Source: a virus. Taken from it: 64,000 bases of DNA. The stretch lies in IMG/VR virus record IMGVR_UViG_3300044568_004364. One strand, written 5' to 3'. Numbering within the stretch: the first letter of the stretch is position 1; each line of letters opens with the position of its first letter. The notes beneath the pieces are model-generated. The model had not been told where the DNA came from. It was given only the letters and a program-made list of their open reading frames with translations, and ran no database searches. The translations under genes were made by a program, and so were the position numbers. Positions 1-64,000 of the stretch are shown here, piece by piece.

Positions 1-269
1 TTAATAGGTGATTCAACATTGCTGCTTAACCAATTGAAAATTTCTCGATAGGAATTTAATTGTTCATCAACTGCAACTCGAACGGTCAACGGATCATATG
101 TGATTTTGTCGCCTGCTACAAATCCTGCACAGTTGCGATAACTTGTTGTAGTTTCTGGTAACGAGATTGAAGGAAAACTTGCACTCGTTGCAAAGTATTC
201 CACATGTTCAAAATCAGGAGAACTAATCTTGAGCTTAAATCCAGTTAATGCTAGAAAGTTAGTATTCAT
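1..269 (-). CDS. gp3: Tail tube terminator / tail completion protein (gp3-like), 3' end outside window
   Basis: Manually translated MNTNFLALTGFKLKISSPDFEHVEYFATSASFPSISLPE...GDKITYDPLTVRVAVDEQLNSYREIFNW; typical gp3 motifs; lies directly downstream of gp23. Confidence 0.8.
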   Translation of the reverse strand, partial: MNTNFLALTGFKLKISSPDFEHVEYFATSASFPSISLPETTTSYRNCAGFVAGDKITYDPLTVRVAVDEQLNSYREIFNWLSSNVESPI

Positions 270-286
270 AAATGTATTTATTAAGA

Positions 287-320
287 TAAAAAGAGGGCCA
301 CTCTTTTGAATGGCCCTCCT
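287..320 (-). terminator. Rho-independent terminator after major capsid gene
   Basis: Stem GAGGGCCA (293-300)/TGGCCCTC (311-318) followed by a T-run on the minus strand. Confidence 0.8.
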
Positions 321-352
321 GGGTAGTCCTAAGGTAATAAGACTTAAATTAA

Positions 353-1642
353 TTACGCTGCATTATTGTATGTAGAACCACCGATACCAGTCACATTAAA
401 TGTACGGAAGTATGGGTTAGCACCGTTTGTGCCAAGTGGATCACCACTTACACCACCAGCAAATGGATTTGCTACAAGACCATAACGTGTCTTGAATCCA
501 ATTTTTGGTTGGAATGTTTCAGGATCAACCGCACGAACCATAGTAAGTGGAACGTATGGGCAATAGAACATACCAGCGTCATACGCGTTTGTACCACGAT
601 AACCAACGGTTACATAATCAGCTGTGCTGAATGGGTCGATGAATACTTTCAAGCGGCCATTGATCATACCAGCAAATACGTTACCAGTGTCATCAACGTT
701 AAGGTTAGTTGCAAGTGCTGGAGCATAGTCAAGAACACCAGCTGCTGCAAGAGCAGATGCTACGTTGCTGCTGCAGATAACAACGTTACCTTTGCCACGA
801 CGTGTTGCTTTAGCAACTGCATTTGCTTCAACTTCAATTTGGAATAGAAGAGATTTGAATTTCTCAACTGCCCAACGGCCGTCTGCATCTTGGTCCATAT
901 CGAAAGAACCGTTAATACCGCCACTGACAGCTTTAACGTTAACAGTATCGATAACTTCACGGTTGATTTCAGCAAGGATTTCAACAGAAAGGATGTTAGC
1001 CAATTCTGCTTCAGCATCAAGTCCGTGAACAGACTTAAGGTCTTGAGCAAGTTCCATTGTGTATTCTGCTTTAAGAGCGCGTGTCTTAGCAGTAACGGTT
1101 GTCTTGTCAACAGTGAATCCCATGTTACCAAAACCACCACCAGCAGTTGTACGTCCAACTTGAACAGTACCAACAGTTGGATCTGGGTCAATGTAGCTGT
1201 TGTTTGTACCGTCGCCTGTAAGTGCTTCACCTTGTGCAGTTGTAACTGTACCAGAGAATGCAGTGATAGGCTTGTTGAAGAGTGCTTCAGCGGTATTTGC
1301 ACCAGCTGCGTTTTGATATTGGCTCTTCATAGCAAAGATCAAGCCTGTTGGCATGGTCATTGGCTGAACACCTGCAATATCGTAAGCAACGATATTTGGC
1401 ATTGCACGACGGACGAGGCTGATAAGAACTGGATCCCAGGTCTTGATAGCGCCGCCACCCGAGCCAATTACGTTGTCTTCTGTAATGAAGCCAGCGTGTG
1501 AACGCTCTTCAGCCAGTGCTCTTTCTTGGTTTTCAAGCAACACTGCAGTAATAGACTTACGGTAGTTGTCCTTGAACTTTGGGGCATCTTGAGCTTCCAA
1601 AATTGGAGCCCACTTCTTTTCTAGTTGTTCTGAATTAAACAT
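353..1642 (-). CDS. gp23: Major capsid protein (T4 gp23 family)
   Basis: Motifs KWAPILE, LVRRAMPN, GVQPMTMPTGLIFAMKSQY, RALKAEYTMELAQDLKSVHGLDAEAEL, YCPYVPL, FQPKIGFKTRYG. Confidence 0.98.
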   Translation of the reverse strand: MFNSEQLEKKWAPILEAQDAPKFKDNYRKSITAVLLENQERALAEERSHAGFITEDNVIGSGGGAIKTWDPVLISLVRRAMPNIVAYDIAGVQPMTMPTGLIFAMKSQYQNAAGANTAEALFNKPITAFSGTVTTAQGEALTGDGTNNSYIDPDPTVGTVQVGRTTAGGGFGNMGFTVDKTTVTAKTRALKAEYTMELAQDLKSVHGLDAEAELANILSVEILAEINREVIDTVNVKAVSGGINGSFDMDQDADGRWAVEKFKSLLFQIEVEANAVAKATRRGKGNVVICSSNVASALAAAGVLDYAPALATNLNVDDTGNVFAGMINGRLKVFIDPFSTADYVTVGYRGTNAYDAGMFYCPYVPLTMVRAVDPETFQPKIGFKTRYGLVANPFAGGVSGDPLGTNGANPYFRTFNVTGIGGSTYNNAA

Positions 1643-1698
1643 AATAGTTATTTTTATCTAGTTGTTGTTTTTTGTTTGGGGTTGGAACCTTTATCTCG

Positions 1699-2880
1699 TT
1701 ATTGAATATTTGCTGTATTAGCTTTATTCAAGCGGGATATTGCGGTTAAATATTTTTGCATTGCAGGTGAAACATTTGGTTGTGTTTCAGTTTCATTCTC
1801 TACAATAGTTGAGGTTGTAATGTACGAATCAGCGTCTGCTGTGCTTTCGGTTAGCGAATCATCTGAGGTTTGCTTTTTGATGTAAAATTCTTTAATGGTT
1901 TGCACTTTTTTACGGAATGCAGTTTCATTAGTAAACTCAATATCTTCAAGCAATTCTTTAAGCTTTTCAGCTTGTGTATCAGCTAGGTCAGATGTGGATT
2001 CTGCAATAATCTTTTCACGAGAGATTTCTTCAACCTTTTCAACCAAACCACTAAGGAGATTAAGCGATTCTGCAAGTTTAGATTCTGCAGCTTCTTTTTC
2101 TTCTTCGAGTTTAGCATATAGGTCAACCTTGCTCTCAGGTACTTCGATATAATTTTCTTCAAAGACTGTCTTCAATGATTGCATAAAGTTTTCTGCAATT
2201 TGAGTGCGTAAGCTACTCTCAACAGCAACTTTATTATCTTCAACCCAGCTCTCAACTGCATATGTTAGATAATTGTCAATCTTGTCAACAAGTTCTTCTT
2301 TAATAGTTTCCACTTCTTCAATAAGTGTAACTGCATAGCTTTCTTTAAGTGCTTCTTCAACTTCTTTGATTTTGCTCTTTACGGCAGCTTCAAAAATGAT
2401 GCTAGCTTTTTCTTTAAACTCTTCAGTTAAACCTTCTTCGCTTTCAACGAGACGAGAGATATCAGATGTGTCAATTGTGATTTCAGATTGGGTGCCTTCT
2501 TTCATGTCTTTATTTGCTTCATCCTCCATTTCTTCATCTTCCATTTCTTCGCCAAGGCCACTTGTAAGAATTCCGATTGCAGCACCATAGTCGCCGTCGG
2601 CTTTCTTAAGAATGCCTTCTGCAGTTGCTGTTGCTTTATCTTCATCATACTCGTCGCCGTGTGCAGCTTTCAATACGCTCTTAGCATATTCCATAAACTC
2701 TTTATCAGAGCTTACTTCAGCTTCTTCCATTGATTCGTCTTCTTTGCTTCCTTCGCAATTACCTTCAGCAATCTCAGATGTTTCCTGATCCTGCTCTAAG
2801 TTTTCGTCGAGAGAAAGTAATGTTTCTTCGCTGATATCTTCAATGATATCATCGGTGTCTTGTATATTTGTATTTGCCAT
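1699..2880 (-). CDS. gp22: Prohead core scaffolding protein
   Basis: Acidic coiled coil; LTEEFKEKASIIFEAAV, DKIDNYLTYAVESW motifs; between gp21 and gp23. Confidence 0.92.
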   Translation of the reverse strand: MANTNIQDTDDIIEDISEETLLSLDENLEQDQETSEIAEGNCEGSKEDESMEEAEVSSDKEFMEYAKSVLKAAHGDEYDEDKATATAEGILKKADGDYGAAIGILTSGLGEEMEDEEMEDEANKDMKEGTQSEITIDTSDISRLVESEEGLTEEFKEKASIIFEAAVKSKIKEVEEALKESYAVTLIEEVETIKEELVDKIDNYLTYAVESWVEDNKVAVESSLRTQIAENFMQSLKTVFEENYIEVPESKVDLYAKLEEEKEAAESKLAESLNLLSGLVEKVEEISREKIIAESTSDLADTQAEKLKELLEDIEFTNETAFRKKVQTIKEFYIKKQTSDDSLTESTADADSYITTSTIVENETETQPNVSPAMQKYLTAISRLNKANTANIQ

Positions 2881-2898
2881 ATATTACTTTTCTTTCTA

Positions 2899-3543
2899 TT
2901 AGAGTTTGGAGAGGAAATCATTCCAGATTTTTATTTGTGCTTCGGCAAGATTTGCAGAAGAAGTCTTTGTGATTTCTGTCTCATATTTTTCAAGCTGTTG
3001 CGCTTTCAATAAACCATTATCCCAGATCCATTCAACACCTTCCATGATACCATTTACAAAAGCAGATGGTGCACTTGGGTCTTGAACAATATCAACTGTT
3101 GACAACACGAAGTCGTCATTAACAAGGGTTTGGCCATTTTTATTTGCAACGGTTCCCATACCACGACTAGAGACGCCTAACTGACAACCACCTTCCAATA
3201 GTCCTTTCACAATTTTACCCATTGGTGTATCAAGTATAAGCGCCTTTCCAACAACATCATTACCGTTCCATTGGAGTTCAGTAATGCGATGCGAAACTTT
3301 ATCAAGGTTAATAGCAGGACCTTCAGGATGATTAAGCTCACCAACTGCACGTCCTTTATTAACATATTCGGTTACGTATGTACGTACCGCTTTTTCTAAA
3401 ACTGTTTTAGGATATATTCTACGATTACGGTTCATTTGTTCGGCTTGCATAAAGACACCATCAATGATGAATTTCTTTTCGCCATTTGCAGCAGCTTCTG
3501 CAATGTACCGTATATTCTCGGTATGTTCCGTAATTAATTTCAT
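2899..3543 (-). CDS. gp21: Prohead protease
   Basis: MKLITE, NRNRRIYP, GELNHP, GVSSRGMG, DIVQDPSAPSAFVNGIMEG. Confidence 0.97.
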   Translation of the reverse strand: MKLITEHTENIRYIAEAAANGEKKFIIDGVFMQAEQMNRNRRIYPKTVLEKAVRTYVTEYVNKGRAVGELNHPEGPAINLDKVSHRITELQWNGNDVVGKALILDTPMGKIVKGLLEGGCQLGVSSRGMGTVANKNGQTLVNDDFVLSTVDIVQDPSAPSAFVNGIMEGVEWIWDNGLLKAQQLEKYETEITKTSSANLAEAQIKIWNDFLSKL

Positions 3544-3558
3544 AGTTACTATAATGTT

Positions 3559-3566
3559 TATTTATA
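3559..3566 (-). promoter_or_regulatory. T4-type late promoter TATAAATA (gp21)
   Basis: Exact gp55 consensus upstream of gp21. Confidence 0.8.
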
Positions 3567-3603
3567 AAAAATCATTTTTCAACAAGGCATTTATATTTTG
3601 CAA

Positions 3604-3678
3604 TTATGGAACTGCAGGGTAATTGGTTGTCTTTACATATGCAGCTGTAATTTTTGCTGCAGTAAAACCGTATATCAT
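3604..3678 (-). CDS. Putative 24-aa ORF MIYGFTAAKITAAYVKTTNYPAVP
   Basis: Start overlaps the upstream stop (TAATG coupling); too short to confirm. Confidence 0.3.
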   Translation of the reverse strand: MIYGFTAAKITAAYVKTTNYPAVP

Positions 3679-3986
3679 TATCCTTTACGATGTGTAAGCT
3701 GAAATTTAACACTAGTAGTACCAGTTGATCCAGTTATTTGCACTGCTAACTTTTTACTTAAAGGAGACACGACGAAATGTAATGATGATGAAGTCATCGT
3801 CAATACAGTTCCAGAAGAGTCTCTAAATGGAGCAAATACATCAGAGCCATCAACATAGCCTACTGTTGCAGTGCAGCTGCCAAATGTGCCTGATACATAC
3901 ATCACATAATCACTGCCAGTAAATGGGGCATCTAATGTGTACGTATTGTTTGAAGTTATAAGAGTATTTTCAACGTATGGTATCAT
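3678..3986 (-). CDS. Hypothetical beta-rich virion-associated protein
   Basis: 102-aa ORF with TATAAATA at 3992-3999; lies in the head gene cluster. Confidence 0.65.
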   Translation of the reverse strand: MIPYVENTLITSNNTYTLDAPFTGSDYVMYVSGTFGSCTATVGYVDGSDVFAPFRDSSGTVLTMTSSSLHFVVSPLSKKLAVQITGSTGTTSVKFQLTHRKG

Positions 3987-4010
3987 AGTGGTATTTATAA
4001 AAATATATCT

Positions 4011-4172
4011 TTATGATATATCAGTTTCGTTATAGATGCTTGATGTCAACTCAACTTTTTTAATGTCGAGTACTGTGCGCACCTTATCTTGTATAATCGC
4101 GTTAAATGCAACATTTGCCGCAAGGTCATCGCCGGTTACTATATTTTGTATTAATTCTTTTGTGTCTTCCAT
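4011..4172 (-). CDS. gp67: Prohead core protein (gp67-like), 53 aa
   Basis: Manually translated MEDTKELIQNIVTGDDLAANVAFNAIIQDKVRTVLDIKKVELTSSIYNETDIS; directly downstream of portal. Confidence 0.7.
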   Translation of the reverse strand: MEDTKELIQNIVTGDDLAANVAFNAIIQDKVRTVLDIKKVELTSSIYNETDIS

Positions 4173-4184
4173 ATATTTAATAAT

Positions 4185-5699
4185 TTACATTTCTTCTTCG
4201 CCTTCAGGCACCTCAGGAACAGTTGTTCCTTCAGATGCAATTTCGGCATTCATTTTTTCAATATCATCATCGCTTTGATTTAAGATATTACTACGTACAT
4301 ATTTTTCGCTATAATACTTACCGATATAACCTGATACAGATTCTAACATCGCTAGGCGCTCTTTCATGATTTCAAAATCTTTAAGCTCGCTAAAGAAGTT
4401 ATCTTCAATATAGTCAATATTAATATTTTCACGTATACTTTCCCAGTCACCTTCTGTTATGATTCCTTTTAGTAATAGTTGTAGCCGCAGCGCGTCAACA
4501 AATAAAACTGAGAATTTCTTACGTAAACGGTTAATGAACTTTTGGTACTTAACTTCTTCACGTGATATTTCACTTGCACGACCTACATTAAACATAGTCT
4601 CGCCTTCAAGACGATTGACTGGAATATTTAGCGAACGATATAGTTTCTTTTGGAAAAAGACTACATCTTCAATCTGACTAAGATTTTCGCCACCTGGCAG
4701 CGTTGTGATTTCTGTACCACGGCCACCTTCACGACGCGGTAACCAAAAGTCTTCAAGCATACTCATGCTCTTACGGTCATCGCGTATTTCGCCAGTGTTA
4801 GCATCATATACTAACTTGTTGCGATACTTTGCCATAATACCTTGCACATATTCTTCAGCTTTACCTTTTGGTAGGTTACCAACGTCAATATAGAAAATAC
4901 GACGCTCAGGTGCACGTGCTATACGATAGATAACCAAAGAGTCTTCCATCATACGCAATTGATTTACAAGTTTTACGCTCTTATGTAGGTATGATATTGA
5001 ATACTTTCCGCTTTCGTCCAATATACCAGATGGTACATATACAACGGTATTAGGATCAATCTTAACTCCGCCATTGGTTGACGAATTGCCAAAATCATCG
5101 GCATAAAGAAAATATTCTGAAGCAAGTTCTGTAACCTTTATACCTGTTGCTTTATCAACTTTAGTAGTAACCTCTTTAATTTTTCTAATCTTAAGAGGAT
5201 CAATTGCACGTATTTCTTTAATGCCTTCTTTTGGTTTTTTAGTGTCAACCATTAGATGGAAATATAACTTGCCGTCAATATACCAACGACGAAAAATATC
5301 ATAACCGTTATAGTTAAATGATAAGAGCTTTAAGATTATATCAAATTCTTCACGTATCTTTTTCTTAATACTTTCAGGCTGATCCAAGTTATCCATTATA
5401 ATATTAACTGGACTACCGTCACTATCTGAAACAATTGAAGCATTAACAATATCAGCAATTGCGGCATCGCACTCTGGTTGTGATGCTGCGCTACGACATT
5501 TTAAGATAGTATCCTTTTCATTTGTTAGCATTGCTCCATCAATATCAAGAACCTGCCCATAATAACCAGCAGCATTACTTGACGTTAAAACGGAAGTACC
5601 ATCGTTTTCAATGGGGGTTGAAAACGATGGTATAATTGAATCCGGTGAAGAACCCTTCTTATCTATTAATTTTGATATTTCATAGCCAAACAGCTTCAT
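4185..5699 (-). CDS. gp20: Portal protein
   Basis: NQLRMMEDSLVIYRIARAPERRIFYIDVGNLPKGKAEEY, MLEDFWLPRREGGRGTEITTLPGG; late promoter 5707-5714. Confidence 0.98.
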   Translation of the reverse strand: MKLFGYEISKLIDKKGSSPDSIIPSFSTPIENDGTSVLTSSNAAGYYGQVLDIDGAMLTNEKDTILKCRSAASQPECDAAIADIVNASIVSDSDGSPVNIIMDNLDQPESIKKKIREEFDIILKLLSFNYNGYDIFRRWYIDGKLYFHLMVDTKKPKEGIKEIRAIDPLKIRKIKEVTTKVDKATGIKVTELASEYFLYADDFGNSSTNGGVKIDPNTVVYVPSGILDESGKYSISYLHKSVKLVNQLRMMEDSLVIYRIARAPERRIFYIDVGNLPKGKAEEYVQGIMAKYRNKLVYDANTGEIRDDRKSMSMLEDFWLPRREGGRGTEITTLPGGENLSQIEDVVFFQKKLYRSLNIPVNRLEGETMFNVGRASEISREEVKYQKFINRLRKKFSVLFVDALRLQLLLKGIITEGDWESIRENINIDYIEDNFFSELKDFEIMKERLAMLESVSGYIGKYYSEKYVRSNILNQSDDDIEKMNAEIASEGTTVPEVPEGEEEM

Positions 5700-5721
5700 A
5701 ATATATTATTTATATCCAAAA

Positions 5722-6264
5722 TTATCCGATTGTACTGTTGGATACCCAGTATTGATAATTAAATTCAACCGTGAATTCTTCAACCGTATTATCAGTTTCA
5801 TAATTCAAGTCGATACTTGAAATGTTTGTTGGGAATGCGCCTACAAATGTATATGCCTTGCTAACTGCACCACCTTCACGACTAAGTTGTTTTACAACCA
5901 AGTCTTTATAGTAATTAAGCGGGCTTACACCTGATGCCGTTGTATTGGATGCATGGCGATTGATAAGATTCATCCATGACTCCAATGCGTTACGTATTTC
6001 CATATTAACGTCATTCATAACCGTAATTGTCCACGGCTCAAATGTACGATCACCTGCAACTTTTAGTTTGCGACCACGATAAGGTACTTCAATTGGTGTA
6101 AGTACACTAGCTGGAAGCTGCGCTCCTTTTACAAGGAAACGACTCTTACTCGTTGCAACTCCGCCGTCAAGCACACCATCTGGGAAATAGAGCTCAACTT
6201 CAAACAAGTTGCTGCGAGCTCCACCGCCGTTAAATGCATTTTTGAAATTTGTTAGATTACTCAT
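5722..6264 (-). CDS. gp19: Tail tube protein
   Basis: GGARSNLFEV, GRKLKVAGDRTFEPWTITVMND, EEFTVEFNYQYW; late promoter 6284-6291. Confidence 0.95.
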   Translation of the reverse strand: MSNLTNFKNAFNGGGARSNLFEVELYFPDGVLDGGVATSKSRFLVKGAQLPASVLTPIEVPYRGRKLKVAGDRTFEPWTITVMNDVNMEIRNALESWMNLINRHASNTTASGVSPLNYYKDLVVKQLSREGGAVSKAYTFVGAFPTNISSIDLNYETDNTVEEFTVEFNYQYWVSNSTIG

Positions 6265-6297
6265 TATAGTTCTTTCTTATATGTATTTATAATTGTA

Positions 6298-7983
6298 TTA
6301 GGCACCAATCTCATTAAATTGAATACCGCTGCGTGATGCAACAAAGTTAAGCGTGATATAGTTAATTGAGCGCGAAGGCTTAATGTAAATATCGGCGATA
6401 AAACGATTAGTATCAATAACTTGCGGAGTATTATTTGTCTCATCGCATACTATACGATAATCAGTAACACCACGGCGTGATTGAACATCTCTTAAGAGTG
6501 GCTCAATCGTATTGACAAATGCGCTACGAGTAAATTCATCGTTTAATTCAAACAATTGGAATTTAGCTGCAATACCACATGCACGTTGTAGGCTGTTAAA
6601 TAGGCGGCGTACATTAATACGATCAAATGCGCTTGCACGTGATTGGCCTGTCTTATCTCCTAGAAGTACAATACCTTGGCCTGCTGTATTTACAATAGGA
6701 TTGATATTTGTTGCATACAGTTCATCACGATCAACTTGTACTGGATTGTATGCAAGTTTGGTTACACCGCGTAATTGACCACGATTATAGCCTGCTGGTG
6801 AGAACCATGCATCCGCTACACTATCGGTATATGCGCATAGGCCTGCTATATGTCCGCATGCTGGAATCCATTTGTACTCATCTGCATACTTGTTATATAC
6901 ATAAACTGGTGTGCTATCAAACACAACATAACTGCTTGGATCACTAATTGCAGCTTTTGCCGCAATTACTGCATTCTTTTTAGCAGTTTCAGATGTTTGG
7001 GTATATAGATTCAAAGGCGCAGACAGGAATGCCATACAATCTTTACGTCCTACCACAACTCCATTCAATTTGACATTCACTGTAGTATCAGATGTGAATG
7101 CTTCTGCAAAGAGCAAATTGATATCAACAGTTTCGATATCAGCAAATATATTTAATGCTGTAACAACATTAGCTGCAACACGTGTACCGTTAGCACCAGC
7201 ATTAAATCCATATATGCCTGTGCCAGCCAACGTATATGTGCTGCTTGCTAGTGTACGAACAATTGCAGGATCTCCAGCAAATACGTATGATGAGCCGTTA
7301 TTAAGTACATTGACAAAGTAATTGGATGCTCCGCTTACAGTTTTTGCATTTGCATTTAATGATAACCCTTGGAATGTTTCTAATACTGCACCCTTAACTC
7401 CAGTAAATTCTCCATTCTTATCAAATACAGCTATATGTATTTCGTCATTAGTGTAAACTGTTGTGCTTACGCTGCTTGCCCATGTTGTTGTACTAGGAGC
7501 AAGGTCAAAATATTGTTTACGCTCTGCTGCTAAGGTTGCTTCATTGTTTGCATGAAACAATTTAACTTCAAGCGTGTTCCCAATAGCGCCTGGGCAGCGT
7601 GCATAGAATGCATCAAGTAATGTAGCAATTTTTAAATCGTAATCTTCTTTATTCTTGATAAGCACACCAGGACCAGTTGTATATCCAGATTCGCCAGCTG
7701 CATTAAGAGCACTAGCTCCAACACAACGCACAACCTTTAATGAATTTCCATATTTTAGGAAACTCTCAGCGGTCAAGAATGACTCTGCATTCGGGTCGCC
7801 TGCTTGTTTGGGTGTCCCAAATATTTCACCCAAGTTTTTCTCAGATGATATATTAGTAATTTCGTCAACAGGACCCCAGTTAAAATGTCCAACGTATGCT
7901 CCTATTGATGCAGATGTTGGTTGTGCTACCGTTGTTAAATCAGTTTCAGTGATTTGAACGCCTACGCTTTGTAAATATGCCAT
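6298..7983 (-). CDS. gp18: Tail sheath protein
   Basis: WFSPAGYNRG, SAFDRINVRRLF, FELNDEFTR, CDETNNTPQVID, IYIKPSRSINYI; late promoter 8055-8062. Confidence 0.97.
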   Translation of the reverse strand: MAYLQSVGVQITETDLTTVAQPTSASIGAYVGHFNWGPVDEITNISSEKNLGEIFGTPKQAGDPNAESFLTAESFLKYGNSLKVVRCVGASALNAAGESGYTTGPGVLIKNKEDYDLKIATLLDAFYARCPGAIGNTLEVKLFHANNEATLAAERKQYFDLAPSTTTWASSVSTTVYTNDEIHIAVFDKNGEFTGVKGAVLETFQGLSLNANAKTVSGASNYFVNVLNNGSSYVFAGDPAIVRTLASSTYTLAGTGIYGFNAGANGTRVAANVVTALNIFADIETVDINLLFAEAFTSDTTVNVKLNGVVVGRKDCMAFLSAPLNLYTQTSETAKKNAVIAAKAAISDPSSYVVFDSTPVYVYNKYADEYKWIPACGHIAGLCAYTDSVADAWFSPAGYNRGQLRGVTKLAYNPVQVDRDELYATNINPIVNTAGQGIVLLGDKTGQSRASAFDRINVRRLFNSLQRACGIAAKFQLFELNDEFTRSAFVNTIEPLLRDVQSRRGVTDYRIVCDETNNTPQVIDTNRFIADIYIKPSRSINYITLNFVASRSGIQFNEIGA

Positions 7984-8073
7984 ATTTGTTTTTTGCCTTT
8001 CTCAGTGCTTAATTATAAGTTTGAAACATAATAAGAATTTTTTCAATCTACTTTTATTTATAAAAACAGGGTT

Positions 8074-9465
8074 TTACAAGCCTTTCCACTCGTTAATTGA
8101 TTCCATTTGCTCTCTATAATGAGCCATGCTAGGCGTAAGATCATTTTCATTATGAGAATTAATAATACCAAACGGCGGTAAGTCATCCTCCATCTCTCGT
8201 ATCTTTTCGCTATAGAGCAAGTCTTTAAGCTGTATATTACTCATGCCACCAAATGCGTCGGTGCTAACAAACCATGCAAACATAACAAGGTTCATTACGC
8301 TATCATCATGTGCAATGCCGCGTGCCGCATAACTATCTCCTTTTGGCTCAAAGCTGCTAAGTTCTGCAATTGTATTTGCATCGTATATCATTAACTTACC
8401 TTGCTCAATCAAGTCTTTTAGATTGCTGCAACCAATACGTTTAACTCGTTTGGTCATAGTGACACCAATGCCACTACTCTTTATACTGCTTTGCACAAAG
8501 ACGTTATCATATTCGTAATCATAATATATCGCATTACATACAACTTGTCCTGCATCGTTATTTTCAACAACCACAAGTGCATTACCGTATGACTTAGCAG
8601 CACGTATAATATATTCTGGGTACATTAACGGCGATACATTGTTATTACGATATGTACACACCTGCTTAAATGTTTCGCCAGAAATATCAAATACAGAAAA
8701 TGTACTATAGTCCTGCCCACGCCCTTTGCTTACATCTACCGTCAAGATATAGTCATGACCTTCAATAGGTTGCTCATAGTAGAGTATATCATATTGATTA
8801 CGTATCGGATCACGCGCTTGTAATCCAAGAAGCGCATCAGATGATATAAGTGTCTGCGAACTACCGATAAAAGAAACTTCAAACTCTTGCTTAAATTGTA
8901 ATTCACTGCTATTGGCAATAGTCTGACGCTTCCATGCTTCATCACGCCCAGGTACATCTTGCCATTTAATCGTGAATGGTTTAAATTCATTTGAACGTTG
9001 AATTGCACCTTCCCATAATTTATAGAACATATTGCCTACACCATTAGGTGTACTTGTAATAATAACCTTTGTATCTTTACCAGAACTAATTACAGGATAT
9101 GTACTCGTATAAAATTCATTTGCTTTATGCACAAACGCGAACTCATCAAGAAAGATACAATTATGACTGACTACACTGTTGGTATAATACGCATGTGTAT
9201 CTTCTACCTCTAATAAGTCATATACCTTTTCAGATTTAACATTTCTAATATCGATGATTTTAATATCACCAAATAATATATCCCCAACATTTAGAAATGA
9301 ACATGGTATGTAAGTAAATCCATCCTGACATAAAAATTCATGTTCAGGTGTACATTTAATATGTTCGCCATTATCAAATTGTACGAATAATAATTTTTCA
9401 GCTATCCCTTGGTCAAGTATAGCTTCAAATTTTTTAAATCCATTATGTGTTAAAACTTCAATCAT
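8074..9465 (-). CDS. gp17: Terminase large subunit, C-terminal part: 102-aa C-intein + Walker B and nuclease domains
   Basis: After ...YYTNSVVSHN the sequence resumes CIFLDEFAFV, TSTPNG, VDVSKGRGQDYS, HDDSVM. Confidence 0.95.
   Translation of the reverse strand: MIEVLTHNGFKKFEAILDQGIAEKLLFVQFDNGEHIKCTPEHEFLCQDGFTYIPCSFLNVGDILFGDIKIIDIRNVKSEKVYDLLEVEDTHAYYTNSVVSHNCIFLDEFAFVHKANEFYTSTYPVISSGKDTKVIITSTPNGVGNMFYKLWEGAIQRSNEFKPFTIKWQDVPGRDEAWKRQTIANSSELQFKQEFEVSFIGSSQTLISSDALLGLQARDPIRNQYDILYYEQPIEGHDYILTVDVSKGRGQDYSTFSVFDISGETFKQVCTYRNNNVSPLMYPEYIIRAAKSYGNALVVVENNDAGQVVCNAIYYDYEYDNVFVQSSIKSSGIGVTMTKRVKRIGCSNLKDLIEQGKLMIYDANTIAELSSFEPKGDSYAARGIAHDDSVMNLVMFAWFVSTDAFGGMSNIQLKDLLYSEKIREMEDDLPPFGIINSHNENDLTPSMAHYREQMESINEWKGL
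9160..9465 (-). mobile_element. C-terminal fragment of split intein 2
   Basis: Block B CTPEH, block F KVYDL, block G SHN followed by +1 Cys; own ATG overlaps the upstream stop (ATGA 9462-9465). Confidence 0.9.
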
Positions 9466-10403
9466 ATTTTAGTGCGATTAACCCATTTTTCAGGTTGTTC
9501 ACCTATATTAAAATAACCACGTTCAGATGTGTTTTCTGGATTAACATAATATTTTTTACCTTTATTTTTTGCAGATTTACCCTTTTTTGCCGATGACATT
9601 TTTAATTTACAATCATCGCTTCTTGTCATACCGCGATGTTTTTCTGCAGTCTTTTTAATTTTTTCAGGATTTTTATTAATCTTATCAACATGCTCTTTTG
9701 ATTTTTTAATACCCGTCAAACCAGCACTTATATTATTACAATGTTCTTTTGTTTTCTTTACTCCTTTTAATTTTTCTGATATGATTTTACCGGTTGCTTT
9801 TCTAGTGTCGGGTAATGAAGCAATCATTTGTATGCGTTTCATATAAACATTCACTGCCGCTTGTTGATCATCAGTATCAACAAATTTAATTGGCTTTTCA
9901 GAGTTACCGCAATCGCATATTAATTTAATTCTAGCAGCATAGTTATTTGTATCTTCATCATAACCTAATTTGTTTATTGCATCTTCCAGTGTTTCAAAAA
10001 TGCGGCCATCATCATGAATAATTTTTTTACCAGTCCCAGAATGTTTTCCAACTTTAGCTTCACGTAATTTTTCTTTTGTTTCTTTGGAGTGTGTCTTACC
10101 GTAAAAGCCATTATTTGGGCCGTGTAATACTAGTATGTTTCCGCCTTCCGAAAGATTATATGTATCTTCACGCAAGGTAAAATCTTTATTAACAATACGT
10201 CTTTCTTCATTTTCTGCATCAGCTTTATTATCAAAAACTGATAATATTTCTTTTTTAAAATTAGCGATGCCATACTTTTCTATAGCTCTTTTTATAAGTT
10301 TACCACTGCCCATATAGCCATCATTTAAATCATTAGTTGCATGATAGCCAACATAAATTTTATTGTTTATTAGATTTGTTATTTTATAGACAGTGTAATG
10401 CAT
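9462..10403 (-). mobile_element. GIY-YIG (Seg-like) homing endonuclease with NUMOD3-type repeats, in frame with N-intein 2
   Basis: MHYTVYKITNLINNKIYVGYH...YMGSG...FKKEIL...YNLSEGG; FYGKTHSKETKEKL; internal late promoter 10430-10437. Confidence 0.9.
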
Positions 10404-12341
10404 AATTTCTTTCTCGATGAATTTACTTTTATTTATAAAATCATCAATTTCAGCATAGTAAATATTATCATTTATGTTAACACAAATCTTAGCATCTCCA
10501 GTGACACAATTCATACTCAAGCCACGAATGCTGCTACCGCTTGTGGCTGCCGCAATAATTTCGCTGTTATTACTAAAGAGTATGTTACCTTTATTTAATA
10601 CCTTACACCCAGGCTGTAGGAAGAATGGTAAGTTTTCCAACATCAGCGTAATACGTGATAACATCTCACGTGCCGTTGCACCTTTGTTTGCAAGTATACC
10701 TATCTTTTTATTTGCGTTAAAGATTGCATAATGAAGGAGCCATGCGACACTTGTAATCGAATTGTGTGACAGAATATCGTTTGTGTAAAATCGGTGATCA
10801 GTAAAATCTACCCCAAGATCATACATCTCAACCTCTTTACCACATCTCTGAACTCCAACAACTTTGGAACACCCATCTTTTGTTTGTATAACAGATCCTT
10901 CTTTTAAATCTTTAACATAGACATTATCAAATTCTTCATTAAATAAAATATGGTTATCAGCACAGCGTAGATATTTCCCGCATTCTGTTTTTACCTCCCA
11001 GATGGTATATGGTATAGTTTTATGCGATTGTTTTAAAGGTTGAAATCCGCTATCAGTTTCAACCACGAAGCCGAAGCCCTCGAAGGATTCTATGAATTTT
11101 TTAGTTGATGGCAGTTGTCGAAATGCCACCTCGACATCGCTGATGGATCTCCGATCTTTCCGCAGTGCGGACACTGTGCCTTCTTTCTTTTTCTCGCCAT
11201 GCTTTTTATATTTTCTATATGTTCCTTCGTAAACTTCCTCCCTTTGAGACGTTCTGAAAGTTTGTTCTTTGTTTCCGCTGATGTTACCTTCCCCTTTCCA
11301 GCCTTTGAGAGTTTCTTCTTCGTTTCCTCGGATGTTACCCTTCCCGTGTTCGGTGATACATAATCCGGATCCGCGTGAAGTTTCCTCAGGCCTTTTGATA
11401 TATTTTCTTTGTGTTCCTCGGATTGAGCGTATCCACGTAATGACTCTGAATTTGTTTTCCGGTTTTTCATCCTCTCCCGAAACTTTGTCTCCCCCCAAAT
11501 AGATTTTATTTTCTTGGAGATATTCTTTTTGGATTCTTCCGAATGATTTTTGTTTAGCATGCCCCTTGGATGAACCTCGTGAGTTTTTCCATAAAAGGGA
11601 TTTTTCTCTCCACTGTTTTCCTCCGATAAAACATTTATGAAGTTGGTTCGAGCATTTTCGTATAAACGTGAGGATTTTATTTTTATGCCATCTCGTGTGT
11701 GCATCATCATGTGAAGGGCATAAACCATCTTCTTCCATTCTGGGCTGCACTTTGGAAACATCTTCACTAATAAAAGATGAGCGATAAAATGCTCTCTTAA
11801 AGTTAATGTCACTAGGTTCTCTTCTAAATTGTTTCCACCACACCCTTTTGGAAAAATATGATGCCTCTCCCCAGAGTTTAACAAACAGCGCTTGCGCTTC
11901 TCCATCAGGCAAAAATAGGTCTTTGAATACTTGTTCTTTAGGCAGGTCATGTTTATATTTATAAAACAATGACTTCTGAAGCGTACTTAATGCATAAAAT
12001 ATTTCGTGAACTAGTGATATTTTTGCTCGCAACGGAGGGCCATCAAGAAACTTGATGGTAATCTCTGTTTCCCCGACACTGCATTTCCCGCTTTGGCGAC
12101 ATGCAAGGATAATGGTAAAACGATTATCCGAAAAATGTTTTACCATTTTTTCTTGATAACCGCGCAGCTTAAATGGCACTAGTCCATGATCTAAGCTAAT
12201 AACCTTTACGTACTTTTCGGCAAAGTAACCTACATCAGCCATGCAGCGACGATATTCATTAACTTCATGCGCCGTGAAACTTTGCTGTACACCATCACGC
12301 TTGATATAAATGTTTCCATTATAGGAATCTGGTGTTGTCAT
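9462..12341 (-). CDS. gp17: Terminase large subunit, N-terminal part: extein + intein 1 + extein + N-intein 2 fused to GIY-YIG endonuclease
   Basis: T4 gp17 N-terminus (YNGN, LRGYQ, RQSGK Walker A); exteins join as RQSGK|SITSVAWLLHY and SSIRGLSMN|CIFLDEF; spliced product 86+84+361 = 531 aa. Confidence 0.93.
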   Translation of the reverse strand: MTTPDSYNGNIYIKRDGVQQSFTAHEVNEYRRCMADVGYFAEKYVKVISLDHGLVPFKLRGYQEKMVKHFSDNRFTIILACRQSGKCSVGETEITIKFLDGPPLRAKISLVHEIFYALSTLQKSLFYKYKHDLPKEQVFKDLFLPDGEAQALFVKLWGEASYFSKRVWWKQFRREPSDINFKRAFYRSSFISEDVSKVQPRMEEDGLCPSHDDAHTRWHKNKILTFIRKCSNQLHKCFIGGKQWREKSLLWKNSRGSSKGHAKQKSFGRIQKEYLQENKIYLGGDKVSGEDEKPENKFRVITWIRSIRGTQRKYIKRPEETSRGSGLCITEHGKGNIRGNEEETLKGWKGEGNISGNKEQTFRTSQREEVYEGTYRKYKKHGEKKKEGTVSALRKDRRSISDVEVAFRQLPSTKKFIESFEGFGFVVETDSGFQPLKQSHKTIPYTIWEVKTECGKYLRCADNHILFNEEFDNVYVKDLKEGSVIQTKDGCSKVVGVQRCGKEVEMYDLGVDFTDHRFYTNDILSHNSITSVAWLLHYAIFNANKKIGILANKGATAREMLSRITLMLENLPFFLQPGCKVLNKGNILFSNNSEIIAAATSGSSIRGLSMNCVTGDAKICVNINDNIYYAEIDDFINKSKFIEKEIMHYTVYKITNLINNKIYVGYHATNDLNDGYMGSGKLIKRAIEKYGIANFKKEILSVFDNKADAENEERRIVNKDFTLREDTYNLSEGGNILVLHGPNNGFYGKTHSKETKEKLREAKVGKHSGTGKKIIHDDGRIFETLEDAINKLGYDEDTNNYAARIKLICDCGNSEKPIKFVDTDDQQAAVNVYMKRIQMIASLPDTRKATGKIISEKLKGVKKTKEHCNNISAGLTGIKKSKEHVDKINKNPEKIKKTAEKHRGMTRSDDCKLKMSSAKKGKSAKNKGKKYYVNPENTSERGYFNIGEQPEKWVNRTKI
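10404..10508 (-). mobile_element. Short (35-aa) N-terminal fragment of split intein 2
   Basis: Block A CVTGDAKICV...AEIDDF inserted just before the Walker B motif. Confidence 0.85.
10430..10437 (-). promoter_or_regulatory. Late promoter inside N-intein 2 for the GIY-YIG gene
   Basis: Exact TATAAATA 26 nt upstream of ATG at 10403. Confidence 0.7.
11090..11950 (-). CDS. HNH homing endonuclease (Mob-like) with NUMOD3-type repeats and C-terminal Zn ribbon, nested out of frame in intein 1
   Basis: ERHHIFPKGCGGNNLEENLVTLTLREHFIAHLLL; NPFYGKTH; HSEESKKNIS repeats; CPHCGK...RWHFDNC; late promoter 11956-11963. Confidence 0.9.
   Translation of the reverse strand: MTCLKNKYSKTYFCLMEKRKRCLLNSGERHHIFPKGCGGNNLEENLVTLTLREHFIAHLLLVKMFPKCSPEWKKMVYALHMMMHTRDGIKIKSSRLYENARTNFINVLSEENSGEKNPFYGKTHEVHPRGMLNKNHSEESKKNISKKIKSIWGETKFRERMKNRKTNSESLRGYAQSEEHKENISKGLRKLHADPDYVSPNTGRVTSEETKKKLSKAGKGKVTSAETKNKLSERLKGRKFTKEHIENIKSMARKRKKAQCPHCGKIGDPSAMSRWHFDNCHQLKNS
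11956..11963 (-). promoter_or_regulatory. Late promoter inside intein 1 for the HNH gene
   Basis: Exact TATAAATA 5 nt upstream of the HNH ATG. Confidence 0.75.
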
Positions 12342-12796
12342 TATATTTCAACTGTTTCAGTTGGAGCGCTCTGTAGCAGCTTTTGTAACTCTGAAGTAGT
12401 GCCGACAAATATTGCATTATTTGTAGTGCCGCCACCACCAGAATTGTTTGGCTTCTGCTGTGTTTCATCTTGTATAATTTTCTTACGCTCTTTCTGTAGC
12501 GTTAGGAGCTGACCGTTAATTTCAGCTGCAGTTTTAATCATACCGGCCAAGACTTCAAATGCGCGCGGATGTTCTGCATCACTTGCTAGTGCATGCATTG
12601 TACCAATTGCCTCATCACTTGTATCAATAAGTTTCTTTATGTGCGCTCTTGCGTATGCATAGTCTTCTTCAGCATCAATTACTATTTCAGCGTGTGATGG
12701 TGCAGGATCCTTACCAGATTCAATAACCATTTCCTTTTTTACTGGAGCTAGGTTTGATTGGAGCGATGCTAATATACTATCTTTATCCTTTTTCAT
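12341..12796 (-). CDS. gp16: Terminase small subunit
   Basis: DYAYAR, EHPRAFEV, NNAIFVGTTSELQKLL; upstream of gp17 with TAATG coupling; start placed at MKKDKD (uncertain). Confidence 0.9.
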   Translation of the reverse strand: MKKDKDSILASLQSNLAPVKKEMVIESGKDPAPSHAEIVIDAEEDYAYARAHIKKLIDTSDEAIGTMHALASDAEHPRAFEVLAGMIKTAAEINGQLLTLQKERKKIIQDETQQKPNNSGGGGTTNNAIFVGTTSELQKLLQSAPTETVEI

Positions 12797-12800
12797 AATC

Positions 12801-13577
12801 TTAAGGTTCGTCATCAAACCCGTAGGTTGTAACTACGGTATAATCTTCAGGTGTGTCATTCTCAGGATCACCAAGAGATACATTTACGGTGTCAACTGCA
12901 GTTGATGTTGCTGTCTTAGCACCGTCATAAAAGTTAACATCAACATATTTAATAATTTTTCCAGGTGCACTTTGTATACCTCTAAACTTTACTTTAATAT
13001 CAAAATCTAATGTATACATGATTGTGCGTCGTGTATTTGCAAAGTCACCTTCATAGTCATCTTGGAATGAAGTACCCGTCAACATAAATGGTACGTCAGT
13101 AATGCTATCAGGACCTTCAAGATCCTTTACAGCAACCGTATATTCTGGCGTAAAGTAGGGTATAATTTGTTCAAAGATTTGCAGCGCATCATCTTGATAA
13201 CGCGCCATAATATTCAACTGCATACCTATGCGATATGGCGTTGCGCTATAGACACGTGTGCGAGATTCATTATCTGCGCCGCTGCTGTATAGCGTGCTAT
13301 TAAGACGATTTAGTTTTGATGTAGAGTCATAACTTATTGATGTAATATCAAAACTCATGCGCGGCAGATTCATTGCAATGTCGCCATTCTCTTCATTAAT
13401 TTGATTTGCAAGACGTGCCAAGAATTTTTGACGAGGCCCATATGATATAGGTACACGCTGTATACCCGTCATTTTGCCGTTAACTTTTTTTGCAATACTA
13501 ATGTTATTAAAGAGTGTACCAAATACGGCAACAATCTTTTTTAGGTTTGCGTTATAATAGTAAGAATCGCTTAACAT
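12801..13577 (-). CDS. gp15: Tail sheath terminator/stabilizer
   Basis: FGTLFNNI, VPISYGPRQKFL, LPRMSFDI, QIFEQIIPYFTP, DDYEGDF. Confidence 0.93.
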   Translation of the reverse strand: MLSDSYYYNANLKKIVAVFGTLFNNISIAKKVNGKMTGIQRVPISYGPRQKFLARLANQINEENGDIAMNLPRMSFDITSISYDSTSKLNRLNSTLYSSGADNESRTRVYSATPYRIGMQLNIMARYQDDALQIFEQIIPYFTPEYTVAVKDLEGPDSITDVPFMLTGTSFQDDYEGDFANTRRTIMYTLDFDIKVKFRGIQSAPGKIIKYVDVNFYDGAKTATSTAVDTVNVSLGDPENDTPEDYTVVTTYGFDDEP

Positions 13578-13582
13578 AATAT

Positions 13583-14509
13583 TTAAATTGGTTCTCCAAA
13601 CGGATTGCTTTCGCTAAAGTCAATAAAGTTTGCGCTCTCAATCTCAAAGGAACTGTTTTGTGTTTGCAGGTCATTTTCATTTAGCACATCGTCACCGTCA
13701 AGTAGTCCGATAATCTCGTCAGCCGTTGATGTAGTGTTACTTGTTTGGCCGGTAAAGACTGTGCCCTCAACAAGAGTATGAAACTCGCCATCATCAAATG
13801 TAAGAGTACCTACACTTAATATTGTACCATCAGCGGTATGTTCATAACTTAATGCTTCTGCTTCGCCAGTGACACCAGATGGTAACTCTATAGTTAATGT
13901 TTCACCTAGTGTATGCATGTCTGTATCAAATGTTACAATTGCACGATATGTCTGACTACGACTTGTTTGTATATTATCAATTGCCGTTATACCAGTATCA
14001 ATCTTCTGTCCAGTATATTCAAATGCTTCACATGTTAGCTTAAATGTAGGATTAATACCACTGCCTCGCGCGCTTCCACCCAATGGGAATAATGGCAGCT
14101 TATCATTTACAAATTTAATTTCATATAATCCACCATAGACTGGAACATAAACAAGGTCACCTTCGCGTGGACGCACACTATTACTAGTATACCCATGACG
14201 GCCAATAAGTGCATTCCAACGTTTGCGGCTACACACCAATGTAAGTTGGGTACGAATCTCAAGGCCAAACTTAGTCATGAGATCGCCATCTCCTTCAAAG
14301 TCATCCACTGTTTCAACATACATTTCAATTGAAAAAGCTTTTTCAAATGATGAGATGATGTCTTCATTTAGGATAAAATCATGACCTAGCATTTTGCGAG
14401 GTATGTAAAATATATTATGCCCCATGATTTGCATAGACTCCACTAACAAATCTTCCAAAAGATTTTGTTCTGGCTTATATATTTGACTAAAGTAAACACT
14501 ACGTGGCAT
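13583..14509 (-). CDS. gp14: Neck protein
   Basis: EQNLLEDL, YIPR, KFGLEIR, RPREGDLVY, DFSESNPFG; late promoter 14517-14524. Confidence 0.93.
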   Translation of the reverse strand: MPRSVYFSQIYKPEQNLLEDLLVESMQIMGHNIFYIPRKMLGHDFILNEDIISSFEKAFSIEMYVETVDDFEGDGDLMTKFGLEIRTQLTLVCSRKRWNALIGRHGYTSNSVRPREGDLVYVPVYGGLYEIKFVNDKLPLFPLGGSARGSGINPTFKLTCEAFEYTGQKIDTGITAIDNIQTSRSQTYRAIVTFDTDMHTLGETLTIELPSGVTGEAEALSYEHTADGTILSVGTLTFDDGEFHTLVEGTVFTGQTSNTTSTADEIIGLLDGDDVLNENDLQTQNSSFEIESANFIDFSESNPFGEPI

Positions 14510-14533
14510 AATATATTATTTATAGGTGTGAGA

Positions 14534-15280
14534 TTAACCACAGAAAAAATCCGGCGGCATTTGATATTTGCTATCAAAGTCAGTTTCAATCTTTTCAATA
14601 TCATTTAGCGCATCATCATAAATCGCGCGCCCGTTAATGGTTATACCACCTGGGAGCGTCATACCTTCAAATTTAATAAGGTTAATACCCCATTGCCGTT
14701 TGAGTAATGCTGTCAAATATTTCTTAAGCATCATATCATTGTATATGTCGGTAAACGTGTTAGGATCAATTGTCTGATAGCCTTCAATGATAATGTATTG
14801 TCCGATTTTTACAAACTCCTTCCAATTATCTTGAATAACTAATCTATTCATATGGCGAGTAAATATAATTTGCTGAGAGTTTCCAGTAAGTATCATTTCA
14901 ATACTACTCATATATTGTTTGGTCATTTCATAATTCACCAGTGACTCAGGATTACGTAAACCATACAAGTCATTTAGGAATAGCTGATACTTAACACTAA
15001 ACATATCAGCTGCATCACCACTAGCAAGGTTAAGTACTCTAAAGACACTAATAAGTTGGTCTGGCAGCGTGATATAATTATTATTATAATCTTGCTGTGT
15101 CACGGCATGTTTTACGAAGGTGCGTACAACGGCATCACTATGATATTCTTGATAAAATTGAATAGCTTCATCAACACGATCTTCAATCTGATCTTCATCA
15201 ATATTAATTTCAAGCACGGGTGCTCCCAATGCTCTTAAGCAATATTCTACGAGTTGCTGACGTGATGTCGGTTTTGCCAT
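14534..15280 (-). CDS. gp13: Neck protein
   Basis: YCLRALGAPVLEIN, KRQWGINLIKFEGMTLPGG; late promoter 15287-15294. Confidence 0.95.
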   Translation of the reverse strand: MAKPTSRQQLVEYCLRALGAPVLEINIDEDQIEDRVDEAIQFYQEYHSDAVVRTFVKHAVTQQDYNNNYITLPDQLISVFRVLNLASGDAADMFSVKYQLFLNDLYGLRNPESLVNYEMTKQYMSSIEMILTGNSQQIIFTRHMNRLVIQDNWKEFVKIGQYIIIEGYQTIDPNTFTDIYNDMMLKKYLTALLKRQWGINLIKFEGMTLPGGITINGRAIYDDALNDIEKIETDFDSKYQMPPDFFCG

Positions 15281-15351
15281 ATATTATATTTATATCAAAC
15301 GAGAATCAATTCAAATTAATGACCAATGCAGCAACAAAGTATTGTTTACAT

Positions 15352-15672
15352 TTATGGCTTCTTGATGAATTTTTCAGGATTACGCTCAAAATGCTTTGCA
15401 ATTTTTATAATTCCACCAATAATTTCTGGCGAAATTACACCAATAATACCATATGTCATTGCTTTATATAGACTTGATATATCCGTCTGCTCTAATATAA
15501 ACCATGCAATAGCAGACGCAATAGCTGCGGACAATATATTCTTTAGCTGTTCCAAAATGGTGTATTTCTTTTTTGCTGTTAGTAAACGTGCAAGCATAGC
15601 AGCAGCACCAATGAGTGGTATGATCCATCCACCGTTAATGAATTCTCTTATTAAAGATTTTTCTGGTTCCAT
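15352..15672 (-). CDS. Putative holin (small multi-TM membrane protein)
   Basis: 106 aa, about three hydrophobic segments, basic C-terminus; late promoter 15728-15735. Confidence 0.6.
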   Translation of the reverse strand: MEPEKSLIREFINGGWIIPLIGAAAMLARLLTAKKKYTILEQLKNILSAAIASAIAWFILEQTDISSLYKAMTYGIIGVISPEIIGGIIKIAKHFERNPEKFIKKP

Positions 15673-15747
15673 TATAGCTTTGTAGTGTAGTTTTCGTCAT
15701 GCTATAATAGTGTTTCAATATAAACTATATTTATACAAAACACAGTT

Positions 15748-16419
15748 TTATGAAATATAACCTTCAGCTTTTGCATGTAGGTAAAAGATTTCTTCATGAC
15801 ATAGTCTCATCCTATGACGTTCTAATATGGCATCAAGTGATGTGTTAAAGTCATGTGTTATCTTAGAGATAACACCGTACGAGCCTGCATAATAATTGTC
15901 AACACCACGAAGGTGGCGATAATATGTTGGATATTTTAATGATAACTCTTTATCATCTAGTGTCATCTTTAGCAAGTTTTTTACGGGCGTATAACATACG
16001 TCATGCGTAAACATATCATAGCGAGTATTCACGACACGTTCATATCCCTGCTTTGGAACTGCTTTTATTAACGCAGCTTTACCGGCCCACATGCGTTTCC
16101 ATGCTATAATTGGACACCGTGAAGTAACACCAGCAATGTCTCCTTCTAATCGCCCAAGTAATTTTAATTTAGAGTCATCTTGTATGATGATCTTCTTAAT
16201 GGTACAATCCTGAAAATAATCTACAAGATGACTTTCTTCAACAGCTGTTGCTGTGCTACGATCAAGTGTGCGATAAGAACTTTTTGCTTCCGTTTCAGCC
16301 CATGTATGCAGGTATATGTCAACATCAGCATACGCGCTAAGCTGACGTATATAATTATGCAGCGCACAATTTTTAAATCCATTGCGGATATGACCGCGTA
16401 TACAAAATGCTAGTTTCAT
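15748..16419 (-). CDS. Putative glycosyltransferase-like protein (paralog 2)
   Basis: MKLAFCIRGHIR, YLHTW, NTRYD, DNYY, HEE; paralogous to 16416-17090 and adjacent to glf. Confidence 0.5.
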   Translation of the reverse strand: MKLAFCIRGHIRNGFKNCALHNYIRQLSAYADVDIYLHTWAETEAKSSYRTLDRSTATAVEESHLVDYFQDCTIKKIIIQDDSKLKLLGRLEGDIAGVTSRCPIIAWKRMWAGKAALIKAVPKQGYERVVNTRYDMFTHDVCYTPVKNLLKMTLDDKELSLKYPTYYRHLRGVDNYYAGSYGVISKITHDFNTSLDAILERHRMRLCHEEIFYLHAKAEGYIS

Positions 16420-17090
16420 GTGTAATTTTTAATGCCATGGCGACATACCATTTCTTCTTGATGCACCACATCGGAATATATTTCAGATATAGCGTCAAGA
16501 CTAGTGTGAAAGTCAGATGCTAACTGCAACATTGCATGCGAGCTGCCAACATAATAATTATCAATTCCAACCATACCACCGTTTTGACATAAAGGATAAC
16601 GAAAAGCTAAATTTTGACTTTGCTTAGTGATCTTATTTAAGATTATATTAGGAGTTATGCATATTGGATTTGTGAACATATCATAACGAGTATTTACGAC
16701 ACGATCATAATTTTCGCCTCCATTGTCATATAAGTATTTTGCAATTGCAACCTTGCCAGCCCACATGCGTTTCCAAGCTATCTTAGGACACTTACTGCCC
16801 CCGACCAAACCATCAATGTCGCCTTTTAACTTTAATCTACTGTCATCTTGAACCATAACAGTTTTAACATCATACCCATTGAAATACGCACGCAATAATT
16901 CTGGTGTTACTTTAAAGATATGCGAACGATCCAATTCACGATACGAACTCTTTGCTTCGTTTTCAGTCCATGTTTGTAAGTATAGGTCAATTGTGTGGCC
17001 TTCATTGCTCAAATAATCTAGGTAAGATTTTAGCCCGCTGTTAAATAATCCGTCACGTATATGTCCTCGTATAATAAATGCTAATTTCAT
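16416..17090 (-). CDS. Putative glycosyltransferase-like protein (paralog 1)
   Basis: MKLAFIIRGHIR, WKRMWAGK, NTRYD, DNYY, HQEE; ATGA-coupled to glf. Confidence 0.5.
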   Translation of the reverse strand: MKLAFIIRGHIRDGLFNSGLKSYLDYLSNEGHTIDLYLQTWTENEAKSSYRELDRSHIFKVTPELLRAYFNGYDVKTVMVQDDSRLKLKGDIDGLVGGSKCPKIAWKRMWAGKVAIAKYLYDNGGENYDRVVNTRYDMFTNPICITPNIILNKITKQSQNLAFRYPLCQNGGMVGIDNYYVGSSHAMLQLASDFHTSLDAISEIYSDVVHQEEMVCRHGIKNYT

Positions 17091-18085
17091 AGGTCTCGTA
17101 GCTTATTCATAACATGTTTCACTGCCATCCACATGTCTAAATATTTATATGTTGCAAGCCTACCCAGGAAAATTACATCCTTTTCAGCTTTAGCAAGAGT
17201 TTCATAACTGCGATATTTTTCTTGCCCATCACCCCATGGTATAGGATAAAAGGGTACATCGCCTGTGCCACATTCTTTAGGATATTCTTCAGTAATTACC
17301 GTAGGCCCAGCGTGCGCAGGATTAAAGTAACTATGATCATATACACGTGTATATTCCACTTCATTATTATTTTGATTCACTATAAATGTATCCTGACGCT
17401 CGCACAAGACGCGATGACGAAACTCCAGTGAACGATAAGGCAGCTCTCCGTACATATTATCATAATAAGAGTCAACCTTGCCTGTATAGATGATTAGGTC
17501 GCCATCAGCGCGTGATTGCCGCCATGCGTTCTCAGGAGAGTTAAGATGTACGTTGACACCGTCCAACATGCGAGCAAACATTGCAGAGTAGCCATCCTTT
17601 GGAACACATTGATACTTCTGTCCTTCAAACCAAGTAGGATCTTCACAATCCGCGGTCTTTGGTATACGATTTGTAATAGTCTTTGGTATCTCCTCAAACG
17701 GTACACCCCATTGCTTTTCACTATAGTCTTTAAAGATATATTCTACAATCTCTTCTTGTGTTAACTCACGACGCAATTGTTTAATTGTCTTTTGGCTATA
17801 CGGCAAAGAAATGCAGCCTAAACGAGTATTCCCTTGCGGCCGCAACTCAAACGGTGTCCATTCTGTATAACGGCTAAGAAACGAGTATACCTCTTCATCA
17901 TCTGTATGAAATATATGAGGGCCATACTGATGCACCAGTGTATTACAAATCAATCCATCAGCACAATTGCCACCAATGTGTGGACGCGTCTCAAAGACTT
18001 CAACGTTATAACCTTTCTCTTTTAATAGTACTGCTGCGGTGATACCTGAAAGTCCGCATCCTACTATTTTCACATCACATTTCAT
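17087..18085 (-). CDS. glf: UDP-galactopyranose mutase
   Basis: FAD motif IVGCGLSG, HIGGNC, HQYGPHIFHT, YSEKQWG, LPYRSL, PFYP, GRLATYKYLDM. Confidence 0.95.
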   Translation of the reverse strand: MKCDVKIVGCGLSGITAAVLLKEKGYNVEVFETRPHIGGNCADGLICNTLVHQYGPHIFHTDDEEVYSFLSRYTEWTPFELRPQGNTRLGCISLPYSQKTIKQLRRELTQEEIVEYIFKDYSEKQWGVPFEEIPKTITNRIPKTADCEDPTWFEGQKYQCVPKDGYSAMFARMLDGVNVHLNSPENAWRQSRADGDLIIYTGKVDSYYDNMYGELPYRSLEFRHRVLCERQDTFIVNQNNNEVEYTRVYDHSYFNPAHAGPTVITEEYPKECGTGDVPFYPIPWGDGQEKYRSYETLAKAEKDVIFLGRLATYKYLDMWMAVKHVMNKLRDL

Positions 18086-18126
18086 ATATTTAATTTATAC
18101 ATTTTTTTCACGATAAATAATTTACT

Positions 18127-18315
18127 ATGAGATTACAAGATAAAATATACATTAACAGTGAGTTTAAAAATATGCTATGGAATATGAACTGCGGACCTAT
18201 TGATTACATTACAATCTATCGCATTGAAGGACCAAAAGTTTTCTTTAGCGCAGGCAACGGACGGTTTCACGCCACGCCCGAAGAGATTGAGGGTTACCGC
18301 AAAGATGCACAATAA
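18127..18315 (+). CDS. Small hypothetical protein
   Basis: 62-aa ORF in an otherwise empty gap; GATAAATA late-promoter variant at 18112-18119. Confidence 0.6.
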   Translation: MRLQDKIYINSEFKNMLWNMNCGPIDYITIYRIEGPKVFFSAGNGRFHATPEEIEGYRKDAQ

Positions 18316-18331
18316 TTAATTATTGTGCATC
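18304..18331. repeat. Perfect 28-bp palindrome
   Basis: GATGCACAATAATT|AATTATTGTGCATC at the junction of convergent genes. Confidence 0.9.
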
Positions 18332-18403
18332 CGTTCATTTACGCCTAAGTGTAAATCTTTAAGCTTACAGATTAGGCTCAGCCATATCTGGTAATGGTGG
18401 CTC
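18323..18403. repeat. 81-bp exact direct repeat, copy 1
   Basis: Identical to 18995-19075; contains the 3' end EPPLPDMAEPNL* and a small hairpin ATTTACGC-CTAA-GTGTAAAT. Confidence 0.95.
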
Positions 18404-18796
18404 TGGATTTACAACCTCTCCAATTACTTGCGGCTCTTCGGCAATAATCTCTGGTTCGGGTGTCGCCACTACGGGTATGTTATAAGTAAACGTTAGAGAT
18501 TCGCTATCAAAACCATATCCTTCTGGCATTGTAACAGGCACACGCACAGTGTGTTTTGTTTTTGCCATTTGGTAATTAAGAGCAGTTCCAATTTCTGTAT
18601 TGGAAGTGAATCGTGCTAATGTTTTACTCACGTTTTCATTTAAAGATGCGATGATCATTTCAGGTTGTCTGCCCCAAAATAATCTATAGCATTCCTCTAA
18701 GGTTATTACAGCGTGGTAAATGCCTTTGATTGCTCGTTGTGTTAGGAATTTTTCATATTCCTGCGGTGTCATTTCTTCGTCTATTTGTTTGTTCAT
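18365..18796 (-). CDS. Hypothetical fibre-associated protein (possible assembly chaperone)
   Basis: Downstream of fibre genes; shares C-terminus and an FW motif with 19037-19414; late promoter 18826-18833. Confidence 0.6.
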   Translation of the reverse strand: MNKQIDEEMTPQEYEKFLTQRAIKGIYHAVITLEECYRLFWGRQPEMIIASLNENVSKTLARFTSNTEIGTALNYQMAKTKHTVRVPVTMPEGYGFDSESLTFTYNIPVVATPEPEIIAEEPQVIGEVVNPEPPLPDMAEPNL

Positions 18797-18940
18797 ATGT
18801 TTATAGTGAATTCTTTCTTTAAATTTATTTATAGTATTAGCGTGGGCATATTGTTATGTGGACACCACAGTTTCCAAGTTATTCGATTATGAAAATTAAG
18901 TTTGTTTAGGGTTGTAATATTGCAAAATAAGTTACTCATG

Positions 18941-19002
18941 TCATCGTAAAAATCCTGCATTTTCAAATCGAAGATAGTCAAAAAAGATAGCTCTTTGTGC
19001 AT
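18941..19002 (-). pseudogene. Orphan copy of the last ~20 codons of fibre gene 24046-27381
   Basis: 62 bp with 4 mismatches vs 24046-24107; encodes AQRAIFFDYLRFENAGFLR*. Confidence 0.85.
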
Positions 19003-19075
19003 CCGTTCATTTACGCCTAAGTGTAAATCTTTAAGCTTACAGATTAGGCTCAGCCATATCTGGTAATGGTGGCTC
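18995..19075. repeat. 81-bp exact direct repeat, copy 2
   Basis: Identical to 18323-18403 (offset 672 bp). Confidence 0.95.
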
Positions 19076-19414
19076 GAAGCCTACAGGTTGTTTAAGTGTT
19101 ACTATTCCATCAACAATTTCAAACTCTTTTGCGGTAACTGCAATAGCTACGACACCTTCGCTATTTGCTCTGCTTTTAATTTCGTTTAACGCTTTAGCGC
19201 TATATTCATGATTAGCGAATAACGACAGCAATTGATCGTGGTCATATAGCTTTTGTAAAACTGCTGTCAATCTATCGTCTGGCAAACTCCAAAAAACTTG
19301 ATGAGAGTTATTAAGAGAATGTATAGCAGCATTGACTGCATTCAAAAATGTGGTAGCTGATGCTTCTATATTAGCAATGTCAATATCTATTTGTTGTTTT
19401 GTTATTAAGTTCAT
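19037..19414 (-). CDS. Hypothetical fibre-associated protein (possible assembly chaperone)
   Basis: Immediately downstream of fibre gene 19418-21892. Confidence 0.6.
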   Translation of the reverse strand: MNLITKQQIDIDIANIEASATTFLNAVNAAIHSLNNSHQVFWSLPDDRLTAVLQKLYDHDQLLSLFANHEYSAKALNEIKSRANSEGVVAIAVTAKEFEIVDGIVTLKQPVGFEPPLPDMAEPNL

Positions 19415-19417
19415 ATG

Positions 19418-21892
19418 TTAAAATCTTAGTGAGTTCCAATTTGATGAAGCAGCAGAAGTTCCTGTTACTTTATAGTGTAGGTAATCTATGAAAAGTTGAG
19501 ATCTATTAGGTGCAGTATAAGTGAACCCTCCACTTTGTAAGCCTATCTCATTACTCGCGCCAGTAGTATGTAAGCTGGTTTTTCTAACCCACGTACTAAC
19601 AGTTGGATGAGTTGCTGTATTATAACTGTCTTGAAATAAAACAACATTGTCCCTAGTAATAATTATTGTTATAGTAGGTCCAACCGCTCGGTCAATCTTA
19701 TAAGTAATGTTGACCCATTTATTAATTAAGTCAGTGAAATTAAATCCAGTATCTAAGAAGTCAACATTTGCCGCAGTGGTTGTAAATGTAAATGGAGTTA
19801 CAGTAGTAGATTTGTTGACTCCTAGAACTAAATTAGTTGAATGTAGAAATGGATTAAATATTAAACCTCCTTGCAAGGTAGTATCAGGGCCACCTGTTCC
19901 TCCCTTTGGTATTGGTCCAATTTTAAAATATCCCTGAGTCGCGAAATCCGCACCATTTATGAATACACGAGATGTAAATTCATCTATTCTATTTGTTAAA
20001 CTATATGGTATAGTTGTTCTATTTATACCAATATAATAAGCTTGACTATTTGCTGTTGGTCCTCTAACAAGAAAAATACCACGATGAGCATATAAATCAT
20101 TATCACTAAAAGAAACAACTCCTGCACTACTTGCAGACCAAGTATCACCAAACACTGGACTCGCTCCAAACGTTGTTGCACCAGAAGCAGCAGCTATCGT
20201 AAGATCAGCATTATATTGATCATCAAAATCTAAAAATTGCTCCCATGTAGTTTGAACGAATGTGTTGTCGTCTGTTATTCTTTCGTTTCTGCTAGTATAC
20301 CTAGAATCAGCTAGCCCTTTTGTAATTATATCAGATGAAGCAACAGCTAATTGATTTGGTAATCTATTAGCAGTTCCATTGCCAACAATATTATTGGAGA
20401 ACGTCTTTAGACCAGCGATGGTTTGGTCGCCAGTTGTGTATACTAAATTGCTTGCAGTTACATTGCCGCTCGCGCTAACGTTTCCAGTCGCACTGATGTT
20501 TCCAGATACTGTCAGACGCTCAGATGGTGTAGGTGTTCCTATACCAACACTCCCAGTTGACACCGTTGTTCCTGTGCTACTTAGACCTGTCGCAAAGATC
20601 AAGTTTCCAAGCGACATGAAGTTGCTTGTCGTAGGTGTCGTTGCTTCAATAGCGTTGCCGATAAGTATGTTATTGCTGCCAGTTGTTAGAGCATAACCCG
20701 TATTATATCCCGCAATTATGTTATTGCTGCCTGTCGTAACAGAGTAACCAGCCTGCATTCCACTGACTGTATTTTGAGAACCTGTGGTGACTGCGTAGAG
20801 GGAATACTTACCTATAGCAGAATTGTTAGAATGGCTGTTAGATGCCACACCTAATCCAGACTGGAAACCTACAAAGGTGTTACTCCCACCAGTGGCGTTG
20901 CTATAACCAGAGTAAGCTCCTAGAGCAGTGTTAGCACTACCCGTTGTATTTTTATACCCTGCGAAGTTGCCTATGAAAACTCCATAAGAAGTGCCTGTTG
21001 TAAAGTAGCCAGAGTTTTCTCCTATTGCGGTTGTCGAAGCTACAGTAGCGGTTACTCCCCCTGTTAAAAGTGCCGAACTTCCTATAGCCGTGTTACTAGC
21101 TCCAGTTTGATTATATCGCAGCGCAGAGCTTCCAATCGCTACGTTACCACTACCCGTAGTGTTAGCATTACCCGCTTGATACCCGATGAACATGTTACTT
21201 CCACCGCTTGTAGTAGCTTGTCCAGCAGCAGCACCTACATAGGTATTTCTAATAGCTGTGGTCTGTGCGCTTCCAGCGTTAGTTCCTATAAGAACATTGT
21301 CATTACCAACGGTCAACGACAACCCTGCGTTAATACCCACTAGGGTATTTGCTGCGCCCTCATAATACACTGAGTTCGATAAAGACCTTCCTCCGTTACC
21401 TAACACCAATGAGCTTATGAAAGTAGCCTGATCTGGTAAGTAAACAACAGGTACGGTGTTTATGCTGAAAGTTCTGTTGTCTATAGACGATGTGCCAGCT
21501 ATGGATAATTTGTGAGATGGAGTAGCTGTTCCGATCCCGACATTGCCACCATTAGGTTGTAGATTAACATAGCTCGTTGTCCGTGTGGCATCTGTTGTGC
21601 CTTGCAAAGTCAGGTCATCGTTAGCTGCAATGCCGCCATTGATTTGTGCTATTGTCGGAGTCGTGATGGTTGGTGATGTCGCAAAAACCAAGCTACCCGT
21701 CCCTGTTTCATCTGTCACCGCCGCTAGTAAATTTGCACTTGTGGGAGTAGCTAAAAATGTCGCTACGTTTGTTCCTGGATTATAGTTAGTTGCATTGACT
21801 GGAACAGTCAATGCCACGCTTGCACCAGCATTAAGGTTTGCTAATGCTGCTCCAGTTTCTAGGGATCTTGATGTGATTTTAGTTGTTGCCAT
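19418..21892 (-). CDS. Tail fibre / receptor-binding protein
   Basis: GNVGIGT motifs, ~14-aa Gly/Asn repeats (NTxxG..AG..xTTGS) of beta-roll type, distinct beta-rich C-terminal domain. Confidence 0.75.
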   Translation of the reverse strand: MATTKITSRSLETGAALANLNAGASVALTVPVNATNYNPGTNVATFLATPTSANLLAAVTDETGTGSLVFATSPTITTPTIAQINGGIAANDDLTLQGTTDATRTTSYVNLQPNGGNVGIGTATPSHKLSIAGTSSIDNRTFSINTVPVVYLPDQATFISSLVLGNGGRSLSNSVYYEGAANTLVGINAGLSLTVGNDNVLIGTNAGSAQTTAIRNTYVGAAAGQATTSGGSNMFIGYQAGNANTTGSGNVAIGSSALRYNQTGASNTAIGSSALLTGGVTATVASTTAIGENSGYFTTGTSYGVFIGNFAGYKNTTGSANTALGAYSGYSNATGGSNTFVGFQSGLGVASNSHSNNSAIGKYSLYAVTTGSQNTVSGMQAGYSVTTGSNNIIAGYNTGYALTTGSNNILIGNAIEATTPTTSNFMSLGNLIFATGLSSTGTTVSTGSVGIGTPTPSERLTVSGNISATGNVSASGNVTASNLVYTTGDQTIAGLKTFSNNIVGNGTANRLPNQLAVASSDIITKGLADSRYTSRNERITDDNTFVQTTWEQFLDFDDQYNADLTIAAASGATTFGASPVFGDTWSASSAGVVSFSDNDLYAHRGIFLVRGPTANSQAYYIGINRTTIPYSLTNRIDEFTSRVFINGADFATQGYFKIGPIPKGGTGGPDTTLQGGLIFNPFLHSTNLVLGVNKSTTVTPFTFTTTAANVDFLDTGFNFTDLINKWVNITYKIDRAVGPTITIIITRDNVVLFQDSYNTATHPTVSTWVRKTSLHTTGASNEIGLQSGGFTYTAPNRSQLFIDYLHYKVTGTSAASSNWNSLRF

Positions 21893-21894
21893 AT

Positions 21895-24018
21895 TTATAC
21901 TGTTTCTAATATATCGAGGATTTCAGCGGGTAAGATATTTGACTGACTAGCCCATGATTTAAGCATAACTGTATCTAAGTGTAGCGGTGCTGACTGAGCA
22001 GCAACACCATTTAGATTACGAACGGCTACGTAAGGAAATGAGCTTTGATTCGTAGGATTCCAGTTTGCTAAACTATACGTCCCTGCTAGTGTCAAATCGC
22101 CAGTAACTCCTCCGCTATATATCTTCAACGTAACCGTTGTGCTTGTTCCACCCGCCCTTTGTGCTGTATCAAATACTAAGGCATAGCGTGTGCCTGTTCC
22201 AGCAATATAAGAGCCAACCGCAGGAGTAGGCGCACCAGAAATAGCCCCCGTAGCTGTGCTAGTTGTAGTGTATGTTCCATTATTTGTAAAAAAGTTGAAT
22301 ACAGGGCTGGAGCCAGGGCTTGCCGTGTTATCTTGAAAAATTTGAACTAACCGTGCTACGTTGCCTGTCCTAAGCCCCATTCTTATATCAACATTTGTCA
22401 AATTGGGTACGCAAAATACATACATAAGTGTATAATTATCGTATCCAGCTACTGGTGCGCCAACACCAGAAGCAATATTGCTAAATAAAGCCCCACCCAA
22501 TGACAATTCTGAAATTGCATTAGCTGCTGTTCCATTAGCAACCAAAATCCATCCTTTAACTTTTGAGTTCCAATGAGTACCGCCCGCATTTGTAATTTGT
22601 ACCAATGCTCCTGCTGGAACTGCTGTACTTACACCGATAGTTGTTGACATTGATGAAGAATCAAAATCATAGATAATAATTGATGATTGTCTGGATATAC
22701 CATGGGGTAAATAGTATCTATCTAAATCTAATGAAGTCCGATGAGCAGCAGACGAAGCATTATCATATGTAAAGTTTCCATTGCTGATGGTTGGGGTTAC
22801 TATAGTTGGTGATGGAATACTTAACCCACTTGCTAATTTTGCACTTGTCACACTCCCATCTGATGGAATCATATCAAGCACTTGGACAGTATTTGTAGGA
22901 GATACCACAACTGCTTTTGCACCACTTGCTAATGGAGAAGTAAAGGTAATGTTTCCGCTGCCAACAGAGTAATCTACAGATGGTTCTTGTAGCGCACCAT
23001 CAATAGCGACAATGAGCGCAGAGGGGTTTGTAAGACTCCCCGCTCCACTGATCGCATATACACTCGTAGATCCGTTGCCAGTCAAAGTAGTTCGCACTGG
23101 ATCAACAAGATTTGCTTTAGCATCCAATGCACTCTGTGTTGCGGTGCTAACAGGTTTATTAAGGTCGCTTGTGTTATCAACATTATTAATGCTAAGCGCA
23201 GTACGATGGGCTGCCGCTGCGCCTGTCCCGTAGGTGTAGGATGTGGCGTTGAATGTCACTGCCGTACCAAATGTCGCAGAGTTGATCGTTGGCGATGTGC
23301 TAAAAACCAATGAGCCTGTTCCTGTTTCATCCGTGACAGCTGCCGCTAAGTTAGTGCTTGTAGGAGTTGCAAGAAATGTAGCAACATTGGCTGCTAGTCC
23401 AGCTGCAACTTCAATCCATGCACCATTGCTTCTTACATTTGGTTTATTTGTGGTCGTATTATAAATTTCAAGACCATTAGGAGGCGAAGAGATAGCATCT
23501 CGTTGCGTTTCTGTCATTCGAGGAGGCAAGAAACCTTTTGTTGTGCTAGTTATATCTAGCAATGCGGCGGCATTCGGCGATGTCGTGCCAATACCAACAC
23601 GCCCATCACCAAGAAGTGTCATAACTGTAGTGTCAGGGGTTACTGGCGATGCTGCGTTTCCTTGTAATAATGCTATGTCCAGTCGAGTATTGTTTACGTT
23701 CGAATTAGGATTAGACAACTTAAACGATGCTGCCGTATGAAATCCAACTCCAGGATTGTAAGGTCTTGATAGAACCAATACATCACTTACTGTTGTGGTT
23801 GTAGGACTACCAGCAACATCCAACTTACCTATTAAAGATGACGCTGTTCCAATACCAACCTTATCACCAGCTGCATCAACAAACAGTGTATTTGTATCAA
23901 CTGTTAAATTACCTGATACGCTTACAGGATTAGTGAATGCTATACTAGCACCAGCATTCAAGTTATTGAGTGCTGCATTATCGGCTAAGACTGATGATGT
24001 TGCTTTGGTTATTGCCAT
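21895..24018 (-). CDS. Tail fibre / receptor-binding protein
   Basis: VDTNTLFVDA, VGIGT, LLDITSTTKGFLPPRMT; modules shared with neighbouring fibres. Confidence 0.75.
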   Translation of the reverse strand: MAITKATSSVLADNAALNNLNAGASIAFTNPVSVSGNLTVDTNTLFVDAAGDKVGIGTASSLIGKLDVAGSPTTTTVSDVLVLSRPYNPGVGFHTAASFKLSNPNSNVNNTRLDIALLQGNAASPVTPDTTVMTLLGDGRVGIGTTSPNAAALLDITSTTKGFLPPRMTETQRDAISSPPNGLEIYNTTTNKPNVRSNGAWIEVAAGLAANVATFLATPTSTNLAAAVTDETGTGSLVFSTSPTINSATFGTAVTFNATSYTYGTGAAAAHRTALSINNVDNTSDLNKPVSTATQSALDAKANLVDPVRTTLTGNGSTSVYAISGAGSLTNPSALIVAIDGALQEPSVDYSVGSGNITFTSPLASGAKAVVVSPTNTVQVLDMIPSDGSVTSAKLASGLSIPSPTIVTPTISNGNFTYDNASSAAHRTSLDLDRYYLPHGISRQSSIIIYDFDSSSMSTTIGVSTAVPAGALVQITNAGGTHWNSKVKGWILVANGTAANAISELSLGGALFSNIASGVGAPVAGYDNYTLMYVFCVPNLTNVDIRMGLRTGNVARLVQIFQDNTASPGSSPVFNFFTNNGTYTTTSTATGAISGAPTPAVGSYIAGTGTRYALVFDTAQRAGGTSTTVTLKIYSGGVTGDLTLAGTYSLANWNPTNQSSFPYVAVRNLNGVAAQSAPLHLDTVMLKSWASQSNILPAEILDILETV
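22841..23210. repeat. Near-identical DNA block shared with fibre gene 24046-27381 (~24884-25250)
   Basis: Both encode AHRTALSINNVDNTSD.NKPVSTATQSALDAKANLVDPVRTTLTGNGSTSVYAISGA...DGSVTSAK. Confidence 0.85.
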
Positions 24019-24045
24019 TGTAAAAATTAAGTTTGTTAGTTTCCA

Positions 24046-27000
24046 TTATCGTAAAAATTCTGCGTTTTCAAATCGTAGATAGTCAAAAAAGATAGCTCTT
24101 TGTGCATTGGTTTTAGTTGTAACCTCTACACTTGGACACATGCCAACGCTGGCACTGCTCAGTCGCGATCCATGTGTCACCACTCCGCTATATAACGTAG
24201 TCCAAGTAGTATTATTAAAATCAGCTTCTTCAATTAAAACGCTTGATGTAGTATTTGTTAATTGAGTCATCGTGAATTTGTAGCGTTTACCACTCAAAAA
24301 ATTACCATTTTGAGGTGCAGCGGTCGATGCTGGCAACGTAGCATAATTACTACCACCGTGGCGAAATGTGAATAATCCACCATCTAGTCCACTACGATAT
24401 GCAAGTCCAAATTGACTAATTCCCACCCATGTCAATCCAACAAACACCTCACAGTCGGTGATGTCTTGGATTGTGAAAATTGACTGAAATGTAGTTCCAA
24501 TCGCCTTAACCCCTCCAGCAATACGGACAAATCCCCTGTAAAAATTTCCAGAGACTGCACCTGTAATAACGCGATAGACCCCATAAGCTAAATTGCCAGC
24601 ATTATCGCTATCACCAATGCTGCCACCTGTTCCTGATTGTGTCGCGGTATACCCATATCGACCATCACAATCATCAAAAAATGACATAAGTGGACTCGAT
24701 AAAAGCGAATTAGAAAATACTTTTGATTGTAATTCTGCTGGTGACAGCGTTGTAAATGACGCTAATCCCAACGCTGTCCTATGTGCATCTGCCGCGCCTG
24801 CACCATATACATAGTTAGTAGCATTTAAAGTAATGCTATTATTAACTACGGGGTCTGACAGCGTAACACCTCCAACAATCTTAGCACTCGTCACACTACC
24901 ATCAGCTGGTATGTTTTGTGATACCTGTAAACTATTCGTCGGTGATATGACAACTGCTTTGCTGCCACTTGGTAATGGACTTGTGAATGTTATGTTTCCA
25001 CTAGCGACAGTATAGTCAACGCTAGGTTCTTGTAAGATACCATCAATAGCCACAATGAGTGCTGATGGGTTTACTAATCCACTTGCTCCACTTATCGCAT
25101 ATACACTTGTAGATCCGTTACCTGTAAGTGTAGTGCGAACAGGATCAACAAGATTTGCTTTAGCATCCAATGCACTCTGTGTTGCGGTGCTAACAGGTTT
25201 ATTTGTGTCACTCGTATTATCAACATTATTAATGCTAAGCGCAGTACGATGCGCAGTGGCAGCATTAGTTCCATATGTATAAGTTGTGGCATTAAGAGTT
25301 AGCGCGGTGGATATTGTTGGACTGCTTAATGTTGGGGTCGTGCCAAATACTAATGCACCACTTCCCGTGGCTCCAGTGATGGCAGCTTCTAAGTTTGCAC
25401 TCGTTGGTGCGCCTAAGAATGTACCAACACCAGATCCAAGACCCGTAATGCTGCCTACTGCAGGTGTGATTGTTGATGTGCTTGCACTTGTAACAAGTCC
25501 TTTATCATTTACTGTTAAGACTGCGCTTGCTGTTGCACTGCCATATGTATTTGCAGTAACACCACTAGCTCCAAGATTTATACCATTTGCATCTGCAACA
25601 ATTGCGCTGCCAGCTGGTATCTTAACACTAAAGATTGTACCATCACGCTGCAATCCATTCCCGACATCATATGCTCCAGCACCGCTAAACTGCAAGAAAA
25701 TTACTGGACTAGTTCCAACCGTTGTTACCGGCTCACTAACAATCCAACTTGTATTGGCATATGTTGTTCCGTGTGTAACAAATACAAAGTCACCGCCATT
25801 CATCTTGAGCGGCGTATCAGCGTCAGTGGCGCGTGTAAGTTCACGCGCCGCGCTTATTGTGTAAATGCCATTGTGAGCTACATTTGTTTCATGCGCAATT
25901 ATGATACGCGACCCGATCACAAGGTCAGCATCAAGCGCAAGCAGCGCGTCCAAAACAGTAGAGCCACCAGTCACTGTGAGTTTTGCTCCTACTCCGCTTG
26001 CTCCATTGGTATATGCTACGGTTCCTCCAGTGACAACAGCCAATGTTGCGTTTTTTAAAATAAGGTGCGCTTCACCATGTACGTGAATGCCTGTGGCAAT
26101 GTTATCAGCATATGCTTTATTAACAGCACTTAATGATGACGAATCAACCGTTAAATTAGGAACAAGCGGAGAGCTGCTAAAGGTTTTAACACCGTCTATA
26201 TGTTGAGCTCCACTTGTGGTTACAGCATCCGAAATACTATAACCGCTAATGGTTGTAGGAGTATTGGTAACATTGCTCCAAGCTGGTGTAAGAGCAAGCG
26301 GTGTTCCCGCGCTGCTAATACGGCCTGCTGCATCGGTGGTAAACGGTTGAACACTGGTTGCACTATTATTATAAGTGCCTGCAGTGCCAACATTTTTTAA
26401 TGTTGATACAAATGAACCGTTACCGCTGCCAGTTACATCACCAGTTAATGTAATAGTTTGATCGCCTGTGTTTGTGCCACTTAAATTGGTTGCGCTAATA
26501 GCTCCGCTAAAGGTTGCTCCAGTTATGGTTGCAGCATCAGTTATATTATATCCAGCAACCGTGGTAGGCTTGTTTAAGATTTGTGCATCACCGCTACTTG
26601 CGGCCCAATCTGCATTTACATTAACCTCTGCGCCAGCAGCAATGCCTGATAGTTTTGATTTTTCAGCTGCTGTATAATTTTCATCTGATAAATCCTTACC
26701 AGCTACCGTATTAACTTTACCGCTTAATGCAGTTACAGTTGCAGTGCTTAACGGCTTATTAGTGTCACTAGTGTTATCAACATTGCTTAATCCTACATCG
26801 CTCTTATCTAATACGATTGCGCCAACACGGGTATTAATACTTTGTACTGGCGCAGCTGCAAGTGCAGCTGCATTGAAATTTGTAATGTCTGATGCAGTAT
26901 GAGTGTGGCCAACAGCGCTCTTACCAGATAAACGTGTGTCTAGGTCAGTGTTAACCAATACACCAGATAACGTAAGATTGGAGAATGTAGGGCTTGAAGA

Positions 27001-27381
27001 AACGCCAATTGACTGTGGCAGACTTAAAGTTACATTTGCAGTTTCAGACCCGCTTCCTGTAACTATGACTTGATTAGCTGTTCCTGCGATACTGGCAACA
27101 TAATTACCAACTGTATGAGTACCTAGTGTGCATGCATTGGGATTAAATGATAGGACACCAGCCGCACTGAGTGTGCATGCTCCACTTATTGTACGTGCTG
27201 CATATTCGTTAGTATCGCGTATAAGAATTGAACCGTTAACGCTACCAGCCAAGTCAACATCAGTGAGCTGCGCCAATGTTGTTGCAGCTACGCTTGTGCT
27301 ATATGCATTGATATTTGCGTTGCTGCCCACGACAGATGTCACAATGTTATTGGGCGTAATATATGAAACAATATCTGGCAT
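24046..27381 (-). CDS. Long tail fibre-like protein
   Basis: 1111 aa Thr/Ser/Gly-rich; VGLSNVDNTSD, LTGDVTGSG, NGIY..LTRATDAD fibre motifs. Confidence 0.75.
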   Translation of the reverse strand: MPDIVSYITPNNIVTSVVGSNANINAYSTSVAATTLAQLTDVDLAGSVNGSILIRDTNEYAARTISGACTLSAAGVLSFNPNACTLGTHTVGNYVASIAGTANQVIVTGSGSETANVTLSLPQSIGVSSSPTFSNLTLSGVLVNTDLDTRLSGKSAVGHTHTASDITNFNAAALAAAPVQSINTRVGAIVLDKSDVGLSNVDNTSDTNKPLSTATVTALSGKVNTVAGKDLSDENYTAAEKSKLSGIAAGAEVNVNADWAASSGDAQILNKPTTVAGYNITDAATITGATFSGAISATNLSGTNTGDQTITLTGDVTGSGNGSFVSTLKNVGTAGTYNNSATSVQPFTTDAAGRISSAGTPLALTPAWSNVTNTPTTISGYSISDAVTTSGAQHIDGVKTFSSSPLVPNLTVDSSSLSAVNKAYADNIATGIHVHGEAHLILKNATLAVVTGGTVAYTNGASGVGAKLTVTGGSTVLDALLALDADLVIGSRIIIAHETNVAHNGIYTISAARELTRATDADTPLKMNGGDFVFVTHGTTYANTSWIVSEPVTTVGTSPVIFLQFSGAGAYDVGNGLQRDGTIFSVKIPAGSAIVADANGINLGASGVTANTYGSATASAVLTVNDKGLVTSASTSTITPAVGSITGLGSGVGTFLGAPTSANLEAAITGATGSGALVFGTTPTLSSPTISTALTLNATTYTYGTNAATAHRTALSINNVDNTSDTNKPVSTATQSALDAKANLVDPVRTTLTGNGSTSVYAISGASGLVNPSALIVAIDGILQEPSVDYTVASGNITFTSPLPSGSKAVVISPTNSLQVSQNIPADGSVTSAKIVGGVTLSDPVVNNSITLNATNYVYGAGAADAHRTALGLASFTTLSPAELQSKVFSNSLLSSPLMSFFDDCDGRYGYTATQSGTGGSIGDSDNAGNLAYGVYRVITGAVSGNFYRGFVRIAGGVKAIGTTFQSIFTIQDITDCEVFVGLTWVGISQFGLAYRSGLDGGLFTFRHGGSNYATLPASTAAPQNGNFLSGKRYKFTMTQLTNTTSSVLIEEADFNNTTWTTLYSGVVTHGSRLSSASVGMCPSVEVTTKTNAQRAIFFDYLRFENAEFLR

Positions 27382-27385
27382 CTTT

Positions 27386-27721
27386 TTATGGTTGTGTTGT
27401 AGCTGGGGATATTTCTACTTGTCCTTCGCTAACACGTATTACATTATTGCTGCTATTATATACTTCAATGTCATACACATAACGTCCAGCTGCCATAGCA
27501 CGTGTTTGTGTTGATGTTAGTGATATGTTAACAGTTCCCGTGTTTGGCGCGTTTATATTTGTTACAAAGTTTATTGCATTCAGTGACTTGTATGACTTGC
27601 GTATTTGGCCACGTGCAGTATAACCAGTAAGATTAAGCGGTAAGCCGTTAGCGCCTTGGACAACAACTGTTGAACTATAGGAACTGCCTTGATCTATAAA
27701 AATATCGGAATATGTTGCCAT
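27386..27721 (-). CDS. Small virion structural protein (fibre-associated, Ig-like)
   Basis: IDQG, LTGYTARGQIRKSY, GRYVYDIE, RVSEG pattern common beside fibre genes in T4-like phages; late promoter 27728-27735. Confidence 0.7.
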   Translation of the reverse strand: MATYSDIFIDQGSSYSSTVVVQGANGLPLNLTGYTARGQIRKSYKSLNAINFVTNINAPNTGTVNISLTSTQTRAMAAGRYVYDIEVYNSSNNVIRVSEGQVEISPATTQP

Positions 27722-27756
27722 ATATCCTATTTATATAAATCATAGATCCCTATTAT

Positions 27757-28986
27757 TTAACCAAACACTACAATGTCAACTCTAGGAGAATCGAATGCAC
27801 CACCATCCGAACCTCGTAGTGTACGTATTCTCACCGCTGATATTGTCGGTGCAATTGTTTGATGCCGTGTTACAACGCCGCCTGTGCTTGCATCTGTTCT
27901 TTGAGCTGTGCCAGTAACAATATAATTGGTATTTGCAAAGTTTGCAGTAAAATTAATTGTATAGTCGCCTGTGCCGTTATCTGTTATGCTGCTTACATTA
28001 TAGCTGCCTATGATAGCTGGTGTGTCTGTGCCGTTAAATGACACCCATGCCTTTGCAGCACCCGGTGAACTCTTTAATGTTGCTGGTGTTACTGCACGTG
28101 CAGTGTCGCTACCAGTATCTACTTCACCTTGCGTAGCAAGTTCAACTTTTCCAGCAGCACTCGTTGTTGCCTGTGCGGATGTTGTGGTTATGGTTACATC
28201 AGCACTGCCATTAAAACTTACAGAGCCCGCAACATCACCGCTTAAAGTAATTGTTCTTGCAGTTGCTAATATCGTTGCAGTGCTAGCATTTCCAGTTAGC
28301 GGTCCACTAAATGACGTTGCAGTTAATATGCCACCACTATCCCAATTTGGGCCGCCTGTGGATAACTTTGCTGGAGTGACCGCAAGATTGATTATTTTAG
28401 CAGTGGTGACAGCGTTATTACCAACCGTTGTGGTTATGCCTACATCAGCACCACCATTAAAACTTACAGAGCCACCAACATCACCGCTTAAAGTAATTGT
28501 TCTTGCAGTTGCTAATGTCGTTGCAGTGCTAGCGTTTCCAGTCAATGGGCCGCTAAATGATGTCGCACTTAATACGCCGCCGCTATTCCAACTTGGACCA
28601 CCTGTGGATAACTTTGCTGGAGTGACTGCAAGATTATTTATCTTACCTGTAGTAATAGCATCAGGACTTATTGTAATTGCAAGTGTTACTGGACTAGTCC
28701 CATTAAACGTTGGTGGCGAAACTATTGATACTGCATCACCAGATACATTAAATGCACGTGGTGTTGTTAAACTTTCAGCAGTTGAAATAACAATAGCTGA
28801 TGATGTTAGCAAAACTGTAGCACTTGTCGCAGGATCTGTAAATCGTATATTGTTATTACCGTTTTCAAAAGCAGCATTTAAAGTTGAGCTGCTACCCAAA
28901 CCCAATCTTCCTCGCATTGTAGCCGATTCAGCTGTTACTGGAGTATTTACTGCGGAAGGTCCTAAATTAATTGGCGTAGTTGGCAT
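27757..28986 (-). CDS. Fibre-like virion protein with internal 82-aa duplication
   Basis: Two copies (offset 246 bp) of AVTPAKLSTGGP.W...LATARTITLSGDV; C-terminal AKAWVSFNG..SYNVSSITDNGTGDY domain. Confidence 0.7.
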   Translation of the reverse strand: MPTTPINLGPSAVNTPVTAESATMRGRLGLGSSSTLNAAFENGNNNIRFTDPATSATVLLTSSAIVISTAESLTTPRAFNVSGDAVSIVSPPTFNGTSPVTLAITISPDAITTGKINNLAVTPAKLSTGGPSWNSGGVLSATSFSGPLTGNASTATTLATARTITLSGDVGGSVSFNGGADVGITTTVGNNAVTTAKIINLAVTPAKLSTGGPNWDSGGILTATSFSGPLTGNASTATILATARTITLSGDVAGSVSFNGSADVTITTTSAQATTSAAGKVELATQGEVDTGSDTARAVTPATLKSSPGAAKAWVSFNGTDTPAIIGSYNVSSITDNGTGDYTINFTANFANTNYIVTGTAQRTDASTGGVVTRHQTIAPTISAVRIRTLRGSDGGAFDSPRVDIVVFG

Positions 28987-29005
28987 TGTGTTATTTTGTT
29001 AAGGT

Positions 29006-29641
29006 TTAACCAATTTTGGTAAATTGCACATATGATAAAGCAGCTTTTAATAATGCAGGATTGCTTGCATCATTACCGCCATCTTGTTTCACTGTGAATT
29101 TTAGTAATACTGTAGTGGGAGCGGTAACGGCATCTATATTTAGCTGTCCATTAAATGCAGATGATATGGTACAACCAGTTGCGGTAAAGGTCTTTGTATG
29201 TTCTCCTAATGTCTGTGCGTTAAGCGTAACGATAGTTAATGGAGATGCTGCAGTTAAAGAAGTTGCATTAGTTGTATTTGCAGCATTATTTATTTTATGC
29301 TCAATACCAATTGGCGCAACGTCACATAATAAGCCACATGAAATTCCACGCGTTGTGCTGGCGGTAGTGCCGTAAATTATACCATTATACTCGTATATCC
29401 CAGGAGGTAATGTAACCGATTCGGTTGAAAGCACTGCTGTAGTACTAGTTGCACTCAAGTCTGCCGCGAGCCTTAATGTGTATACTGCCTCAAATCGTCT
29501 AACATTACCTGCGCTATCTTTAAAATATAATGCGCCATCAGCGTTGTTGAGCGCAACCTCACCAGTGTCTAAAAAACTAGGGATTGGAACTGCATTAGTA
29601 ACAGTGCTATTCTTTAAAATTATCTTTGAATAATTTGACAT
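29006..29641 (-). CDS. Virion/fibre accessory protein
   Basis: N-terminal IILKNS...GEVALN..DG.LYFKD motif typical of fibre N-termini. Confidence 0.55.
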   Translation of the reverse strand: MSNYSKIILKNSTVTNAVPIPSFLDTGEVALNNADGALYFKDSAGNVRRFEAVYTLRLAADLSATSTTAVLSTESVTLPPGIYEYNGIIYGTTASTTRGISCGLLCDVAPIGIEHKINNAANTTNATSLTAASPLTIVTLNAQTLGEHTKTFTATGCTISSAFNGQLNIDAVTAPTTVLLKFTVKQDGGNDASNPALLKAALSYVQFTKIG

Positions 29642-29649
29642 ATATACTG

Positions 29650-29880
29650 TTATTTATTATCTTTCTTCGCTAATAATTGCACAACTTCATCACGCCAAGC
29701 AATGAGGCTATCCACTTGATTTTGTAACTCTACGATTGTACGCTCTTGTGCCTTTATATGTTTCTTACGTCGTACTGCTGCATTATATGCACTGCGGTCA
29801 GCGTTTAGTATTGCACTAGAATACGTGTCACGTTCCAATGTTGGATCGTCTTGTACTTTAATTTTCTTTTTGGCTGCCAT
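29650..29880 (-). CDS. Small coiled-coil virion-associated protein
   Basis: Probable start MAAKKKIKV; LERDTYSSAILN motif; follows the large structural gene. Confidence 0.65.
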   Translation of the reverse strand: MAAKKKIKVQDDPTLERDTYSSAILNADRSAYNAAVRRKKHIKAQERTIVELQNQVDSLIAWRDEVVQLLAKKDNK

Positions 29881-29884
29881 ATTA

Positions 29885-32800
29885 TTATACTGTTGCAATT
29901 GCTCGGAAGTCACGAATTGTTGGTACATCAAAGATGTTGGCCGATAACAATACAACTTTAATTTGGAATGATACAAAGTCATCATTTGGATCTGCAATAA
30001 ATTCAGATTCGCTATATGTTTCAGTGTCAGAATTTATTGCAATTGGATTTGTTGGATTTATTTCAACCCATGGGACGCTGTCAAATTGTGTTGATGTATC
30101 ATAACCAAACTTAGCATAAACTCTAATGTTTGTATCTGCTGTAGGTCGATTGCATCCAATGTAAATGTTAATACGATCTGCAGGATCATTAAGGTCAACG
30201 CGACGTGTAATGTAACGCGCGACAGAAGCACCATTATTTGCTAGTGTTTCATTTGAGACACTGTTGTTTATCAAATTAGTCACTGCTAATAATGATCCAC
30301 CATCCATGTCAATCACTGGACTTACTGCAGTGTTGAGCGTTGCCAATGTTGCAGTTACAATTGCTGTTTTTGCTGGCTCCGTAGACGGTGCAGTTTGAGC
30401 AGCTAAGATGTGTGCACCACTTGCTCCATAACTACTTGGCAGGTAAACATTAATATCAGGTTCAACTGCAATTCCTCCTGCACTATTAAAGTTAACCGTA
30501 TAATTTAATGTGCTACTTGCAAATGCGATGCTAGGTTGACTTATGTTAAACAGCGAAACTGGAACATTTGCAAGCGATGCGGTTGCAGTTGCAGCTGTTG
30601 GCGTGTCGCCTCCAGTTGCGGTAAATGATATTGTAGGTGTGCCTGTATAACCACTTCCACGGCGTGTAACTCTAACTCCAGAAATTGCACCTGTAAATGG
30701 ATTTAATATTGCCACTGCGGTTGTTGTTATAGTTGGCGTGTTGCCGCCTATTGGAGTTATAACTACAGTTGGCACAGAGGTATAACCGCTGCCACCACTT
30801 GTAATGTTTATTCTTTCAACTCCAGTATGCAACTCGGTTTTAAATCCAACAGCGCCAGATGCAGATTCAAAGATCGCACGATGTATACTGAATTTTAAAT
30901 CTTGTTCTTGTTGAGGTGTCCATGTAAAGGCATTTGCACTTGTAAAGAATGTACCTAGGTACTCTTGCTGCTCAATACGCTTGTTAGTTAGAACATCAAC
31001 TTCTCCAAGTGTTGCATACCAGCAGCGATAGTCGCTATCATTGGATGATACAACCAATGCATATTCTTCATCTGGTTTTAAGTATACTGGATCGGAGAAA
31101 GTAAACTTAGTTAAGGCACTGCTGTTTGCACTTACCGCCACATCAGCTGATGGTTTAGATACGCGTGAGTATGGAACAATTGTACGTGTAGGAGCGCCAT
31201 TTTCCATAGTGACAACATATACTTCAACATCTGCATTTTCTGCTTTACGTTGGAAGTAAAGGTCAACTGAGGTAATGAATACACCTTCAGGATATTCTTC
31301 TGAGTTAATTAAAAAGCTTTGCGCAATAGGATCTTTATATCTAGTGCGAACATTGGTAACACTATTTACGGTGCGCTCAGATGTTGGCGTAACATTAAAT
31401 TGCGGAGTCTTTGTTGAAAGAATTGTCTCTTGCACTGTTTCAAGAATTCCAGTTGCGCTATATTTACTAAATGCAAATGAAGTTTCACTGCCCCCGTTTG
31501 CAATATCGTCAGTCAGCTTAAAGATGCGTTCGCCTGTACTAAAACGTAGTGTATCATTATTTGGAATAATGAATGAGCCGTATATTTGTCCCGTTGCATC
31601 TGTTTTTAACTCTGCACCATACGAGCCGTATTCACCGCCTGCACTTGGCAATGTTGAAGGTATGAGACCGTCAAATCGCTGTGTGATGTTGTTACTTGGT
31701 GTTGTAGGCGGAACAAATGTGGTAGGCCCATTAATCATTTTATTCGTATACAACGAAATGTCGCGATCATCAAAGAAAGGATATACAACTGTATTTGATT
31801 TAAGTCCAGTTGCATGAAATAGAACGCGGCGTGAGCGTATAAATGGAATGATTGATGTACCTACAACAGTTTCGCCAAGACTCTTTGCTATATTTGTAGA
31901 GCTTAATGTTGTGAGTGTCCCAGTCCGAGAACTAGCAACGGTTGTTGTTACAGCAGTATCAATGCGAACGCGGCCTTTAACTTTTTTGCGTGTCACGTTT
32001 GTTGATACGCCTCTCCATTCAACTTGCCAGTTATTCCAGTCCGTACCTAAGATATCTAATGCAGGATCTTCAGCAATAAATTTAATTGCGTCAAACGAGC
32101 TGTCGTCTTGAACAATCAAGCTTGGGCGACTCACAGTATCTTTCCAGTGATCAACACTTGGATATAAGCTAATCGCGCCACTTACCTTTGCGTAAATATG
32201 CGGGTGCACACTAATGTGACCTGTTGCTTTTATGTGAGATACAAGGAGCGCTTCAGAATAATCTAATGTAACTAAGCTGTCGTGAACTCGTATCTTACTG
32301 CTATCTACAGTTTTAATTGTGCCTGTAGTAGTTATAGCGCTAGAAATAATTAAGTCAACATTGTGAGTATTATAACGCGGGCGCAGTGTATTTGTGATAC
32401 GATCAACGGCGCATGAGTATGAGGGGTTAAACACATCACCAATGCCATGACCAATAAAGTTATCAACAAGAATGCCATTCTTAAATCTTTCGCCAGCATC
32501 ATCAAAGATTGGCTTGTCTGCTGCTGAACGTTCTAGCAATGATAATGAAGTATAATATTCAACATTAGATACACGCTTGTCAATAGCACCAATATCTCGC
32601 ATTGTGTAACGGCGATTATCAATATAGTTAGGTACTATATCAGTTATGCTGCTTGTGTATGCAGGAATATCAAGAGAATATAGCGTCATGCTATTCTTTG
32701 GAGAAGACGGCTCGACTGGAGCCAATGCAGGTACACCTTGAAGTATTGAAAATCTACCTTGAGAATTTACAATGACTTTATCGACTCGTGGTAAGTATAC

Positions 32801-35536
32801 TGTTGCCGTTGCAGTTATTGCAGTGTTAGGATCTATGACAGATTTGCCTGTGTTGGCCACAATTGAACCTAGTATTCCATTGGTCACGGAATAAACAAGG
32901 TCTTGACGGAAGTCGAATGCATCAGCCAATTTAATTCCTGCATATGTCGGGATATCTTCATAGGGTATACCAACATATGAATCTGTTGTATATACTACTA
33001 AATCTTTACTTTCAAGTCCAGCAGGACGTGCATAATATTCATATGTTATAACAACATTGCTACTTGTTATTGCTGTAGCACCAGTGTAACGTATGCGTGC
33101 ATTTGTGTAATATGTATCACGTTGTCCATCATCAAATAATACAAATTGCGATGTAATATTTACACCAGCGCGCACTACACTTTTAATGCGAATAACATCA
33201 GGCTTATCTAAATATAACACTTCATCTGCAGTTATGTTATTTGTGCCTGCAGCTATTGTGTGCGATCCTTCTGTTATTGTTTTCGTCACAAGAGCAGACG
33301 TGTTAGCATCGGTAATTTGTACTGGTGCAATTACACTGTATGTTTGAGCGGCTGTCCAAGCTGCATTTGCAATTGTTATTGTAGCAGTGTTTGCTGAACT
33401 AACGCTATATGTAGTAGGAGTACCGTCAACAAGTACAATTAATGTGTCTGAACTTTGAAATGTTTTACCAGTTCCTGCATTTATTGTAATAGTGCAATTA
33501 GGCGCCGCGCCGCTAACTGTACCAGTATATAATTGCTGTGCATAGTATTTTATACTAGCTAGGTCTTTAACTGCATCATATGGCAATGGGAAAATATTAG
33601 TGTTATTACTTTGTTGTAATAGGTTAGCGCTTGTAACAGTATACCTAAAATTATTACCTGCAATTTGATCTATGTTGTCAAAGCGACGAGCACTCCAATC
33701 AGCCGTTGAAGTTGTAGTATTAAAAACTACATCATACACGAAGCAACGATATTCGGTTGAAGTTACCCCTGTTGATTCAAATGCTCTTATTTTACATGTA
33801 CCAGTAGCAAGTAAAAATGTAAGTGCTACACTAGTTAATACCGTTGTGTTACCAGTTGTAATGACGGTAAACGTGTTGGTTGCGACAGCGGAAACAGTAT
33901 ATAATGCAAGTGGTATTGTTGCGTCTGCACTACTTGTTATAAAAATAATATCACCATTTGATAACCCATGAGAGTTGGCAGTTACGGTTAATGTGGTTGA
34001 CCCTTCAGTTCTTGATGCAAGGATCGTTGTAACTGTTGGTGTTGCATATAAGTTATATGTGTTTGTTACAGTTGATAACGTTGGAACGGTTGAAGATGCA
34101 CCGTTTGCACGTTGGATATTTCCAATAAAGTAACTGCCAATGTTTGCACTAACAGCTGCTTCAAAATCTGCAGTAGTGCGTGCTTTTGGTGCATTTAGAT
34201 TAATGCTGCGGTCAAGCGATACACGGTAACCGTCTACATAAGCAACGCTTTCACCTAGAGTAATATTATAGCGTTCCTTTGCATCTAGGATTGCTGTCTT
34301 CTTAGCTGCGGTTGTAGCAATATTATAACCAGCTGCATTTAAATTATTTGCAGTGTAAGTGCCGTATGTATAATCAACTTCGCTAACTAGACCAGTGCCG
34401 ACCACAGTTGGTGCGGTTGTTGGTGTTAAAATTGCTGTGAATACCTGCCCCACACTTTGCGGCGAAGTTGCACCCAATGCAATCCATTGCGCCTCGGTAG
34501 TCCCAGTTAGACTTTGAATCTTATATGTAATACCGCTCACAATGCAATCCACAGGAAGTGAATCGCCATCATATAGCTCACGCGCTTGCAATGGAAACGG
34601 ATTTACAGTATAGTTACCAGATTCTTCGCTTGTGCGTTTTGCAAGCACGTCATTAATTTCAGAGTACTTACTTGTTTCAGAGATTTCCTCAGGGCGTGAA
34701 GCGTTTACATATAGCAACTTGACATATTCATTTGCAGTTGTAGCCGTGTAGCCTTCTGTTGTTAACCAAGCCAATGAAAGATCGATTTGATAACGATCTG
34801 CACCAGGTGCACTATAGTTGGGTGTGCCTGTTGCATTATCTAGGAGGCTGTCGTCATCAAAATATGAAACAACGTTTTCATCAATCTTTAATAGCGCATA
34901 ACCTGTTAGGAGTGTGCTTTCAGTGCTCTTAGGCACAAAAAGAGTCTGTTGCGGTGTTGCAACAAATGAACCTTTTGTAAAATATACTCCGCTCTCACAT
35001 ACCACAGCTGCCGCATAACCCAAGCTGCTTGCAATTGATGTTGCATTAGTTAATACTGTGGGAGCAACCGTAGAATCTTCATTGCGTAATGCGATTGAAA
35101 ATGTTTGCACCGTAGACGGATAACTTTTTGCGTTGCTATTTCCAGTGCTAGTATAGGTATAATAAAACTTATATGTACTACCAGTTACAAGTTCAGCGCC
35201 AAGTACTTCTCCATTCAAGTTAAGATAGCGCAGAGTCTTTGCATTTGATGCAATATATGCTGCGGTGTATGCCGATGTTATTGTAGCAAGGTTAAGCTGT
35301 ATGCTATATACATTAGGTAGGAATGAAGCCTTGCCGCCAATCACTGCAGTATCTTTTTTCCATACACTAGATCCTAAACGATTAATTTGATCTTGTAGCG
35401 CGCTCTGTAATTGATTGAGCTCTCGCACTTGTACACTATACCCAGGCTTAAAGAGTATGCGAAGATAATTTTTATCACTGTTGCCAGCAGCAACATAATC
35501 ATCATAATAGTTATTGTTATATGTAGTAATTGACAT
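29885..35536 (-). CDS. Large virion structural protein (DUF4815/VrlC-like)
   Basis: YYDDY..KNYLRILFKPGYSVQVRELNQLQ, APGADR, RRYTMRDIG, EYYTSLSLLE, RFKNGILVDNF, DPIAQSF. Confidence 0.88.
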   Translation of the reverse strand: MSITTYNNNYYDDYVAAGNSDKNYLRILFKPGYSVQVRELNQLQSALQDQINRLGSSVWKKDTAVIGGKASFLPNVYSIQLNLATITSAYTAAYIASNAKTLRYLNLNGEVLGAELVTGSTYKFYYTYTSTGNSNAKSYPSTVQTFSIALRNEDSTVAPTVLTNATSIASSLGYAAAVVCESGVYFTKGSFVATPQQTLFVPKSTESTLLTGYALLKIDENVVSYFDDDSLLDNATGTPNYSAPGADRYQIDLSLAWLTTEGYTATTANEYVKLLYVNASRPEEISETSKYSEINDVLAKRTSEESGNYTVNPFPLQARELYDGDSLPVDCIVSGITYKIQSLTGTTEAQWIALGATSPQSVGQVFTAILTPTTAPTVVGTGLVSEVDYTYGTYTANNLNAAGYNIATTAAKKTAILDAKERYNITLGESVAYVDGYRVSLDRSINLNAPKARTTADFEAAVSANIGSYFIGNIQRANGASSTVPTLSTVTNTYNLYATPTVTTILASRTEGSTTLTVTANSHGLSNGDIIFITSSADATIPLALYTVSAVATNTFTVITTGNTTVLTSVALTFLLATGTCKIRAFESTGVTSTEYRCFVYDVVFNTTTSTADWSARRFDNIDQIAGNNFRYTVTSANLLQQSNNTNIFPLPYDAVKDLASIKYYAQQLYTGTVSGAAPNCTITINAGTGKTFQSSDTLIVLVDGTPTTYSVSSANTATITIANAAWTAAQTYSVIAPVQITDANTSALVTKTITEGSHTIAAGTNNITADEVLYLDKPDVIRIKSVVRAGVNITSQFVLFDDGQRDTYYTNARIRYTGATAITSSNVVITYEYYARPAGLESKDLVVYTTDSYVGIPYEDIPTYAGIKLADAFDFRQDLVYSVTNGILGSIVANTGKSVIDPNTAITATATVYLPRVDKVIVNSQGRFSILQGVPALAPVEPSSPKNSMTLYSLDIPAYTSSITDIVPNYIDNRRYTMRDIGAIDKRVSNVEYYTSLSLLERSAADKPIFDDAGERFKNGILVDNFIGHGIGDVFNPSYSCAVDRITNTLRPRYNTHNVDLIISSAITTTGTIKTVDSSKIRVHDSLVTLDYSEALLVSHIKATGHISVHPHIYAKVSGAISLYPSVDHWKDTVSRPSLIVQDDSSFDAIKFIAEDPALDILGTDWNNWQVEWRGVSTNVTRKKVKGRVRIDTAVTTTVASSRTGTLTTLSSTNIAKSLGETVVGTSIIPFIRSRRVLFHATGLKSNTVVYPFFDDRDISLYTNKMINGPTTFVPPTTPSNNITQRFDGLIPSTLPSAGGEYGSYGAELKTDATGQIYGSFIIPNNDTLRFSTGERIFKLTDDIANGGSETSFAFSKYSATGILETVQETILSTKTPQFNVTPTSERTVNSVTNVRTRYKDPIAQSFLINSEEYPEGVFITSVDLYFQRKAENADVEVYVVTMENGAPTRTIVPYSRVSKPSADVAVSANSSALTKFTFSDPVYLKPDEEYALVVSSNDSDYRCWYATLGEVDVLTNKRIEQQEYLGTFFTSANAFTWTPQQEQDLKFSIHRAIFESASGAVGFKTELHTGVERINITSGGSGYTSVPTVVITPIGGNTPTITTTAVAILNPFTGAISGVRVTRRGSGYTGTPTISFTATGGDTPTAATATASLANVPVSLFNISQPSIAFASSTLNYTVNFNSAGGIAVEPDINVYLPSSYGASGAHILAAQTAPSTEPAKTAIVTATLATLNTAVSPVIDMDGGSLLAVTNLINNSVSNETLANNGASVARYITRRVDLNDPADRINIYIGCNRPTADTNIRVYAKFGYDTSTQFDSVPWVEINPTNPIAINSDTETYSESEFIADPNDDFVSFQIKVVLLSANIFDVPTIRDFRAIATV

Positions 35537-36882
35537 TAGAATTGAATGATAATCTTAATTTCTTCAGTTTGACCACTTTGGCGAGTAATAGGCAAGCGAT
35601 TTTCCGTGAAGACCACATCGCCGCTATTTGATATATATTCATTATCATTTACTGCTGTATATGAAACGCTATTTGCACCAGTCGTATATGTACTAGTTCC
35701 TGCAGGAACTATACCTGTTCCCGTAATACTATTTTGATGAAAGTAAACGCGATGTTGGCCGCCAACAACTGCATAGGTATCATAGAACGCGCGTGTGCTG
35801 TTTGTGAATGTTATAACTTCACCTGTGTTTGTAGAGTATGCAGGTGCGCCTGATAAAACAAGATAACGTAATGCCGCGAGTGTTGATGGATTGGCTGTAC
35901 CAGCTGTAATTTCAGGATTTTTAATAAGTGAAATTTGACGGAACGGTATGAATAATCCATCGCTTGAAATATTATCAACTGCATTGATTGATATTGCAGC
36001 ATAAAATGCAGGTAACGTGCGTGATGGGTTATATGCAAAGCCTTCAGCTGGTGCAATATTAGGACTGATCACTGCGCCTGTGCCACCAGTTAGGCCAATA
36101 AATACTCCGCCTAATATATTTTTAGCATTGCTACCTGTATAATCATAACCTGAAGGCAATGCCACACCTGTAATTACTCCACCTGTTGTAGTTACTACAA
36201 CATTTGATACCACAACTGGAGTGGCTGATCCACTCTGACGTGCATTAAATGTTACAGTCTGATTTGAATATCCAGAACCGCCGTTTAATATTGTAAAGCC
36301 ATATAGTAATCCACCGCCATCATTTAGAATTTGTGTTGAATTTGTGTTGTTTGGCGTAGAGCGTATGCTTATAAATTGATCGGTATTAAAATTTGTTACA
36401 TCAGTGTCAATTAATACCCAAATATAATTGTCAGCACCAGTTACTGCACGGTAGTCTAGTGCAGCTGTTGGCAATACGGTTGCTGCTGCGCCAGCATTAT
36501 TACTTAAACAAAGATATACGCGGCCACTTAATGTTGCATAACATGGATACACAGTATCAGCACCGATTGTAGGATAAAAGCAACTACTATCATTTGGTTT
36601 ATATGCTTTATATTTTCTGCCAGTTTCAAATATGATATTTGGAATTGCAATGTGTGTATTTCCTGTGGTAATCTGTATGCATGTAATAAGATTTGAAAGA
36701 ATATCTCGTTCTTCGCCATTAGTACCGTTTATAGATGGTACCACAGCAGGGATGCTTTCATCAGCTGCCCACTTATCAGATTTACCTATACCAAGATAAT
36801 ATTTATTAGCGGCATTGGCAATATCAGCTAGGAATGTTGCTGCATTATTACGGCGAAAGTGTTCTGTTACAATAGCGGACAT
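35536..36882 (-). CDS. gp8: Baseplate wedge subunit (gp8-like)
   Basis: MSAIVTEHFRRNNA..F, YYLGIG, VYLCLSNN, SGDVVFTENRLPITR..QTEEIKIIIQF; late promoter 36900-36907. Confidence 0.82.
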   Translation of the reverse strand: MSAIVTEHFRRNNAATFLADIANAANKYYLGIGKSDKWAADESIPAVVPSINGTNGEERDILSNLITCIQITTGNTHIAIPNIIFETGRKYKAYKPNDSSCFYPTIGADTVYPCYATLSGRVYLCLSNNAGAAATVLPTAALDYRAVTGADNYIWVLIDTDVTNFNTDQFISIRSTPNNTNSTQILNDGGGLLYGFTILNGGSGYSNQTVTFNARQSGSATPVVVSNVVVTTTGGVITGVALPSGYDYTGSNAKNILGGVFIGLTGGTGAVISPNIAPAEGFAYNPSRTLPAFYAAISINAVDNISSDGLFIPFRQISLIKNPEITAGTANPSTLAALRYLVLSGAPAYSTNTGEVITFTNSTRAFYDTYAVVGGQHRVYFHQNSITGTGIVPAGTSTYTTGANSVSYTAVNDNEYISNSGDVVFTENRLPITRQSGQTEEIKIIIQF

Positions 36883-36916
36883 ATTTGAATTATTTAATGT
36901 ATTTATATATAAAATC

Positions 36917-38305
36917 TTAACCAATAACTATAACGCTGCCAATACTAGGATTGGAGTCGGTGCCACTGACTAAGCTAGCACCAAGAAAGGCAAATTGTGT
37001 AGTCTTTGCGCGGCCGTTTACAACAATTTCATGCTCAGCCGCAGTTAATGCAGATGTTGTGCTAACATTTCCGCCGCCAGTAATTATGTAATTGGTATTT
37101 GGCATAGCAGTTAAAAAGTTCATAATATAATATCCAGTCGCAAGCGCCTTATTCGCGCTTGGTGGTGCAACAGATGGATCAGAAGTTATATAGCTTGGTA
37201 TAATTGAATGAACATTTCCAGCTGCACGTATAACAATACTCTTTACAATAACAGTCCCAGCTGATGATGTGCTAGCATGACTTATTACTGTAAACACCGT
37301 TGGGCTAACAACACTGGCAACCACATAATTACCATCAAACGGGGCAGTACCGCTAGTGACAGTAAAATCTAAAAATACAACCTGCCCCGCAAGATACCCG
37401 TGCGCTGTCACTGTACCTATTGAAACTGTTGTTGAACTGGTTCTGCTGTAAGATCCAACGAGTTCGTCTGTAGATGTTCCATTAAAATTTGCCCAAGCAC
37501 GAATGCCATACACTGGTGCGCTTCCTGTTTGCGCTCCACTTAATTTTTCAGCAGTGACGGCAGCGTTTGCAATCTTGCCTGTTGTCACACCGAGATTATT
37601 AATTTTATCTGTTGTGACTGCGCTGTTTGCAATCTTTGCAGTTGTTACTGCAGAATCAGCAAGTTTATCTTCAATTACTGCAGCGTTTGCAATCTTAATA
37701 CTTGTGATTGCACTATCACCTACTTTATCAACCGTCACGGCGCTAGCGCTGATATTATTGGCAGTGATTGCATTATCTGCTACTTTGGCGTTAGTGATTG
37801 CGCTGGCAGCAACCTTTGCTGTAGTCACTGCACTATCTGCAATTTTGCCAGTTGTCACATTAAGATCGGTAATTTTAATAGTTGTTACTGCATTAGATGC
37901 AAGCTTAGCTGCTGTTACCGCGCTATCGCTCAATGCGGTACTCAGGCTTATATTACCTGCACCGTTTATACCAGACACAACTCCAGCTACATCACCAGAT
38001 AATGTTAATGTGCGTGATGTTTGCCATGCAGCTGCCAATGTAGCAACACCAGTGAATGCAGGCGCAGTAACCGTGCCTGTAAATGTTGGACTAGCAATGT
38101 TAGCTTTAAGGTTTAATGCAGTTGTAATACCGCTTGGTATGGTAGTTACAAAACTAGCTAAGCCGTTTGCCAACTCTAAAGCTGTTATTTTTTTATTTGT
38201 TCCGCCACCTGACATGTCAGTATCACTAATGTCAATAAGTGGTACAATATCACCAGATAATATTGTTGCGGCTGTTAAGTCAGCAAAAGTTGTAATTTTT
38301 GGCAT
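36917..38305 (-). CDS. Fibre-like virion protein with 10-aa tandem repeats
   Basis: About 13 tandem DSAVTTAKIA-type repeats; RAWANFNG C-terminal domain. Confidence 0.7.
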   Translation of the reverse strand: MPKITTFADLTAATILSGDIVPLIDISDTDMSGGGTNKKITALELANGLASFVTTIPSGITTALNLKANIASPTFTGTVTAPAFTGVATLAAAWQTSRTLTLSGDVAGVVSGINGAGNISLSTALSDSAVTAAKLASNAVTTIKITDLNVTTGKIADSAVTTAKVAASAITNAKVADNAITANNISASAVTVDKVGDSAITSIKIANAAVIEDKLADSAVTTAKIANSAVTTDKINNLGVTTGKIANAAVTAEKLSGAQTGSAPVYGIRAWANFNGTSTDELVGSYSRTSSTTVSIGTVTAHGYLAGQVVFLDFTVTSGTAPFDGNYVVASVVSPTVFTVISHASTSSAGTVIVKSIVIRAAGNVHSIIPSYITSDPSVAPPSANKALATGYYIMNFLTAMPNTNYIITGGGNVSTTSALTAAEHEIVVNGRAKTTQFAFLGASLVSGTDSNPSIGSVIVIG

Positions 38306-38324
38306 GGTATTATAATTGTATTAT

Positions 38325-38492
38325 TTATGATGGCGCATTTGCTGCAAGCCAAAGTGTTTTGTAATTTGATCCATATGCTACAAGTAATGCTCGCAGCTCG
38401 ATTACGCTCATGCTATGCGGCACTACTTTGTAATTGGTAATGGTTTGTGAGACGGCGCAAAATGCTTGCTTGATGAGTTGTGCCATAGTCAT
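38325..38492 (-). CDS. Small hypothetical protein (55 aa)
   Basis: Manually translated MTMAQLIKQAFCAVSQ...WLAANAPS; fills the gap between two fibre-like genes. Confidence 0.4.
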   Translation of the reverse strand: MTMAQLIKQAFCAVSQTITNYKVVPHSMSVIELRALLVAYGSNYKTLWLAANAPS

Positions 38493-38510
38493 TGAGGTTG
38501 GTGGTTGATG

Positions 38511-40217
38511 TTAAGCCATGCGGCGGCGAACTTGGCCTTCTGGGATATAGTAGAGTTGTCCAATGGCTACGCCACCTGCTGCAGCCGCTGCATCGTTTAC
38601 ATAAGGGCCTACTGGAGCAAGTGCAAATCCCGCGCTACCGTTTGCCGCAATTGCAAGCGCAGTCGCTACGTTTGTGCCGAGTCCCGTCATGTCCGATGGA
38701 GCAACTCGCCCTTCTTGGTCGCCCACAATAGCAATGGTGCCACTAGCTCCACTGATAGGCTGGAGAGTTTGCAGATCAATCGTTAATGTTGGTTCATCGA
38801 TGCCGTTCGTGACATTCCATGACGCTGGATTGATGTTCCATGGTTTGTCGGTTGTGCTTGTAAAGTAAGCGTCATAATTATCGACACCGTCAAAAGTATG
38901 CACAACCCAATCAGTCCCATCATACTCCACCGACCCATTACCCCCAGCCCAACAACGCTTACCGTTAGTTAATGATGCTTGTTCAATTAGATCATCCGTA
39001 AATGCTGGTGTTGTGCCAGTGACTGTGATAACTGATGTTAAAGGTAGCACGTCGAGTGCCGTTCTCATTGCACTAGCTGCCTCTGCGCTGTAGGTGTAGG
39101 ACGTGGCGTTAAAAGTCGTCGCTGAGTTGAACGTTGGTGAGTTGATCGTTGGTGATGTGATCGTTGGTGATGTTGCAAAAACAAGTGAGCCTGTTCCTGT
39201 CTCATCGGTGACTGCTGCGCGTAGGTTGGCGCTGCTTGGAGTTGTTAAAAATGTCGCTACGTTTGCCGCTGGTGTCGTTGTTGCGAGCGTTGTCAGCCCC
39301 AGCGCCGTACGATGCGTTGCCGCCGCGCCTGCGCCATAAGCGAATCCAGACGGTGACAGAGTTAAAGTGCCACCGTTGATCGTGCTGCCGCCAGCTCCTC
39401 CTACCGTGACAGTTCCGGATCCACTTGCGGTCAGATTTGCCGCCGTTGTGACTGCGACGTTAAAGTTTGCCCCGCCTGTCTGACTGTAACCTCCTGAATG
39501 CGTAACAAGTCCCGAAAGAGTTAATCCTGCGATTGACGGCGTTGTCAACGATGGCGATGTGCCAAAAACCAATGCGCCTGTTCCAGCCACGCCTGTGACC
39601 GCTGCGGCAAGATTCGCGCTGCTTGGCGTGGCAAGAAATGTCGCTACGTTTGCTGCTGGTGTCGTTGTTGCGAGCGTTGTCAGCCCCAGCGCCGTGCGAT
39701 GCGCTGTCGCCGCGCCTGTGCCGTAAGTGTAGCTCGTCGCGTTGAAGGTAGCGGCAGTATCAATGTTGATGTTCGTAATCGCCGGGCCATAATCCATGAC
39801 CACGTTCCCTGTCCCTGTGTAATCCAACATCATGTTTTGGAAGCTCCCGGCACTGGGGGAAATTAAGAACGTAGCGACATTAGACCCGAGGTCTGTGATG
39901 TCCCCCGCTTCAATCGCCAGTCCGTATTTAAACGCTGCCGCCGCGCCTGTTCCGTAGGTATAAGTTGTGCTGTTTATTGTTGTAGTGCCAGCCAGTGTGG
40001 TGCCACTTAGTGTTGGATTATTTGATAAAACGATCGAACCAGTTCCGCTTTTGCCATATACATCAACAATGCTAGAAGCTAAGTTTCCAAACAAGATTCT
40101 TTTGTTTGAACCAGCACCACTCATTTCCTTATCACTAAAGTCAACAATTGGAATGTAATCATCTGCAACTGCGGGTTGTGTTAGTGTAGCTAATTGTGAA
40201 AAGCGTATATCTGACAT
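38511..40217 (-). CDS. Fibre-like virion protein with repeated modules
   Basis: Repeats of ATSYTYGTGAATAHRTALG..ANVATFL.TPSSANL (387-bp offset); late promoter 40231-40238. Confidence 0.65.
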   Translation of the reverse strand: MSDIRFSQLATLTQPAVADDYIPIVDFSDKEMSGAGSNKRILFGNLASSIVDVYGKSGTGSIVLSNNPTLSGTTLAGTTTINSTTYTYGTGAAAAFKYGLAIEAGDITDLGSNVATFLISPSAGSFQNMMLDYTGTGNVVMDYGPAITNINIDTAATFNATSYTYGTGAATAHRTALGLTTLATTTPAANVATFLATPSSANLAAAVTGVAGTGALVFGTSPSLTTPSIAGLTLSGLVTHSGGYSQTGGANFNVAVTTAANLTASGSGTVTVGGAGGSTINGGTLTLSPSGFAYGAGAAATHRTALGLTTLATTTPAANVATFLTTPSSANLRAAVTDETGTGSLVFATSPTITSPTINSPTFNSATTFNATSYTYSAEAASAMRTALDVLPLTSVITVTGTTPAFTDDLIEQASLTNGKRCWAGGNGSVEYDGTDWVVHTFDGVDNYDAYFTSTTDKPWNINPASWNVTNGIDEPTLTIDLQTLQPISGASGTIAIVGDQEGRVAPSDMTGLGTNVATALAIAANGSAGFALAPVGPYVNDAAAAAGGVAIGQLYYIPEGQVRRRMA

Positions 40218-40238
40218 ATATTATTGTATGTATTTATA

Positions 40239-42113
40239 TTAATTACCAAGTGATTCTATTACAAATGTATAGTCTCCACTCTCGTTTACTAAAACATTAA
40301 CTCCATTTTCAATGTAGAGCGTTGCACCATTTGGATTTGTTCTTGGAGCAACTGCACTATATTCATAGCCTGCTAATGTTTGGCCATCAAATCTTAGCGT
40401 TAACGAGGCATCGCCATAATTTTCATCCTGTACATTTTCATCATGAAACAATTCGCTGTATGCCCAATTTAAATATGTGTAATATAAAGAAAGCGAGCTG
40501 TCATTAGATGCAAATGCATTTTGACCCTCAATAACATATGCAGCTGTCGCCTGATAGAATGATTTTTTAAATATATAAACTAATCGTTGCAGTGCAGCTC
40601 GTTCTTCATCTGTTTGCGATGCTACGGAAAGTATATTGAAAATACGTAATGCAGCTGATAACCACCCAGGTTGAGATGTAGGAGTATGCGCGCCTGCAAC
40701 TGGTGGGCGATATGAATTTAACCATGATATATCTTGTTGTGGGCGTGGCGCACTATAGTCAATGGGCTCAGGCCATCCCGTGCGAGCAACAAGTTGAATT
40801 AATATAGCTGCAAATAGTTTTAATCCTGATGGATGTACAAATCGTAAGTAATCATATGACCATGTATCAAGCGATAAAGAACTCTTAATTTGATATGAAT
40901 ATTTTTGCCAAAATACGCCGTCATGTAACTTATAACGATCTGATGGAAATGATCGTGCATCTGTGTATTGCCAAATGAGATATTTCCCATCGGCTGAGCT
41001 TTGCAAGAGTTTCCAAACCGTAGGATCTAAACGAGATGCGCGATAAATTTCGATCGCGTTATTTGCTAGCGTTGATGGGACGCGATTTAACACATCATTA
41101 ATCCTCGACGCAAATTCCGGTATTGCGGTTACTATAAAGGTATGAAGGTATTCTACATTCTGCTCTACAATCACTCTAGTTGCTGGGAATGACGCTTCGG
41201 TTACAATAGCAAAGGCATCTGCGGTGCCCGCCTCACTTGTAATATAAGCCGTGCCGCCAACTTCTGTTGTAATACCATGAGTTGGTAAATCAACGGTACC
41301 AGATGCGATTGGTGTAATTGTTAAAGTATCATACTGTATATTACGATCAGCAACAGCAGTCTCGTTATATGTAAGGTTACTTATAAATGACGATCTCCAA
41401 TCTGCGCCATCTGGCCATACAGCGTCATTCACACTTTCAATACTATATGCTTCATAAAGATAAACCCAACGATCATTTGTGCCGTTGCGTACTACGCGTG
41501 GTTGAGAAGCTGGTGCAAGACCGTCAAGTGTCCATGCAGTATTTGAGTAGCTCCTAAAGATAAATGTATATGGTGCAACCGTGCCAGGGTGTGGTGGTGC
41601 AATTGCTACGTCTGAGGTAATACTTATACGCGATTTATTTGGATTTGTGTTTACCACATTTAATGTAGACAATCTTTCTTCCAAATCAATCCAACTTCCA
41701 CCTCCACTAGAAAGGTCAAATAGGTAATCTTTTGGATAAAATATATTTACCGCTTCATCAAAAAATATCTTAAAGAATGTATGTATACTATCTTCACTGC
41801 CACGAGTGCGATAATATTGCAATATGATTTTGTATAGCGATACTTTATCTAGGACGCGTGAATTTGGAATGTTACGCGCAATAAGACCTTGTATTTCCGA
41901 TAGGTATTTGTCCGATACAAGGTCAATATCCTTTTCACGTGTAATGTTTGCTATTTCATATGAAGGCAGACCAACACTGTTAATATGATCATAATAAACC
42001 TGAATAAAATCCATGAGAGTCTTTGCGCTCTCTTCGATTGCAGATGGAAATAGCGAGGGTGCACGTACACTCTCAAGGTTATGCGGTCGTGAATCTACAA
42101 TACTTAGTGCCAT
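40239..42113 (-). CDS. Baseplate wedge initiator-like protein (gp7-like)
   Basis: FIQVYY, YYRTRGSEDS..FFKIFF, IFYP, QKYSYQIK, VHPSG; downstream of gp6. Confidence 0.7.
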   Translation of the reverse strand: MALSIVDSRPHNLESVRAPSLFPSAIEESAKTLMDFIQVYYDHINSVGLPSYEIANITREKDIDLVSDKYLSEIQGLIARNIPNSRVLDKVSLYKIILQYYRTRGSEDSIHTFFKIFFDEAVNIFYPKDYLFDLSSGGGSWIDLEERLSTLNVVNTNPNKSRISITSDVAIAPPHPGTVAPYTFIFRSYSNTAWTLDGLAPASQPRVVRNGTNDRWVYLYEAYSIESVNDAVWPDGADWRSSFISNLTYNETAVADRNIQYDTLTITPIASGTVDLPTHGITTEVGGTAYITSEAGTADAFAIVTEASFPATRVIVEQNVEYLHTFIVTAIPEFASRINDVLNRVPSTLANNAIEIYRASRLDPTVWKLLQSSADGKYLIWQYTDARSFPSDRYKLHDGVFWQKYSYQIKSSLSLDTWSYDYLRFVHPSGLKLFAAILIQLVARTGWPEPIDYSAPRPQQDISWLNSYRPPVAGAHTPTSQPGWLSAALRIFNILSVASQTDEERAALQRLVYIFKKSFYQATAAYVIEGQNAFASNDSSLSLYYTYLNWAYSELFHDENVQDENYGDASLTLRFDGQTLAGYEYSAVAPRTNPNGATLYIENGVNVLVNESGDYTFVIESLGN

Positions 42114-42115
42114 AT

Positions 42116-44017
42116 TTAACGGTCTCTATTAAATGTGTTATAGTCAATCGCTCGGTTTGATCCGCCTGTTGCAATTGTATCAGCTTCTCCATATACATTC
42201 AAACGAGATGTACCGATGCGTATAACTTGATTACGCTTGGGTGCAATATCGTTTGAACGTGGTATAAGGTCAATTGTAACTGTCGTATCAGCGTCAACCG
42301 TCAAAGGTTTAACCGTTAGCACTCCATCACTTAATGATAGTGTACCAATATCAGCGTCTCCTAATCTTTGAATGTTATTGCTGTCAAAGGTGTAACTATA
42401 AAGGATTCTTAAATTTGAGTCTGTTGGGTGCGCACGGTCGCCCATATAGTATGTTACACCGCCAGCCACCCAACTCGTAGAATTTACTATACTAAAGCCA
42501 TCATCAATTGTAAGAGCTGTACCATAACGCACAATAATTGATTGCGGCTGTGGTATAAGTGTTTGTGTTGCGCTTAATGCGAATGATTTAGAGACATATA
42601 CGCGTATAAGCGAATTTAATATTGCAGGGCTAATACCATCAACAGCGCGTGTCAATTGTGAATGCCTAAAGACACCATCAAATGATTCCAATTCAGTATC
42701 ACTAAAAGTTATAATGCCATTTGTAACAATGCCTTCCAATTGTGTCTTGGTTAATGTGGTAAGATTTGGATTATATTTAAATAAGACATCCAGCACCAGC
42801 TCAATATATTCAGGATTGACAAGTTCAGGCATAATAGCAAGTACTTTTTTACCACTTAAATATTGCAATACTTCTGCGCGCTCAAGTGCGGATAAATCAC
42901 TATCATCATCTGCAGCGCTTTTCTTAACAGATACAAACACTTTACCATATTGCGGAGGATCGTTTTCTTCGCCGCCCCATACGCTAACAGCTCTAAAGCC
43001 AAATGCGCTACGCAATAGTGTCTTATAGTCATCTGCAGTTACTGCTCGATTTTGTGCAACATATTGTAATGGCGCATTATACTTTATGCTGCTTAATGAT
43101 TCACTGCTTGTGCCACCAACAGCGGCCGACACTGTTTGTAATGTAATTGCGGAAATTGAGTTATTAGAGTTTACGCCGCTATATTTAAATATGTTTGCAC
43201 CGTTTGCGGCCTCACCATCGCTTATAAGATATTGCAATTCCAAGATGTTTAGATTATCTGGCTTCTTGCCAAATACACCATTACCAAATGTTATTACATA
43301 ATTGCCATTAAAGTTTTCATAAAGGAAATAGATTGGAGTAAGACCGTTAATATCATTGATATCGGAAAAAATAGTATAAACTTCAGAAATATCAGTGCGC
43401 CCAGCTTGCTGCTCATTTACCTTTAGCGTGCTCGTATCAATATTCTTGTCTGCAATAATATATTCATTATTGCTAAGATTAGAATTAATTTGCGAGCGTC
43501 GTGTTTGTATTGATCCCTGATATAATTCAACATTTTTTGCTTCAAGCAATCCAGTCGTATTATTGCGGCGACAAATTATGTCAGTTAGATTTACAAATGT
43601 ATAATTTTGTGCTTGACGTGGTATTGCAAAGTTACTGCTAAATGCAGTATTTGCAGGTATTACATATTCATTAAGACCATTGTCGCTTGATGTTATTAAA
43701 ATATTAACAACTGCCTTAGGCGCGCTTGTGCTGTGCGGAGTATAGCCAATAAGCTTTGCAGCAGATACTACATTTTGTCGCAATTGAGCGCTATCAATAA
43801 AACTTTCGTTTACTGCCATATGCGCAATCACTGCATTATAGTGTGTGTTATGCGCTAAGACATCCATGAGAATATTCAAGCCAGAGCCTGTATAGTCCCA
43901 ATCTTTAAACACGCCATCATTAGCTTTAAAGTAGCTAATCAAACTATCCTTGATGTCAGCAAAGTCAAGGTTTGTAACATTTACGGATTGTGCAGGAAGT
44001 ATGTTATTATTAGCCAT
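42116..44017 (-). CDS. gp6: Baseplate wedge subunit
   Basis: LDFADIK, LAHNTHYN, NESFIDSAQLR, QNRAVTADDY, VWGGEENDPPQYGKVF. Confidence 0.95.
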   Translation of the reverse strand: MANNNILPAQSVNVTNLDFADIKDSLISYFKANDGVFKDWDYTGSGLNILMDVLAHNTHYNAVIAHMAVNESFIDSAQLRQNVVSAAKLIGYTPHSTSAPKAVVNILITSSDNGLNEYVIPANTAFSSNFAIPRQAQNYTFVNLTDIICRRNNTTGLLEAKNVELYQGSIQTRRSQINSNLSNNEYIIADKNIDTSTLKVNEQQAGRTDISEVYTIFSDINDINGLTPIYFLYENFNGNYVITFGNGVFGKKPDNLNILELQYLISDGEAANGANIFKYSGVNSNNSISAITLQTVSAAVGGTSSESLSSIKYNAPLQYVAQNRAVTADDYKTLLRSAFGFRAVSVWGGEENDPPQYGKVFVSVKKSAADDDSDLSALERAEVLQYLSGKKVLAIMPELVNPEYIELVLDVLFKYNPNLTTLTKTQLEGIVTNGIITFSDTELESFDGVFRHSQLTRAVDGISPAILNSLIRVYVSKSFALSATQTLIPQPQSIIVRYGTALTIDDGFSIVNSTSWVAGGVTYYMGDRAHPTDSNLRILYSYTFDSNNIQRLGDADIGTLSLSDGVLTVKPLTVDADTTVTIDLIPRSNDIAPKRNQVIRIGTSRLNVYGEADTIATGGSNRAIDYNTFNRDR

Positions 44018-44454
44018 TATCTTATGCGTGTTAAGTAGATTACGATTTCTGTTGTTTGATTATATGATACCTCAAATGATACACTTATACGATATGCATT
44101 ATTGTCAGAGTCATCGGTTACGCTAACTGTAAAGTCTTTAAGCCTAGGCTCATAAGATTTAATCGTGTCCTCAATCTTTCTTTGCAGCTCATATTGTGTA
44201 AGAACATTTGCGTTTTCAAATAGTAATTCGCGTATGCCAGAACTAAGTTCTGGTTGAAAGGGGCGGTCGTATGTTTCGGTTAATAGCAAATTTTTAATGC
44301 TTTGACGTACTGCATCAAGGTCACTGATTGGACGTATGTCATTATAGATTGGGTGTACTGTAAAGGCGTTATCAATGTCAGCATAAACTCCAGTGCGCGC
44401 CACATTTGTTGACTGCGTCTGATTATAGTCTGACAGTGAGAAAGAGGATGCCAT
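44017..44454 (-). CDS. gp25: Baseplate wedge subunit
   Basis: AVRQSIKNLLLT..DRPFQP, LLFEN, YEPR; late promoter 44462-44469. Confidence 0.92.
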   Translation of the reverse strand: MASSFSLSDYNQTQSTNVARTGVYADIDNAFTVHPIYNDIRPISDLDAVRQSIKNLLLTETYDRPFQPELSSGIRELLFENANVLTQYELQRKIEDTIKSYEPRLKDFTVSVTDDSDNNAYRISVSFEVSYNQTTEIVIYLTRIR

Positions 44455-44477
44455 ATGTTACTATTTATAAAATAATT

Positions 44478-46472
44478 TTAAGAACGCGCAAATGCTGGAT
44501 TGGAACGTATTGCTTGTGTGCCAGATTTAAGTTCATTCCTAATACTGTTTGTCCTATCAGTAAATTCTTTTATTGTTTCAGGTCTCCAATATGGATGGTT
44601 CTCCAGTGTTGCTTTTACACTATAATCATACTTACTGCTAAATGCGAGTAACGCTTCTTTCACATTTCCAGTTAGAGCAGCACTTGCAATGTTTACGCCG
44701 CGATCAAATCCTGAAAGGACTGCATTTGTTACAGTTCCTGCAGTGGATGTTGTTGTTGACTGAAGAACATCGCCACTTGGTGCTCCATAAATACCTTGTA
44801 AGATACCGTTTACATTATTGATGTTATTATACGTTTCGTCCAATGATGTTGCTGCGGAGCTGCTTAGTAATCCGACAGGAGCTGCGGTTGATGCAATATC
44901 ATCATGATAGTTGTATGCAAGTTCATGCACTGCACCCAACATAGTTATATAGTCACGCAAACCAGCTTCATCTCCAGCTGCCTTTAAAGATTGTATCTTT
45001 TCATTGTCCTTAAATAATGGCTCACTTAAACGAAACAACATATAATCATACTCTGTCTTTTGTACCGTAGGCTGACGATAGACTGGTGGATTAAACCCAG
45101 GTATAAGTTCTGGTGCGAGCCGTGTATCTGCTTTAATAAGACGTGCTACAGGTCCGCTGTTTGTATCAACTAAGTTACATACATTTACTACTCCAGCTGC
45201 AACATCTTTTATTGTTTGACCGATATTATTTGCTTCAGGAAATGCCGCTTGCAACTTTTCAAGTTGATCTCCAACAAACGCTCCAGTCTTTGCATAAGCA
45301 CCTGAAGACTCTAGGACTGCATTTGCAAATGCCCATGGATTATCTTTAACAAATTGTATAAGTTCCATGAGCTTTTGTACTTGTGCAATTCTTGATTGCA
45401 CCTCGGTTAACATATTAACAATACCAAGCCCAGGCACATAACTTGCAGCCAATTGCACAAGCTTTGCGGCAGCTATGATTGCAAGTTTTTGTGGGAGGTT
45501 ACGCGCGCAATCTGCAATAGTTGCTGCTTGTTGATATAACCCATTATCAAGATTTAAGATTTCACTATTTGCATTATCTACTACTGACAATATACCGTTT
45601 TGTATAAAGTCTCGTTTAGCATTATCATCAGAAAAACCAGTTTCATCAATCCAAATACGAGTCTTACTTGGCAATGCTTGCAGATTACTATTATAGAGTT
45701 GCTCATCTGCAATGCCATCAGCAACGGTGCGAGGCGTTATGACGTATTGCGCATTTGCGCTTCCGACATAATTAAAATCTGTTAGTGTAACAGTTACAGC
45801 GTATGTCCCAGCATTCTTAGGAGCAGCAAGTGGAGAGTCTTGACCTGAATATGTTACACGTGCAGGTATATCAGATCCAAAATTTGGTGCTGCTGTATCT
45901 AGTATTTTTATAGAGGTACTATACGCGCATGCTTGCGGTTTTTTGTTGTCTTTTGTTTCAAGACTTGGAAATGTTATGGCCACAGATAGTGGTGCAACGG
46001 TCAAATACTTTATTGTATCAACTAGTGTTTCAAAAACTGCATCTGGTGAACGTATTGGAAATACTCCTGGGTGTTGTGTTCTTATATCAGTTATGAATAC
46101 ATTGTTTTTTACAATGTCATCGTATGCAGGCACTCCAGCAGGAGGTGTACTGCCATATACAGTTGAAAAATAACCACGATATGTAGCATCGCTCTTTAAT
46201 GTAATGTTTATTGTATAGTCATAGCGCCCTACATTTTTTGGCGCGCCTGTTAATGTGTCTAAGGTGCTGCCATATGTTACACTTATGTTAACGTCAGCCT
46301 GCGGCACTTCAGTCACCTGCCATGGAGTTGATGATACACGCTCTTGTGTAATGCGATAGATCTTTAAAAGACTCTCTATATTTCGCGCTGCTCCGTTATA
46401 TGTCAATGGTACTCCAAAGGCATCACCGTTGGAATCTGCTAGTGTAATGTATAAAAATTTTGATAGTGGCAT
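44478..46472 (-). CDS. Hypothetical baseplate-associated protein with MBG-like Ig domains
   Basis: Probable start MPLSKF; APKNAGTYAVTVT..D.NYVGSA and APKNVGRY motifs; between gp5 and gp25. Confidence 0.5.
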   Translation of the reverse strand: MPLSKFLYITLADSNGDAFGVPLTYNGAARNIESLLKIYRITQERVSSTPWQVTEVPQADVNISVTYGSTLDTLTGAPKNVGRYDYTINITLKSDATYRGYFSTVYGSTPPAGVPAYDDIVKNNVFITDIRTQHPGVFPIRSPDAVFETLVDTIKYLTVAPLSVAITFPSLETKDNKKPQACAYSTSIKILDTAAPNFGSDIPARVTYSGQDSPLAAPKNAGTYAVTVTLTDFNYVGSANAQYVITPRTVADGIADEQLYNSNLQALPSKTRIWIDETGFSDDNAKRDFIQNGILSVVDNANSEILNLDNGLYQQAATIADCARNLPQKLAIIAAAKLVQLAASYVPGLGIVNMLTEVQSRIAQVQKLMELIQFVKDNPWAFANAVLESSGAYAKTGAFVGDQLEKLQAAFPEANNIGQTIKDVAAGVVNVCNLVDTNSGPVARLIKADTRLAPELIPGFNPPVYRQPTVQKTEYDYMLFRLSEPLFKDNEKIQSLKAAGDEAGLRDYITMLGAVHELAYNYHDDIASTAAPVGLLSSSAATSLDETYNNINNVNGILQGIYGAPSGDVLQSTTTSTAGTVTNAVLSGFDRGVNIASAALTGNVKEALLAFSSKYDYSVKATLENHPYWRPETIKEFTDRTNSIRNELKSGTQAIRSNPAFARS

Positions 46473-46473
46473 A

Positions 46474-47313
46474 TTATGGGATTGGTGGACTTGTTGCCGC
46501 AGGAGTACCGCCAGCACCATCTCCTAAGTGTTTATGGGTAGCGAGTGTAAACATTCCGCCTAATGCTCCAACATCACCTGTGGCAACAAGTGCTCCGCCA
46601 ATTACGTTTACGCGTGATGTTGTTATGTTTGTAATCGAAGAAGTCATGTTTGTTGTTGACGTCGAAGTTAATGATAATATACTTGCGCTGTCAACCCCAA
46701 CTGATAATCCACCAATTATTGCTGCACCGCCAGGCGCATGAGCGCTAAATCCTGTTGAGCCAGCGAACGATATTGACCCTGTACAAACTGCAGTTCGCTC
46801 GCCTATATTTGTTTCATTAATTGGTCCAATAACCATCGTGTTTATTCCGCCAGCACGCACCGTATTATTTATGCCGTTACCTACAATCACATCCTGTTTA
46901 CCAATAATGTTTATCGCGCTGTCAGCACCAACTTCAGTCTTATGTGCGGCACCAACTTTAAGACGATATTCACCTTTTACTGTTTGGCTCATACTGCCGT
47001 TAACTTCAAGATTATAGTCTCCATTCACTGACATATTAACATTGCCATTAACATATACATTTGCATTTCCGTTGATACTAACATAATCATCGCCAATCAC
47101 CACATGATGATTATCGGATACAACAATAACGCGACGTGTACCGTCTGCAAGTATTGTGCGTTCAGTGCCGCTTTTATGGCGCTCATGGATACGCTCTTCG
47201 CCAAGAGTATCATCAACTTCAAAAACGTGCCCGCTGCGAGTTTGCCGCACATGATTAAACGGATATACTCCCTGATCTGATGTGGACGGCGCGCTAAAAG
47301 AATTGTTATTCAT
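46474..47313 (-). CDS. Baseplate spike C-terminal part (gp5C beta-helix)
   Basis: YPFNHV.QTRSGHVFEVDDT.GEERIHERHKSGT, VNGN 8-residue repeats, terminal THKH; late promoter 47327-47334. Confidence 0.85.
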   Translation of the reverse strand: MNNNSFSAPSTSDQGVYPFNHVRQTRSGHVFEVDDTLGEERIHERHKSGTERTILADGTRRVIVVSDNHHVVIGDDYVSINGNANVYVNGNVNMSVNGDYNLEVNGSMSQTVKGEYRLKVGAAHKTEVGADSAINIIGKQDVIVGNGINNTVRAGGINTMVIGPINETNIGERTAVCTGSISFAGSTGFSAHAPGGAAIIGGLSVGVDSASILSLTSTSTTNMTSSITNITTSRVNVIGGALVATGDVGALGGMFTLATHKHLGDGAGGTPAATSPPIP

Positions 47314-47329
47314 AATGTATTTGAAATAT

Positions 47330-48277
47330 TTATATGTTAAATATGGAAGGCGACAATATTTGAGTTATTGCGCTTTGTGATGTTTCAGAATCTTTCCAAC
47401 GCAATACATATTTCCACTGTGCGAGAGTTGATCTCTCCAAGACGCGTCTTGGCCGTTGACTTCCAGTATTGCCTTCAATGGTAGTATGACGTTCACGCCT
47501 ACGATCATTGCATCCAACTGTAACAATTCCAATATGTCCACCTTCTGCTCTGTGTCGTACTACAATATCGCCTGCTCTCAATGTGTTATCGTCTACAAGA
47601 TGTACATACTTTCTACCAGTAGGAGTGTTTGCCCAATCCCGCCACGCTAGAGCGCTATTTGGATTTTTAGGTAAATCTGAATCTGGTATTAAGCCTGTTT
47701 GCTTGATAGACCATGTAACAAATCCTGCGCACCATAATGTAGGAGGCGCACCATATTTTGCGCCATTTGTGTTATTAATTTCTTTTCGAGCCGCAGCAAT
47801 CATGCCGCGCACAACTGCACTATTGGTAGCAGGGTCAACCTGTGGCGCCGTATCTCCAAATGATGATGTGGCTGCAGGACTACTTATTGGAGCACCTGTA
47901 GAATATCCTGAAGTGTTGTATGTAGATGCTGCACTGATACCGCGTGAATAACTAGTTGCATCTCTAGGTATAACAAACCTGTCTGCTGCTCCGTTTACAC
48001 CTGGGATTACTCCAATGATGACAGGATCTTGCGCATCAGGATCACGAAAGAATCCAAAAACCCAAGAGTCTACAGCCAGTCCCGTTGGACTAGATCCGAC
48101 GCCGTTTGCATTTGCGCTTGTCACTGGCATTAATACCGTTGCCCATGGTAAATCCACATCACGAAGATGGATGTCATCAAAATCATGATAGCCAAAGACA
48201 CGCACTTGTACACGTCCACTATTTAATGGATCTATAATATTTGTTACAGTTGCGTTAAACCAATTTTCGATTTTCAT
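47330..48277 (-). CDS. gp5 N-terminal OB-fold fused to CHAP peptidoglycan hydrolase
   Basis: DPLNSGRVQVRVFGYH, LPWA, WVFGFFRD; CHAP motifs WCAGFVTW, GDIV, HIGIV, TIEGN. Confidence 0.85.
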   Translation of the reverse strand: MKIENWFNATVTNIIDPLNSGRVQVRVFGYHDFDDIHLRDVDLPWATVLMPVTSANANGVGSSPTGLAVDSWVFGFFRDPDAQDPVIIGVIPGVNGAADRFVIPRDATSYSRGISAASTYNTSGYSTGAPISSPAATSSFGDTAPQVDPATNSAVVRGMIAAARKEINNTNGAKYGAPPTLWCAGFVTWSIKQTGLIPDSDLPKNPNSALAWRDWANTPTGRKYVHLVDDNTLRAGDIVVRHRAEGGHIGIVTVGCNDRRRERHTTIEGNTGSQRPRRVLERSTLAQWKYVLRWKDSETSQSAITQILSPSIFNI

Positions 48278-48298
48278 TAAATTATATTTGTGTTAACT

Positions 48299-49873
48299 TT
48301 ATGCAGGTGGCAATGGCAAAACACCAGGACTGCCATCAGCAGTGGTCCCGTCGCCAGTTGATTCAGCGTCAGGAAAAATAGCTTCGCTCGGGTCCGGTAA
48401 TGGCGTAGCATTTAGCGGAACATCGCTGTTTATATCTACTGCTGGTGTTGTTGTATCTGCTGGTGGAGTTTCTCCTTCAGCTGGTATAGCTAAAATTGGT
48501 TCGTGATTTGGCACTGGTTCGCTTGTCTTTATAATTGGCAAGTCATTAACACCAAATAGTTTCAAGCGGCATGTATAGACACCATCCGTAAATATATGAG
48601 CTGCAACCGTGATTAAATAATTGCCCGATACGACTGGATCAATTTCACCACTTGTCGCCTTACGCTCTCTCAATGTTTTTGGAACTTTAAGATTTATTAC
48701 TGTTCCAGGGTTTAGGCCTGGGTTACCATATACAACAATCTCATGATCAAATTCATTTACGCGTGCCGCGAAAGATTTGGCAGTTTGTATATTTGGTAGT
48801 AATGATTCTGTAACTGAATTTTTAGGATAATCAAAACTAGAACCACCTGCGTTATTGATTTGTATGTTGCTTATGTTTGCATGAGATATGTCATGCATCT
48901 TTTGTGGCGTATTTCCATTTGGCCCAAGGCCAACACGGTATTCACGTGAAGTCCATTTGTTTGCCGACTCTGTTGTTGTAAGATTTAAGGTGTAATAGCT
49001 TTTTGATGCAATGTCGGTTACGTTAATACGATTTGCATATCCGCCTTCAGCCGCAGTTGCAAGACGATCCATTTTTAAATTGGAGCGCATAGAGAGTATA
49101 CGCTTAACATCTTTTTCATATTTCTCTTTATTTGGTTTGCTATCATCTAATGATTGGCCATACTCATACTTGTATCGTTCGCCTACACTTTTACTCGCAA
49201 GTGAATTAAATGACCCAAAATATACAACATTTCGCGATGTTGATGAAACTTTATTATATAAGAAGAAAGGAGAGCGTACACTATCAAAAGAACGTGAACG
49301 CAACCATTCAGCTGCGGATAATGGAGTTTGTATATTAATAATGCCAGTGAAATTGCTCACTGGCGGTTCTGTATCAATTATTAAATCTGCCAATTCAAGA
49401 TCTGTTACAAATATTTCGCGCAATGCCGCTTCAATGTTTGATACTGAGCGACATATTGTTTTTAATTTACTCGTATATGCAAAGTCTGATATTGCAATCA
49501 AGTTAAATATTTGTGTGTTTGGGTAATCAAGTGTCTTGGTATAGTTACTATATTCCTTGACAGAAAATGTATGTTCAATAACATTTTCTTTATCATAATC
49601 ACCAATAATCTTTAACTTAATAATTTCCTGTCCTGTTAGTTTACCAATAACTCCGCTGCCAAAGATATCATCATTATCACGTATGGTTGCACTGAGAGTT
49701 AAGACAGGCGAAAATATTTCTGCGGTAATATTAAATGATGTTACATATTGCACAATAGACATTTCAGCGCCATCGGCATTGGTCATAATCATGCTCTCAA
49801 CACGAAAATTACCAGAGATAAGTTCGCTATCTCGTGTTGCTGTCTTTGCAGCATTTATATGCGTAGTGCTCAT
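48299..49873 (-). CDS. Baseplate hub protein (gp27-like)
   Basis: Position between gp53 and gp5; IFSPVL, FFLY, SGNYLITVAAHIF. Confidence 0.6.
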   Translation of the reverse strand: MSTTHINAAKTATRDSELISGNFRVESMIMTNADGAEMSIVQYVTSFNITAEIFSPVLTLSATIRDNDDIFGSGVIGKLTGQEIIKLKIIGDYDKENVIEHTFSVKEYSNYTKTLDYPNTQIFNLIAISDFAYTSKLKTICRSVSNIEAALREIFVTDLELADLIIDTEPPVSNFTGIINIQTPLSAAEWLRSRSFDSVRSPFFLYNKVSSTSRNVVYFGSFNSLASKSVGERYKYEYGQSLDDSKPNKEKYEKDVKRILSMRSNLKMDRLATAAEGGYANRINVTDIASKSYYTLNLTTTESANKWTSREYRVGLGPNGNTPQKMHDISHANISNIQINNAGGSSFDYPKNSVTESLLPNIQTAKSFAARVNEFDHEIVVYGNPGLNPGTVINLKVPKTLRERKATSGEIDPVVSGNYLITVAAHIFTDGVYTCRLKLFGVNDLPIIKTSEPVPNHEPILAIPAEGETPPADTTTPAVDINSDVPLNATPLPDPSEAIFPDAESTGDGTTADGSPGVLPLPPA

Positions 49874-49874
49874 A

Positions 49875-50864
49875 TTATGCTAAGAGTGTATCGTAATACT
49901 GTTCTGAAAATTGGCGTATATAGTCTGGACGTATGACACGCAATTGTCTTTTTGATTCGTTAATCTCTTCTTCGTATTGGAGATATGACTTATAGGTTGG
50001 AGTTGTTATTGTTGTTGATGTTAACACATCATATGCGGTAAGCACTCCGCCATTTAGGTCTAAGTATTGGTATGGTGCGTTCTGATAATAGTCCCAACGA
50101 TATGTCTTGTTATTTAAACCGTTTGTCTTTGTGTTAAACTTTACATTTTTACCCAAGATATATGAATCAACTGTAGTGTTATATCTATTCTTTTCAGATA
50201 ACCCAATTGCATCATAAATCTTAATGTTTTCAAATATTGTATTTAACCATTCATTCTTAAGTGCCAACAGTGCAGGCGTTTGCGTTTCGTTCACCCACTG
50301 TATCTTAAACAAGTCAGAACCGTTTATAAAAGAGTTGCGACTAATTTCAATTCGTGTAGTGCCTATCATGCGATGTATATCATCAATGATAAGAGTATGT
50401 CGCTCAGTGTCATATCTTACAATATTTGCAACTCCAAAGGCTGCATCTGTTAATTTTAAGTATGGCAGGTATTTAGAGTCAAACGGTATACATGAAAAGT
50501 CAATAAGGTTAGTGCCATTTAAATCATTTGGATATAATATCTCTGGTGTCATAGCAGAATAACGCGAGTATTCTTTTTCCATCAGTCGCTCAAACTGATG
50601 AGACGATAGTTGCCATGCGTTATAACCATCATGCAAGAAATCATTTATGATAAAAAACGTCCAATAATATTGAGTATCGTTATATAACTTATATGATACG
50701 ATATCTGGACGTTCTGCATTATCAAGGCTATACAGAGTATATAATAATGCATCATCTGGCAGGCTGTTTTTTGATAATGCCACAGCACGAGTAATATCCG
50801 TAAGCTCAAGAGATGAGCCGTCGGAATACAAGTCATAGTTTACTTTTGGGTAAGGTTTAAACAT
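49875..50864 (-). CDS. gp53: Baseplate wedge subunit
   Basis: ERPDIVSYKLYNDTQYYWTFFIIN (LysM-like), YEEEINESKRQLRVIRP. Confidence 0.9.
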   Translation of the reverse strand: MFKPYPKVNYDLYSDGSSLELTDITRAVALSKNSLPDDALLYTLYSLDNAERPDIVSYKLYNDTQYYWTFFIINDFLHDGYNAWQLSSHQFERLMEKEYSRYSAMTPEILYPNDLNGTNLIDFSCIPFDSKYLPYLKLTDAAFGVANIVRYDTERHTLIIDDIHRMIGTTRIEISRNSFINGSDLFKIQWVNETQTPALLALKNEWLNTIFENIKIYDAIGLSEKNRYNTTVDSYILGKNVKFNTKTNGLNNKTYRWDYYQNAPYQYLDLNGGVLTAYDVLTSTTITTPTYKSYLQYEEEINESKRQLRVIRPDYIRQFSEQYYDTLLA

Positions 50865-50867
50865 ATA

Positions 50868-51620
50868 TTATTTTGGAAGTGAATCTAGTGTATGCGCTTG
50901 TGTCTCCATGAATGTAACTGTTACAGTGGTTTCAAGTGGAGAACCGTCGGTATGCCACATATTGCTTGTACTGTTATATGCAGTTTGTACACCTGTTAAG
51001 AAGCAAGACCCAATCTTTGGAATATCCTCAATCTCAGGCGCTGAAACACCATCTGACTTACGAAAACTTATCTTCCATTTTGGAGGATATCGCAATTGAA
51101 AGAAGTCACCTTCAGGATATAAGCCAAGACGAAATTCATTTACAATACTTTTAATTGTATTTCTTTCCTTAGAGTTACGTGCAATAAGCTGAAATGCAAA
51201 ACTAAATGTGCGAGTATTTGTTGATGTAAATTCGGTTTGAATATTCTTATTGAGTGTTGTACCTGTACCAATACTAACTGCACTCTGCAATCCTTCACTT
51301 GCACCAGATAGTGCAGTTATACCTTGAATGATTGATCCTATACGTGCATTGCCTTCTGCCTTTGATACTGCAGCAGCTGCTTGCCCCATGACACCGGATA
51401 ATCCTGCACCTTCAGCAATTCGACCAGATAGTGAACTTATTGCACCACCGATAATACCAAGTTCCGTATTATTATAAGTAGACTCGTCACCAAATGTCAA
51501 TGAGCTTGGAATAGGCAAAGCAATAAGCTTGCTCGTTGCACGTGATTGACTGCCTTCACATTCAAACACTACAAACGGTCGCACTGTTAAATTTGCAACA
51601 TCGGACGGAAAAGTTAACAT
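50868..51620 (-). CDS. gp48: Baseplate tail tube cap (gp48-like)
   Basis: Probable start MLTFPS; RTFSFAFQLIARN..E...I..IV..FR, YPP, DGSP, TFME. Confidence 0.75.
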   Translation of the reverse strand: MLTFPSDVANLTVRPFVVFECEGSQSRATSKLIALPIPSSLTFGDESTYNNTELGIIGGAISSLSGRIAEGAGLSGVMGQAAAAVSKAEGNARIGSIIQGITALSGASEGLQSAVSIGTGTTLNKNIQTEFTSTNTRTFSFAFQLIARNSKERNTIKSIVNEFRLGLYPEGDFFQLRYPPKWKISFRKSDGVSAPEIEDIPKIGSCFLTGVQTAYNSTSNMWHTDGSPLETTVTVTFMETQAHTLDSLPK

Positions 51621-51633
51621 ATAATTATTTATA
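51620..51633. promoter_or_regulatory. Overlapping divergent late promoters
   Basis: TATAAATA on minus (51626-51633) and TATAATTA on plus (51620-51627), spanning a 12-bp intergenic gap. Confidence 0.55.
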
Positions 51634-52088
51634 TGAAGAAGGGTCAATATTATAAAGGTAAATACAGAGTTGTGCACAAGAACAAATATGAAGGCGACTA
51701 TAATGCAGTTTCATACCGCAGCCTGTGGGAGCGTCAGGTTTTTAGATGGTGTGATGATACCGCCGATGTGGTACGCTGGAGCAGTGAAGAGACAGTGATC
51801 GCATACCGCTGCAAAACTGATGGTAAACTTCATCGCTACTTTGTTGACCTTAAGATACAATTTAAAAATGGAGATACATATCTTATTGAGATTAAACCAA
51901 AAAAACAGACACAAGAACCTAAGCCGCGTCTTATAAAGTCACGCTCATACATTACAGAGGTAATGACATATGCGAAAAACATATCAAAATGGGAGGCAGC
52001 AACTGAATTTTGTACAGATCGTGGATGGCGCTTTCAAATATGGACGGAAGATATTATTAAAGGACTGGGTATTAAACTACTAACGTGA
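51633..52088 (+). CDS. gp4: Head completion nuclease
   Basis: YRSLWER, WSSEE, HRYFVD, LIEIKPKKQT, KWEAA. Confidence 0.93.
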   Translation: MKKGQYYKGKYRVVHKNKYEGDYNAVSYRSLWERQVFRWCDDTADVVRWSSEETVIAYRCKTDGKLHRYFVDLKIQFKNGDTYLIEIKPKKQTQEPKPRLIKSRSYITEVMTYAKNISKWEAATEFCTDRGWRFQIWTEDIIKGLGIKLLT

Positions 52089-52107
52089 CGCAATATAAAT
52101 AGTTTGT

Positions 52108-52692
52108 ATGGCATCTCTTTTTTCTAAAATACACGCACAAGCAGAACGTGCAGGAATAAAGTTACGCACTGTAGAGTCACGTAATTGGTTTTTACGCAAG
52201 ATACAATCAATGACAACCGTGACACCACGACGTGTATTGACGGATACTGCCCTTGAGACACGTAAGCGCCCGCTCATAGGGCGAATGTTTATGTTCTTGT
52301 ACGATCCTAAAGGTAAAGATACGCTTCCGCATTATGATCGCTTTCCTCTTATACTTATGGTTGGTCCAGCAAAGAAGGGTTTTTATGGACTTAACCTTCA
52401 TTACCTTCCTCCGCGTCAGCGTGCGATATTCTTTGACCGTCTGATGGATTATACAAACAATAAAAAGTATAATGAAACAACACGGTTTAGACTAACATAT
52501 GATATGCTTAACGGCATATCAAACCTACGCGCCTTTGCACCATGTTTTAAACACTACTTGTTTGAGCATGTTACATCAAAGACTGTGGAAGTTGCACCTA
52601 GCGAATGGGAGATTGCATTATTCTTGCCAACTGATAGTTTTGTTAAAGAATCAAATACATCCATCTGGAAGACAACACGTAAATTAGTATAA
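52108..52692 (+). CDS. gp2: DNA end protector protein
   Basis: YDPKGKDTLPHYDRFPL, GLNLHYL, CFKHYL; late promoter 52094-52101. Confidence 0.93.
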   Translation: MASLFSKIHAQAERAGIKLRTVESRNWFLRKIQSMTTVTPRRVLTDTALETRKRPLIGRMFMFLYDPKGKDTLPHYDRFPLILMVGPAKKGFYGLNLHYLPPRQRAIFFDRLMDYTNNKKYNETTRFRLTYDMLNGISNLRAFAPCFKHYLFEHVTSKTVEVAPSEWEIALFLPTDSFVKESNTSIWKTTRKLV

Positions 52693-52695
52693 CAT

Positions 52696-53277
52696 ATGTC
52701 ATCAATAAACGACTTTAAAAACGCAATTGCAATAAACGGTGGGTTTGCGCGCCCAAATCGTTTTGAGGTTTCAATTACTGACATCCCAGGTTTTAATGAA
52801 AATATTGAATCTTTACGTGACCTATCATTTATGTGTGATAGTGTAACAATCCCAGGTAAGCAAATCACTACTCTTGATTACGAAATATCAACACGTCGTG
52901 CACTAAAGATACCAACTGGATTTGTCGACGATGACGTTACTCTAACATTTAACCTGACAAATAATTACATTGCAAAGCGAGCGTTTGACGCATGGACAAA
53001 TTATATTATAGGAGTAAATAGTTACCTAACACGTTATCATGATGAATACACACGCAATATAGTTATTAAACAGCTCGATGACCAGGACAGAGAAACATAT
53101 AGTGTCTTACTGCAACGTGCATACCCATATCAAATACAGAGTGTGGAATTAAGTCATGAAAATGAATCAAGCATTCAAAAAGTGAGTGTGACTCTAACAT
53201 GTGATCGCGTGATACCACGCTTTAAAGATAATATTCCAGATGGTATTGTAATTGTTGGACCTCTTACATCAATCTAA
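52696..53277 (+). CDS. Tail-tube-like baseplate tube initiator (gp54-like)
   Basis: GFARPNRFEV, CDSVTIPG, IKQLD, AYP; tail tube fold. Confidence 0.7.
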   Translation: MSSINDFKNAIAINGGFARPNRFEVSITDIPGFNENIESLRDLSFMCDSVTIPGKQITTLDYEISTRRALKIPTGFVDDDVTLTFNLTNNYIAKRAFDAWTNYIIGVNSYLTRYHDEYTRNIVIKQLDDQDRETYSVLLQRAYPYQIQSVELSHENESSIQKVSVTLTCDRVIPRFKDNIPDGIVIVGPLTSI

Positions 53278-53313
53278 TGGGATAAATAACTAAAACTATA
53301 TTATACTAACATT

Positions 53314-54024
53314 ATGGCATTACCAGTACTAACAGCACCAAAATACACGTTGACCGTTCCGTCAACTCAGCAGACAATTGAATATCGTCCATTCCTTGTC
53401 AAGGAAGAAAAGATTCTTTTGCTTGCACAAGAGTCAAACGACCAAAAGGAAATTATGAGCGCAATACGTGATGTTGTTGAGACGTGTACATACGGAACAG
53501 TTAAAGCAAACCTTTTAACATCATTTGACCTTGAATATATTTTCTTAAAGCTGCGCGCAAAGAGCGTAGGTGAAATTGTAAATATTAAATGTAAATGCGC
53601 ATCATGTGAAACATATAATCCAGTAGAAGTTAACCTAGACACGGTTGAAGTCACATGGCCGAGCACAAAGGTGGATAACAAGATTATGTTAACCGATAAG
53701 GTTGGAATTGTCCTACGCCATATATCAGTTGATGACCTAAATAAAATTGGCTTGGGCGAAAACGTACATGTTGAAACAGTTACCAACATGATTATTGCAT
53801 CTATTGAATCAATCTTTGATGATAGCGCTGTATATCCTGCAGCTCAAAGTTCACAAGCTGAATTAAAAGAATTTGTAAATTCACTGAGTCGCTCTCAAGT
53901 ATCTAAGATTGAGGCATATATCGAAAACGCTCCAAAGTTGCAACATGAAATACGCTTTGTATGTGCGCAATGCAAAACAGATAACTCTCAGGTCTTAACT
54001 GGAACACAATCTTTTTTCGCCTAG
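53314..54024 (+). CDS. gp26: Baseplate hub assembly chaperone
   Basis: MALPVL..PKY, YRPFLVKEEKILL, FDLEYIFLKLRAKSVGE, ends SFF. Confidence 0.92.
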   Translation: MALPVLTAPKYTLTVPSTQQTIEYRPFLVKEEKILLLAQESNDQKEIMSAIRDVVETCTYGTVKANLLTSFDLEYIFLKLRAKSVGEIVNIKCKCASCETYNPVEVNLDTVEVTWPSTKVDNKIMLTDKVGIVLRHISVDDLNKIGLGENVHVETVTNMIIASIESIFDDSAVYPAAQSSQAELKEFVNSLSRSQVSKIEAYIENAPKLQHEIRFVCAQCKTDNSQVLTGTQSFFA

Positions 54025-54194
54025 CCCTCTCGCATGATTCTCTGACAAACTATTATCAAACAAACTTTTCACTAATGCAACATCACAAGTATAGTTTGTC
54101 AGAGCTAGAAACCATGTTACCGTGGGAGAGGGAAATTTATATATCGATGTTATTAAATTACATTAAAGAAGAAGAACAACGCAATAAGAAATGA
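54018..54194 (+). CDS. gp51: gp51-like hub assembly catalyst, probably expressed as a -1 frameshift extension of gp26 (first ATG at 54075)
   Basis: RLALSHDSLTNYYQTNFSLMQHHKYSLSELETMLPWEREIYISMLL; slippery T TTT TTC at 54012-54018. Confidence 0.75.
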   Translation, partial: RLALSHDSLTNYYQTNFSLMQHHKYSLSELETMLPWEREIYISMLLNYIKEEEQRNKK

Positions 54195-55873
54195 ACAACG
54201 GATCACTTGAAACTGTCATAGAAGAATTACGCACCGCAAACACTTCAGCTGATTTGATGCTGGATAATGTTGATACGCTTAACAATCTACGGCTATTGAC
54301 GATTGATATGATTGGGCGGTTTGACATGCTTATAGAGTCAAATGTTAATCTTGGAGAAATCCTACAAGGGAATCGGCTGCAAGAACGAGAAGATCGTGCC
54401 GAATTACTTGCTGCATTACGCGGACGAGGCGGTGGCGAAGAACGAACAGTTCCAGCATCAAGCCCACGAAGTGGCGGTGGTAACCTTGGAATATTTGGCA
54501 CCATAGCAGCAATTGGTGCTGGTATGGTTGGATTTGTAGCTGGCTTCCTAAAAGAATTTAAAGGTATATTAACCAAACCACTAAAACTACTGCGTGAGTC
54601 AAAGACTGGCCAAGCTGTCAAAAATTTATTTACACGCATTGGAAGTTTCTTTGATGATATAATAACACGCTTTAAGAATAACAGTATAGTGCGAAAAATT
54701 ACAGGAGTCTTCGATGCAATTGGCGATCTTGTAACAAAATTTAAAGGCAGTAGTTTATTTAAAGGCTTATCTACATTCCTAGGTAAGATCAAATCTTTCT
54801 TTAACATATTTTCAAATTCTCCAATTGTTAAAGTTGTAGGCGGTGTCTTTGATGTTGCCAAAAAATTATTTGGTGTATTTGGAAATGTATTTAATGGTAT
54901 CAAGTCTGGCTTTAGCACTGGTGCAAAATTAGGAGGTACACTTGGAAAGTTACTTAAAGGAGTTGGTCGATTACTTGTAGGACTAGGTAAAATATTTGGG
55001 TTACCGCTTACAATTATTTTAGGTATCTATGGAGCAATCACTGGATTTATAAGTGGCTTTAAAGAAGGCGGTATCATTGGTGGTATTAAAGGAGCACTGG
55101 TTGGGGTGTTTGATTCAATCATTGGCGGTCTTCTCGATTTAATAAAGGACGGCATATCATGGGTTGCTGGCGCACTTGGTTTTGAAAATGTTGAAAAGGC
55201 GCTTGATAGTTTTTCGTTCACTGGCTTATTTAAACAATTTTTAGATTTTACCTTTGGCATTGCTGAAACTATTGGTGAATTTATTGGATCAGTATTTAGT
55301 AACATTATAGATTTCTTTTCAACGCTACCACTTAAAATTGGACAATTTTTTATTGACGCAATGGATGGCGCAATTGAATTGTTTAGCAGCGTGGGTGATA
55401 CTATATCTGAGTTTCATAAGAAAATATTACGCGCTATACTACCAGATCCAAATGTTAAGCGTGCGTGGTATGATCCGATTGGTATGATCCAAGGTGTGAT
55501 ACCAGATGCGGTATACAAATATGCATTTGGCTCAGCACCAGCAGAAATTTCAGTTGATAAAATGGAAACTGCTAAGGCCTCAGGCGATTTTTCAGCTTTA
55601 AGCAATGATGAAAAGGGAAAAGCCGCAGGATACAATTCTTTCCAAGAATATAAAGATTCTGGTTACCAATTTAAAGAAAACATGCAGAGCATTCCAAGTA
55701 CAACTGGAGCAGCGCTAAAAGCTGCCGGTGCAAGTGTATCAGGCAATTCTACAGTGGTTGTGAATAATAATAACGGTGGAAATGTTAGTAACGTGCGCAG
55801 CAGTAATGTAAATAATAATGCGCCTGCAATGAGTCCAATTATGAGCGCGAGTGGTATGGCATTTAGTTACTAA
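54191..55873 (+). CDS. Tape measure-like protein
   Basis: Gly/Phe/Lys amphipathic helical repeats; follows gp26/gp51. Confidence 0.7.
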   Translation: MNNGSLETVIEELRTANTSADLMLDNVDTLNNLRLLTIDMIGRFDMLIESNVNLGEILQGNRLQEREDRAELLAALRGRGGGEERTVPASSPRSGGGNLGIFGTIAAIGAGMVGFVAGFLKEFKGILTKPLKLLRESKTGQAVKNLFTRIGSFFDDIITRFKNNSIVRKITGVFDAIGDLVTKFKGSSLFKGLSTFLGKIKSFFNIFSNSPIVKVVGGVFDVAKKLFGVFGNVFNGIKSGFSTGAKLGGTLGKLLKGVGRLLVGLGKIFGLPLTIILGIYGAITGFISGFKEGGIIGGIKGALVGVFDSIIGGLLDLIKDGISWVAGALGFENVEKALDSFSFTGLFKQFLDFTFGIAETIGEFIGSVFSNIIDFFSTLPLKIGQFFIDAMDGAIELFSSVGDTISEFHKKILRAILPDPNVKRAWYDPIGMIQGVIPDAVYKYAFGSAPAEISVDKMETAKASGDFSALSNDEKGKAAGYNSFQEYKDSGYQFKENMQSIPSTTGAALKAAGASVSGNSTVVVNNNNGGNVSNVRSSNVNNNAPAMSPIMSASGMAFSY

Positions 55874-56138
55874 CTGCACCATAGATTATATCAGCAAATT
55901 GGTCAACGCTCTTTACTCCAAAGAAGCTGTGTAAGATGTTGCCGCGTATGCCATAACAAAGCGTATGTGGTATACCCTCTATCTTATGTTGAAATGCTAA
56001 CGGTAAATTCTCTTCACGATCAACGTCAATGACTTCAAGTTGTGCTGGTGTGCGCATACAATACTCTTCTAGTGTATCAAGATGCCGCCTACAGTCAATG
56101 CAATTTAAATATGTAAATACTCGTATTAAGAATATCAT
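55863..56138 (-). CDS. Thioredoxin/glutaredoxin-like protein
   Basis: CIDC active-site motif, IEGIP cis-Pro motif. Confidence 0.75.
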   Translation of the reverse strand: MIFLIRVFTYLNCIDCRRHLDTLEEYCMRTPAQLEVIDVDREENLPLAFQHKIEGIPHTLCYGIRGNILHSFFGVKSVDQFADIIYGAVSN

Positions 56139-56150
56139 AAAATATATATC

Positions 56151-56185
56151 AAAAAAAGGGAGATGGCATATAAACCATCTCCCTT
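56151..56185 (-). terminator. Rho-independent terminator after gp32
   Basis: AAGGGAGATGG/CCATCTCCCTT stem plus T-tract on the minus strand. Confidence 0.85.
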
Positions 56186-56207
56186 GTGCGTTATAGTTTT
56201 AAGGTGT

Positions 56208-57122
56208 TTAGCCTTGTGCTAGTTTTGCAAAGTAACTCAACGAGTCATCATTGTCATCGTCATCACTGGTGCTTAGAGCCGGAGCGGGCGCTTCAGTATA
56301 AGCGGGTGTTGCTTCAGCGGTCTTACCAACTGATGCTGCACGCTCATTGATGCTGTGTTCCTCAGTAAGCGAACCACCAATTGCATCAGCACCAAGTACC
56401 TCAACGAGCTTGCGTTTAAGGTCACCATAGCTCTTGTAATTTGCAGGATCAATAAAATCCTTGAGCGAAAACAGTTGATTATATACACGTTCTAATTTAG
56501 CTTCATCTCCGCCAAAGAGTTCAGATGTATTTTCAAATTCGCTCTTATCATAATTACGATATCCTTCAAAGTTGCGAATCTTCAACTTAAAGTTTGCGCC
56601 GCCCCAGAAGTCAAACGGATTCACTGGTGTTTCATCCTGAAATTGTGGCTGCATAATATCCATAATCTTATCAAAGATTTTCTTACCAAATTTGTATAAG
56701 AATACCTTACCTTCATTATCTGGATTTGCAGGATCAGAGACTACAAGAATGTTGCTTACATAGTGCAGGCGACGTTTACGCTCACGCGCAATTTCTTTAT
56801 CCTTTTCATTTCCGCTGTTCCAGAGAATGCTATTAATTTCAGCAACAGGGTCTGGTTGACCGATACTCGTAAGCGAGTTTTCAATATACCAACGGCCTGT
56901 TGGACCTTTGAAACCGTGGTCCCAAAAGCGAACCCATGGGAGATCCTCGCCTTCTTTAGCAGAAAGGAAACGAATAATTGCGTAACCATTACCTGCTTTA
57001 TCAACAGCGGGTGCCCAAAGGCGATCATCACCATAAGTTTTTGGTGATCCGATTTTTTCTGCAGCTTCAACGAGTTTATTAATTGAGGCTGTACGATTTT
57101 GTTTTAGTTTATCAAACGACAT
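56208..57122 (-). CDS. gp32: Single-stranded DNA-binding protein
   Basis: DKAGNGYAIIRFL, WYIENSLTSIG, EGKVFLYKFGKKIFDKI, RNYDKSEF, acidic tail LSYFAKLA. Confidence 0.97.
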   Translation of the reverse strand: MSFDKLKQNRTASINKLVEAAEKIGSPKTYGDDRLWAPAVDKAGNGYAIIRFLSAKEGEDLPWVRFWDHGFKGPTGRWYIENSLTSIGQPDPVAEINSILWNSGNEKDKEIARERKRRLHYVSNILVVSDPANPDNEGKVFLYKFGKKIFDKIMDIMQPQFQDETPVNPFDFWGGANFKLKIRNFEGYRNYDKSEFENTSELFGGDEAKLERVYNQLFSLKDFIDPANYKSYGDLKRKLVEVLGADAIGGSLTEEHSINERAASVGKTAEATPAYTEAPAPALSTSDDDDNDDSLSYFAKLAQG

Positions 57123-57180
57123 ATGTTTAGTATTACAGTGTATTGTTTTTGTTTTGCGTTGTATTATATCAACAAGATTT

Positions 57181-57209
57181 ATTATATCATAAAGAGTATG
57201 CTATGTAAA
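57181..57209 (-). promoter_or_regulatory. Sigma70-type early promoter (gp32)
   Basis: TTTACA-17bp-TATAAT; a late TATAAATA also lies at 57251-57258. Confidence 0.8.
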
Positions 57210-57264
57210 TAGTATTCTTTAAAAATTTAATATTAGTTGCTGATAGAAATTATTTATATACTCA

Positions 57265-57870
57265 TTAAGATGTGTATATTTTAATGACAGCGTCTCGTGC
57301 GCTTTGGATGTTTATTTTAGGTGCAACGAAAGGGCGGTATCGTTTTACTTTATGAAGGAATTCACTTAAGATACCCAATGGATCAGAAGATGTCTTACCT
57401 AGACGTGAGCTGTAATCACAGAGCAAGTCTAATATTGTTACGCTCTCAAAGGATAGTGTACCATTGGCATAGCGTGTATATATTTGCGGAAACCCGTCGC
57501 CGCTCTCAAATAGAGAGTCAAACGGAGTTGTCGCGCAAGCACCCAATTCATTCTTAAAGTTATATTGCAATGCTTGTAGTTTACTCTGCCATAGCAAATA
57601 TACTTCAGGCGACATATCTCCAATCCAACCCTTACCAGCCAATATATTTGCAGTAAAGAAGCCGATGCAATCACCTCGCTTTGAATAATTGCGTGCAATC
57701 TTTTCATAAAAGAAACGATCTTTACGCGCGAGGAATGAAGATTGCTTTAAGCGTGGTCCTTTAAAGTTAAACTTAAAGGCATCATAACTGCCAGCGGAAA
57801 AATGTAGGCGGCATGCTGTACCTATACTCCATGCATCAAATGGTGATACTTTATTGTCTGCGGCAATCAT
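57265..57870 (-). CDS. gp59: Helicase loader
   Basis: LHF..SYDAFKF, SFLARKDRFFYEKI, WIGD; synteny gp33-gp59-gp32. Confidence 0.88.
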   Translation of the reverse strand: MIAADNKVSPFDAWSIGTACRLHFSAGSYDAFKFNFKGPRLKQSSFLARKDRFFYEKIARNYSKRGDCIGFFTANILAGKGWIGDMSPEVYLLWQSKLQALQYNFKNELGACATTPFDSLFESGDGFPQIYTRYANGTLSFESVTILDLLCDYSSRLGKTSSDPLGILSEFLHKVKRYRPFVAPKINIQSARDAVIKIYTS

Positions 57871-58109
57871 TAAAATAAGGAAGCTGACGATTTTGGTAAT
57901 AGGTTAACGCGTTGTGATTCAGCTTCCAACTTTTCTTTTAGACTTCCAGTTACGAGTTTTGCAACCTCATCAACTTCAATTCCTTTACCGTCACAATAGT
58001 GTACAATAGCTTCTAGATAACCCATATCATAACGGTTAACACGGCTTTCAACCTCAAGCGCAAATTCTTGTTTGGTGAGGATCTTAATTGGTATTTCTTT
58101 TTCTGACAT
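57870..58109 (-). CDS. gp33: Late transcription coactivator
   Basis: F..EVE, YLEAIVHYC, SLKEKLEAE..VNLL; probable start MSEKEIP. Confidence 0.88.
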   Translation of the reverse strand: MSEKEIPIKILTKQEFALEVESRVNRYDMGYLEAIVHYCDGKGIEVDEVAKLVTGSLKEKLEAESQRVNLLPKSSASLF

Positions 58110-58110
58110 A

Positions 58111-59328
58111 TTAGATTTTTGTTTCAATTACTTTAAGGATGACTGTTTGTTCGTTCACGCGTCCATTAACTTTCTTACGTGTAGATTTGATGGTCTGCAA
58201 GACCTTTTCAATTGCGGCGGTCTTTGCAGTTAATAGTTGTGTAAGCGTCTCTTTTGGTTTACGTAAGGTGCAAGCATAGCTGCGTGTCACGTCATAATCT
58301 TTAAGAGATGTACCTTTAACCTCAAATCCCTTGGTACTGTTGGCAAAGTATACGCCTAAGTTACGTGTCTTTGTATTAAATAATAGGACGCATTGTGCAG
58401 TTGGAACGCGTGTTGGCGATACACTATCGAGATTCCAATCTGAAGAATTCATCTGATATTTAAGACGCGATACTTGTTTTGTTGCATCCTTAACTTTTTT
58501 GGTACGCGGCTTGCGGCTTGCATTGCGCATCTTACCATGAGCTGCAATATCAGCTGCCATGACCTCAAGATTCTTTACAATCTTTTTAAGTTCTGGGCGT
58601 GAATAGCATGAATACCCTTGTACCAATTGCGGATCTTCACGATTTAATGCACCTGCAAATTCTGAGTGTTGACGCTCGCACCAATCAAGAATAGGTTTAC
58701 AACCTTGCGCGGGAATCTTGAGATCACGCAGTAGCGATGCCATGTTAATTGTAACTGCTCCTGTCTTGGTATTACCCCAGCTCTCCAAACACTCCTCAAG
58801 TTGTGGTAAGACTTCTTTTTGTACACGCTCACGAATACGATCCAATGGGCAAATCTTTGCTTTAAGTGGCGTGACTGTTGCAGTTGCTGCTTCATATTTG
58901 CTGTCAGTAATATTTTGTAATGCATTGCGTATCTCTAGATGGACTAGTGTAGCATCATCTTTTGCAACTGGTGGAGTCTCATGAAATGGTAGTTCATTAA
59001 AATAATCTTGTGCGCTTGGATGTAAACTTGGCATGCCACGATCCATGCAACGGATTAACTTGCCTACAGTTGTAGGGAGTGCATGTGGTGGTGCATCTTT
59101 AATTGCAGCCGTTTGGTCTTTTGTATAACCATGACGTTTCATCCAATCCAATACACCTGGGCGCAAGTCGCTTGCATCTAAATAATAATTATAGAAATTT
59201 AATGCGCGTGAACGCATCTTGAAGAAACGCTCAACGTCCCATGTTTCCCAGCCGTGCCATTCAATTTCTTCGCCTGTCCATTTTGAATCTGGCGTAATTA
59301 CTCGCCCTGCTTTAAATACATTGTTCAT
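58111..59328 (-). CDS. Conserved hypothetical protein of T4-like phages
   Basis: ALNFYNYY, RKPR.KK, FNTKTR.L, VKGTS, TLRKP, NGR.NE. Confidence 0.75.
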   Translation of the reverse strand: MNNVFKAGRVITPDSKWTGEEIEWHGWETWDVERFFKMRSRALNFYNYYLDASDLRPGVLDWMKRHGYTKDQTAAIKDAPPHALPTTVGKLIRCMDRGMPSLHPSAQDYFNELPFHETPPVAKDDATLVHLEIRNALQNITDSKYEAATATVTPLKAKICPLDRIRERVQKEVLPQLEECLESWGNTKTGAVTINMASLLRDLKIPAQGCKPILDWCERQHSEFAGALNREDPQLVQGYSCYSRPELKKIVKNLEVMAADIAAHGKMRNASRKPRTKKVKDATKQVSRLKYQMNSSDWNLDSVSPTRVPTAQCVLLFNTKTRNLGVYFANSTKGFEVKGTSLKDYDVTRSYACTLRKPKETLTQLLTAKTAAIEKVLQTIKSTRKKVNGRVNEQTVILKVIETKI

Positions 59329-59582
59329 ACGCTTAATAATTTGGTTACACTAGATACTTTAAAACTGCGCCAATCTTCATTCACGAGGTCATAAGCACGG
59401 ACAATATCAGGATTTTCAATTCGAGGTTTTATTGCTGCTGTTGCCGAAGGAATATACTCTGGCATAAGTTCCTTATACAGCGTACATTTAAGTTCACGGC
59501 TTTCGCCATTAGTTTTTGTAAACCATACGGTGGCTGCTCCAGCTCTTAAGACCTCGAGTATATTTTCTCTAGTGTGATTCAT
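59325..59582 (-). CDS. SH3/WYL-like beta-barrel protein (DUF2693-like)
   Basis: FTKTNGESRELKCTL, DL...DWRSF. Confidence 0.7.
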   Translation of the reverse strand: MNHTRENILEVLRAGAATVWFTKTNGESRELKCTLYKELMPEYIPSATAAIKPRIENPDIVRAYDLVNEDWRSFKVSSVTKLLSV

Positions 59583-59606
59583 AATATATATTTTCTTTAC
59601 GTTCTA

Positions 59607-59635
59607 ATTTTATCAGGAAACTCTTACATTGTAAA
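59607..59635 (-). promoter_or_regulatory. Sigma70-type early promoter
   Basis: TTTACA-17bp-TAAAAT. Confidence 0.75.
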
Positions 59636-59643
59636 TAATAAAG

Positions 59644-60246
59644 TTACAATTGTGGGATATCAGCTCTTAAGTATTTAAAGAGAGCTAGTGTTTGCGCAAT
59701 ATCATAACTTGCATCATGCGCACGTGAATCATCCCATCCTAGTTCAGCGCACTTGCATAGCGTCTCTAGTCTAAAGTTAGGCAGCGCACCACGTACACGC
59801 ATTGTCATCCAAGCTGCAGCCTGCATTACGCAAATAGGTGGATTCCAAAACCAACTCCCAAAGAAAGAGTCGCCATTCTTTTTGAAAAACTCACGCATAA
59901 AGTCTGCATCAAATTTAGCATTATATGCAACAAAATGCAACTTGTCGGCCTTATTATATTTGTCACAATGACGCGATAAGAATCCAACAAATTGACGATA
60001 TGCATCAGGCGCTTTAAGCTGTAGATTATCGAGTGTGTCCGCGGTCATGCCTGTCTTTTGCAATGCTTCGGGCGCAACATGCTCCATCGAGAGCGGTGTG
60101 AACCTCAAGTCAATACGATCAATTTCTTCATATTTCTCATCGGTTACAATTGCACAAATTTGAAAAATGTTATTATTTTCAAAGTCTGTACCTGTAGTTT
60201 CAACGTCTAGGAAGACGCTCTTATAGCCATTATATAGTGTACTCAT
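59644..60246 (-). CDS. DEDDh 3'-5' exonuclease (DnaQ-like)
   Basis: DVETTG, AYNAKFD, AHDASYD. Confidence 0.88.
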   Translation of the reverse strand: MSTLYNGYKSVFLDVETTGTDFENNNIFQICAIVTDEKYEEIDRIDLRFTPLSMEHVAPEALQKTGMTADTLDNLQLKAPDAYRQFVGFLSRHCDKYNKADKLHFVAYNAKFDADFMREFFKKNGDSFFGSWFWNPPICVMQAAAWMTMRVRGALPNFRLETLCKCAELGWDDSRAHDASYDIAQTLALFKYLRADIPQL

Positions 60247-60251
60247 AAAAT

Positions 60252-60473
60252 TTAATAATGTAAAATGTAAGGCATACCATCTCCGCCAGTGACAAGACGA
60301 CCATTATACGGAAGTGCAGGACGCGGATCAAATCCATGACCGTATGGTGTCACTTGTGCAGAAGGCATCCGATGTGGATATGTTGCAGCGCTATAGCTTT
60401 GACGATAGGGAACGGCGGACGGCTCACATGAAGATAGCGCTGCCACAAGTAATATGTATAGGTATCGTTTCAT
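60252..60473 (-). CDS. Putative lipoprotein
   Basis: MKRYLYILLVAALSSC signal peptide with lipobox; Pro-rich mature part. Confidence 0.6.
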   Translation of the reverse strand: MKRYLYILLVAALSSCEPSAVPYRQSYSAATYPHRMPSAQVTPYGHGFDPRPALPYNGRLVTGGDGMPYILHY

Positions 60474-60559
60474 TCCAATGTCCAATCGTAATCGGTTAAA
60501 TCAAATATCCAATCGTAATCGGTTAAATCAAATATCTCATCTTGTACCTTTTCTTCCAT
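60470..60559 (-). CDS. 29-aa acidic peptide MEEKVQDEIFDLTDYDWIFDLTDYDWTLE
   Basis: Directly after a sigma70 promoter; ATGA-coupled to the lipoprotein gene. Confidence 0.5.
   Translation of the reverse strand: MEEKVQDEIFDLTDYDWIFDLTDYDWTLE
60481..60536. repeat. 27-bp tandem duplication
   Basis: TCCAATCGTAATCGGTTAAATCAAATA x2, in frame within the small ORF. Confidence 0.9.
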
Positions 60560-60565
60560 AGATTT

Positions 60566-60594
60566 ATTATATCAAAACTATGAATACTTGTAAA
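60566..60594 (-). promoter_or_regulatory. Sigma70-type early promoter
   Basis: TTTACA-17bp-TATAAT, ATG 6 nt downstream. Confidence 0.8.
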
Positions 60595-60775
60595 GGATAA
60601 AATGATATATATGATAATTTTTTCTATCCTTTATCATCCTTGATGACCGGCAAGCCTGCTTTCAGCACATACTTTGATGCCTTCTTGGAATAGAAGATAC
60701 CTTATTGGTTATTCTATAAACTATAGATTTATCTATACAAAAACTCCGTGAAAATTCACAGTGATGTGAAAATAA

Positions 60776-61528
60776 TTAATTTTTTTTCACTATATCAGAT
60801 TGCAGTTCGGCTGCACTTGCGACGGTGGTTGCATTGCTCTTATCATAGCGTGCACTCTCAATCCATACATTTGCAAAGAAGGTCATACCGTTTTTAACTT
60901 TAAGTGCCTTTGCTGCTTCTGCTGCAGTATATCCTTTATGTTGAGTTGCATATTCTACAACAGAGACTTCATCTGTTTGTGGCGGAGTCTGAGCTTTAGA
61001 GTTGCTCGAACCTTGAGCTAATGCGATAAAATGTTCTTTAGTGACCTTGCGCCCAGGGCATGTTTTTGATGTCTTAGGATCATCACGATGAAACTTTAGA
61101 GTATCTTCATTTAATGGTATATCCAACCATTCAAAAAGAGCTTTAGTTGCCGCTGCAGCAGTGCGTAGTGCGGCTGCGCCACGTCCATTTAGTGGATCTT
61201 CACAATCATAATCGCCAAGGATTTCAATGCCGATTGAAGTGCGGTTAAATGAAACAGCATGTATGCCTGTCATACACAGCGGAGTCATACCAAAGATTTG
61301 ATCATCATCAATGAAAAGATGTGGACCTTTACTCCAACCTAGAGATTGGTAAAAACCTTTGATGTTATGAATATGCTGTACTGTAAATCCGTTTGGACGC
61401 TGTGCTAATGACGGCGCTCCAGTGTGATGGATTGTTACACTCTTAGCAAAGGTTGGCTGTTTTAAGCCGCTAAGATATTCCTTAAATGAATCTACACTCC
61501 AAACTTTACCTACATTCTCGTATGACAT
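60776..61528 (-). CDS. N-acetylmuramoyl-L-alanine amidase (Amidase_2) endolysin
   Basis: IHHT, GPHLFI, GIHA..FN..SIGIE, FHRD, KTCPG; late promoter 61548-61555. Confidence 0.88.
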   Translation of the reverse strand: MSYENVGKVWSVDSFKEYLSGLKQPTFAKSVTIHHTGAPSLAQRPNGFTVQHIHNIKGFYQSLGWSKGPHLFIDDDQIFGMTPLCMTGIHAVSFNRTSIGIEILGDYDCEDPLNGRGAAALRTAAAATKALFEWLDIPLNEDTLKFHRDDPKTSKTCPGRKVTKEHFIALAQGSSNSKAQTPPQTDEVSVVEYATQHKGYTAAEAAKALKVKNGMTFFANVWIESARYDKSNATTVASAAELQSDIVKKN

Positions 61529-61550
61529 AACAGTATTTTTCTACTGTTAT
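61527..61550 (-). promoter_or_regulatory. Hairpin occluding the endolysin start codon and overlapping the late promoter
   Basis: ATAACAGTA-6nt-TACTGTTAT perfect 9-bp stem including the AT of ATG. Confidence 0.65.
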
Positions 61551-61572
61551 TTATACGAGAAACTCTCTGCGG

Positions 61573-61773
61573 TTAAGCAGAGAGTGGATTGAATGTTGAA
61601 GACTTTAGAGCACGCTGATATTCTTCAGCTACTGCATCTTCATATTGATTTTTACTTTCGTCATATTTCGCAGATTCTACGGACTTACAAAGGCTGCGAT
61701 CTGCTGCATGACGTTGTGCAAGAGTAATAATAAGGGCTTTACGATCGGCAAGTTGTTTTTCTAATGTGGTCAT
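61573..61773 (-). CDS. Small hypothetical early protein
   Basis: Probable start MTTLEKQ downstream of promoter 61798-61826. Confidence 0.6.
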   Translation of the reverse strand: MTTLEKQLADRKALIITLAQRHAADRSLCKSVESAKYDESKNQYEDAVAEEYQRALKSSTFNPLSA

Positions 61774-61797
61774 ATATTTTGTTTTGGTTACAAGATT

Positions 61798-61826
61798 ATT
61801 ATACACTATTTGTAGCCAAATGTAAA
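61798..61826 (-). promoter_or_regulatory. Sigma70-type early promoter
   Basis: TTTACA-17bp-TATAAT. Confidence 0.8.
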
Positions 61827-61923
61827 TAAAAAAATGATGAAACTGTGAAAAAAATGAAAAACCTATAGATACGTATAGGTTTTATTTTTCTCCAAAAATC
61901 ATATTTTTTACGAAAAACCGCAT

Positions 61924-62844
61924 TTATGAGCGGAAAAATGACTCTAGGATATGAGCAATAGCGTCATCTTTGGCTTTGAGTTCCACTTCCCAAGTAACAT
62001 CGGAGTGCTGCGCGACCACATGTGGCAGATGAGTTGCATAGTCTGCATGACTACGAGTACTGCCAATACCTTCACTCCAATGGAAGACGGGTGTATGTCC
62101 ACGCCATGTCTTTCTAAAGCGTGCAGCATTTTCCACAGGATCGGATGATGAATTACAAACATCATGCAGGTTATCATATACGAGTGGTATCTTATCTCCA
62201 AAGTTTTCGTATAGTGCATCACAATTCCAATATGCCTTATCCTCGTTTTCTAGGACCAGCCGATTGCGTACACCTTCGTTGCATTGACCTAGGTTGGCGC
62301 AAAAGCGCGAGACATATTCATCTAGCGTTTCGCGACGTTCTTCAGGAGTCTTGTTTAAATGCAAACACATTGGAGAACTGTAGTCGTGTGCAGCACCCAT
62401 CATGTCGAGTACTGCGCTCTGATGATTTAGTTCTAGTATGGTACGGCGTACAACATCAGGATTATAGCTTACAAGTACATTAAATTGGTCAGGATGAGAA
62501 CTTAAGGTAATATCATTCGCACGTGCATAGTCGCCGGCGGCACTTAGGTTTGCGGAGATAGTGTCAAAGTTATGCAGGTCCGTGTATGATAATTCCAGTG
62601 TAGAGTCAGTGACCAACGGGAATAGAGAACTGCTAACACGATAGTGCCGTGCTCCTGCCGCATGTGCTGCACGCAATGTTTGTAGGACATGCCGTGAATT
62701 GTGTAGGATGCGCTCCGATAGTACTTCAATACTCTTTTCTCTAGAGTTGCTTAAAAAGCTTTTGCGAGTCATTGTTTTGGCAGCAACTTTTTGTTTTGCC
62801 AACCGTGCGCTAATACAAACCAATCCTAGTCGAGGTATCTTCAT
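61924..62844 (-). CDS. uvsE: UV DNA damage endonuclease
   Basis: RLGLVCI, YRVSSSLFP, HPDQFNVL, LVLENED, DNLH, HWSE, HADY, ELKAKD. Confidence 0.93.
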   Translation of the reverse strand: MKIPRLGLVCISARLAKQKVAAKTMTRKSFLSNSREKSIEVLSERILHNSRHVLQTLRAAHAAGARHYRVSSSLFPLVTDSTLELSYTDLHNFDTISANLSAAGDYARANDITLSSHPDQFNVLVSYNPDVVRRTILELNHQSAVLDMMGAAHDYSSPMCLHLNKTPEERRETLDEYVSRFCANLGQCNEGVRNRLVLENEDKAYWNCDALYENFGDKIPLVYDNLHDVCNSSSDPVENAARFRKTWRGHTPVFHWSEGIGSTRSHADYATHLPHVVAQHSDVTWEVELKAKDDAIAHILESFFRS

Positions 62845-62849
62845 AATTA

Positions 62850-62878
62850 ATTATATACTATAAATGTCACTTTGTAAA
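62850..62878 (-). promoter_or_regulatory. Sigma70-type early promoter (uvsE)
   Basis: TTTACA-17bp-TATAAT, ATG only 5 nt downstream. Confidence 0.8.
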
Positions 62879-62879
62879 T

Positions 62880-62912
62880 AAAAAAAGCCAGAGAAAAACT
62901 CCTCTGGCTTTT
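62880..62912. terminator. Bidirectional intrinsic terminator
   Basis: AAAAGCCAGAG/CTCTGGCTTTT stem with A/T tails. Confidence 0.75.
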
Positions 62913-62933
62913 GAGCTGTTTTAGTCCCGATCT

Positions 62934-63152
62934 TTATCGACCTTCAATAAATGCATAGAGCGCATTTGCTCTAACAATAATTTCTTGCGGATCTGGCAAT
63001 GTAAGATCAATTTTTGAAATATCTCGATTGCCGTTTTCGTCACATGGAATTGACTCTCGGTGTGATTGCAGTGACTCATGATAGCGAGTCATAATATCAC
63101 CGTGTGCGAGTCCTAGTAATTCCAGTCGTATTTCGTATGCGTTTTTGTTCAT
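62934..63152 (-). CDS. Conserved small hypothetical protein
   Basis: Probable start MNKNAYEIRLELL; P.PQEII.RANALYAFI; late-like TATAAATT at 63205-63212. Confidence 0.7.
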   Translation of the reverse strand: MNKNAYEIRLELLGLAHGDIMTRYHESLQSHRESIPCDENGNRDISKIDLTLPDPQEIIVRANALYAFIEGR

Positions 63153-63220
63153 GTTTTTTCTGTGTCTGTGTTGTTTTTGTTCCGATGGACAACTGCGTCC
63201 ATCAAATTTATATATACACA

Positions 63221-63255
63221 AAAAGTCTGCAAAGTATAAACATCTGCAGACTTTT
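63221..63255. terminator. Probable intrinsic terminator
   Basis: AAAAGTCTGCA/TGCAGACTTTT inverted repeat downstream of ORF 63277. Confidence 0.55.
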
Positions 63256-63276
63256 GCATTTTATAGAATGTAATAT

Positions 63277-63699
63277 TTACTTTTGTGCGCCGTACCATGC
63301 GCCCAATGCCATGCGGATGCGTTCTTTTTTGCTCTTGCCGTCAAACATTGGATTTTTGCTGTCAATGAAGTCTCTGATCCAAACTCCAGCATCGTCTGAT
63401 GGGTCCAGTGCTTCTGTTACACTGCCACCGCCGTCTTCTTTAGAGTCATGTGAGCTCATGAATTGTGCAACGTCAACAAGCATGTCTGCCGCAACAGCTA
63501 CTTCCGATTGCGCCCATTCAGGAAACTCTTTTCCACTTTGACTAAGCTCAAGACAAGCTTGTGCATTGCGTACTATAGTCTTAAGCTGATTTTCAATCAT
63601 CTTGGAGTCATAATAGTTTTCTTCTTGTAGTGACCCGTTTAGGATTGCAGTCGCAGCGCTTAGCAATCCGTCATTTAAGTTTTGTCCAAATGATTTCAT
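63277..63699 (-). CDS. Hypothetical protein, possible internal head protein
   Basis: Probable start MKSFG; modules FPEWAQSEVAVAAD and WIRDFIDSKNPMFDGKSKKERIRMA. Confidence 0.6.
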   Translation of the reverse strand: MKSFGQNLNDGLLSAATAILNGSLQEENYYDSKMIENQLKTIVRNAQACLELSQSGKEFPEWAQSEVAVAADMLVDVAQFMSSHDSKEDGGGSVTEALDPSDDAGVWIRDFIDSKNPMFDGKSKKERIRMALGAWYGAQK

Positions 63700-63706
63700 A
63701 TTTTTA

Positions 63707-64000
63707 TTATTCTTCGATTGCGATTTCCATTTCAATGCCTTCCCAAAGGCTAATAACTTTACCAAGATATTTTTCCATCTCTGCAAAATCTTTTTTATAG
63801 CCTTCACCAAATTCTGCAATAATGGATTTTGCAAGATTTGAATTTGGAGAGAAATAACGCTCGCATTTCATTAAAGAAGCAACTGCTTCTTTATATCCTG
63901 CGCTAATTGCATACTTTTCTTTTATTTCATGTCCAGGACAGAAGCTTTCTTTATATTCCAAGTAATGATCAAAGCTCGTCGGAGTATACTTTACTCCTAC
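63707..64000 (-). CDS. Hypothetical protein, 5' end outside window
   Basis: Frame remains open to the window edge. Confidence 0.55.
   Translation of the reverse strand, partial: VGVKYTPTSFDHYLEYKESFCPGHEIKEKYAISAGYKEAVASLMKCERYFSPNSNLAKSIIAEFGEGYKKDFAEMEKYLGKVISLWEGIEMEIAIEE

Follow-up and report, generated by a model that had tools for sequence, protein, structure and literature searches.

The terminase gene is divided between two overlapping reading frames

How can a phage obtain a complete large terminase (TerL, gene 17) when the Walker A and Walker B motifs are encoded on different polypeptides, the first of which continues in frame into a homing endonuclease? The locus that raises this question lies in the virus IMGVR_UViG_3300044568_004364, of which a stretch of 64,000 nucleotides (hereafter the window) was analysed. 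The parts of the gene were defined by ORF listing and translation, with Pfam matches added for the C-extein and the overlap read directly from the sequence.

12341..9462, minus strand: ORF A, 959 aa
9465..8074, minus strand: ORF B, 463 aa
9462..9465, minus strand: ATGA overlap, joining the TGA stop of ORF A and the ATG start of ORF B
12084..12341, minus strand: TerL N-extein part 1, with Walker A (...CRQSGK) at its end; residues 1-86 of ORF A
10509..10760, minus strand: TerL middle extein (SITSVAWLL...SSIRGLSMN), residues 528-611 of ORF A
8074..9159, minus strand: TerL C-extein with its stop codon, residues 103-463 of ORF B

The three exteins (86+84+361 aa) sum to 531 aa, matching the span of intein-free TerL genes. 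Part 1 of the N-extein is 80% identical to the start of such genes (e.g. L006), the middle extein 94% identical to intein-free alleles, and the C-extein 80% identical to intein-free TerL genes. The C-extein carries the +1 Cys, Walker B, the remaining ATPase domain and the RNaseH-like nuclease domain, and matches Pfam Terminase_6N (E 6.8e-12) and Terminase_6C (E 3.4e-12). An earlier sequence-only reading of this DNA had placed the two Walker motifs on separate polypeptides, and they are indeed found so (SGK/S in ORF A, IFLDE in ORF B). It had also described 35 aa after SSIRGLSMN running in frame into a 313-aa nuclease and a stop, followed by an ATGA-coupled gene that opens with a 102-aa C-intein ending SHN/CIFLDEF, and the translations agree on both points. 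The 3' part of ORF A leads from TerL (...GLSMN) through a Cys-initiated intein N-piece (CVTGDAKIC..., 35 aa, residues 612-646, window 10508..10404) and, with no stop between, into a GIY-YIG/NUMOD3 homing endonuclease (MHYTVYKITN..., 313 aa, 10403..9465) that ends at the TGA of 9464..9462. ORF B begins MIEVLTHNGF..., and its residue 102 closes ...VVSHN, followed by CIFLDEFAFVHK. On the plus strand, 9462-9465 reads tcat, the reverse complement of the coding-strand ATGA.

ORF B lies in the -1 frame relative to ORF A, so that an assembly or sequencing frameshift, or a programmed -1 frameshift, could be hiding an unbroken intein that contains a GIY-YIG domain; in L004 the junction even contains an A-run (AAA AAA TGA) at which a slip is conceivable. 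We consider this extremely improbable. Independent IMG/VR contigs from many samples (L004, L005, L084-87, L089-90, L094-95 and L097) repeat the division into two ORFs, in most cases together with the ATGA overlap, and the 4-nt ATGA overlap is identical in L004, L005, L084-87 and L089-90. Every one of these contigs keeps the IntC gene's own ATG, and they share no slippery sequence (ACT AAA ATA TGA in the window, GTT AAA TTA TGA in L005). Judged by this recurrence in independent contigs, the frame break at 9462-9465 is no one-off error.

The P-loop intein is itself invaded by an endonuclease gene

ORF A contains a further intein, upstream of the middle extein, and a second gene is nested within it.

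10761..12083, minus strand: intein 1, located by translation at the classic P-loop site GK/S; residues 87-527 of ORF A
11090..11950, minus strand: HNH + NUMOD3 homing endonuclease gene P0003, 286 aa, inside intein 1 in the +1 frame

Intein 1 is made up of a short N-piece (CSVGETEITIKF...), about 290 codons without a family match, and a C-piece ending ILSHN/SITS that is 40-46% identical to the IntC1 of L004, L089-92 and L094. P0003 matches Pfam NUMOD3 (E 5.7e-14) and PHROG 655 homing endonuclease (E 2.3e-43), and the motif scan places a copy of the motif TATAAATA beside it at 11956-11963. Across the HNH gene, the frame of intein 1 contains 0 stops versus ~22 expected, which was matched by 0 of 20000 codon shuffles. 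This 'cis' intein is itself an endonuclease-invaded intein whose frame is held open over an out-of-frame HNH gene.

Intein 2 has the anatomy of an atypically split class-1 intein

The second intein is distributed over the two ORFs, its pieces being located by alignment (IntN2) and by PDB and Pfam matches together with invariant columns (IntC2).

10434..10508, minus strand: IntN2 core, intein 2 residues 1-25 (CVTGDAKICVNINDNIYYAEIDDFI); its Cys1 lies at the splice junction
9160..9465, minus strand: IntC2, ORF B residues 1-102

Two observations set the boundary of the IntN2 core: the contiguous mini-intein alleles L091 and L096 are alignable up to residue 25, and the confident contacts of a complex model stop at the same residue. 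The N-fragment had earlier been given as 35 aa; these residues are in frame, but only ~25 of them are intein, and residues 26-35 are the promoter and leader of the endonuclease cassette described below. The best PDB match of IntC2 is CatC (6DSL_B, E 2.8e-11, residues 2-103), IntN alone being too short for scoring, and Pfam Intein_splicing is matched at E 3.8e-8 with 33.7 bits, under the curated cut-off of 35.8. IntC2 displays block B (T39-P-E-H42, i.e. T-x-x-H), block F (D83) and the terminal H101-N102. The class 1 nucleophiles are Cys612 of ORF A (Cys1) and Cys103 of ORF B (+1), both invariant in related loci, and C1, T39, H42, D83, H101, N102 and C+1 are all invariant across the aligned lineages.

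The pieces of intein 2 lie on separate polypeptides, with an IntN of at most 35 aa (~25 functional) and an IntC of 102 aa, which agrees with the sizes by which we recognised atypical splitting (15-37 aa and ~100 aa or more). Its assignment to the naturally occurring, atypically split class-1 inteins of AceL/GOS-TerL type, with splicing predicted, is supported by the CatC homology and the conserved splicing residues, as the sequence-only reading had proposed. That reading had further held that a 531-aa TerL needs one cis- and one trans-splicing step, and the extein sum fits this prediction. A complex model of IntC2 with IntN2 reached an ipSAE of 0.65 versus 0.01 for the best of 3 controls, with at least 81% contact agreement between runs and a partner pLDDT of at least 61; 58 of 80 solved complexes attain the same mark, as do 2 of 110 mismatched pairs. 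Because a like complex (6DSL) has already been solved, we take the model as a sign of likeness, not of binding, and its pass may be memory of 6DSL.

The insertion site is N/CIFLDE (flanks SMN/CIFLDE), just ahead of the Walker B strand. The predicted ligated junction, GLSMN-CIFLDEFAF, is identical letter for letter to the intein-free allele L047; in the remaining intein-free alleles the +1 position is V or L. Contiguous mini-inteins occupy the same site in L091-93 and L096, where IntN and IntC join exactly at the position of the endonuclease. Comparison with catalogued sites, which had been left for follow-up, ruled out intein 2 as an allele of AceL-TerL: the AceL-TerL flanks are EFE/CEFL (PMC9421956), and intein 2 is therefore a relative at another TerL site. 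It is also distinct from the T4-type DE/C site.

The intein halves might instead be splice-dead and act as mere association domains, TerL then being a non-covalent two-chain enzyme. Unspliced split enzymes are known in T4-like phages, the example being NrdA of phage Aeh1, which is endonuclease-split, has no intein and is functional unspliced (cited in PMC2677866). Yet every residue of the splicing chemistry is invariant across lineages whose inteins share 43-58% identity, ~140 intein residues would separate the extein from the Walker B strand, and mycobacteriophage TerL inteins on the pentamer have been judged incompatible with assembly (PMC5050341). We regard a splice-dead intein as very unlikely.

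An endonuclease cassette with its own expression signals is read in the TerL frame

Between the two pieces of intein 2 lies the endonuclease cassette, with the following parts.

10430..10437, minus strand: late promoter motif of T4 type, TATAAATA, placed by the motif scan 26 nt before the ATG of the endonuclease
10404..10433, minus strand: linker NKSKFIEKEI, ten codons, the stop-free cassette promoter and 5' leader in the TerL frame
9465..10403, minus strand: GIY-YIG homing endonuclease of the I-TevI/Seg type, 313 aa, stop codon at 9462-9464

The endonuclease has a putative GIY-YIG catalytic motif from its own Met onward, followed by NUMOD3 (26.8 bits versus a cut-off of 20.4) and an I-TevI-like DNA-binding region, and matches PHROG 314 homing endonuclease (E 2.2e-41). 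Its profile matched the DNA-binding domain of I-TevI (1I3J, E 6.2e-8) and, weakly, the catalytic domain (1LN0, E 0.14), this weak match aligning VYKITN...KIYVGYH with IYQIKN...KVYVG of I-TevI. Pfam GIY-YIG and SegE_GIY-YIG score 17-21 bits in the window copy, under the cut-offs of 22.6-25, and PF01541/PF19835 are recorded for many relatives. The invariant E64, E67, R78 and N83/N89 are candidates for the conserved Glu, Arg and Asn of GIY-YIG enzymes.

Scanning the window for TATAAATA gave 23 matches where 8.6 are expected, and 22 of the 23 lie on the minus strand. The motif is kept at the DNA level, with a GAG/GAGG run after it, in 9 of 10 related loci. Because the cassette carries its own late promoter and ribosome-binding region, a free nuclease is also possible; given this promoter-like motif, the Shine-Dalgarno-like run and the ATG, the IntN-nuclease fusion is probably one of two nuclease forms, not the sole form.

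The in-frame IntN-nuclease layout was found in about 7 IMG/VR lineages (IntC identity 43-58%), with linkers of 10, 11, 13, 14 and 16 codons, every one in frame. Among the best 120 protein clusters (39-79% identity), 108 align over 90% or more of the extein+IntN+GIY query, although this list is skewed to fused forms because these match the extein too. It is quite possible, if somewhat short of an even chance, that the join is neutral, in that only the free GIY-YIG protein works, read-through is tolerated and trans-splicing still happens. The conservation of TATAAATA, the GAG/GAGG run and the ATG within the cassette would be in line with this, as would the retention of the endonuclease Met in 9 of 10 loci and its use as the start of the free-standing relatives P0072 and P0121; an N-terminal extension would be unneeded because the catalytic strand of I-TevI also starts at residue 1-6. 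However, a drifting frame would make out-of-frame or stop-bearing versions common among close relatives, whereas the linkers, of at least five lengths, are all multiples of three and stop-free down to 39% identity. P0024 is likewise in frame despite the loss of its INKSK/TATAAATA linker, and in L090 the ATG of the endonuclease is replaced by ACG. We roughly estimate a chance of ~1 in 9 that a cassette lands in frame and in a stop-free register, and the in-frame join could partly be a frozen accident.

Conversely, the join may have been selected, which we consider unlikely. After trans-splicing, IntN-GIY-YIG would then remain on IntC, and the pair would amount to a classical endonuclease intein in two chains, in which the HINT fold aids targeting (as in PI-SceI) or couples nuclease dose and timing to terminase synthesis. 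If so, the family would be a living intermediate on the path from free-standing endonuclease genes to intein domains.

A proposed route to full-length terminase

The explanation that we favour, and hold to be likely as a whole, is an invaded AceL/GOS-type intein with a trans-spliced TerL and an IntN-nuclease fusion. A class-1 AceL/GOS-TerL-type intein just before the Walker B strand of a T4-like gene 17 would have been entered, at the loop following its first helix, by a GIY-YIG cassette that imported a late promoter (TATAAATA), a ribosome-binding run and an ATG of its own. The cassette sits in the one register where these signals translate as ...FINKSKFIEKEI-M.... Since they are readable in the TerL frame, ribosomes from the TerL start would make N-extein-IntN(~25 aa)-linker-GIY-YIG as a single chain, and transcripts from the internal promoter could yield free endonuclease. 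The 3' end of the cassette provides both stop and ATG (ATGA) for IntC-C-extein, which is probably translated via termination-reinitiation. IntN would then dock into partly folded IntC and complete the HINT fold, allowing trans-splicing by Cys1, T-x-x-H, Asp, His-Asn and Cys+1. Together with the excision of intein 1 within ORF A, this would give the 531-aa TerL with the junction GLSMN-CIFLDEF (predicted junction peptide GLSMNCIFLDEFAFVHK) and, as a by-product, IntN-GIY-YIG bound to IntC. The endonuclease presumably cleaves TerL alleles that lack the nuclease or the intein in co-infecting relatives, by which the element would spread.

The in-frame IntN-GIY-YIG layout is real and recurs across many uncultured phages, and this variation of a known arrangement is apparently undescribed. 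Short-N-piece split inteins are wanted for protein semisynthesis and labelling, and atypically split natural inteins with synthesizable N-pieces are few (AceL-TerL, GOS-TerL, VidaL and PolB16 are named in the literature). Intein 2 is a member of a large, diverse and untapped natural family that spans >100 protein clusters, with relatives occupying four TerL sites. Relatives of the window terL also cover all stages of the 2009 gene-breaking model: contiguous mini-intein, out-of-frame nested nuclease with the host frame open, 5'-fused half-split, and fully split. Current annotations of such genes read 'group I intron endonuclease' or 'hypothetical protein', or give two separate 'terminase' CDSs. 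An analogous layout in cultured RB49-like coliphages makes the biology testable on laboratory E. coli.

Comparison with known systems

Intein 2 shares with AceL-TerL, GOS-TerL and Cat (PDB 6DSL) a T4-like large terminase as host, a split past the first helix (S2 position), class 1 chemistry with Cys1/Cys+1, and CatC as the top PDB match of IntC2. In these inteins (Thiel 2014; Bachmann and Mootz 2015; summarised in PMC11766414 and PMC13014065), IntN measures 25-37 aa and IntC ~100-115 aa, versus ~25+10 and 102 here. The AceL-TerL site, QEFE/C, lies further downstream in TerL and is uninterrupted in the window. Compared by flanks, sizes and homology, intein 2 thus differs in its site, and its IntN runs on into the endonuclease with no intervening stop.

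In the fractured genes of Dassa, London, Stoddard, Schueler-Furman and Pietrokovski (2009, PMC2677866), too, an endonuclease lies on the same strand between host-IntN and IntC-host halves; its 3' end runs over the start of the IntC gene, whose ATG it provides, with an overlap of 6-69 bp there and 4 nt in the window. Their endonucleases are free-standing GIY-YIG or Vsr-like genes, and IntN there has a stop and a 27-51 nt non-coding spacer, whereas the 30-nt spacer of the window is read in frame with no stop. The sole gp17 locus in that study, whose C-part is 122 aa long, was described there as 'fractured at an unusual point'. The half-fused form in the window corresponds, on the 5' side only, to route IIIa, predicted but unobserved there, in which the flanks of the endonuclease are lost and an in-frame domain is re-created.

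TerL is also split in the RB49-like (Krischvirus) coliphages JK32, kaaroe, G2494, TB34, SAP, phiS and GoldenSnicker and in Shewanella phage Thanatos-2, as two overlapping ORFs with a short IntN in frame with a nuclease and an IntC (36% identical to IntC2) that opens the second ORF. Their nuclease is TnsA-like PD-(D/E)xK instead of GIY-YIG, the site is DE/C, six residues downstream of that in the window, and the overlap is 20 nt. GenBank annotates these genes only as two terminase CDSs, and our literature search found no paper describing the split TerL of these phages.

The actinobacteriophage TerL inteins of Gosselin, Arsenault and Gogarten (bioRxiv 10.1101/2025.01.02.630785) harbour free-standing endonuclease genes with the host frame intact, and are the closest match to intein 1 of the window and to L094/95 and L098. 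Those endonucleases are out-of-frame or antisense and EndoVII-like, Vsr-like or LAGLIDADG, and their inteins are contiguous, with the endonuclease at the canonical position, whereas intein 2 of the window is truly split and joined in frame on its 5' side.

Gene 17 is divided between two overlapping ORFs

The ORF listing showed gp16, gp17 and gp18 as a T4-type late module on the minus strand of the window, and together with translation it placed gene 17, encoding the large terminase (TerL), on more than one ORF.

Gene 17 and its neighbours (ORF segments from translation, in reading order)
12817..12341, minus: gp16 small terminase, part of the T4-type late module
12341..9462, minus: ORF A, 959 aa
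ORF A segment 1, minus: TerL residues 1-86, with Walker A (...SGK) at its end
ORF A segment 2, minus: intein, residues 87-527, ...ILSHN|SITS
ORF A segment 3, minus: a further 84 TerL residues, the last ones ...SSIRGLSMN
ORF A segment 4, minus: 35 residues from CVTGDAKIC...
ORF A segment 5, minus: 313-aa protein from MHYTVYKITN, with no stop before it
9465..8074, minus: ORF B, 463 aa, ATGA overlap with the ORF A stop
7983..6298, minus: gp18 tail sheath, part of the T4-type late module

ORF B opens with 102 residues up to ...VVSHN, followed by CIFLDEFAFVHK and the remaining TerL. Pfam searches divided Terminase_6N between the two ORFs, assigned Terminase_6C and an intein splicing domain to ORF B, and found NUMOD3, plus GIY-YIG below threshold, in the tail of ORF A. 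The split of gene 17 is confirmed by these analyses, and the layout of the two ORFs described by the sequence-only reading proved accurate to the base. By megablast, the 4.4-kb region matched no GenBank phage. Since the loci have no slippery sequence in common, we rejected a programmed -1 frameshift at the ATGA.

A predicted atypically split intein before the Walker B strand

The second intein of gene 17 (intein 2) comprises an N-piece in ORF A (IntN2) and a C-piece in ORF B (IntC2), and sits between ...GLSMN and CIFLDE, directly before the Walker B strand. With the first 102 residues as query, the best solved relative of ORF B residues 2-103 was 6DSL chain B 'CatC' (E 2.8e-11), the consensus of AceL-TerL and GOS-TerL, both atypically split inteins. 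When the query was lengthened into the extein, the extein was not aligned to 6DSL, and IntN alone gave only chance matches in the PDB. Alignments showed the full set of splicing residues (Cys1, T39-x-x-H42, D83, H101-N102, Cys+1), none of them varying among related loci. The joined flanks GLSMN-CIFLDEFAF match the intein-free allele L047 exactly, the residue after the GLSMN join being Val or Leu in other intein-free alleles, and the predicted junction peptide of ligated TerL is GLSMNCIFLDEFAFVHK. Contiguous mini-inteins occupy the same site in four related loci (L091-93 and L096), where the N-piece meets the C-piece at the point occupied by the endonuclease in the window. The split point is equivalent to that of the AceL and GOS TerL inteins, which lies after the first helix (S2 position; PMC13014065).

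Modelled as a complex, IntC2 and IntN2 reached an ipSAE of 0.65 versus 0.01 for the highest-scoring of three controls, with at least 81% contact agreement between runs and partner pLDDT of at least 61. Of solved complexes 58 of 80 attain this mark, and of mismatched pairs 2 of 110. A similar complex, 6DSL, exists, so the predicted structure shows likeness rather than binding by the window's own copy. Confident contacts in the model end at intein residue 25.

Intein 2 is a real, conserved and widespread element, predicted to work as an AceL/GOS-type atypically split intein within a fractured gene. The interpretation offered by the sequence-only reading is supported, with refinements that concern the length of the IntN piece, the cassette signals and the insertion site.

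The insertion site differs from known TerL sites

Related inteins of cultured phages lie at the T4-type DE|C site (split in Shigella phage JK32; contiguous in Vibrio phage VmeM-32 and Nitratidesulfovibrio phage SRB7757). DE|C was rejected as the site of the window intein, since it is six residues downstream. The engineered AceL-TerL intein is used with the flanks EFE and CEFL (PMC9421956, citing Thiel 2014); as read from this engineered intein, the site corresponds to QEFE|C, downstream in TerL. The comparison gave SMN|CIFLDE in the window versus EFE|CEFL. With these differing flanks, and with QEFE|C uninterrupted in the window (KQEFEVSFIGSS), the AceL-TerL site was also rejected. Because the insertion site differs, intein 2 is a relative of AceL/GOS-TerL rather than an allele.

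Short, stop-terminated IntN pieces were observed at QEFE|C, a third TerL site, in L087:5307-5693, L091:4846-5220, L092, L093 and L099:3629-4636, the last with a classical fractured layout and a separate GIY-YIG gene. Some relatives therefore need two or three splicing events per TerL.

The endonuclease cassette is read in the TerL frame

The endonuclease part of ORF A matches PHROG 314 'homing endonuclease' (E 2.2e-41). A profile built from eight relatives matches the I-TevI DNA-binding domain 1I3J (E 6e-8) and, weakly, the I-TevI catalytic domain, the GIY motif starting directly at Met1. A motif scan located one transcription signal in the F-I-N-K codons of the IntN tail:

10437..10430, minus: T4 late-promoter motif TATAAATA, 26 nt before the endonuclease ATG

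In the DNA alignment, nine of ten related loci keep this motif, and a GAG/GAGG run comes after it, about 7 nt ahead of the endonuclease start codon. Because both signals lie there and are conserved at the DNA level, IntN residues 26-35 correspond to the predicted promoter and leader of an endonuclease cassette of the usual free-standing kind, translated in the TerL frame. The 35-aa N-fragment previously proposed is present and stop-free, while its residues 26-35 belong to the cassette, in line with model contacts that end at residue 25. From such an arrangement we infer two forms of the endonuclease: TerL transcripts would yield a read-through IntN-endonuclease fusion, and the internal promoter would yield free endonuclease. 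TAA occurs in both other registers of TATAAATAA, so the register found in the window is the only one in which the cassette can be accommodated without terminating the upstream gene.

The same layout, with IntN in frame with GIY-YIG, a stop and IntC on the next ORF, mostly by ATGA, was found in IMG/VR contigs L004, L005, L084-87, L089-90, L094-95 and L097. IMG/VR contigs of this type represent about seven lineages, with IntC 43-58% identical to that of the window. Searching 5.8 billion proteins with the middle extein, IntN and endonuclease as query, we found the best 120 clusters at 39-79% identity, 108 of them with at least 90% query coverage, which requires one polypeptide spanning both junctions; this list of the best 120 favours fused forms, since those match the extein too.

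The join could be neutral, which we consider possible at somewhat less than an even chance. Against neutrality, linkers of 10, 11, 13, 14 and 16 codons are in frame and stop-free in every case, and protein P0024 keeps the frame despite loss of the INKSK/TATAAATA linker. In addition, ACG replaces the endonuclease ATG at L090:4054-4056 (its close relative L089 has ATG); this nuclease could be made only as an IntN fusion, or be decaying. Taken together, these sequence patterns argue for a frame that may be under constraint.

Intein 1 contains a nested HNH gene

The cis step in the two-step splicing scheme of the sequence-only reading depends on intein 1, which lies at the classic P-loop site (compare TerL1-a, PMC5050341).

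10761-12083, minus: intein 1, TerL P-loop site GK|S
11090-11950, minus: nested HNH-NUMOD3 gene (P0003), PHROG 655, E 2.3e-43

The middle of intein 1 is a +1-frame read-through of this complete gene, with 0 stops in the host frame over 287 codons versus ~22 in codon shuffles (zero reached in 0/20000). Independent parallels are L094/95, where a 934-aa ORF reads through an out-of-frame DUF559/Vsr-like nuclease gene, and L098, with an out-of-frame HNH gene read through at the Walker-B site. Out-of-frame nucleases within contiguous inteins were described from actinobacteriophages in 2025 (bioRxiv 10.1101/2025.01.02.630785).

Intein 1 is truly split in L004 and L089-93: its N-piece (IntN1, 36-45 aa) ends in a stop, and a nuclease gene separates it from the C-piece (IntC1). 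In L004:843-3927, L089:1906-5004 and L090, TerL occupies three ORFs with both inteins truly split; the first-gap nuclease genes differ (in L089 one with a T5orf172 domain, in L004 one that matches no family). The IntC1 coding region of L093:2688-3064 shifts frame between alignment residues 86 and 91, either through an error in sequencing or because the copy is broken. The deposited record of Vibrio phage vB_VmeM-32 (L002, KU160494.1, 1-3216) begins within TerL; in its annotated CDS an IntC1-like piece (MNDKFLEINPC...ASHN|TT) comes first, and a contiguous mini-intein is present at DE|C. The N-terminal part of TerL must be at the record's other end.

Within the window, TATAAATA occurs 23 times versus 8.6 expected, 22 of these on the minus strand, an excess that fits the long late-gene block. 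Two copies lie directly upstream of the two endonuclease genes within gene 17, the one in intein 1 being 5 nt before the nested ATG.

Comparison with known systems

In the fractured genes described by Dassa et al. 2009, IntN is closed by a stop, 27-51 non-coding bases lead to the endonuclease gene, and the latter overlaps the IntC gene; at one gp17 locus, where the C-part has 122 aa, the authors noted a gene 'fractured at an unusual point'. The window element differs from these and from AceL/GOS-type descriptions in its insertion site and in its stop-free 5' join to the endonuclease, and no description of an in-frame IntN-endonuclease join was found in the literature searched. In route IIIa of the model of Dassa et al. 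2009, the endonuclease flanks are lost and the endonuclease comes to lie in frame within the intein; the window arrangement is this route completed on the 5' side only.

An analogous layout with a TnsA-like nuclease was found in seven cultured RB49-like coliphages and Shewanella phage Thanatos-2, where a short IntN is in frame with a TnsA-like PD-(D/E)xK nuclease at DE|C and the annotation holds two terminase CDSs only. In JK32 (L001, MK962753.1, 1242-4353) TerL lies in two overlapping ORFs, and likewise in hits H26-H33. A 2024 paper noted that no inteins had been reported from coliphages (PMC11162368). The value of the window element lies chiefly in the short-IntN split inteins that it could supply and in the evolutionary intermediate that it represents.

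Follow-up and report, generated by a model that had tools for sequence, protein, structure and literature searches.

The gp17/TerL gene of a T4-like phage was found on the minus strand of the window (the whole 64,000-nucleotide stretch of viral DNA that was analysed) as two ORFs of 959 aa and 463 aa, with two class-1 inteins inside. [quoted passage not shown] The two layouts are probably alternative stable solutions and not successive stages of one process, as the original prediction had it. A re-check of the sequence recovered all of the features noted there in their places. The ORFs and TerL exteins were laid out as follows.

9462 to 12341, minus strand: ORF A, 959 aa.
8074 to 9465, minus strand: ORF B, 463 aa.
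9462 to 9465, minus strand: ATGA overlap, with the ORF A stop on the ORF B start, a geometry for termination-reinitiation coupling (read from the sequence; same geometry in relatives).
12084 to 12341, minus strand: TerL N-extein piece 1, ORF A residues 1-86, with the Walker A end ...RQSGK (extein alignment).
10509 to 10760, minus strand: TerL middle extein, ORF A residues 528-611 (76% identity to C48C1 TerL).
8074 to 9159, minus strand: TerL C-extein, 361 aa and a stop, opening with the +1 Cys; IFLDEF (Walker B) comes next, and the nuclease domain after it (C48C1 alignment, Pfam).

Splice junctions were set by aligning the translated ORFs with the TerL of phage C48C1, which has no intein. N-extein piece 1 was 60% identical to residues 5-88 of that protein and 70-82% identical to relatives, and the C-extein was 56% identical to it over 343 aa, with Pfam matches to Terminase_6N and Terminase_6C. 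In inteinless relatives the middle extein is joined directly to the N-extein without a gap. Both inteins were precise in-frame inserts at conserved sites: the GK/S junction of Walker A (site 1) and the residue before Walker B (site 2). Inteinless TerL alleles were found in C48C1 and at dozens of loci, and close inteinless relatives supply empty target sites.

Intein 1 is contiguous and contains a nested HNH gene.

10761 to 12083, minus strand: intein 1, contiguous class-1, 441 aa, ORF A residues 87-527, between GK and S of Walker A (extein alignment).
11952 to 12083, minus strand: N-terminal splicing segment of intein 1, 44 aa, hairpin and helix (length comparison, AF2).
11956 to 11963, minus strand: TATAAATA late-promoter motif, 5 nt upstream of the ATG of HNH; the intein frame reads it as Y-K-Y.
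11090 to 11950, minus strand: HNH-NUMOD3 homing endonuclease gene, 286 aa and a stop, whose +2 frame is the 285-aa insert of intein 1 (PHROG, motif and frame analysis).
10761 to 11102, minus strand: C-terminal splicing segment of intein 1, beginning KKFIES and overlapping the HNH stop codon (C-fragment alignment).

The class-1 residues of intein 1 were intact (Cys1 = C87, block B ADNH, C-terminal SHN527, +1 S528). Its 44-aa N-segment fell in the same length class as the N-fragments of split relatives (36-42 aa) and was modelled by AF2 as two strands and a helix at pLDDT ~60, with the N-hairpin docked at ~60 only. The very beginning of the C-segment matched the beginning of 12 split C-fragments in alignment, and the segment also aligned to CatC (PDB 6DSL). 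In the model the C-part adopted a HINT fold (pLDDT 85-98) with Z scores of 13-15 to the VidaL, gp41-1 and Cat inteins; residues 331-449 gave Z 14.8 to VidaL/6VGW, 13.5 to 6RIZ and 13.4 to Cat 6DSL_B. The 285-aa insert was modelled at pLDDT <50, and a fold search of the model returned no match for it. Because intein 1 is one ORF, it stands outside the atypically split TerL inteins, which are defined by separate ORFs.

The HNH ORF starts 44 aa past Cys1 in a frame that differs from that of the intein. It matched PHROG 655 homing endonuclease (E 2e-43) and contained four NUMOD3 stretches. Its core (HH...N...H) could be aligned to solved HNH domains, and Pfam HNH models gave no match to the ORF.

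Intein 2 is split, and its N-fragment is fused to a GIY-YIG endonuclease.

10404 to 10508, minus strand: IntN2, 35 aa from Cys612 (alignment with the N-terminal part of P0013 and other contiguous mini-inteins).
10430 to 10437, minus strand: TATAAATA late-promoter motif, read I-N-K, within a hairpin, 26 nt upstream of the GIY-YIG ATG.
9462 to 10403, minus strand: SegE-like GIY-YIG homing endonuclease, 313 aa, NUMOD3-bearing, which continues the IntN2 frame and stops at the TGA of ATGA (Pfam, PHROG).
9160 to 9465, minus strand: IntC2, 102 aa, with block B TPEH and C-terminal SHN (phmmer, alignment to 19 relatives).

Intein 2 lies between N611 and the Cys preceding FLDEF in the C48C1 alignment, and its class-1 residues were likewise intact (C612, TPEH, SHN102, +1 C103). 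IntN2 was 63-66% identical in relatives, and its last ~10 codons double as promoter and leader of the endonuclease. The GIY-YIG ATG (10403) stands 35 aa past Cys1 in the same frame, with no stop between, forming a single ORF. The Pfam matches of ORF A in this region were GIY-YIG, SegE_GIY-YIG and NUMOD3, with PHROG 314 at E 2e-41; the 313-aa protein alone scored 25.0 bits for SegE_GIY-YIG (cut-off 25) and 17.1 bits for GIY-YIG, under the 22.6-bit cut-off. The precomputed Pfam annotation of ORF A listed NUMOD3 only. IntC2 opens ORF B at the ATGA and matched CatC (PDB 6DSL_B) by phmmer at E 3.3e-11 over 102 aa. Judged by sequence, intein 2 is a member of the AceL/GOS-TerL (Cat) family of atypically split inteins. 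A single IntN-GIY-YIG ORF whose end lies only a few nt from the start of IntC was seen in ~10 lineages, and the stop-at-start+1 geometry recurred in L082, L084, L088, L089 and L101. The translational coupling predicted for intein 2 is backed by an ATGA-type overlap conserved in relatives.

The two inteins had been said to be interrupted at equivalent points by different nuclease genes. The nucleases do differ, and structural and sequence alignment placed both insertion points in one linker, between the N-terminal hairpin/helix and the strand aligned with gp41-1 residues 29-30; the equivalence is of linker, not of residue. The linker after block A was indeed a recurrent landing site: metagenomic relatives carried GIY-YIG, HNH and other endonuclease ORFs there, whether fused, free-standing, nested or out-of-frame. 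Mining of these TerL relatives, which the original prediction had called for, recovered contiguous endonuclease-less, overprinted, fused and split states.

In both inteins TATAAATA was embedded in intein codons upstream of the nuclease gene, as predicted. The motif occurred 23 times in the window against 8.6 expected, 22 of the 23 on the minus strand, and the intein 2 copy was kept in 7 endonuclease-bearing lineages. The hairpin around that copy (-9.3 kcal/mol, z -2.0) was only modestly better than shuffles (7/200). These sequence comparisons support the view that TATAAATA in IntN codons travels with the endonuclease cassette. The HNH ATG (11950) had no Shine-Dalgarno sequence, and a late transcript of the HNH gene would be nearly leaderless because TATAAATA lies so near the ATG.

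Selection on the overprinted frame was assessed by synonymous-codon shuffles. The intein 1 frame contained no stops in the 286 codons across the HNH gene, compared with a mean of ~15 in shuffles, and none of 20,000 shuffles reached zero. At least six other TerL inteins among metagenomic relatives contained HNH genes that lie out of frame and have no stop in +2. At five other overprinted loci 0/5,000 shuffles each were stop-free; the +2 phase was common to all, and the relative phase of HNH and intein was identical in 7/7 loci, window included. In the close pair L113/L118 there were 24 synonymous and 17 non-synonymous substitutions in the HNH frame, and 9 and 32 in the intein frame. Purifying selection on the HNH frame was measured in these two relatives; L136, the relative of the window copy, is an independent but partial contig, 99% identical across intein 1 and the HNH start, with few changes. 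These results support selection on the overprint of intein 1. The related claim, that overprinting resolved an out-of-frame insertion, holds as far as the overprint is selected. Its other half is opposed by the homologues: free-standing HNH genes (n=76) had 10-46 stops in the +2 frame, and when intermediates were sought among the endonuclease homologues the frame had either 0 or at least 10 stops, with no locus at 1-9.

The continuity of intein 1 may be secondary, a split ancestor's N/C gap having been filled by recombination with a pre-adapted HNH cassette, stop-free in +2. We regard this as possible, though tentatively so. In the intein tree, contiguous intein 1 nested in a site-1 clade whose other members were split (6/6) and carried other endonuclease ORFs or none, but this tree was built on 106 columns and its inner branches are weakly supported. 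The identical phase at all seven loci also fits a shared cassette, as does the grouping of the overprinted HNH genes at site 2 in one clade (SH-aLRT 96); a single overprinted clade including the window HNH was not rejected by the AU test (p 0.305). Against this, in the free tree the window HNH sat on a long branch with free-standing genes and did not join the site-2 clade, whose C-terminal DNA-binding motif it does not have.

The original prediction took the two inteins for stages, freshly caught between a contiguous mini-intein and an atypically split one, in which out-of-frame insertion was rescued by overprinting and in-frame insertion by fission. We consider this unlikely. The shared linker and the endonuclease-less contiguous mini-inteins at site 2 would suit it, as would L120, which is genuinely split and has an HNH gene of the same family, in the same phase, with 31 stops, and the gene-breaking model (PMC2677866) predicts such invasions. 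However, a new out-of-frame insertion would bring 10-46 stops, and stepwise rescue would be impossible unless the intein already worked as a split one; the 1-9-stop class was empty. Both layouts are also old and conserved, being kept across relatives diverged to 35-65% identity and seen in dozens of unrelated contigs. The intein phylogeny, proposed as the test of stages, put contiguous intein 1 within an otherwise split clade. At site 2 contiguous and split forms were interleaved, which fits traffic in both directions, and the Met of the split-form start was kept in 4/11 contiguous lineages, suggesting split-to-contiguous reversal. Intein states interconvert repeatedly. Of the proposed two-stage origin of split inteins, the landing site, the promoter motif, the selected overprint and the coupling stand; the order of stages is not supported.

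In T4-like phages, group I introns are a frequent home of HNH and GIY-YIG endonucleases, and removal of the endonuclease regions from the RNA as group I or II introns would make the open frame and the fusion irrelevant. This is very unlikely: an Rfam search over 8000-12900 at E up to 1 gave no intron match, the flanks are genuine intein halves matching solved split inteins, and a 286-codon stop-free second frame conserved in seven loci would be left unaccounted for. An assembly or sequencing artefact or a decaying pseudogene is scarcely credible even for metagenome-type sequence with no near match found among deposited phages, since the 959-aa ORF A is recorded on 7 contigs, L136 is independent, the layouts are repeated in dozens of unrelated contigs, all catalytic residues of the two window inteins are intact, and no other TerL copy was found in the window between its small-terminase and tail-sheath genes, which follow the usual T4-like order.

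Under the preferred reading of two alternative stable layouts, TerL ribosomes would read through the HNH gene in a +2 frame cleared of stops by selection. The product would carry a ~285-aa insert, predicted to be unstructured, between a 44-aa N-part and a 114-aa C-part, and intein 1, from its model and motifs, would then splice in cis and rebuild Walker A. HNH may be translated as a separate protein, in the HNH frame, beginning at the ATG at 11950. At the ATGA, ribosomes would stop and restart on ORF B, which begins with the 102-aa IntC2, and trans-splicing of intein 2 would join the TerL halves just before Walker B. GIY-YIG may be produced as the tail of IntN2, or its own late promoter and ATG may yield it as a separate protein. 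Either layout would let host-gene ribosomes traverse the entire endonuclease gene without an early end, so that the downstream part of an essential gene stays expressed. Whether endonuclease genes inside essential phage genes are selected for passability to host-gene ribosomes, through in-frame IntN fusion or a stop-cleared second frame, is a broader suggestion that we make with considerable doubt. On the preferred reading, both nucleases would cleave intein-free TerL alleles brought in by co-infecting phages, and intein and endonuclease would be copied together.

Earlier work covers several elements: the gene-breaking model, late-promoter motifs and a gp17 intein with an atypical split are in PMC2677866, and out-of-frame intein endonucleases are in 2025-26 preprints. 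The AceL-TerL, GOS-TerL and consensus Cat inteins (Thiel 2014; Bachmann & Mootz 2015; Stevens 2018, PDB 6DSL) have a TerL host, an N-fragment of 25-37 aa and a C-fragment of ~104 aa, as summarised in PMC11766414. The present inteins share the host, and intein 2 has a similarly short N-fragment (35 aa) and a C-fragment of 102 aa; IntC2 matches CatC, and the C-part of intein 1 superposes on CatC at Z 13.4. Unlike that family as summarised, IntN2 runs in frame into a 313-aa endonuclease with no free peptide end, and intein 1 has the same break point yet is unsplit.

Dassa et al. 2009 (PMC2677866) proposed that a free-standing endonuclease invades a mini-intein, and described a Lake Gatun gp17 'Terminase' locus with an intein atypically split at an unusual N-proximal point. 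Their fractured genes resemble intein 2 in the same-strand endonuclease between the halves (GIY-YIG being one type), in TATAAATA with a hairpin upstream, and in the overlap of the endonuclease 3' end with the IntC start (ATGA, 9462-9465 here). In theirs, however, the IntN stop is followed by 27-51 nt of non-coding DNA and then the endonuclease, and GIY-YIG was stated as not known inside inteins; here and in ~10 lineages IntN and GIY-YIG are joined in a single ORF without a stop. That study has no out-of-frame read-through of the kind seen in intein 1. The Aeh1 nrdA/mobE fractured gene with promoter-in-hairpin control (Gibb & Edgell, as cited in PMC2677866) likewise, in that account, has a late promoter TATAAATA in a hairpin just upstream of the gene-splitting endonuclease ORF; the present case differs from it in having an intein, and a regulatory role of its hairpin is putative.

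Out-of-frame endonucleases are known in inteins of cyanobacterial dnaX (Phillips et al. 2026, bioRxiv 10.64898/2026.09.14.751524; also Gorbalenya 1998, as cited) and actinophages (Gosselin et al. 2025, bioRxiv 10.1101/2025.01.02.630785), and the hidden HNH of ShiLan (PMC11855218) is a related case. As in the dnaX and actinophage inteins, the contiguous host ORF is stop-free across a same-strand endonuclease gene in another frame, the endonuclease frame is under purifying selection (here in L113/L118), the in-frame product has no recognisable structure, and invasion by a free-standing endonuclease is the proposed origin. Those cases differ from ours in the endonuclease (LAGLIDADG or EndoVII-like, not HNH-NUMOD3), the host (T4-like TerL here), the insertion point (here the N-proximal atypical split site, not the usual endonuclease region) and the split intein side by side in the same gene.

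A single essential gene is here a natural test bed. In one of its inteins, still contiguous, the atypical split site holds 285 aa of read-through sequence; in the other, which is atypically split, a folded protein of 313 aa is attached by nature to the short N-fragment. The two cases are relevant to designing the split inteins with short N-fragments that are used to label proteins. Automatic gene calling will overlook the nested HNH gene and give ORF A a wrong label. In the comparative set, out-of-frame intein endonucleases, until now described as rare cases, make up a conserved clade within the terminases of T4-like phages; the set also shows that a GIY-YIG endonuclease can be a physical part of an intein polypeptide. 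If endonuclease genes are indeed selected for passability to host-gene ribosomes, the N-proximal linker would be a dedicated docking bay of this intein family. Pre-adapted HNH cassettes, open in two frames, would circulate there, as would interchangeable nuclease heads joined to a common DNA-binding tail, and fusion of GIY-YIG to IntN would link the production or activity of the nuclease with trans-splicing of the terminase.

The interrupted gene lies in the minus-strand structural module of a T4-like phage, in the order neck/gp15, small terminase, large terminase (TerL, gp17) and tail sheath. Megablast of 8000-12900 found no DNA-level match among deposited phages; the nearest TerL was that of phage C48C1 (Kyanoviridae), which has 56% identity and no inteins. 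Splice junctions were set by alignment to C48C1 TerL. With both inteins taken out, TerL is an uninterrupted 531 aa, and class-1 residues are present in each intein. The anatomy described in the original prediction is correct and statistically solid:

12341..12817, minus strand: small terminase
9462..12341, minus strand: TerL ORF A, 959 aa
ORF A residues 87-527, minus strand: intein 1, inserted in Walker A after GK and before S (C48C1 alignment)
11956-11963, minus strand: TATAAATA, 5 nt ahead of the HNH ATG
11090..11950, minus strand: HNH-NUMOD3 homing endonuclease ORF, 286 codons, in a different frame from intein 1
Cys612 of ORF A to Asn102 of ORF B, minus strand: intein 2, followed by Cys and IFLDEF (Walker B) (C48C1 alignment)
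10430-10437, minus strand: second copy of TATAAATA, 26 nt ahead of the GIY-YIG ATG
8074..9465, minus strand: TerL ORF B, 463 aa
6298..7983, minus strand: tail sheath

The end of ORF A overlaps the start of ORF B in ATGA. At 12339-12343, TAATG overlaps the small-terminase stop with the TerL start; if translation is coupled at each overlap, a single coupled chain would run from the small-terminase gene through ORF A to ORF B. A reading of the endonuclease regions as group I or II introns was rejected because Rfam gave no match at E up to 1 over 8000-12900.

The 286-codon ORF in intein 1 matched PHROG 655 (E 2e-43), with four NUMOD3 stretches and an HNH core alignable to solved HNH domains. Its TAG overlaps the KKFIE codons, from which point the sequence is homologous to the C-fragments of split relatives. 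Relative to the HNH gene, intein 1 is read in the +2 frame, which contains 0 stops. Synonymous-codon shuffles gave a mean of 15 stops and reached 0 in none of 20,000 trials, and the third frame of the gene contains 25. The intein frame is therefore stop-free across the out-of-frame HNH gene beyond chance. In the favoured mechanism, translation would read straight through HNH in this stop-free frame and the intein would then cis-splice. In the AF2 model of intein 1, pLDDT was 85-98 for the C-part, about 60 for the N-hairpin, which was not confidently docked, and below 50 for the insert. Superposition of the modelled C-part gave Z 14.8 with VidaL, Z 13.5 with gp41-1 and, over 112 residues, Z 13.4 with chain B of Cat, an atypically split intein; structure comparison of the read-through insert returned generic helices only.

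In intein 2, a 35-residue stretch beginning at Cys612 aligns to the N-terminal portion of contiguous mini-inteins that occupy this TerL site, such as P0013, and a GIY-YIG/NUMOD3 endonuclease continues from this N-fragment (IntN) with no intervening stop. The 102-aa C-fragment (IntC) at the start of ORF B matches CatC (PDB 6DSL_B; E 3e-11), and by this match intein 2 is assigned to AceL/GOS-TerL, a family of atypically split inteins (PMC11766414). No Shine-Dalgarno-like sequence was found upstream of the ORF B ATG, and initiation is likely to occur by coupling through ATGA. Of the predicted sequence of in-frame nuclease insertion, fission and coupling, the fused ORF and the ATGA overlap were observed; coupling itself is what we infer. 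Under the favoured mechanism, the coupled split intein, with its endonuclease tail, would splice in trans.

As predicted, the nucleases are of different types and begin 35-45 aa past the catalytic Cys, at 44 residues for HNH and 35 for GIY-YIG. In alignment with gp41-1, the strand VVETDSGF, which follows the HNH gene, falls at residue 29, and the strand EVLTHNGF, which follows the GIY-YIG gene, at residue 30; ahead of its strand, intein 1 retains about 12 extra residues. The two insertion points, described as equivalent, thus share one linker, that of the Cat split site, but not one residue.

Both TATAAATA motifs lie within intein coding sequence upstream of the nuclease ATGs, as claimed, and are putative promoters. 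Across the window, 8.6 copies are expected and 23 are present; the coding strand carries 22 of these. The second copy lies in a hairpin at 10404-10447 of -9.3 kcal/mol, matched by 7 of 200 shuffles, an arrangement like that described for fractured-gene endonucleases (PMC2677866). Seven lineages with the GIY-YIG cassette retain the motif where I-N-K is encoded. Compared as protein sequences, most contiguous mini-inteins lack I-N-K at this point; P0013 has the similar T-N-K-S.

Overprinting was also found in other phages. TerL ORFs of 929-966 aa cross an HNH-NUMOD3 gene between site-2 IntN and IntC in L113, L117/118, L119, L125 and L128, those of L117 and L118 being cut at contig ends. The phase is always +2, with 0 stops in each against 12-17 expected. 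Free-standing HNH homologues (76/80) had 10-46 stops in the +2 frame; 0 stops occurred only in nested genes, and no intermediate loci with few +2 stops were found among the 80. In the truly split L120/L122, an HNH gene of the same family and phase has 31 stops. Between L113 and L118, synonymous to non-synonymous changes were 24:17 in the HNH frame and 9:32 in the intein frame.

A C-terminal motif, HVDKINKNPEKI.KTAEKHRGM.RS, was common to the window's GIY-YIG gene and site-2 overprinted HNH genes, and was absent from the window's site-1 HNH:

Window 9462-9720: GIY-YIG C-terminal part
L113:3356-4057, L119:4276-5046, L125:1690-2433 and L128:4270-5046: HNH genes

The shared motif suggests different nuclease heads with a common DNA-binding tail and the same TerL target.

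Among relatives, mini, overprinted, fused and split states were all found at TerL. At site 2, many alleles had no intein (inteinless TerL is seen in L007-type loci, for example). Others had a contiguous mini-intein (P0013, P0026, P0044, L091-L099, L107) or a contiguous intein in which GIY-YIG was in frame but truncated (P0008, L123) or only NUMOD3 remnants were present (L126). In about 10 lineages, IntN-GIY-YIG was a single ORF followed by a separate IntC (L082-L089, L100-L102, L110, P0131 and the window). GIY-YIG was free-standing in L098, L108 and L131, and other endonuclease types were present in L111-L114. The reverse fusion was seen in L115:1-2290, where the ORF stops after a short IntN and GIY-YIG is in frame with IntC and the C-extein (TerL flank). 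Four of 11 contiguous mini-intein lineages (L091, L107, P0013, P0011) have Met exactly at the split-form C-fragment start, which may be left over from a split ancestor or may have pre-adapted these inteins to splitting.

At site 1, all 12 relatives found were split C-fragments; their N-fragments were 36-42 aa. The gap contained other endonuclease ORFs in L006, L216 and L218 and was empty in L217. The intervening ORFs gave no useful Pfam match and only the label 'endonuclease' in PHROGs. In L217:1163-3263, the split intein without endonuclease has its N-fragment ORF ending 5 nt before the C-fragment ORF. Some site-1 hosts were other ATPases. In P0124 and P0129, atypically split inteins of the site-1 type lie at the P-loop, in an SbcC/gp46-like ATPase and in a different terminase type, which points to intein movement among ATPases through a common GK|S/T site.

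Relatives also had a related intein at a third TerL site, about 95 residues into the C-extein:

L005:7592-8611, L019:811-1832, L024:7601-8622, L054:3453-4475 and L074:795-1817: fractured, the TerL frame having 32-47 stops
Protein P0029: contiguous mini-intein

Third-site inserts with IntN and IntC in one frame were rejected as overprints because they contained 32-34 stops.

In quick HNH trees, the six site-2 overprinted genes formed one clade (SH-aLRT 96) and the window's HNH was placed elsewhere on a long branch; in an AU test of one versus two origins of overprinted HNH, the single clade was not rejected (p-AU 0.305). In the intein tree, a short alignment with weak inner support, intein 1 was placed inside the clade of split site-1 inteins. 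Mini and GIY-fused forms at site 2 were interleaved, also with weak inner support (L089, for example, was sister to L091/L093). The proposal that the two inteins represent successive stages is weakened by the conserved layouts, the absence of intermediates and the tree position.

For the general origin, a model has already been published: Dassa et al. 2009 proposed that endonucleases invade mini-inteins (PMC2677866). Their fractured genes included a gp17 locus with an unusual break point and a 122-aa C-part, as well as TATAAATA with hairpins and endonuclease/IntC overlaps, and GIY-YIG was stated to be unknown inside inteins (PMC2677866). Inteins with out-of-frame endonucleases are known from dnaX (10.64898/2026.09.14.751524) and actinophages (10.1101/2025.01.02.630785), and a non-intein insert with a hidden HNH is also known (PMC11855218). 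What is new here is the type of endonuclease that is overprinted and where the overprint lies, the fusion of IntN to GIY-YIG, and the occurrence of overprint and fusion in one gene.

Follow-up and report, generated by a model that had tools for sequence, protein, structure and literature searches.

The terminase gene of a T4-like phage carries, within its Walker A motif, an intein in which a complete HNH/NUMOD3 homing-endonuclease gene (HEG) is written in a second reading frame of the same strand, and the intein frame stays open across the whole of that gene. We consider it likely that this is a contiguous, cis-splicing intein whose spacer need only remain free of stops, and that the HNH endonuclease is translated separately. 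The window analysed here is the entire 64,000-nucleotide stretch of viral DNA, in which the relevant features are as follows.

9462..12341, minus strand: first terminase (gp17-like) ORF, 959 aa, with Terminase_6N, NUMOD3 and GIY-YIG matches
12084..12341, minus strand: TerL N-extein, residues 1-86, with the Walker A end ...RQSGK (intein-less alleles read RQSGK|SITSV)
10761..12083, minus strand: intein 1 (441 aa), first residue Cys1, last residues His-Asn, next residue Ser+1; HINT fold in the AF2 model
11952..12083, minus strand: intein 1 N piece, ~40-44 aa, block A/N1 strands (alignment A2; pLDDT 82-96 for residues 1-40)
11956..11963, minus strand: TATAAATA, T4 late-promoter consensus, upstream of the HNH ATG
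11103..11951, minus strand: intein 1 spacer, ~283 codons, stop-free, alternative frame of the HNH gene
11090..11950, minus strand: HNH/NUMOD3 homing-endonuclease gene, 286 aa, +1 frame of the intein (PHROG 655, NUMOD3)
10761..11102, minus strand: intein 1 C piece (~112 aa), from K-K-F-I-E to His-Asn, blocks B, F and G (alignments A1 and A2)
10509..10760, minus strand: middle extein, 84 aa, Walker A to Walker B, from comparison with intein-less alleles
9462..10508, minus strand: intein 2 N piece (35 aa) and in-frame 313-aa GIY-YIG/NUMOD3 nuclease, then a stop
8074..9465, minus strand: second terminase ORF, ATGA-coupled to the first
9160..9465, minus strand: intein 2 C piece, 102 aa, matching CatC (6dsl_B) at E 4e-10

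The first terminase ORF is thus arranged in the order N-extein, intein 1, middle extein, and the intein 2 N piece with its GIY-YIG nuclease, ending in a stop codon. Intein 1 occupies Walker A and intein 2 lies before Walker B. Intein 2 is split, with a stop after its short N piece and its C piece on the separate downstream ORF, where the C-extein begins with CIFLDE (Walker B) at a junction taken from intein-less alleles; CatC, the match of the C piece, is an atypically split consensus TerL intein. The same arrangement of intein 2 N piece and GIY-YIG nuclease is present in contigs L081 and L082, and trans-splicing of intein 2 would complete the remainder of TerL. A megablast search of GenBank phages with the complete gene returned no match, and the closest TerL is only 56% identical to that of the window.

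A 441-aa intein in Walker A had been proposed from a sequence-only reading of this DNA, and both the coordinates and the intein-less alleles agree with it: in ORF numbering, intein 1 runs from Cys87 at 12083 to Asn527, which ends at 10761. These boundaries are exact, because the sequence at the site is RQSGK|S(I/V)TS in 73 alleles that lack the intein, with the join at precisely that point. The Cys nucleophile directly follows RQSGK, block B reads C-A-D-N-H-I-L-F with an invariant His (alignments A1 and A2), and the C-terminus ...ILSHN is followed by Ser. Sequence searches of the PDB matched the C piece to the gp41-1 intein (2e-5) and to CatC (4e-3). AF2 predicts a single HINT domain made up of the N piece (40 aa) and the C piece (112 aa), at pLDDT 82-98 (90-98 for the C piece), and comparison of the model (residues 1..441) with solved inteins gave Z scores of 15-17.7, the top match being the VidaL intein (6vgw), with Z 17.7 and an rmsd of 1.5 A across 136 residues. 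The predicted fold of intein 1 is therefore that of a HINT intein.

The HNH ORF begins 1 nt past an intein codon boundary and its last codons overlap the first 4 codons of the C piece. Its existence as a complete 286-aa gene in another frame of the same strand, also recognised in the earlier reading, is borne out by its coordinates and by profile matches of its product to PHROG 655 ('homing endonuclease', E 2e-43) and Pfam NUMOD3 (E 6e-14); tblastn matches with the protein are annotated homing endonucleases of T4-like phages. In the family alignment H30, H31, H54 and H58 are invariant, and the protein is modelled with strands at 28-31 and 46-49 and a helix at 51-64, all at pLDDT ~90. Pfam HNH models remained below threshold for the window protein and matched its relatives weakly (0.003 for L171, 0.0097 for L003). 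No significant structural match to the HNH model emerged: the best Foldseek matches were HNH domains at E 0.6, and VIA-align reached at best Z 5.9, to unrelated helical proteins. Known intein endonuclease domains are found between blocks B and F. The HNH gene lies instead between blocks A and B, and alignment of intein 1 to its homologues, as the earlier reading had suggested, maps the insertion to the loop after block A (~44 residues).

We counted stop codons in each frame across the 287 codons of the HNH overlap and found none in the intein frame and 25 in the third frame. Permuting the gene's own synonymous codons gave an expectation of 15.1 stops in the intein frame, with a minimum of 4 in 20,000 trials (analytic P 3e-9), and the codon usage of the window gave 31.3 (analytic P 4e-19); in the equivalent frame, other long genes of the window contain 0.04-0.18 stops per codon. 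The open frame of ~287 codons claimed in the sequence-only reading is therefore real against 15-31 expected stops, and its estimate of a chance probability near 1e-6 was right in direction, although these P values make the figure conservative. The means of avoidance that it pointed out, a lack of T-ending codons before AA, AG or GA, is equally evident when counted, as 0 of 107 codons preceding these dinucleotides in the HNH gene end in T compared with 60 of 179 elsewhere (Fisher P 9e-15). Stops that cannot be removed by synonymous choice number 0 in the observed relative frame and 4 in the other, so that only the observed frame can be cleared by synonymous codons. Stop avoidance in the intein frame is far beyond chance.

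That the open frame reflects chance, base composition or an assembly artefact is scarcely credible and, as far as sequence data allow, already refuted. The HNH gene is indeed purine-rich, with T at 21% of third positions compared with 38% in the window, but the probability is minute even under the gene's own codon usage, and at least five diverged lineages show the same pattern. As for assembly error, which had been named as a possible refutation, two independent run assemblies (L241 and L242) carry the gene with identical DNA, a 99% identical contig that differs by 3 nt (L004) spans the N junction of intein 1, and another close variant, P0021, differs by 7 aa; the assembly is sound in these comparisons.

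Read in the intein frame, the spacer has no match to Pfam or PHROG. Most of it is predicted to be disordered, with pLDDT below 50 for intein residues 100-323, in keeping with the earlier description of a nonsense-like linker; that description does not hold throughout, however, because residues 61-90 are modelled as helices at pLDDT 80-92, and part of the spacer may not be pure junk. The spacer would be translated as part of TerL.

The overprinted layout is also found in diverged viral contigs, namely L003, L171, L182, L205/L204, L209 and, as a remnant, L189. These loci carry three endonuclease types, always in the +1 frame and always with 0 stops in the intein frame, where 14-16 would be expected (~6-7 for the short ORFs of L209 and L189); their third frame contains 10-30. 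The L003 HNH protein is 47% identical to that of the window and its locus has kept the open frame. In contrast, 43 free-standing HNH homologues have 7-47 stops in the corresponding frame. Within the same intein family, HEGs of the L205 and L182 types have 13-79 when the allele is split and exactly 0 when it is contiguous, with no intermediate counts. Given these free-standing and split controls, we rejected the idea that the endonuclease families lack stops in that frame by nature. When the same stretch of DNA is translated both ways, relatives are 44-47% identical at the amino-acid level in the HNH frame and 21-22% identical in the intein frame; it is the HNH frame, about twice as conserved, that appears to be under protein-level selection. 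An open frame preserved at such HNH identities and absent from free-standing and split-allele HEGs supports the earlier proposal that selection keeps it open to allow TerL production. Loss of the HEG likewise keeps the intein frame, since L202 equals L205 minus 690 nt, a deletion in frame with the intein, and L189 retains a 100-codon HNH remnant with the intein frame still open.

The expression of the HNH gene was considered from its upstream region. The sequence-only reading had noted TATAAATA 5 nt before the HNH ATG, and it is found there, at 11963..11956, within the last codons of the intein 1 N piece. The motif occurs in 22 copies on the minus strand of the window and 1 on the plus strand, and in the relatives L003 and L171 it precedes the HNH-gene start by 33 nt and 9 nt, respectively. 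No Shine-Dalgarno sequence precedes the HNH ATG in the window and the box is only 5 nt upstream, so leaderless or near-leaderless initiation would be required. The transcript would probably be late, with its 5' end at or near the ATG, from which the gene would be translated on its own. Alternatively, the HNH gene could be an inactive, untranslated relic, leaving the intein, with a long spacer that is tolerated, as the sole element of importance. This view could draw on the missing Shine-Dalgarno sequence of the window copy, on the structure searches, which gave no significant HNH fold match, and on the remnant and deleted HNH genes of L189 and L202. We regard it as quite improbable, because the frame is intact over 286 codons with all 11 family-invariant residues kept, including the His-His...His...His motif, its conservation is double that of the intein frame, and the promoter box and ATG are conserved in three lineages. 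The HNH protein is probably made and active in the window phage.

The family to which intein 1 belongs is clearly capable of trans-splicing, since ~65 of its best 80 relatives are truly split at the same site and intein 2 is split too. It could accordingly be argued that intein 1 is of the split type, its C piece being started separately at a GTG at ~11129 or ~11065 and joined in trans, with the frame held open for another reason such as avoidance of polarity or mRNA decay. We consider this unlikely. Unlike L081, intein 1 lacks the split-intein layout, in which the N piece ends at a stop and the C piece has its own start codon. In split relatives a Met is found 1-12 residues before K-K-F-I-E (alignments A1 and A2), whereas intein 1 has no in-frame ATG ahead of this motif; the GTG at ~11129 has no spaced Shine-Dalgarno sequence. 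The GTG at ~11063-11065, which the sequence-only reading had named as a start that would make this a split intein, is an improbable one, for it lies after FIESFE, a conserved and confidently modelled beta-strand that all split relatives include. Moreover, the 13-79 stops of split alleles indicate that a split intein needs no open frame. Splicing of intein 1 in cis is what these observations suggest.

T4-like phages possess group I introns with endonuclease genes, and ribosome bypassing is known from T4 gene 60. On this general background the segment might be removed or skipped, by a self-splicing intron or by bypassing, or paired programmed frameshifts might read the HNH protein in frame. We think this highly implausible: an Rfam scan of 8000..12600 with E values up to 1 gave no match, including to group I and group II introns; the stop codon of the HNH frame falls within the conserved beginning of the C piece; and removal or skipping needs no open intein frame, yet that frame is open in every lineage. 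Reading of the HNH protein as an in-frame domain through paired frameshifts was rejected, as it too would not need the open intein frame.

In the favoured explanation of a contiguous intein, an HNH/NUMOD3 gene of the T4-like free-standing type would occupy the loop after the first two strands of the intein, the 'atypical split site'. Ribosomes translating TerL would read through it in the intein frame to give a spacer of ~285 aa, whose sequence would be free to drift provided that no stop arises. The N piece (~40 aa) and C piece (~112 aa) would then fold into a single HINT domain, and the 441-aa intein would excise itself, joining RQSGK to SITS.

Intein 1 belongs to a large phage family located in the Walker A motif of TerL, with at least 495 loci in IMG/VR. 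All states occur within this one intein family, namely bare contiguous mini-inteins of 153-195 aa, overprinted, decaying-HEG and split alleles, so that the origin of naturally split inteins can be tested directly. It is possible, although short of probable, that overprinting is a regular and long-lived habitat for HEGs of free-standing type after block A, linking contiguous mini-inteins to atypically split inteins, the type used in protein engineering, and that overprinted inteins are precursors of the split ones, since a single stop and a new start would convert one into the other. If so, overprinted HEGs would be confined to the +1 frame, because synonymous codons can remove every stop from no other frame. 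Because gene callers annotate the long ORF only, overprinted endonuclease genes are routinely missed.

The layout of an overprinted HEG within an intein is not new in kind, having been reported out of frame for actinophage inteins, including those of TerL (10.1101/2025.01.02.630785), and for DnaX (10.64898/2026.09.14.751524). What is new is the HEG at the 'atypical split site' after block A. This position shows that the intein fold has a second site open to an endonuclease gene, and intein 1 adds a well-controlled case to an intein class still called rare in the literature. The non-canonical inteins of actinobacteriophages have their HEG in a separate frame or on the opposite strand and resemble intein 1 in often residing in TerL and in combining an unstructured, stop-free middle with an overlapping ORF for an endonuclease of free-standing type; their authors propose, like the sequence-only reading of intein 1, that a free-standing HEG invaded the intein (bioRxiv 10.1101/2025.01.02.630785). 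Those endonucleases, endonuclease VII-like ('frame 3'), antisense LAGLIDADG or VSR-like, are described there as situated in the endonuclease region between the splicing blocks. The gene of intein 1, by contrast, is of the HNH/NUMOD3 type, related to free-standing homing endonucleases of T4-like phages, and occupies the loop after block A in the +1 frame; its phage is T4-like. The cyanobacterial DnaX intein (Gorbalenya 1998, as cited by 10.64898/2026.09.14.751524) is similarly contiguous, with a disordered in-frame middle and its endonuclease in an overlapping, out-of-frame LAGLIDADG ORF, and shares with our case purifying selection on the endonuclease frame and relaxed constraint on the intein frame; it differs in its bacterial host, its LAGLIDADG type and its location between the N and C splicing domains (bioRxiv 10.64898/2026.09.14.751524). 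That study used dN/dS on 123 close sequences, and ours relies on the avoidance of stops and on identity compared frame by frame between deeply diverged sequences.

ShiLan-type insertions in phage methylase genes also combine an out-of-frame HNH gene, for whose translation leaderless initiation is discussed, with a stop-free host frame, but they have no surrounding intein and the extra peptide therefore stays in the host protein, whereas the spacer of intein 1 would leave together with the intein (PMC11855218). Free-standing homing endonucleases of T4-like phages (PHROG 655) share the family, the putative HNH motif, the NUMOD3 repeats and T4 late-type boxes, although they lie between genes and contain stops in the frame that is open here. 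The atypically split TerL inteins GOS-TerL, AceL-TerL and the consensus Cat intein (PMC2677866, PMC11766414, PDB 6dsl) have the same host gene and the same break or insertion point as intein 1, after an N piece of 25-37 aa that contains block N1 only, and in this type the endonuclease gene likewise lies between the halves with its 3' end overlapping the start of the C piece. Intein 1 differs from them in being unsplit, with one ORF running across the endonuclease gene, and its sequence similarity to CatC is weak; contiguous inteins of natural origin that are related to the GOS/AceL-TerL type may themselves serve protein engineering.

The window derives from a T4-like phage, with an identical protein also on record on a 171-kb contig, and its large terminase (TerL) gene comprises two ATGA-coupled ORFs arranged as follows.

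12341..9462, minus strand: ORF A, 959 aa
First part of ORF A, minus strand: N-extein, 86 aa, ending C-terminally in the Walker A sequence RQSGK
12083..10761, minus strand: intein 1 of ORF A, 441 aa, Cys to His-Asn
11950..11090, minus strand: HNH gene encoding 286 aa, overlapping intein 1 in its +1 frame
ORF A after intein 1, minus strand: middle extein, 84 aa
ORF A, minus strand: N piece of intein 2, 35 aa, continuing in the same reading frame into a 313-aa GIY-YIG/NUMOD3 nuclease with a stop codon after it
9465..8074, minus strand: ORF B, 102-aa C piece of intein 2, then the C-extein CIFLDE... (Walker B)

The extein joins RQSGK-S(I/V)TS and GLSMN-(V/C)IFLDE (hyphens mark the junctions) are exact in 73 related intein-less alleles. 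Intein 2 (8074-10508, minus strand) is atypically split, a layout shared with the related loci L081 and L082, and its C piece resembles the consensus TerL intein Cat (6dsl_B; E 4e-10).

The HNH protein belongs to PHROG 655 'homing endonuclease' (E 2e-43), carries Pfam NUMOD3 (E 6e-14) and is 31-34% identical to annotated homing endonucleases of T4-like phages. When aligned with 16 homologues it retains 11/11 family-invariant residues, among them four His of the putative HNH motif, one adjacent pair and two further on. The spacer, i.e. the intein-frame translation across this gene, had no family match in Pfam or PHROG searches. As the sequence-only reading had claimed, the intein frame is free of stops throughout the 287 overlap codons, compared with 25 stops in the third frame. 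A stop in the intein frame requires a T-ending HNH codon before an AA/AG/GA codon, and counting these NNT-(AA/AG/GA) pairs, the check proposed by that reading, gave 0/107 T-ending codons at such places versus 60/179 at other positions of the gene (Fisher P 9e-15). Permuting the gene's own synonymous codons yielded a mean of 15.1 intein-frame stops and a minimum of 4 in 20,000 trials; the analytic probability of having no stop is 3e-9 under the gene's own codon usage and 4e-19 under that of the window (mean of 31.3 expected). For comparison, this relative frame contains 0.04-0.18 stops per codon in the window's other long genes. The overprinted open frame is real and under selection. Assembly error had been named as a possible source of the arrangement; however, the DNA of the gene is identical between two independent run assemblies (L241 and L242), the N junction is spanned by L004, a viral contig 99% identical to the window, and a third run holds a variant of the entire 959-aa ORF that differs by seven residues.

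AlphaFold2 modelling of intein 1 from 24 aligned relatives, both contiguous and split, gave pLDDT values of 82-96 for residues 1-40 and 90-98 for residues 330-441, and below 50 for residues 100-323. Solved inteins match the model over residues 1..441 (Z 15-17.7), the top match being the VidaL intein 6vgw (rmsd 1.5 A, 136 residues), and the atypically split Cat intein matches residues 326..441 (Z 10.1). The C piece opens in the model with the strand F-I-E-S-F-E. This bears on the possibility that the C piece is initiated independently, for which a GTG near 11063 had been suggested: that codon lies downstream of the strand, which disfavours it as a start, and no in-frame ATG was found upstream of the strand in the window. 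Residues 61-90 (about 11812-11901, minus strand), a spacer stretch read from the DNA of the HNH catalytic core, are modelled as two helices with pLDDT 80-92, alike in the window and in the relatives L003, L171 and L189; they may represent a true structured element or may simply follow from conservation of the HNH, given how shallow the alignment is.

Searching IMG/VR with a profile built on the C piece of intein 1 recovered at least 495 loci, and allelic states were examined in the best 80. About 65 of these are truly split, the C piece having its own Met 1-12 residues upstream of a conserved K-(K/R)-F-I-E. Contiguous relatives were as follows.

L239, L232: mini-intein of 153-154 aa, no endonuclease gene
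L199, L172: mini-intein of about 195 aa, no endonuclease gene
L003 (= L001, L206): second ORF in the +1 frame, HNH 47% identical to that of the window
L171: second ORF in the +1 frame, HNH of the window's family, 299 codons
L182: second ORF in the +1 frame, 340 codons, weak NUMOD3 and DUF559 matches
L205/L204, L209: second ORF in the +1 frame, ROS/MucR zinc finger and DUF559 (Vsr-like) domain
L189: second ORF in the +1 frame, 100-codon HNH remnant

Every listed relative with a +1 ORF has 0 stops in the intein frame and 10-30 in the third frame, where about 14-16 intein-frame stops are expected for full-length ORFs (zero-stop P 6e-10 to 8e-8) and about 6-7 for the short ORFs of L209 and L189. 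L202 (3267-3842) is the same as L205 (2580-3842, full homing-endonuclease gene, HEG) except for a 690-nt deletion, a multiple of three, inside the Vsr-like gene, and retains an open contiguous 192-aa intein with a 50-codon mini-ORF; HEG loss in this allele left the intein frame open. The intein of L189 (498-2846) ends in S-K-N rather than S-H-N; having lost the penultimate His, it may be decaying or may splice without this residue. In L081 (843-3927), a closer relative of the window phage with exteins 69-89% identical, intein 1 is truly split into an N-piece ORF, an endonuclease-like ORF and a C-piece ORF starting MLSNITERKFIE; the middle product aligns with residues 1-159 of the Vsr-like endonuclease of L205 and no further, so relatives have exchanged the endonuclease at this site. 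In most split alleles (L161-L240) the HEG shares the +1 relative frame of its overprinted counterparts and its 3' end falls 5-22 nt inside the C-piece ORF, like the 3' overlaps of Dassa et al. 2009. C pieces of this family also stand at the head of SbcC/gp46-like ATPase ORFs (database proteins P0004 and P0007), and the family therefore also occupies the P-loop of another phage ATPase.

Free-standing HNH homologues (n=43) contain 7-47 stops in the same relative frame. HEGs of the L205 and L182 types contain 13-79 stops in split alleles, where mostly, though not always, they lie in the same relative frame as the overprinted copies, whereas those in contiguous alleles contain exactly 0, with no intermediate counts. 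Stop-freeness therefore tracks intein continuity and not endonuclease family. This supports the interpretation of the sequence-only reading, an overprinted HEG with the intein frame held open by selection. Rival readings, in which the C piece has its own start, the HNH gene is dead, or the HNH segment is spliced from the RNA or bypassed by ribosomes, do not explain why the open frame is limited to contiguous alleles; an RNA family search of the terminase region gave no match.

Translating one common set of aligned nucleotides from the window, L003 and L171 gave amino acid identities of 44-47% for the HNH frame and 21-22% for the intein frame. The four HNHs nested in inteins cluster together by maximum likelihood (support 84/94) and are separated by path lengths of about 1.5-2.2 changes per site. 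A single origin would fit this pattern, and the open frame has persisted through long divergence. The amino acid sequence of the window HNH forces 0 stops in the observed relative frame and 4 in the other (Met-Thr, Met-Met twice, Met-Lys). For this protein, only the +1 layout is clearable by synonymous changes alone; from the genetic code, +1 would be expected as a general rule.

The T4 late-promoter consensus TATAAATA precedes the HNH ATG by 5 nt in the window, by 33 nt in L003, where GGAG follows the box, and by 9 nt in L171. The whole window has 22 copies on its minus (coding) strand and one on its plus strand, a bias that functional T4-type late promoters would produce; from their known geometry, the window HNH mRNA would begin at or adjoining the AUG. 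The best-supported reading of these sequences is that ribosomes translating TerL would pass through the HNH gene in the intein frame, producing a spacer that need only be open, that the N and C pieces of intein 1 would co-fold and splice in cis, and that the HNH protein would be translated separately and drive homing.

Endonucleases in overlapping ORFs have been described in the cyanobacterial DnaX intein (10.64898/2026.09.14.751524, citing Gorbalenya 1998) and in actinobacteriophage inteins, including those of TerL, as antisense LAGLIDADG or VSR-like genes and a frame-3 endonuclease VII-like gene (10.1101/2025.01.02.630785); the hidden HNH of ShiLan is a related case without an intein (PMC11855218). 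Atypically split TerL inteins with short N pieces are also known (Dassa et al. 2009 and AceL/GOS-TerL work; PMC2677866, PMC11766414). Two more zero-stop cases emerged among the HNH/NUMOD3 matches (L038, 1838-5320; L049, 2392-5901), in a different terminase-like protein with P-loop GGIGVGKT and an intein before Walker B (LDE-C ... VVHN-T). Their out-of-frame gene (328-341 codons, NUMOD3 repeats and a restriction-endonuclease-like tail) occupies the canonical slot, and each of these two diverged copies has a stop-free host frame (0 stops); the window HNH gene, in contrast, lies in the loop after block A. Overprinted intein 1 is a variant within the recently described class of overlapping-endonuclease inteins. 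What is new is this position of the HEG, together with a single intein family that has contiguous, overprinted, decaying and atypically split states, two of which coexist in the terminase gene of the window.
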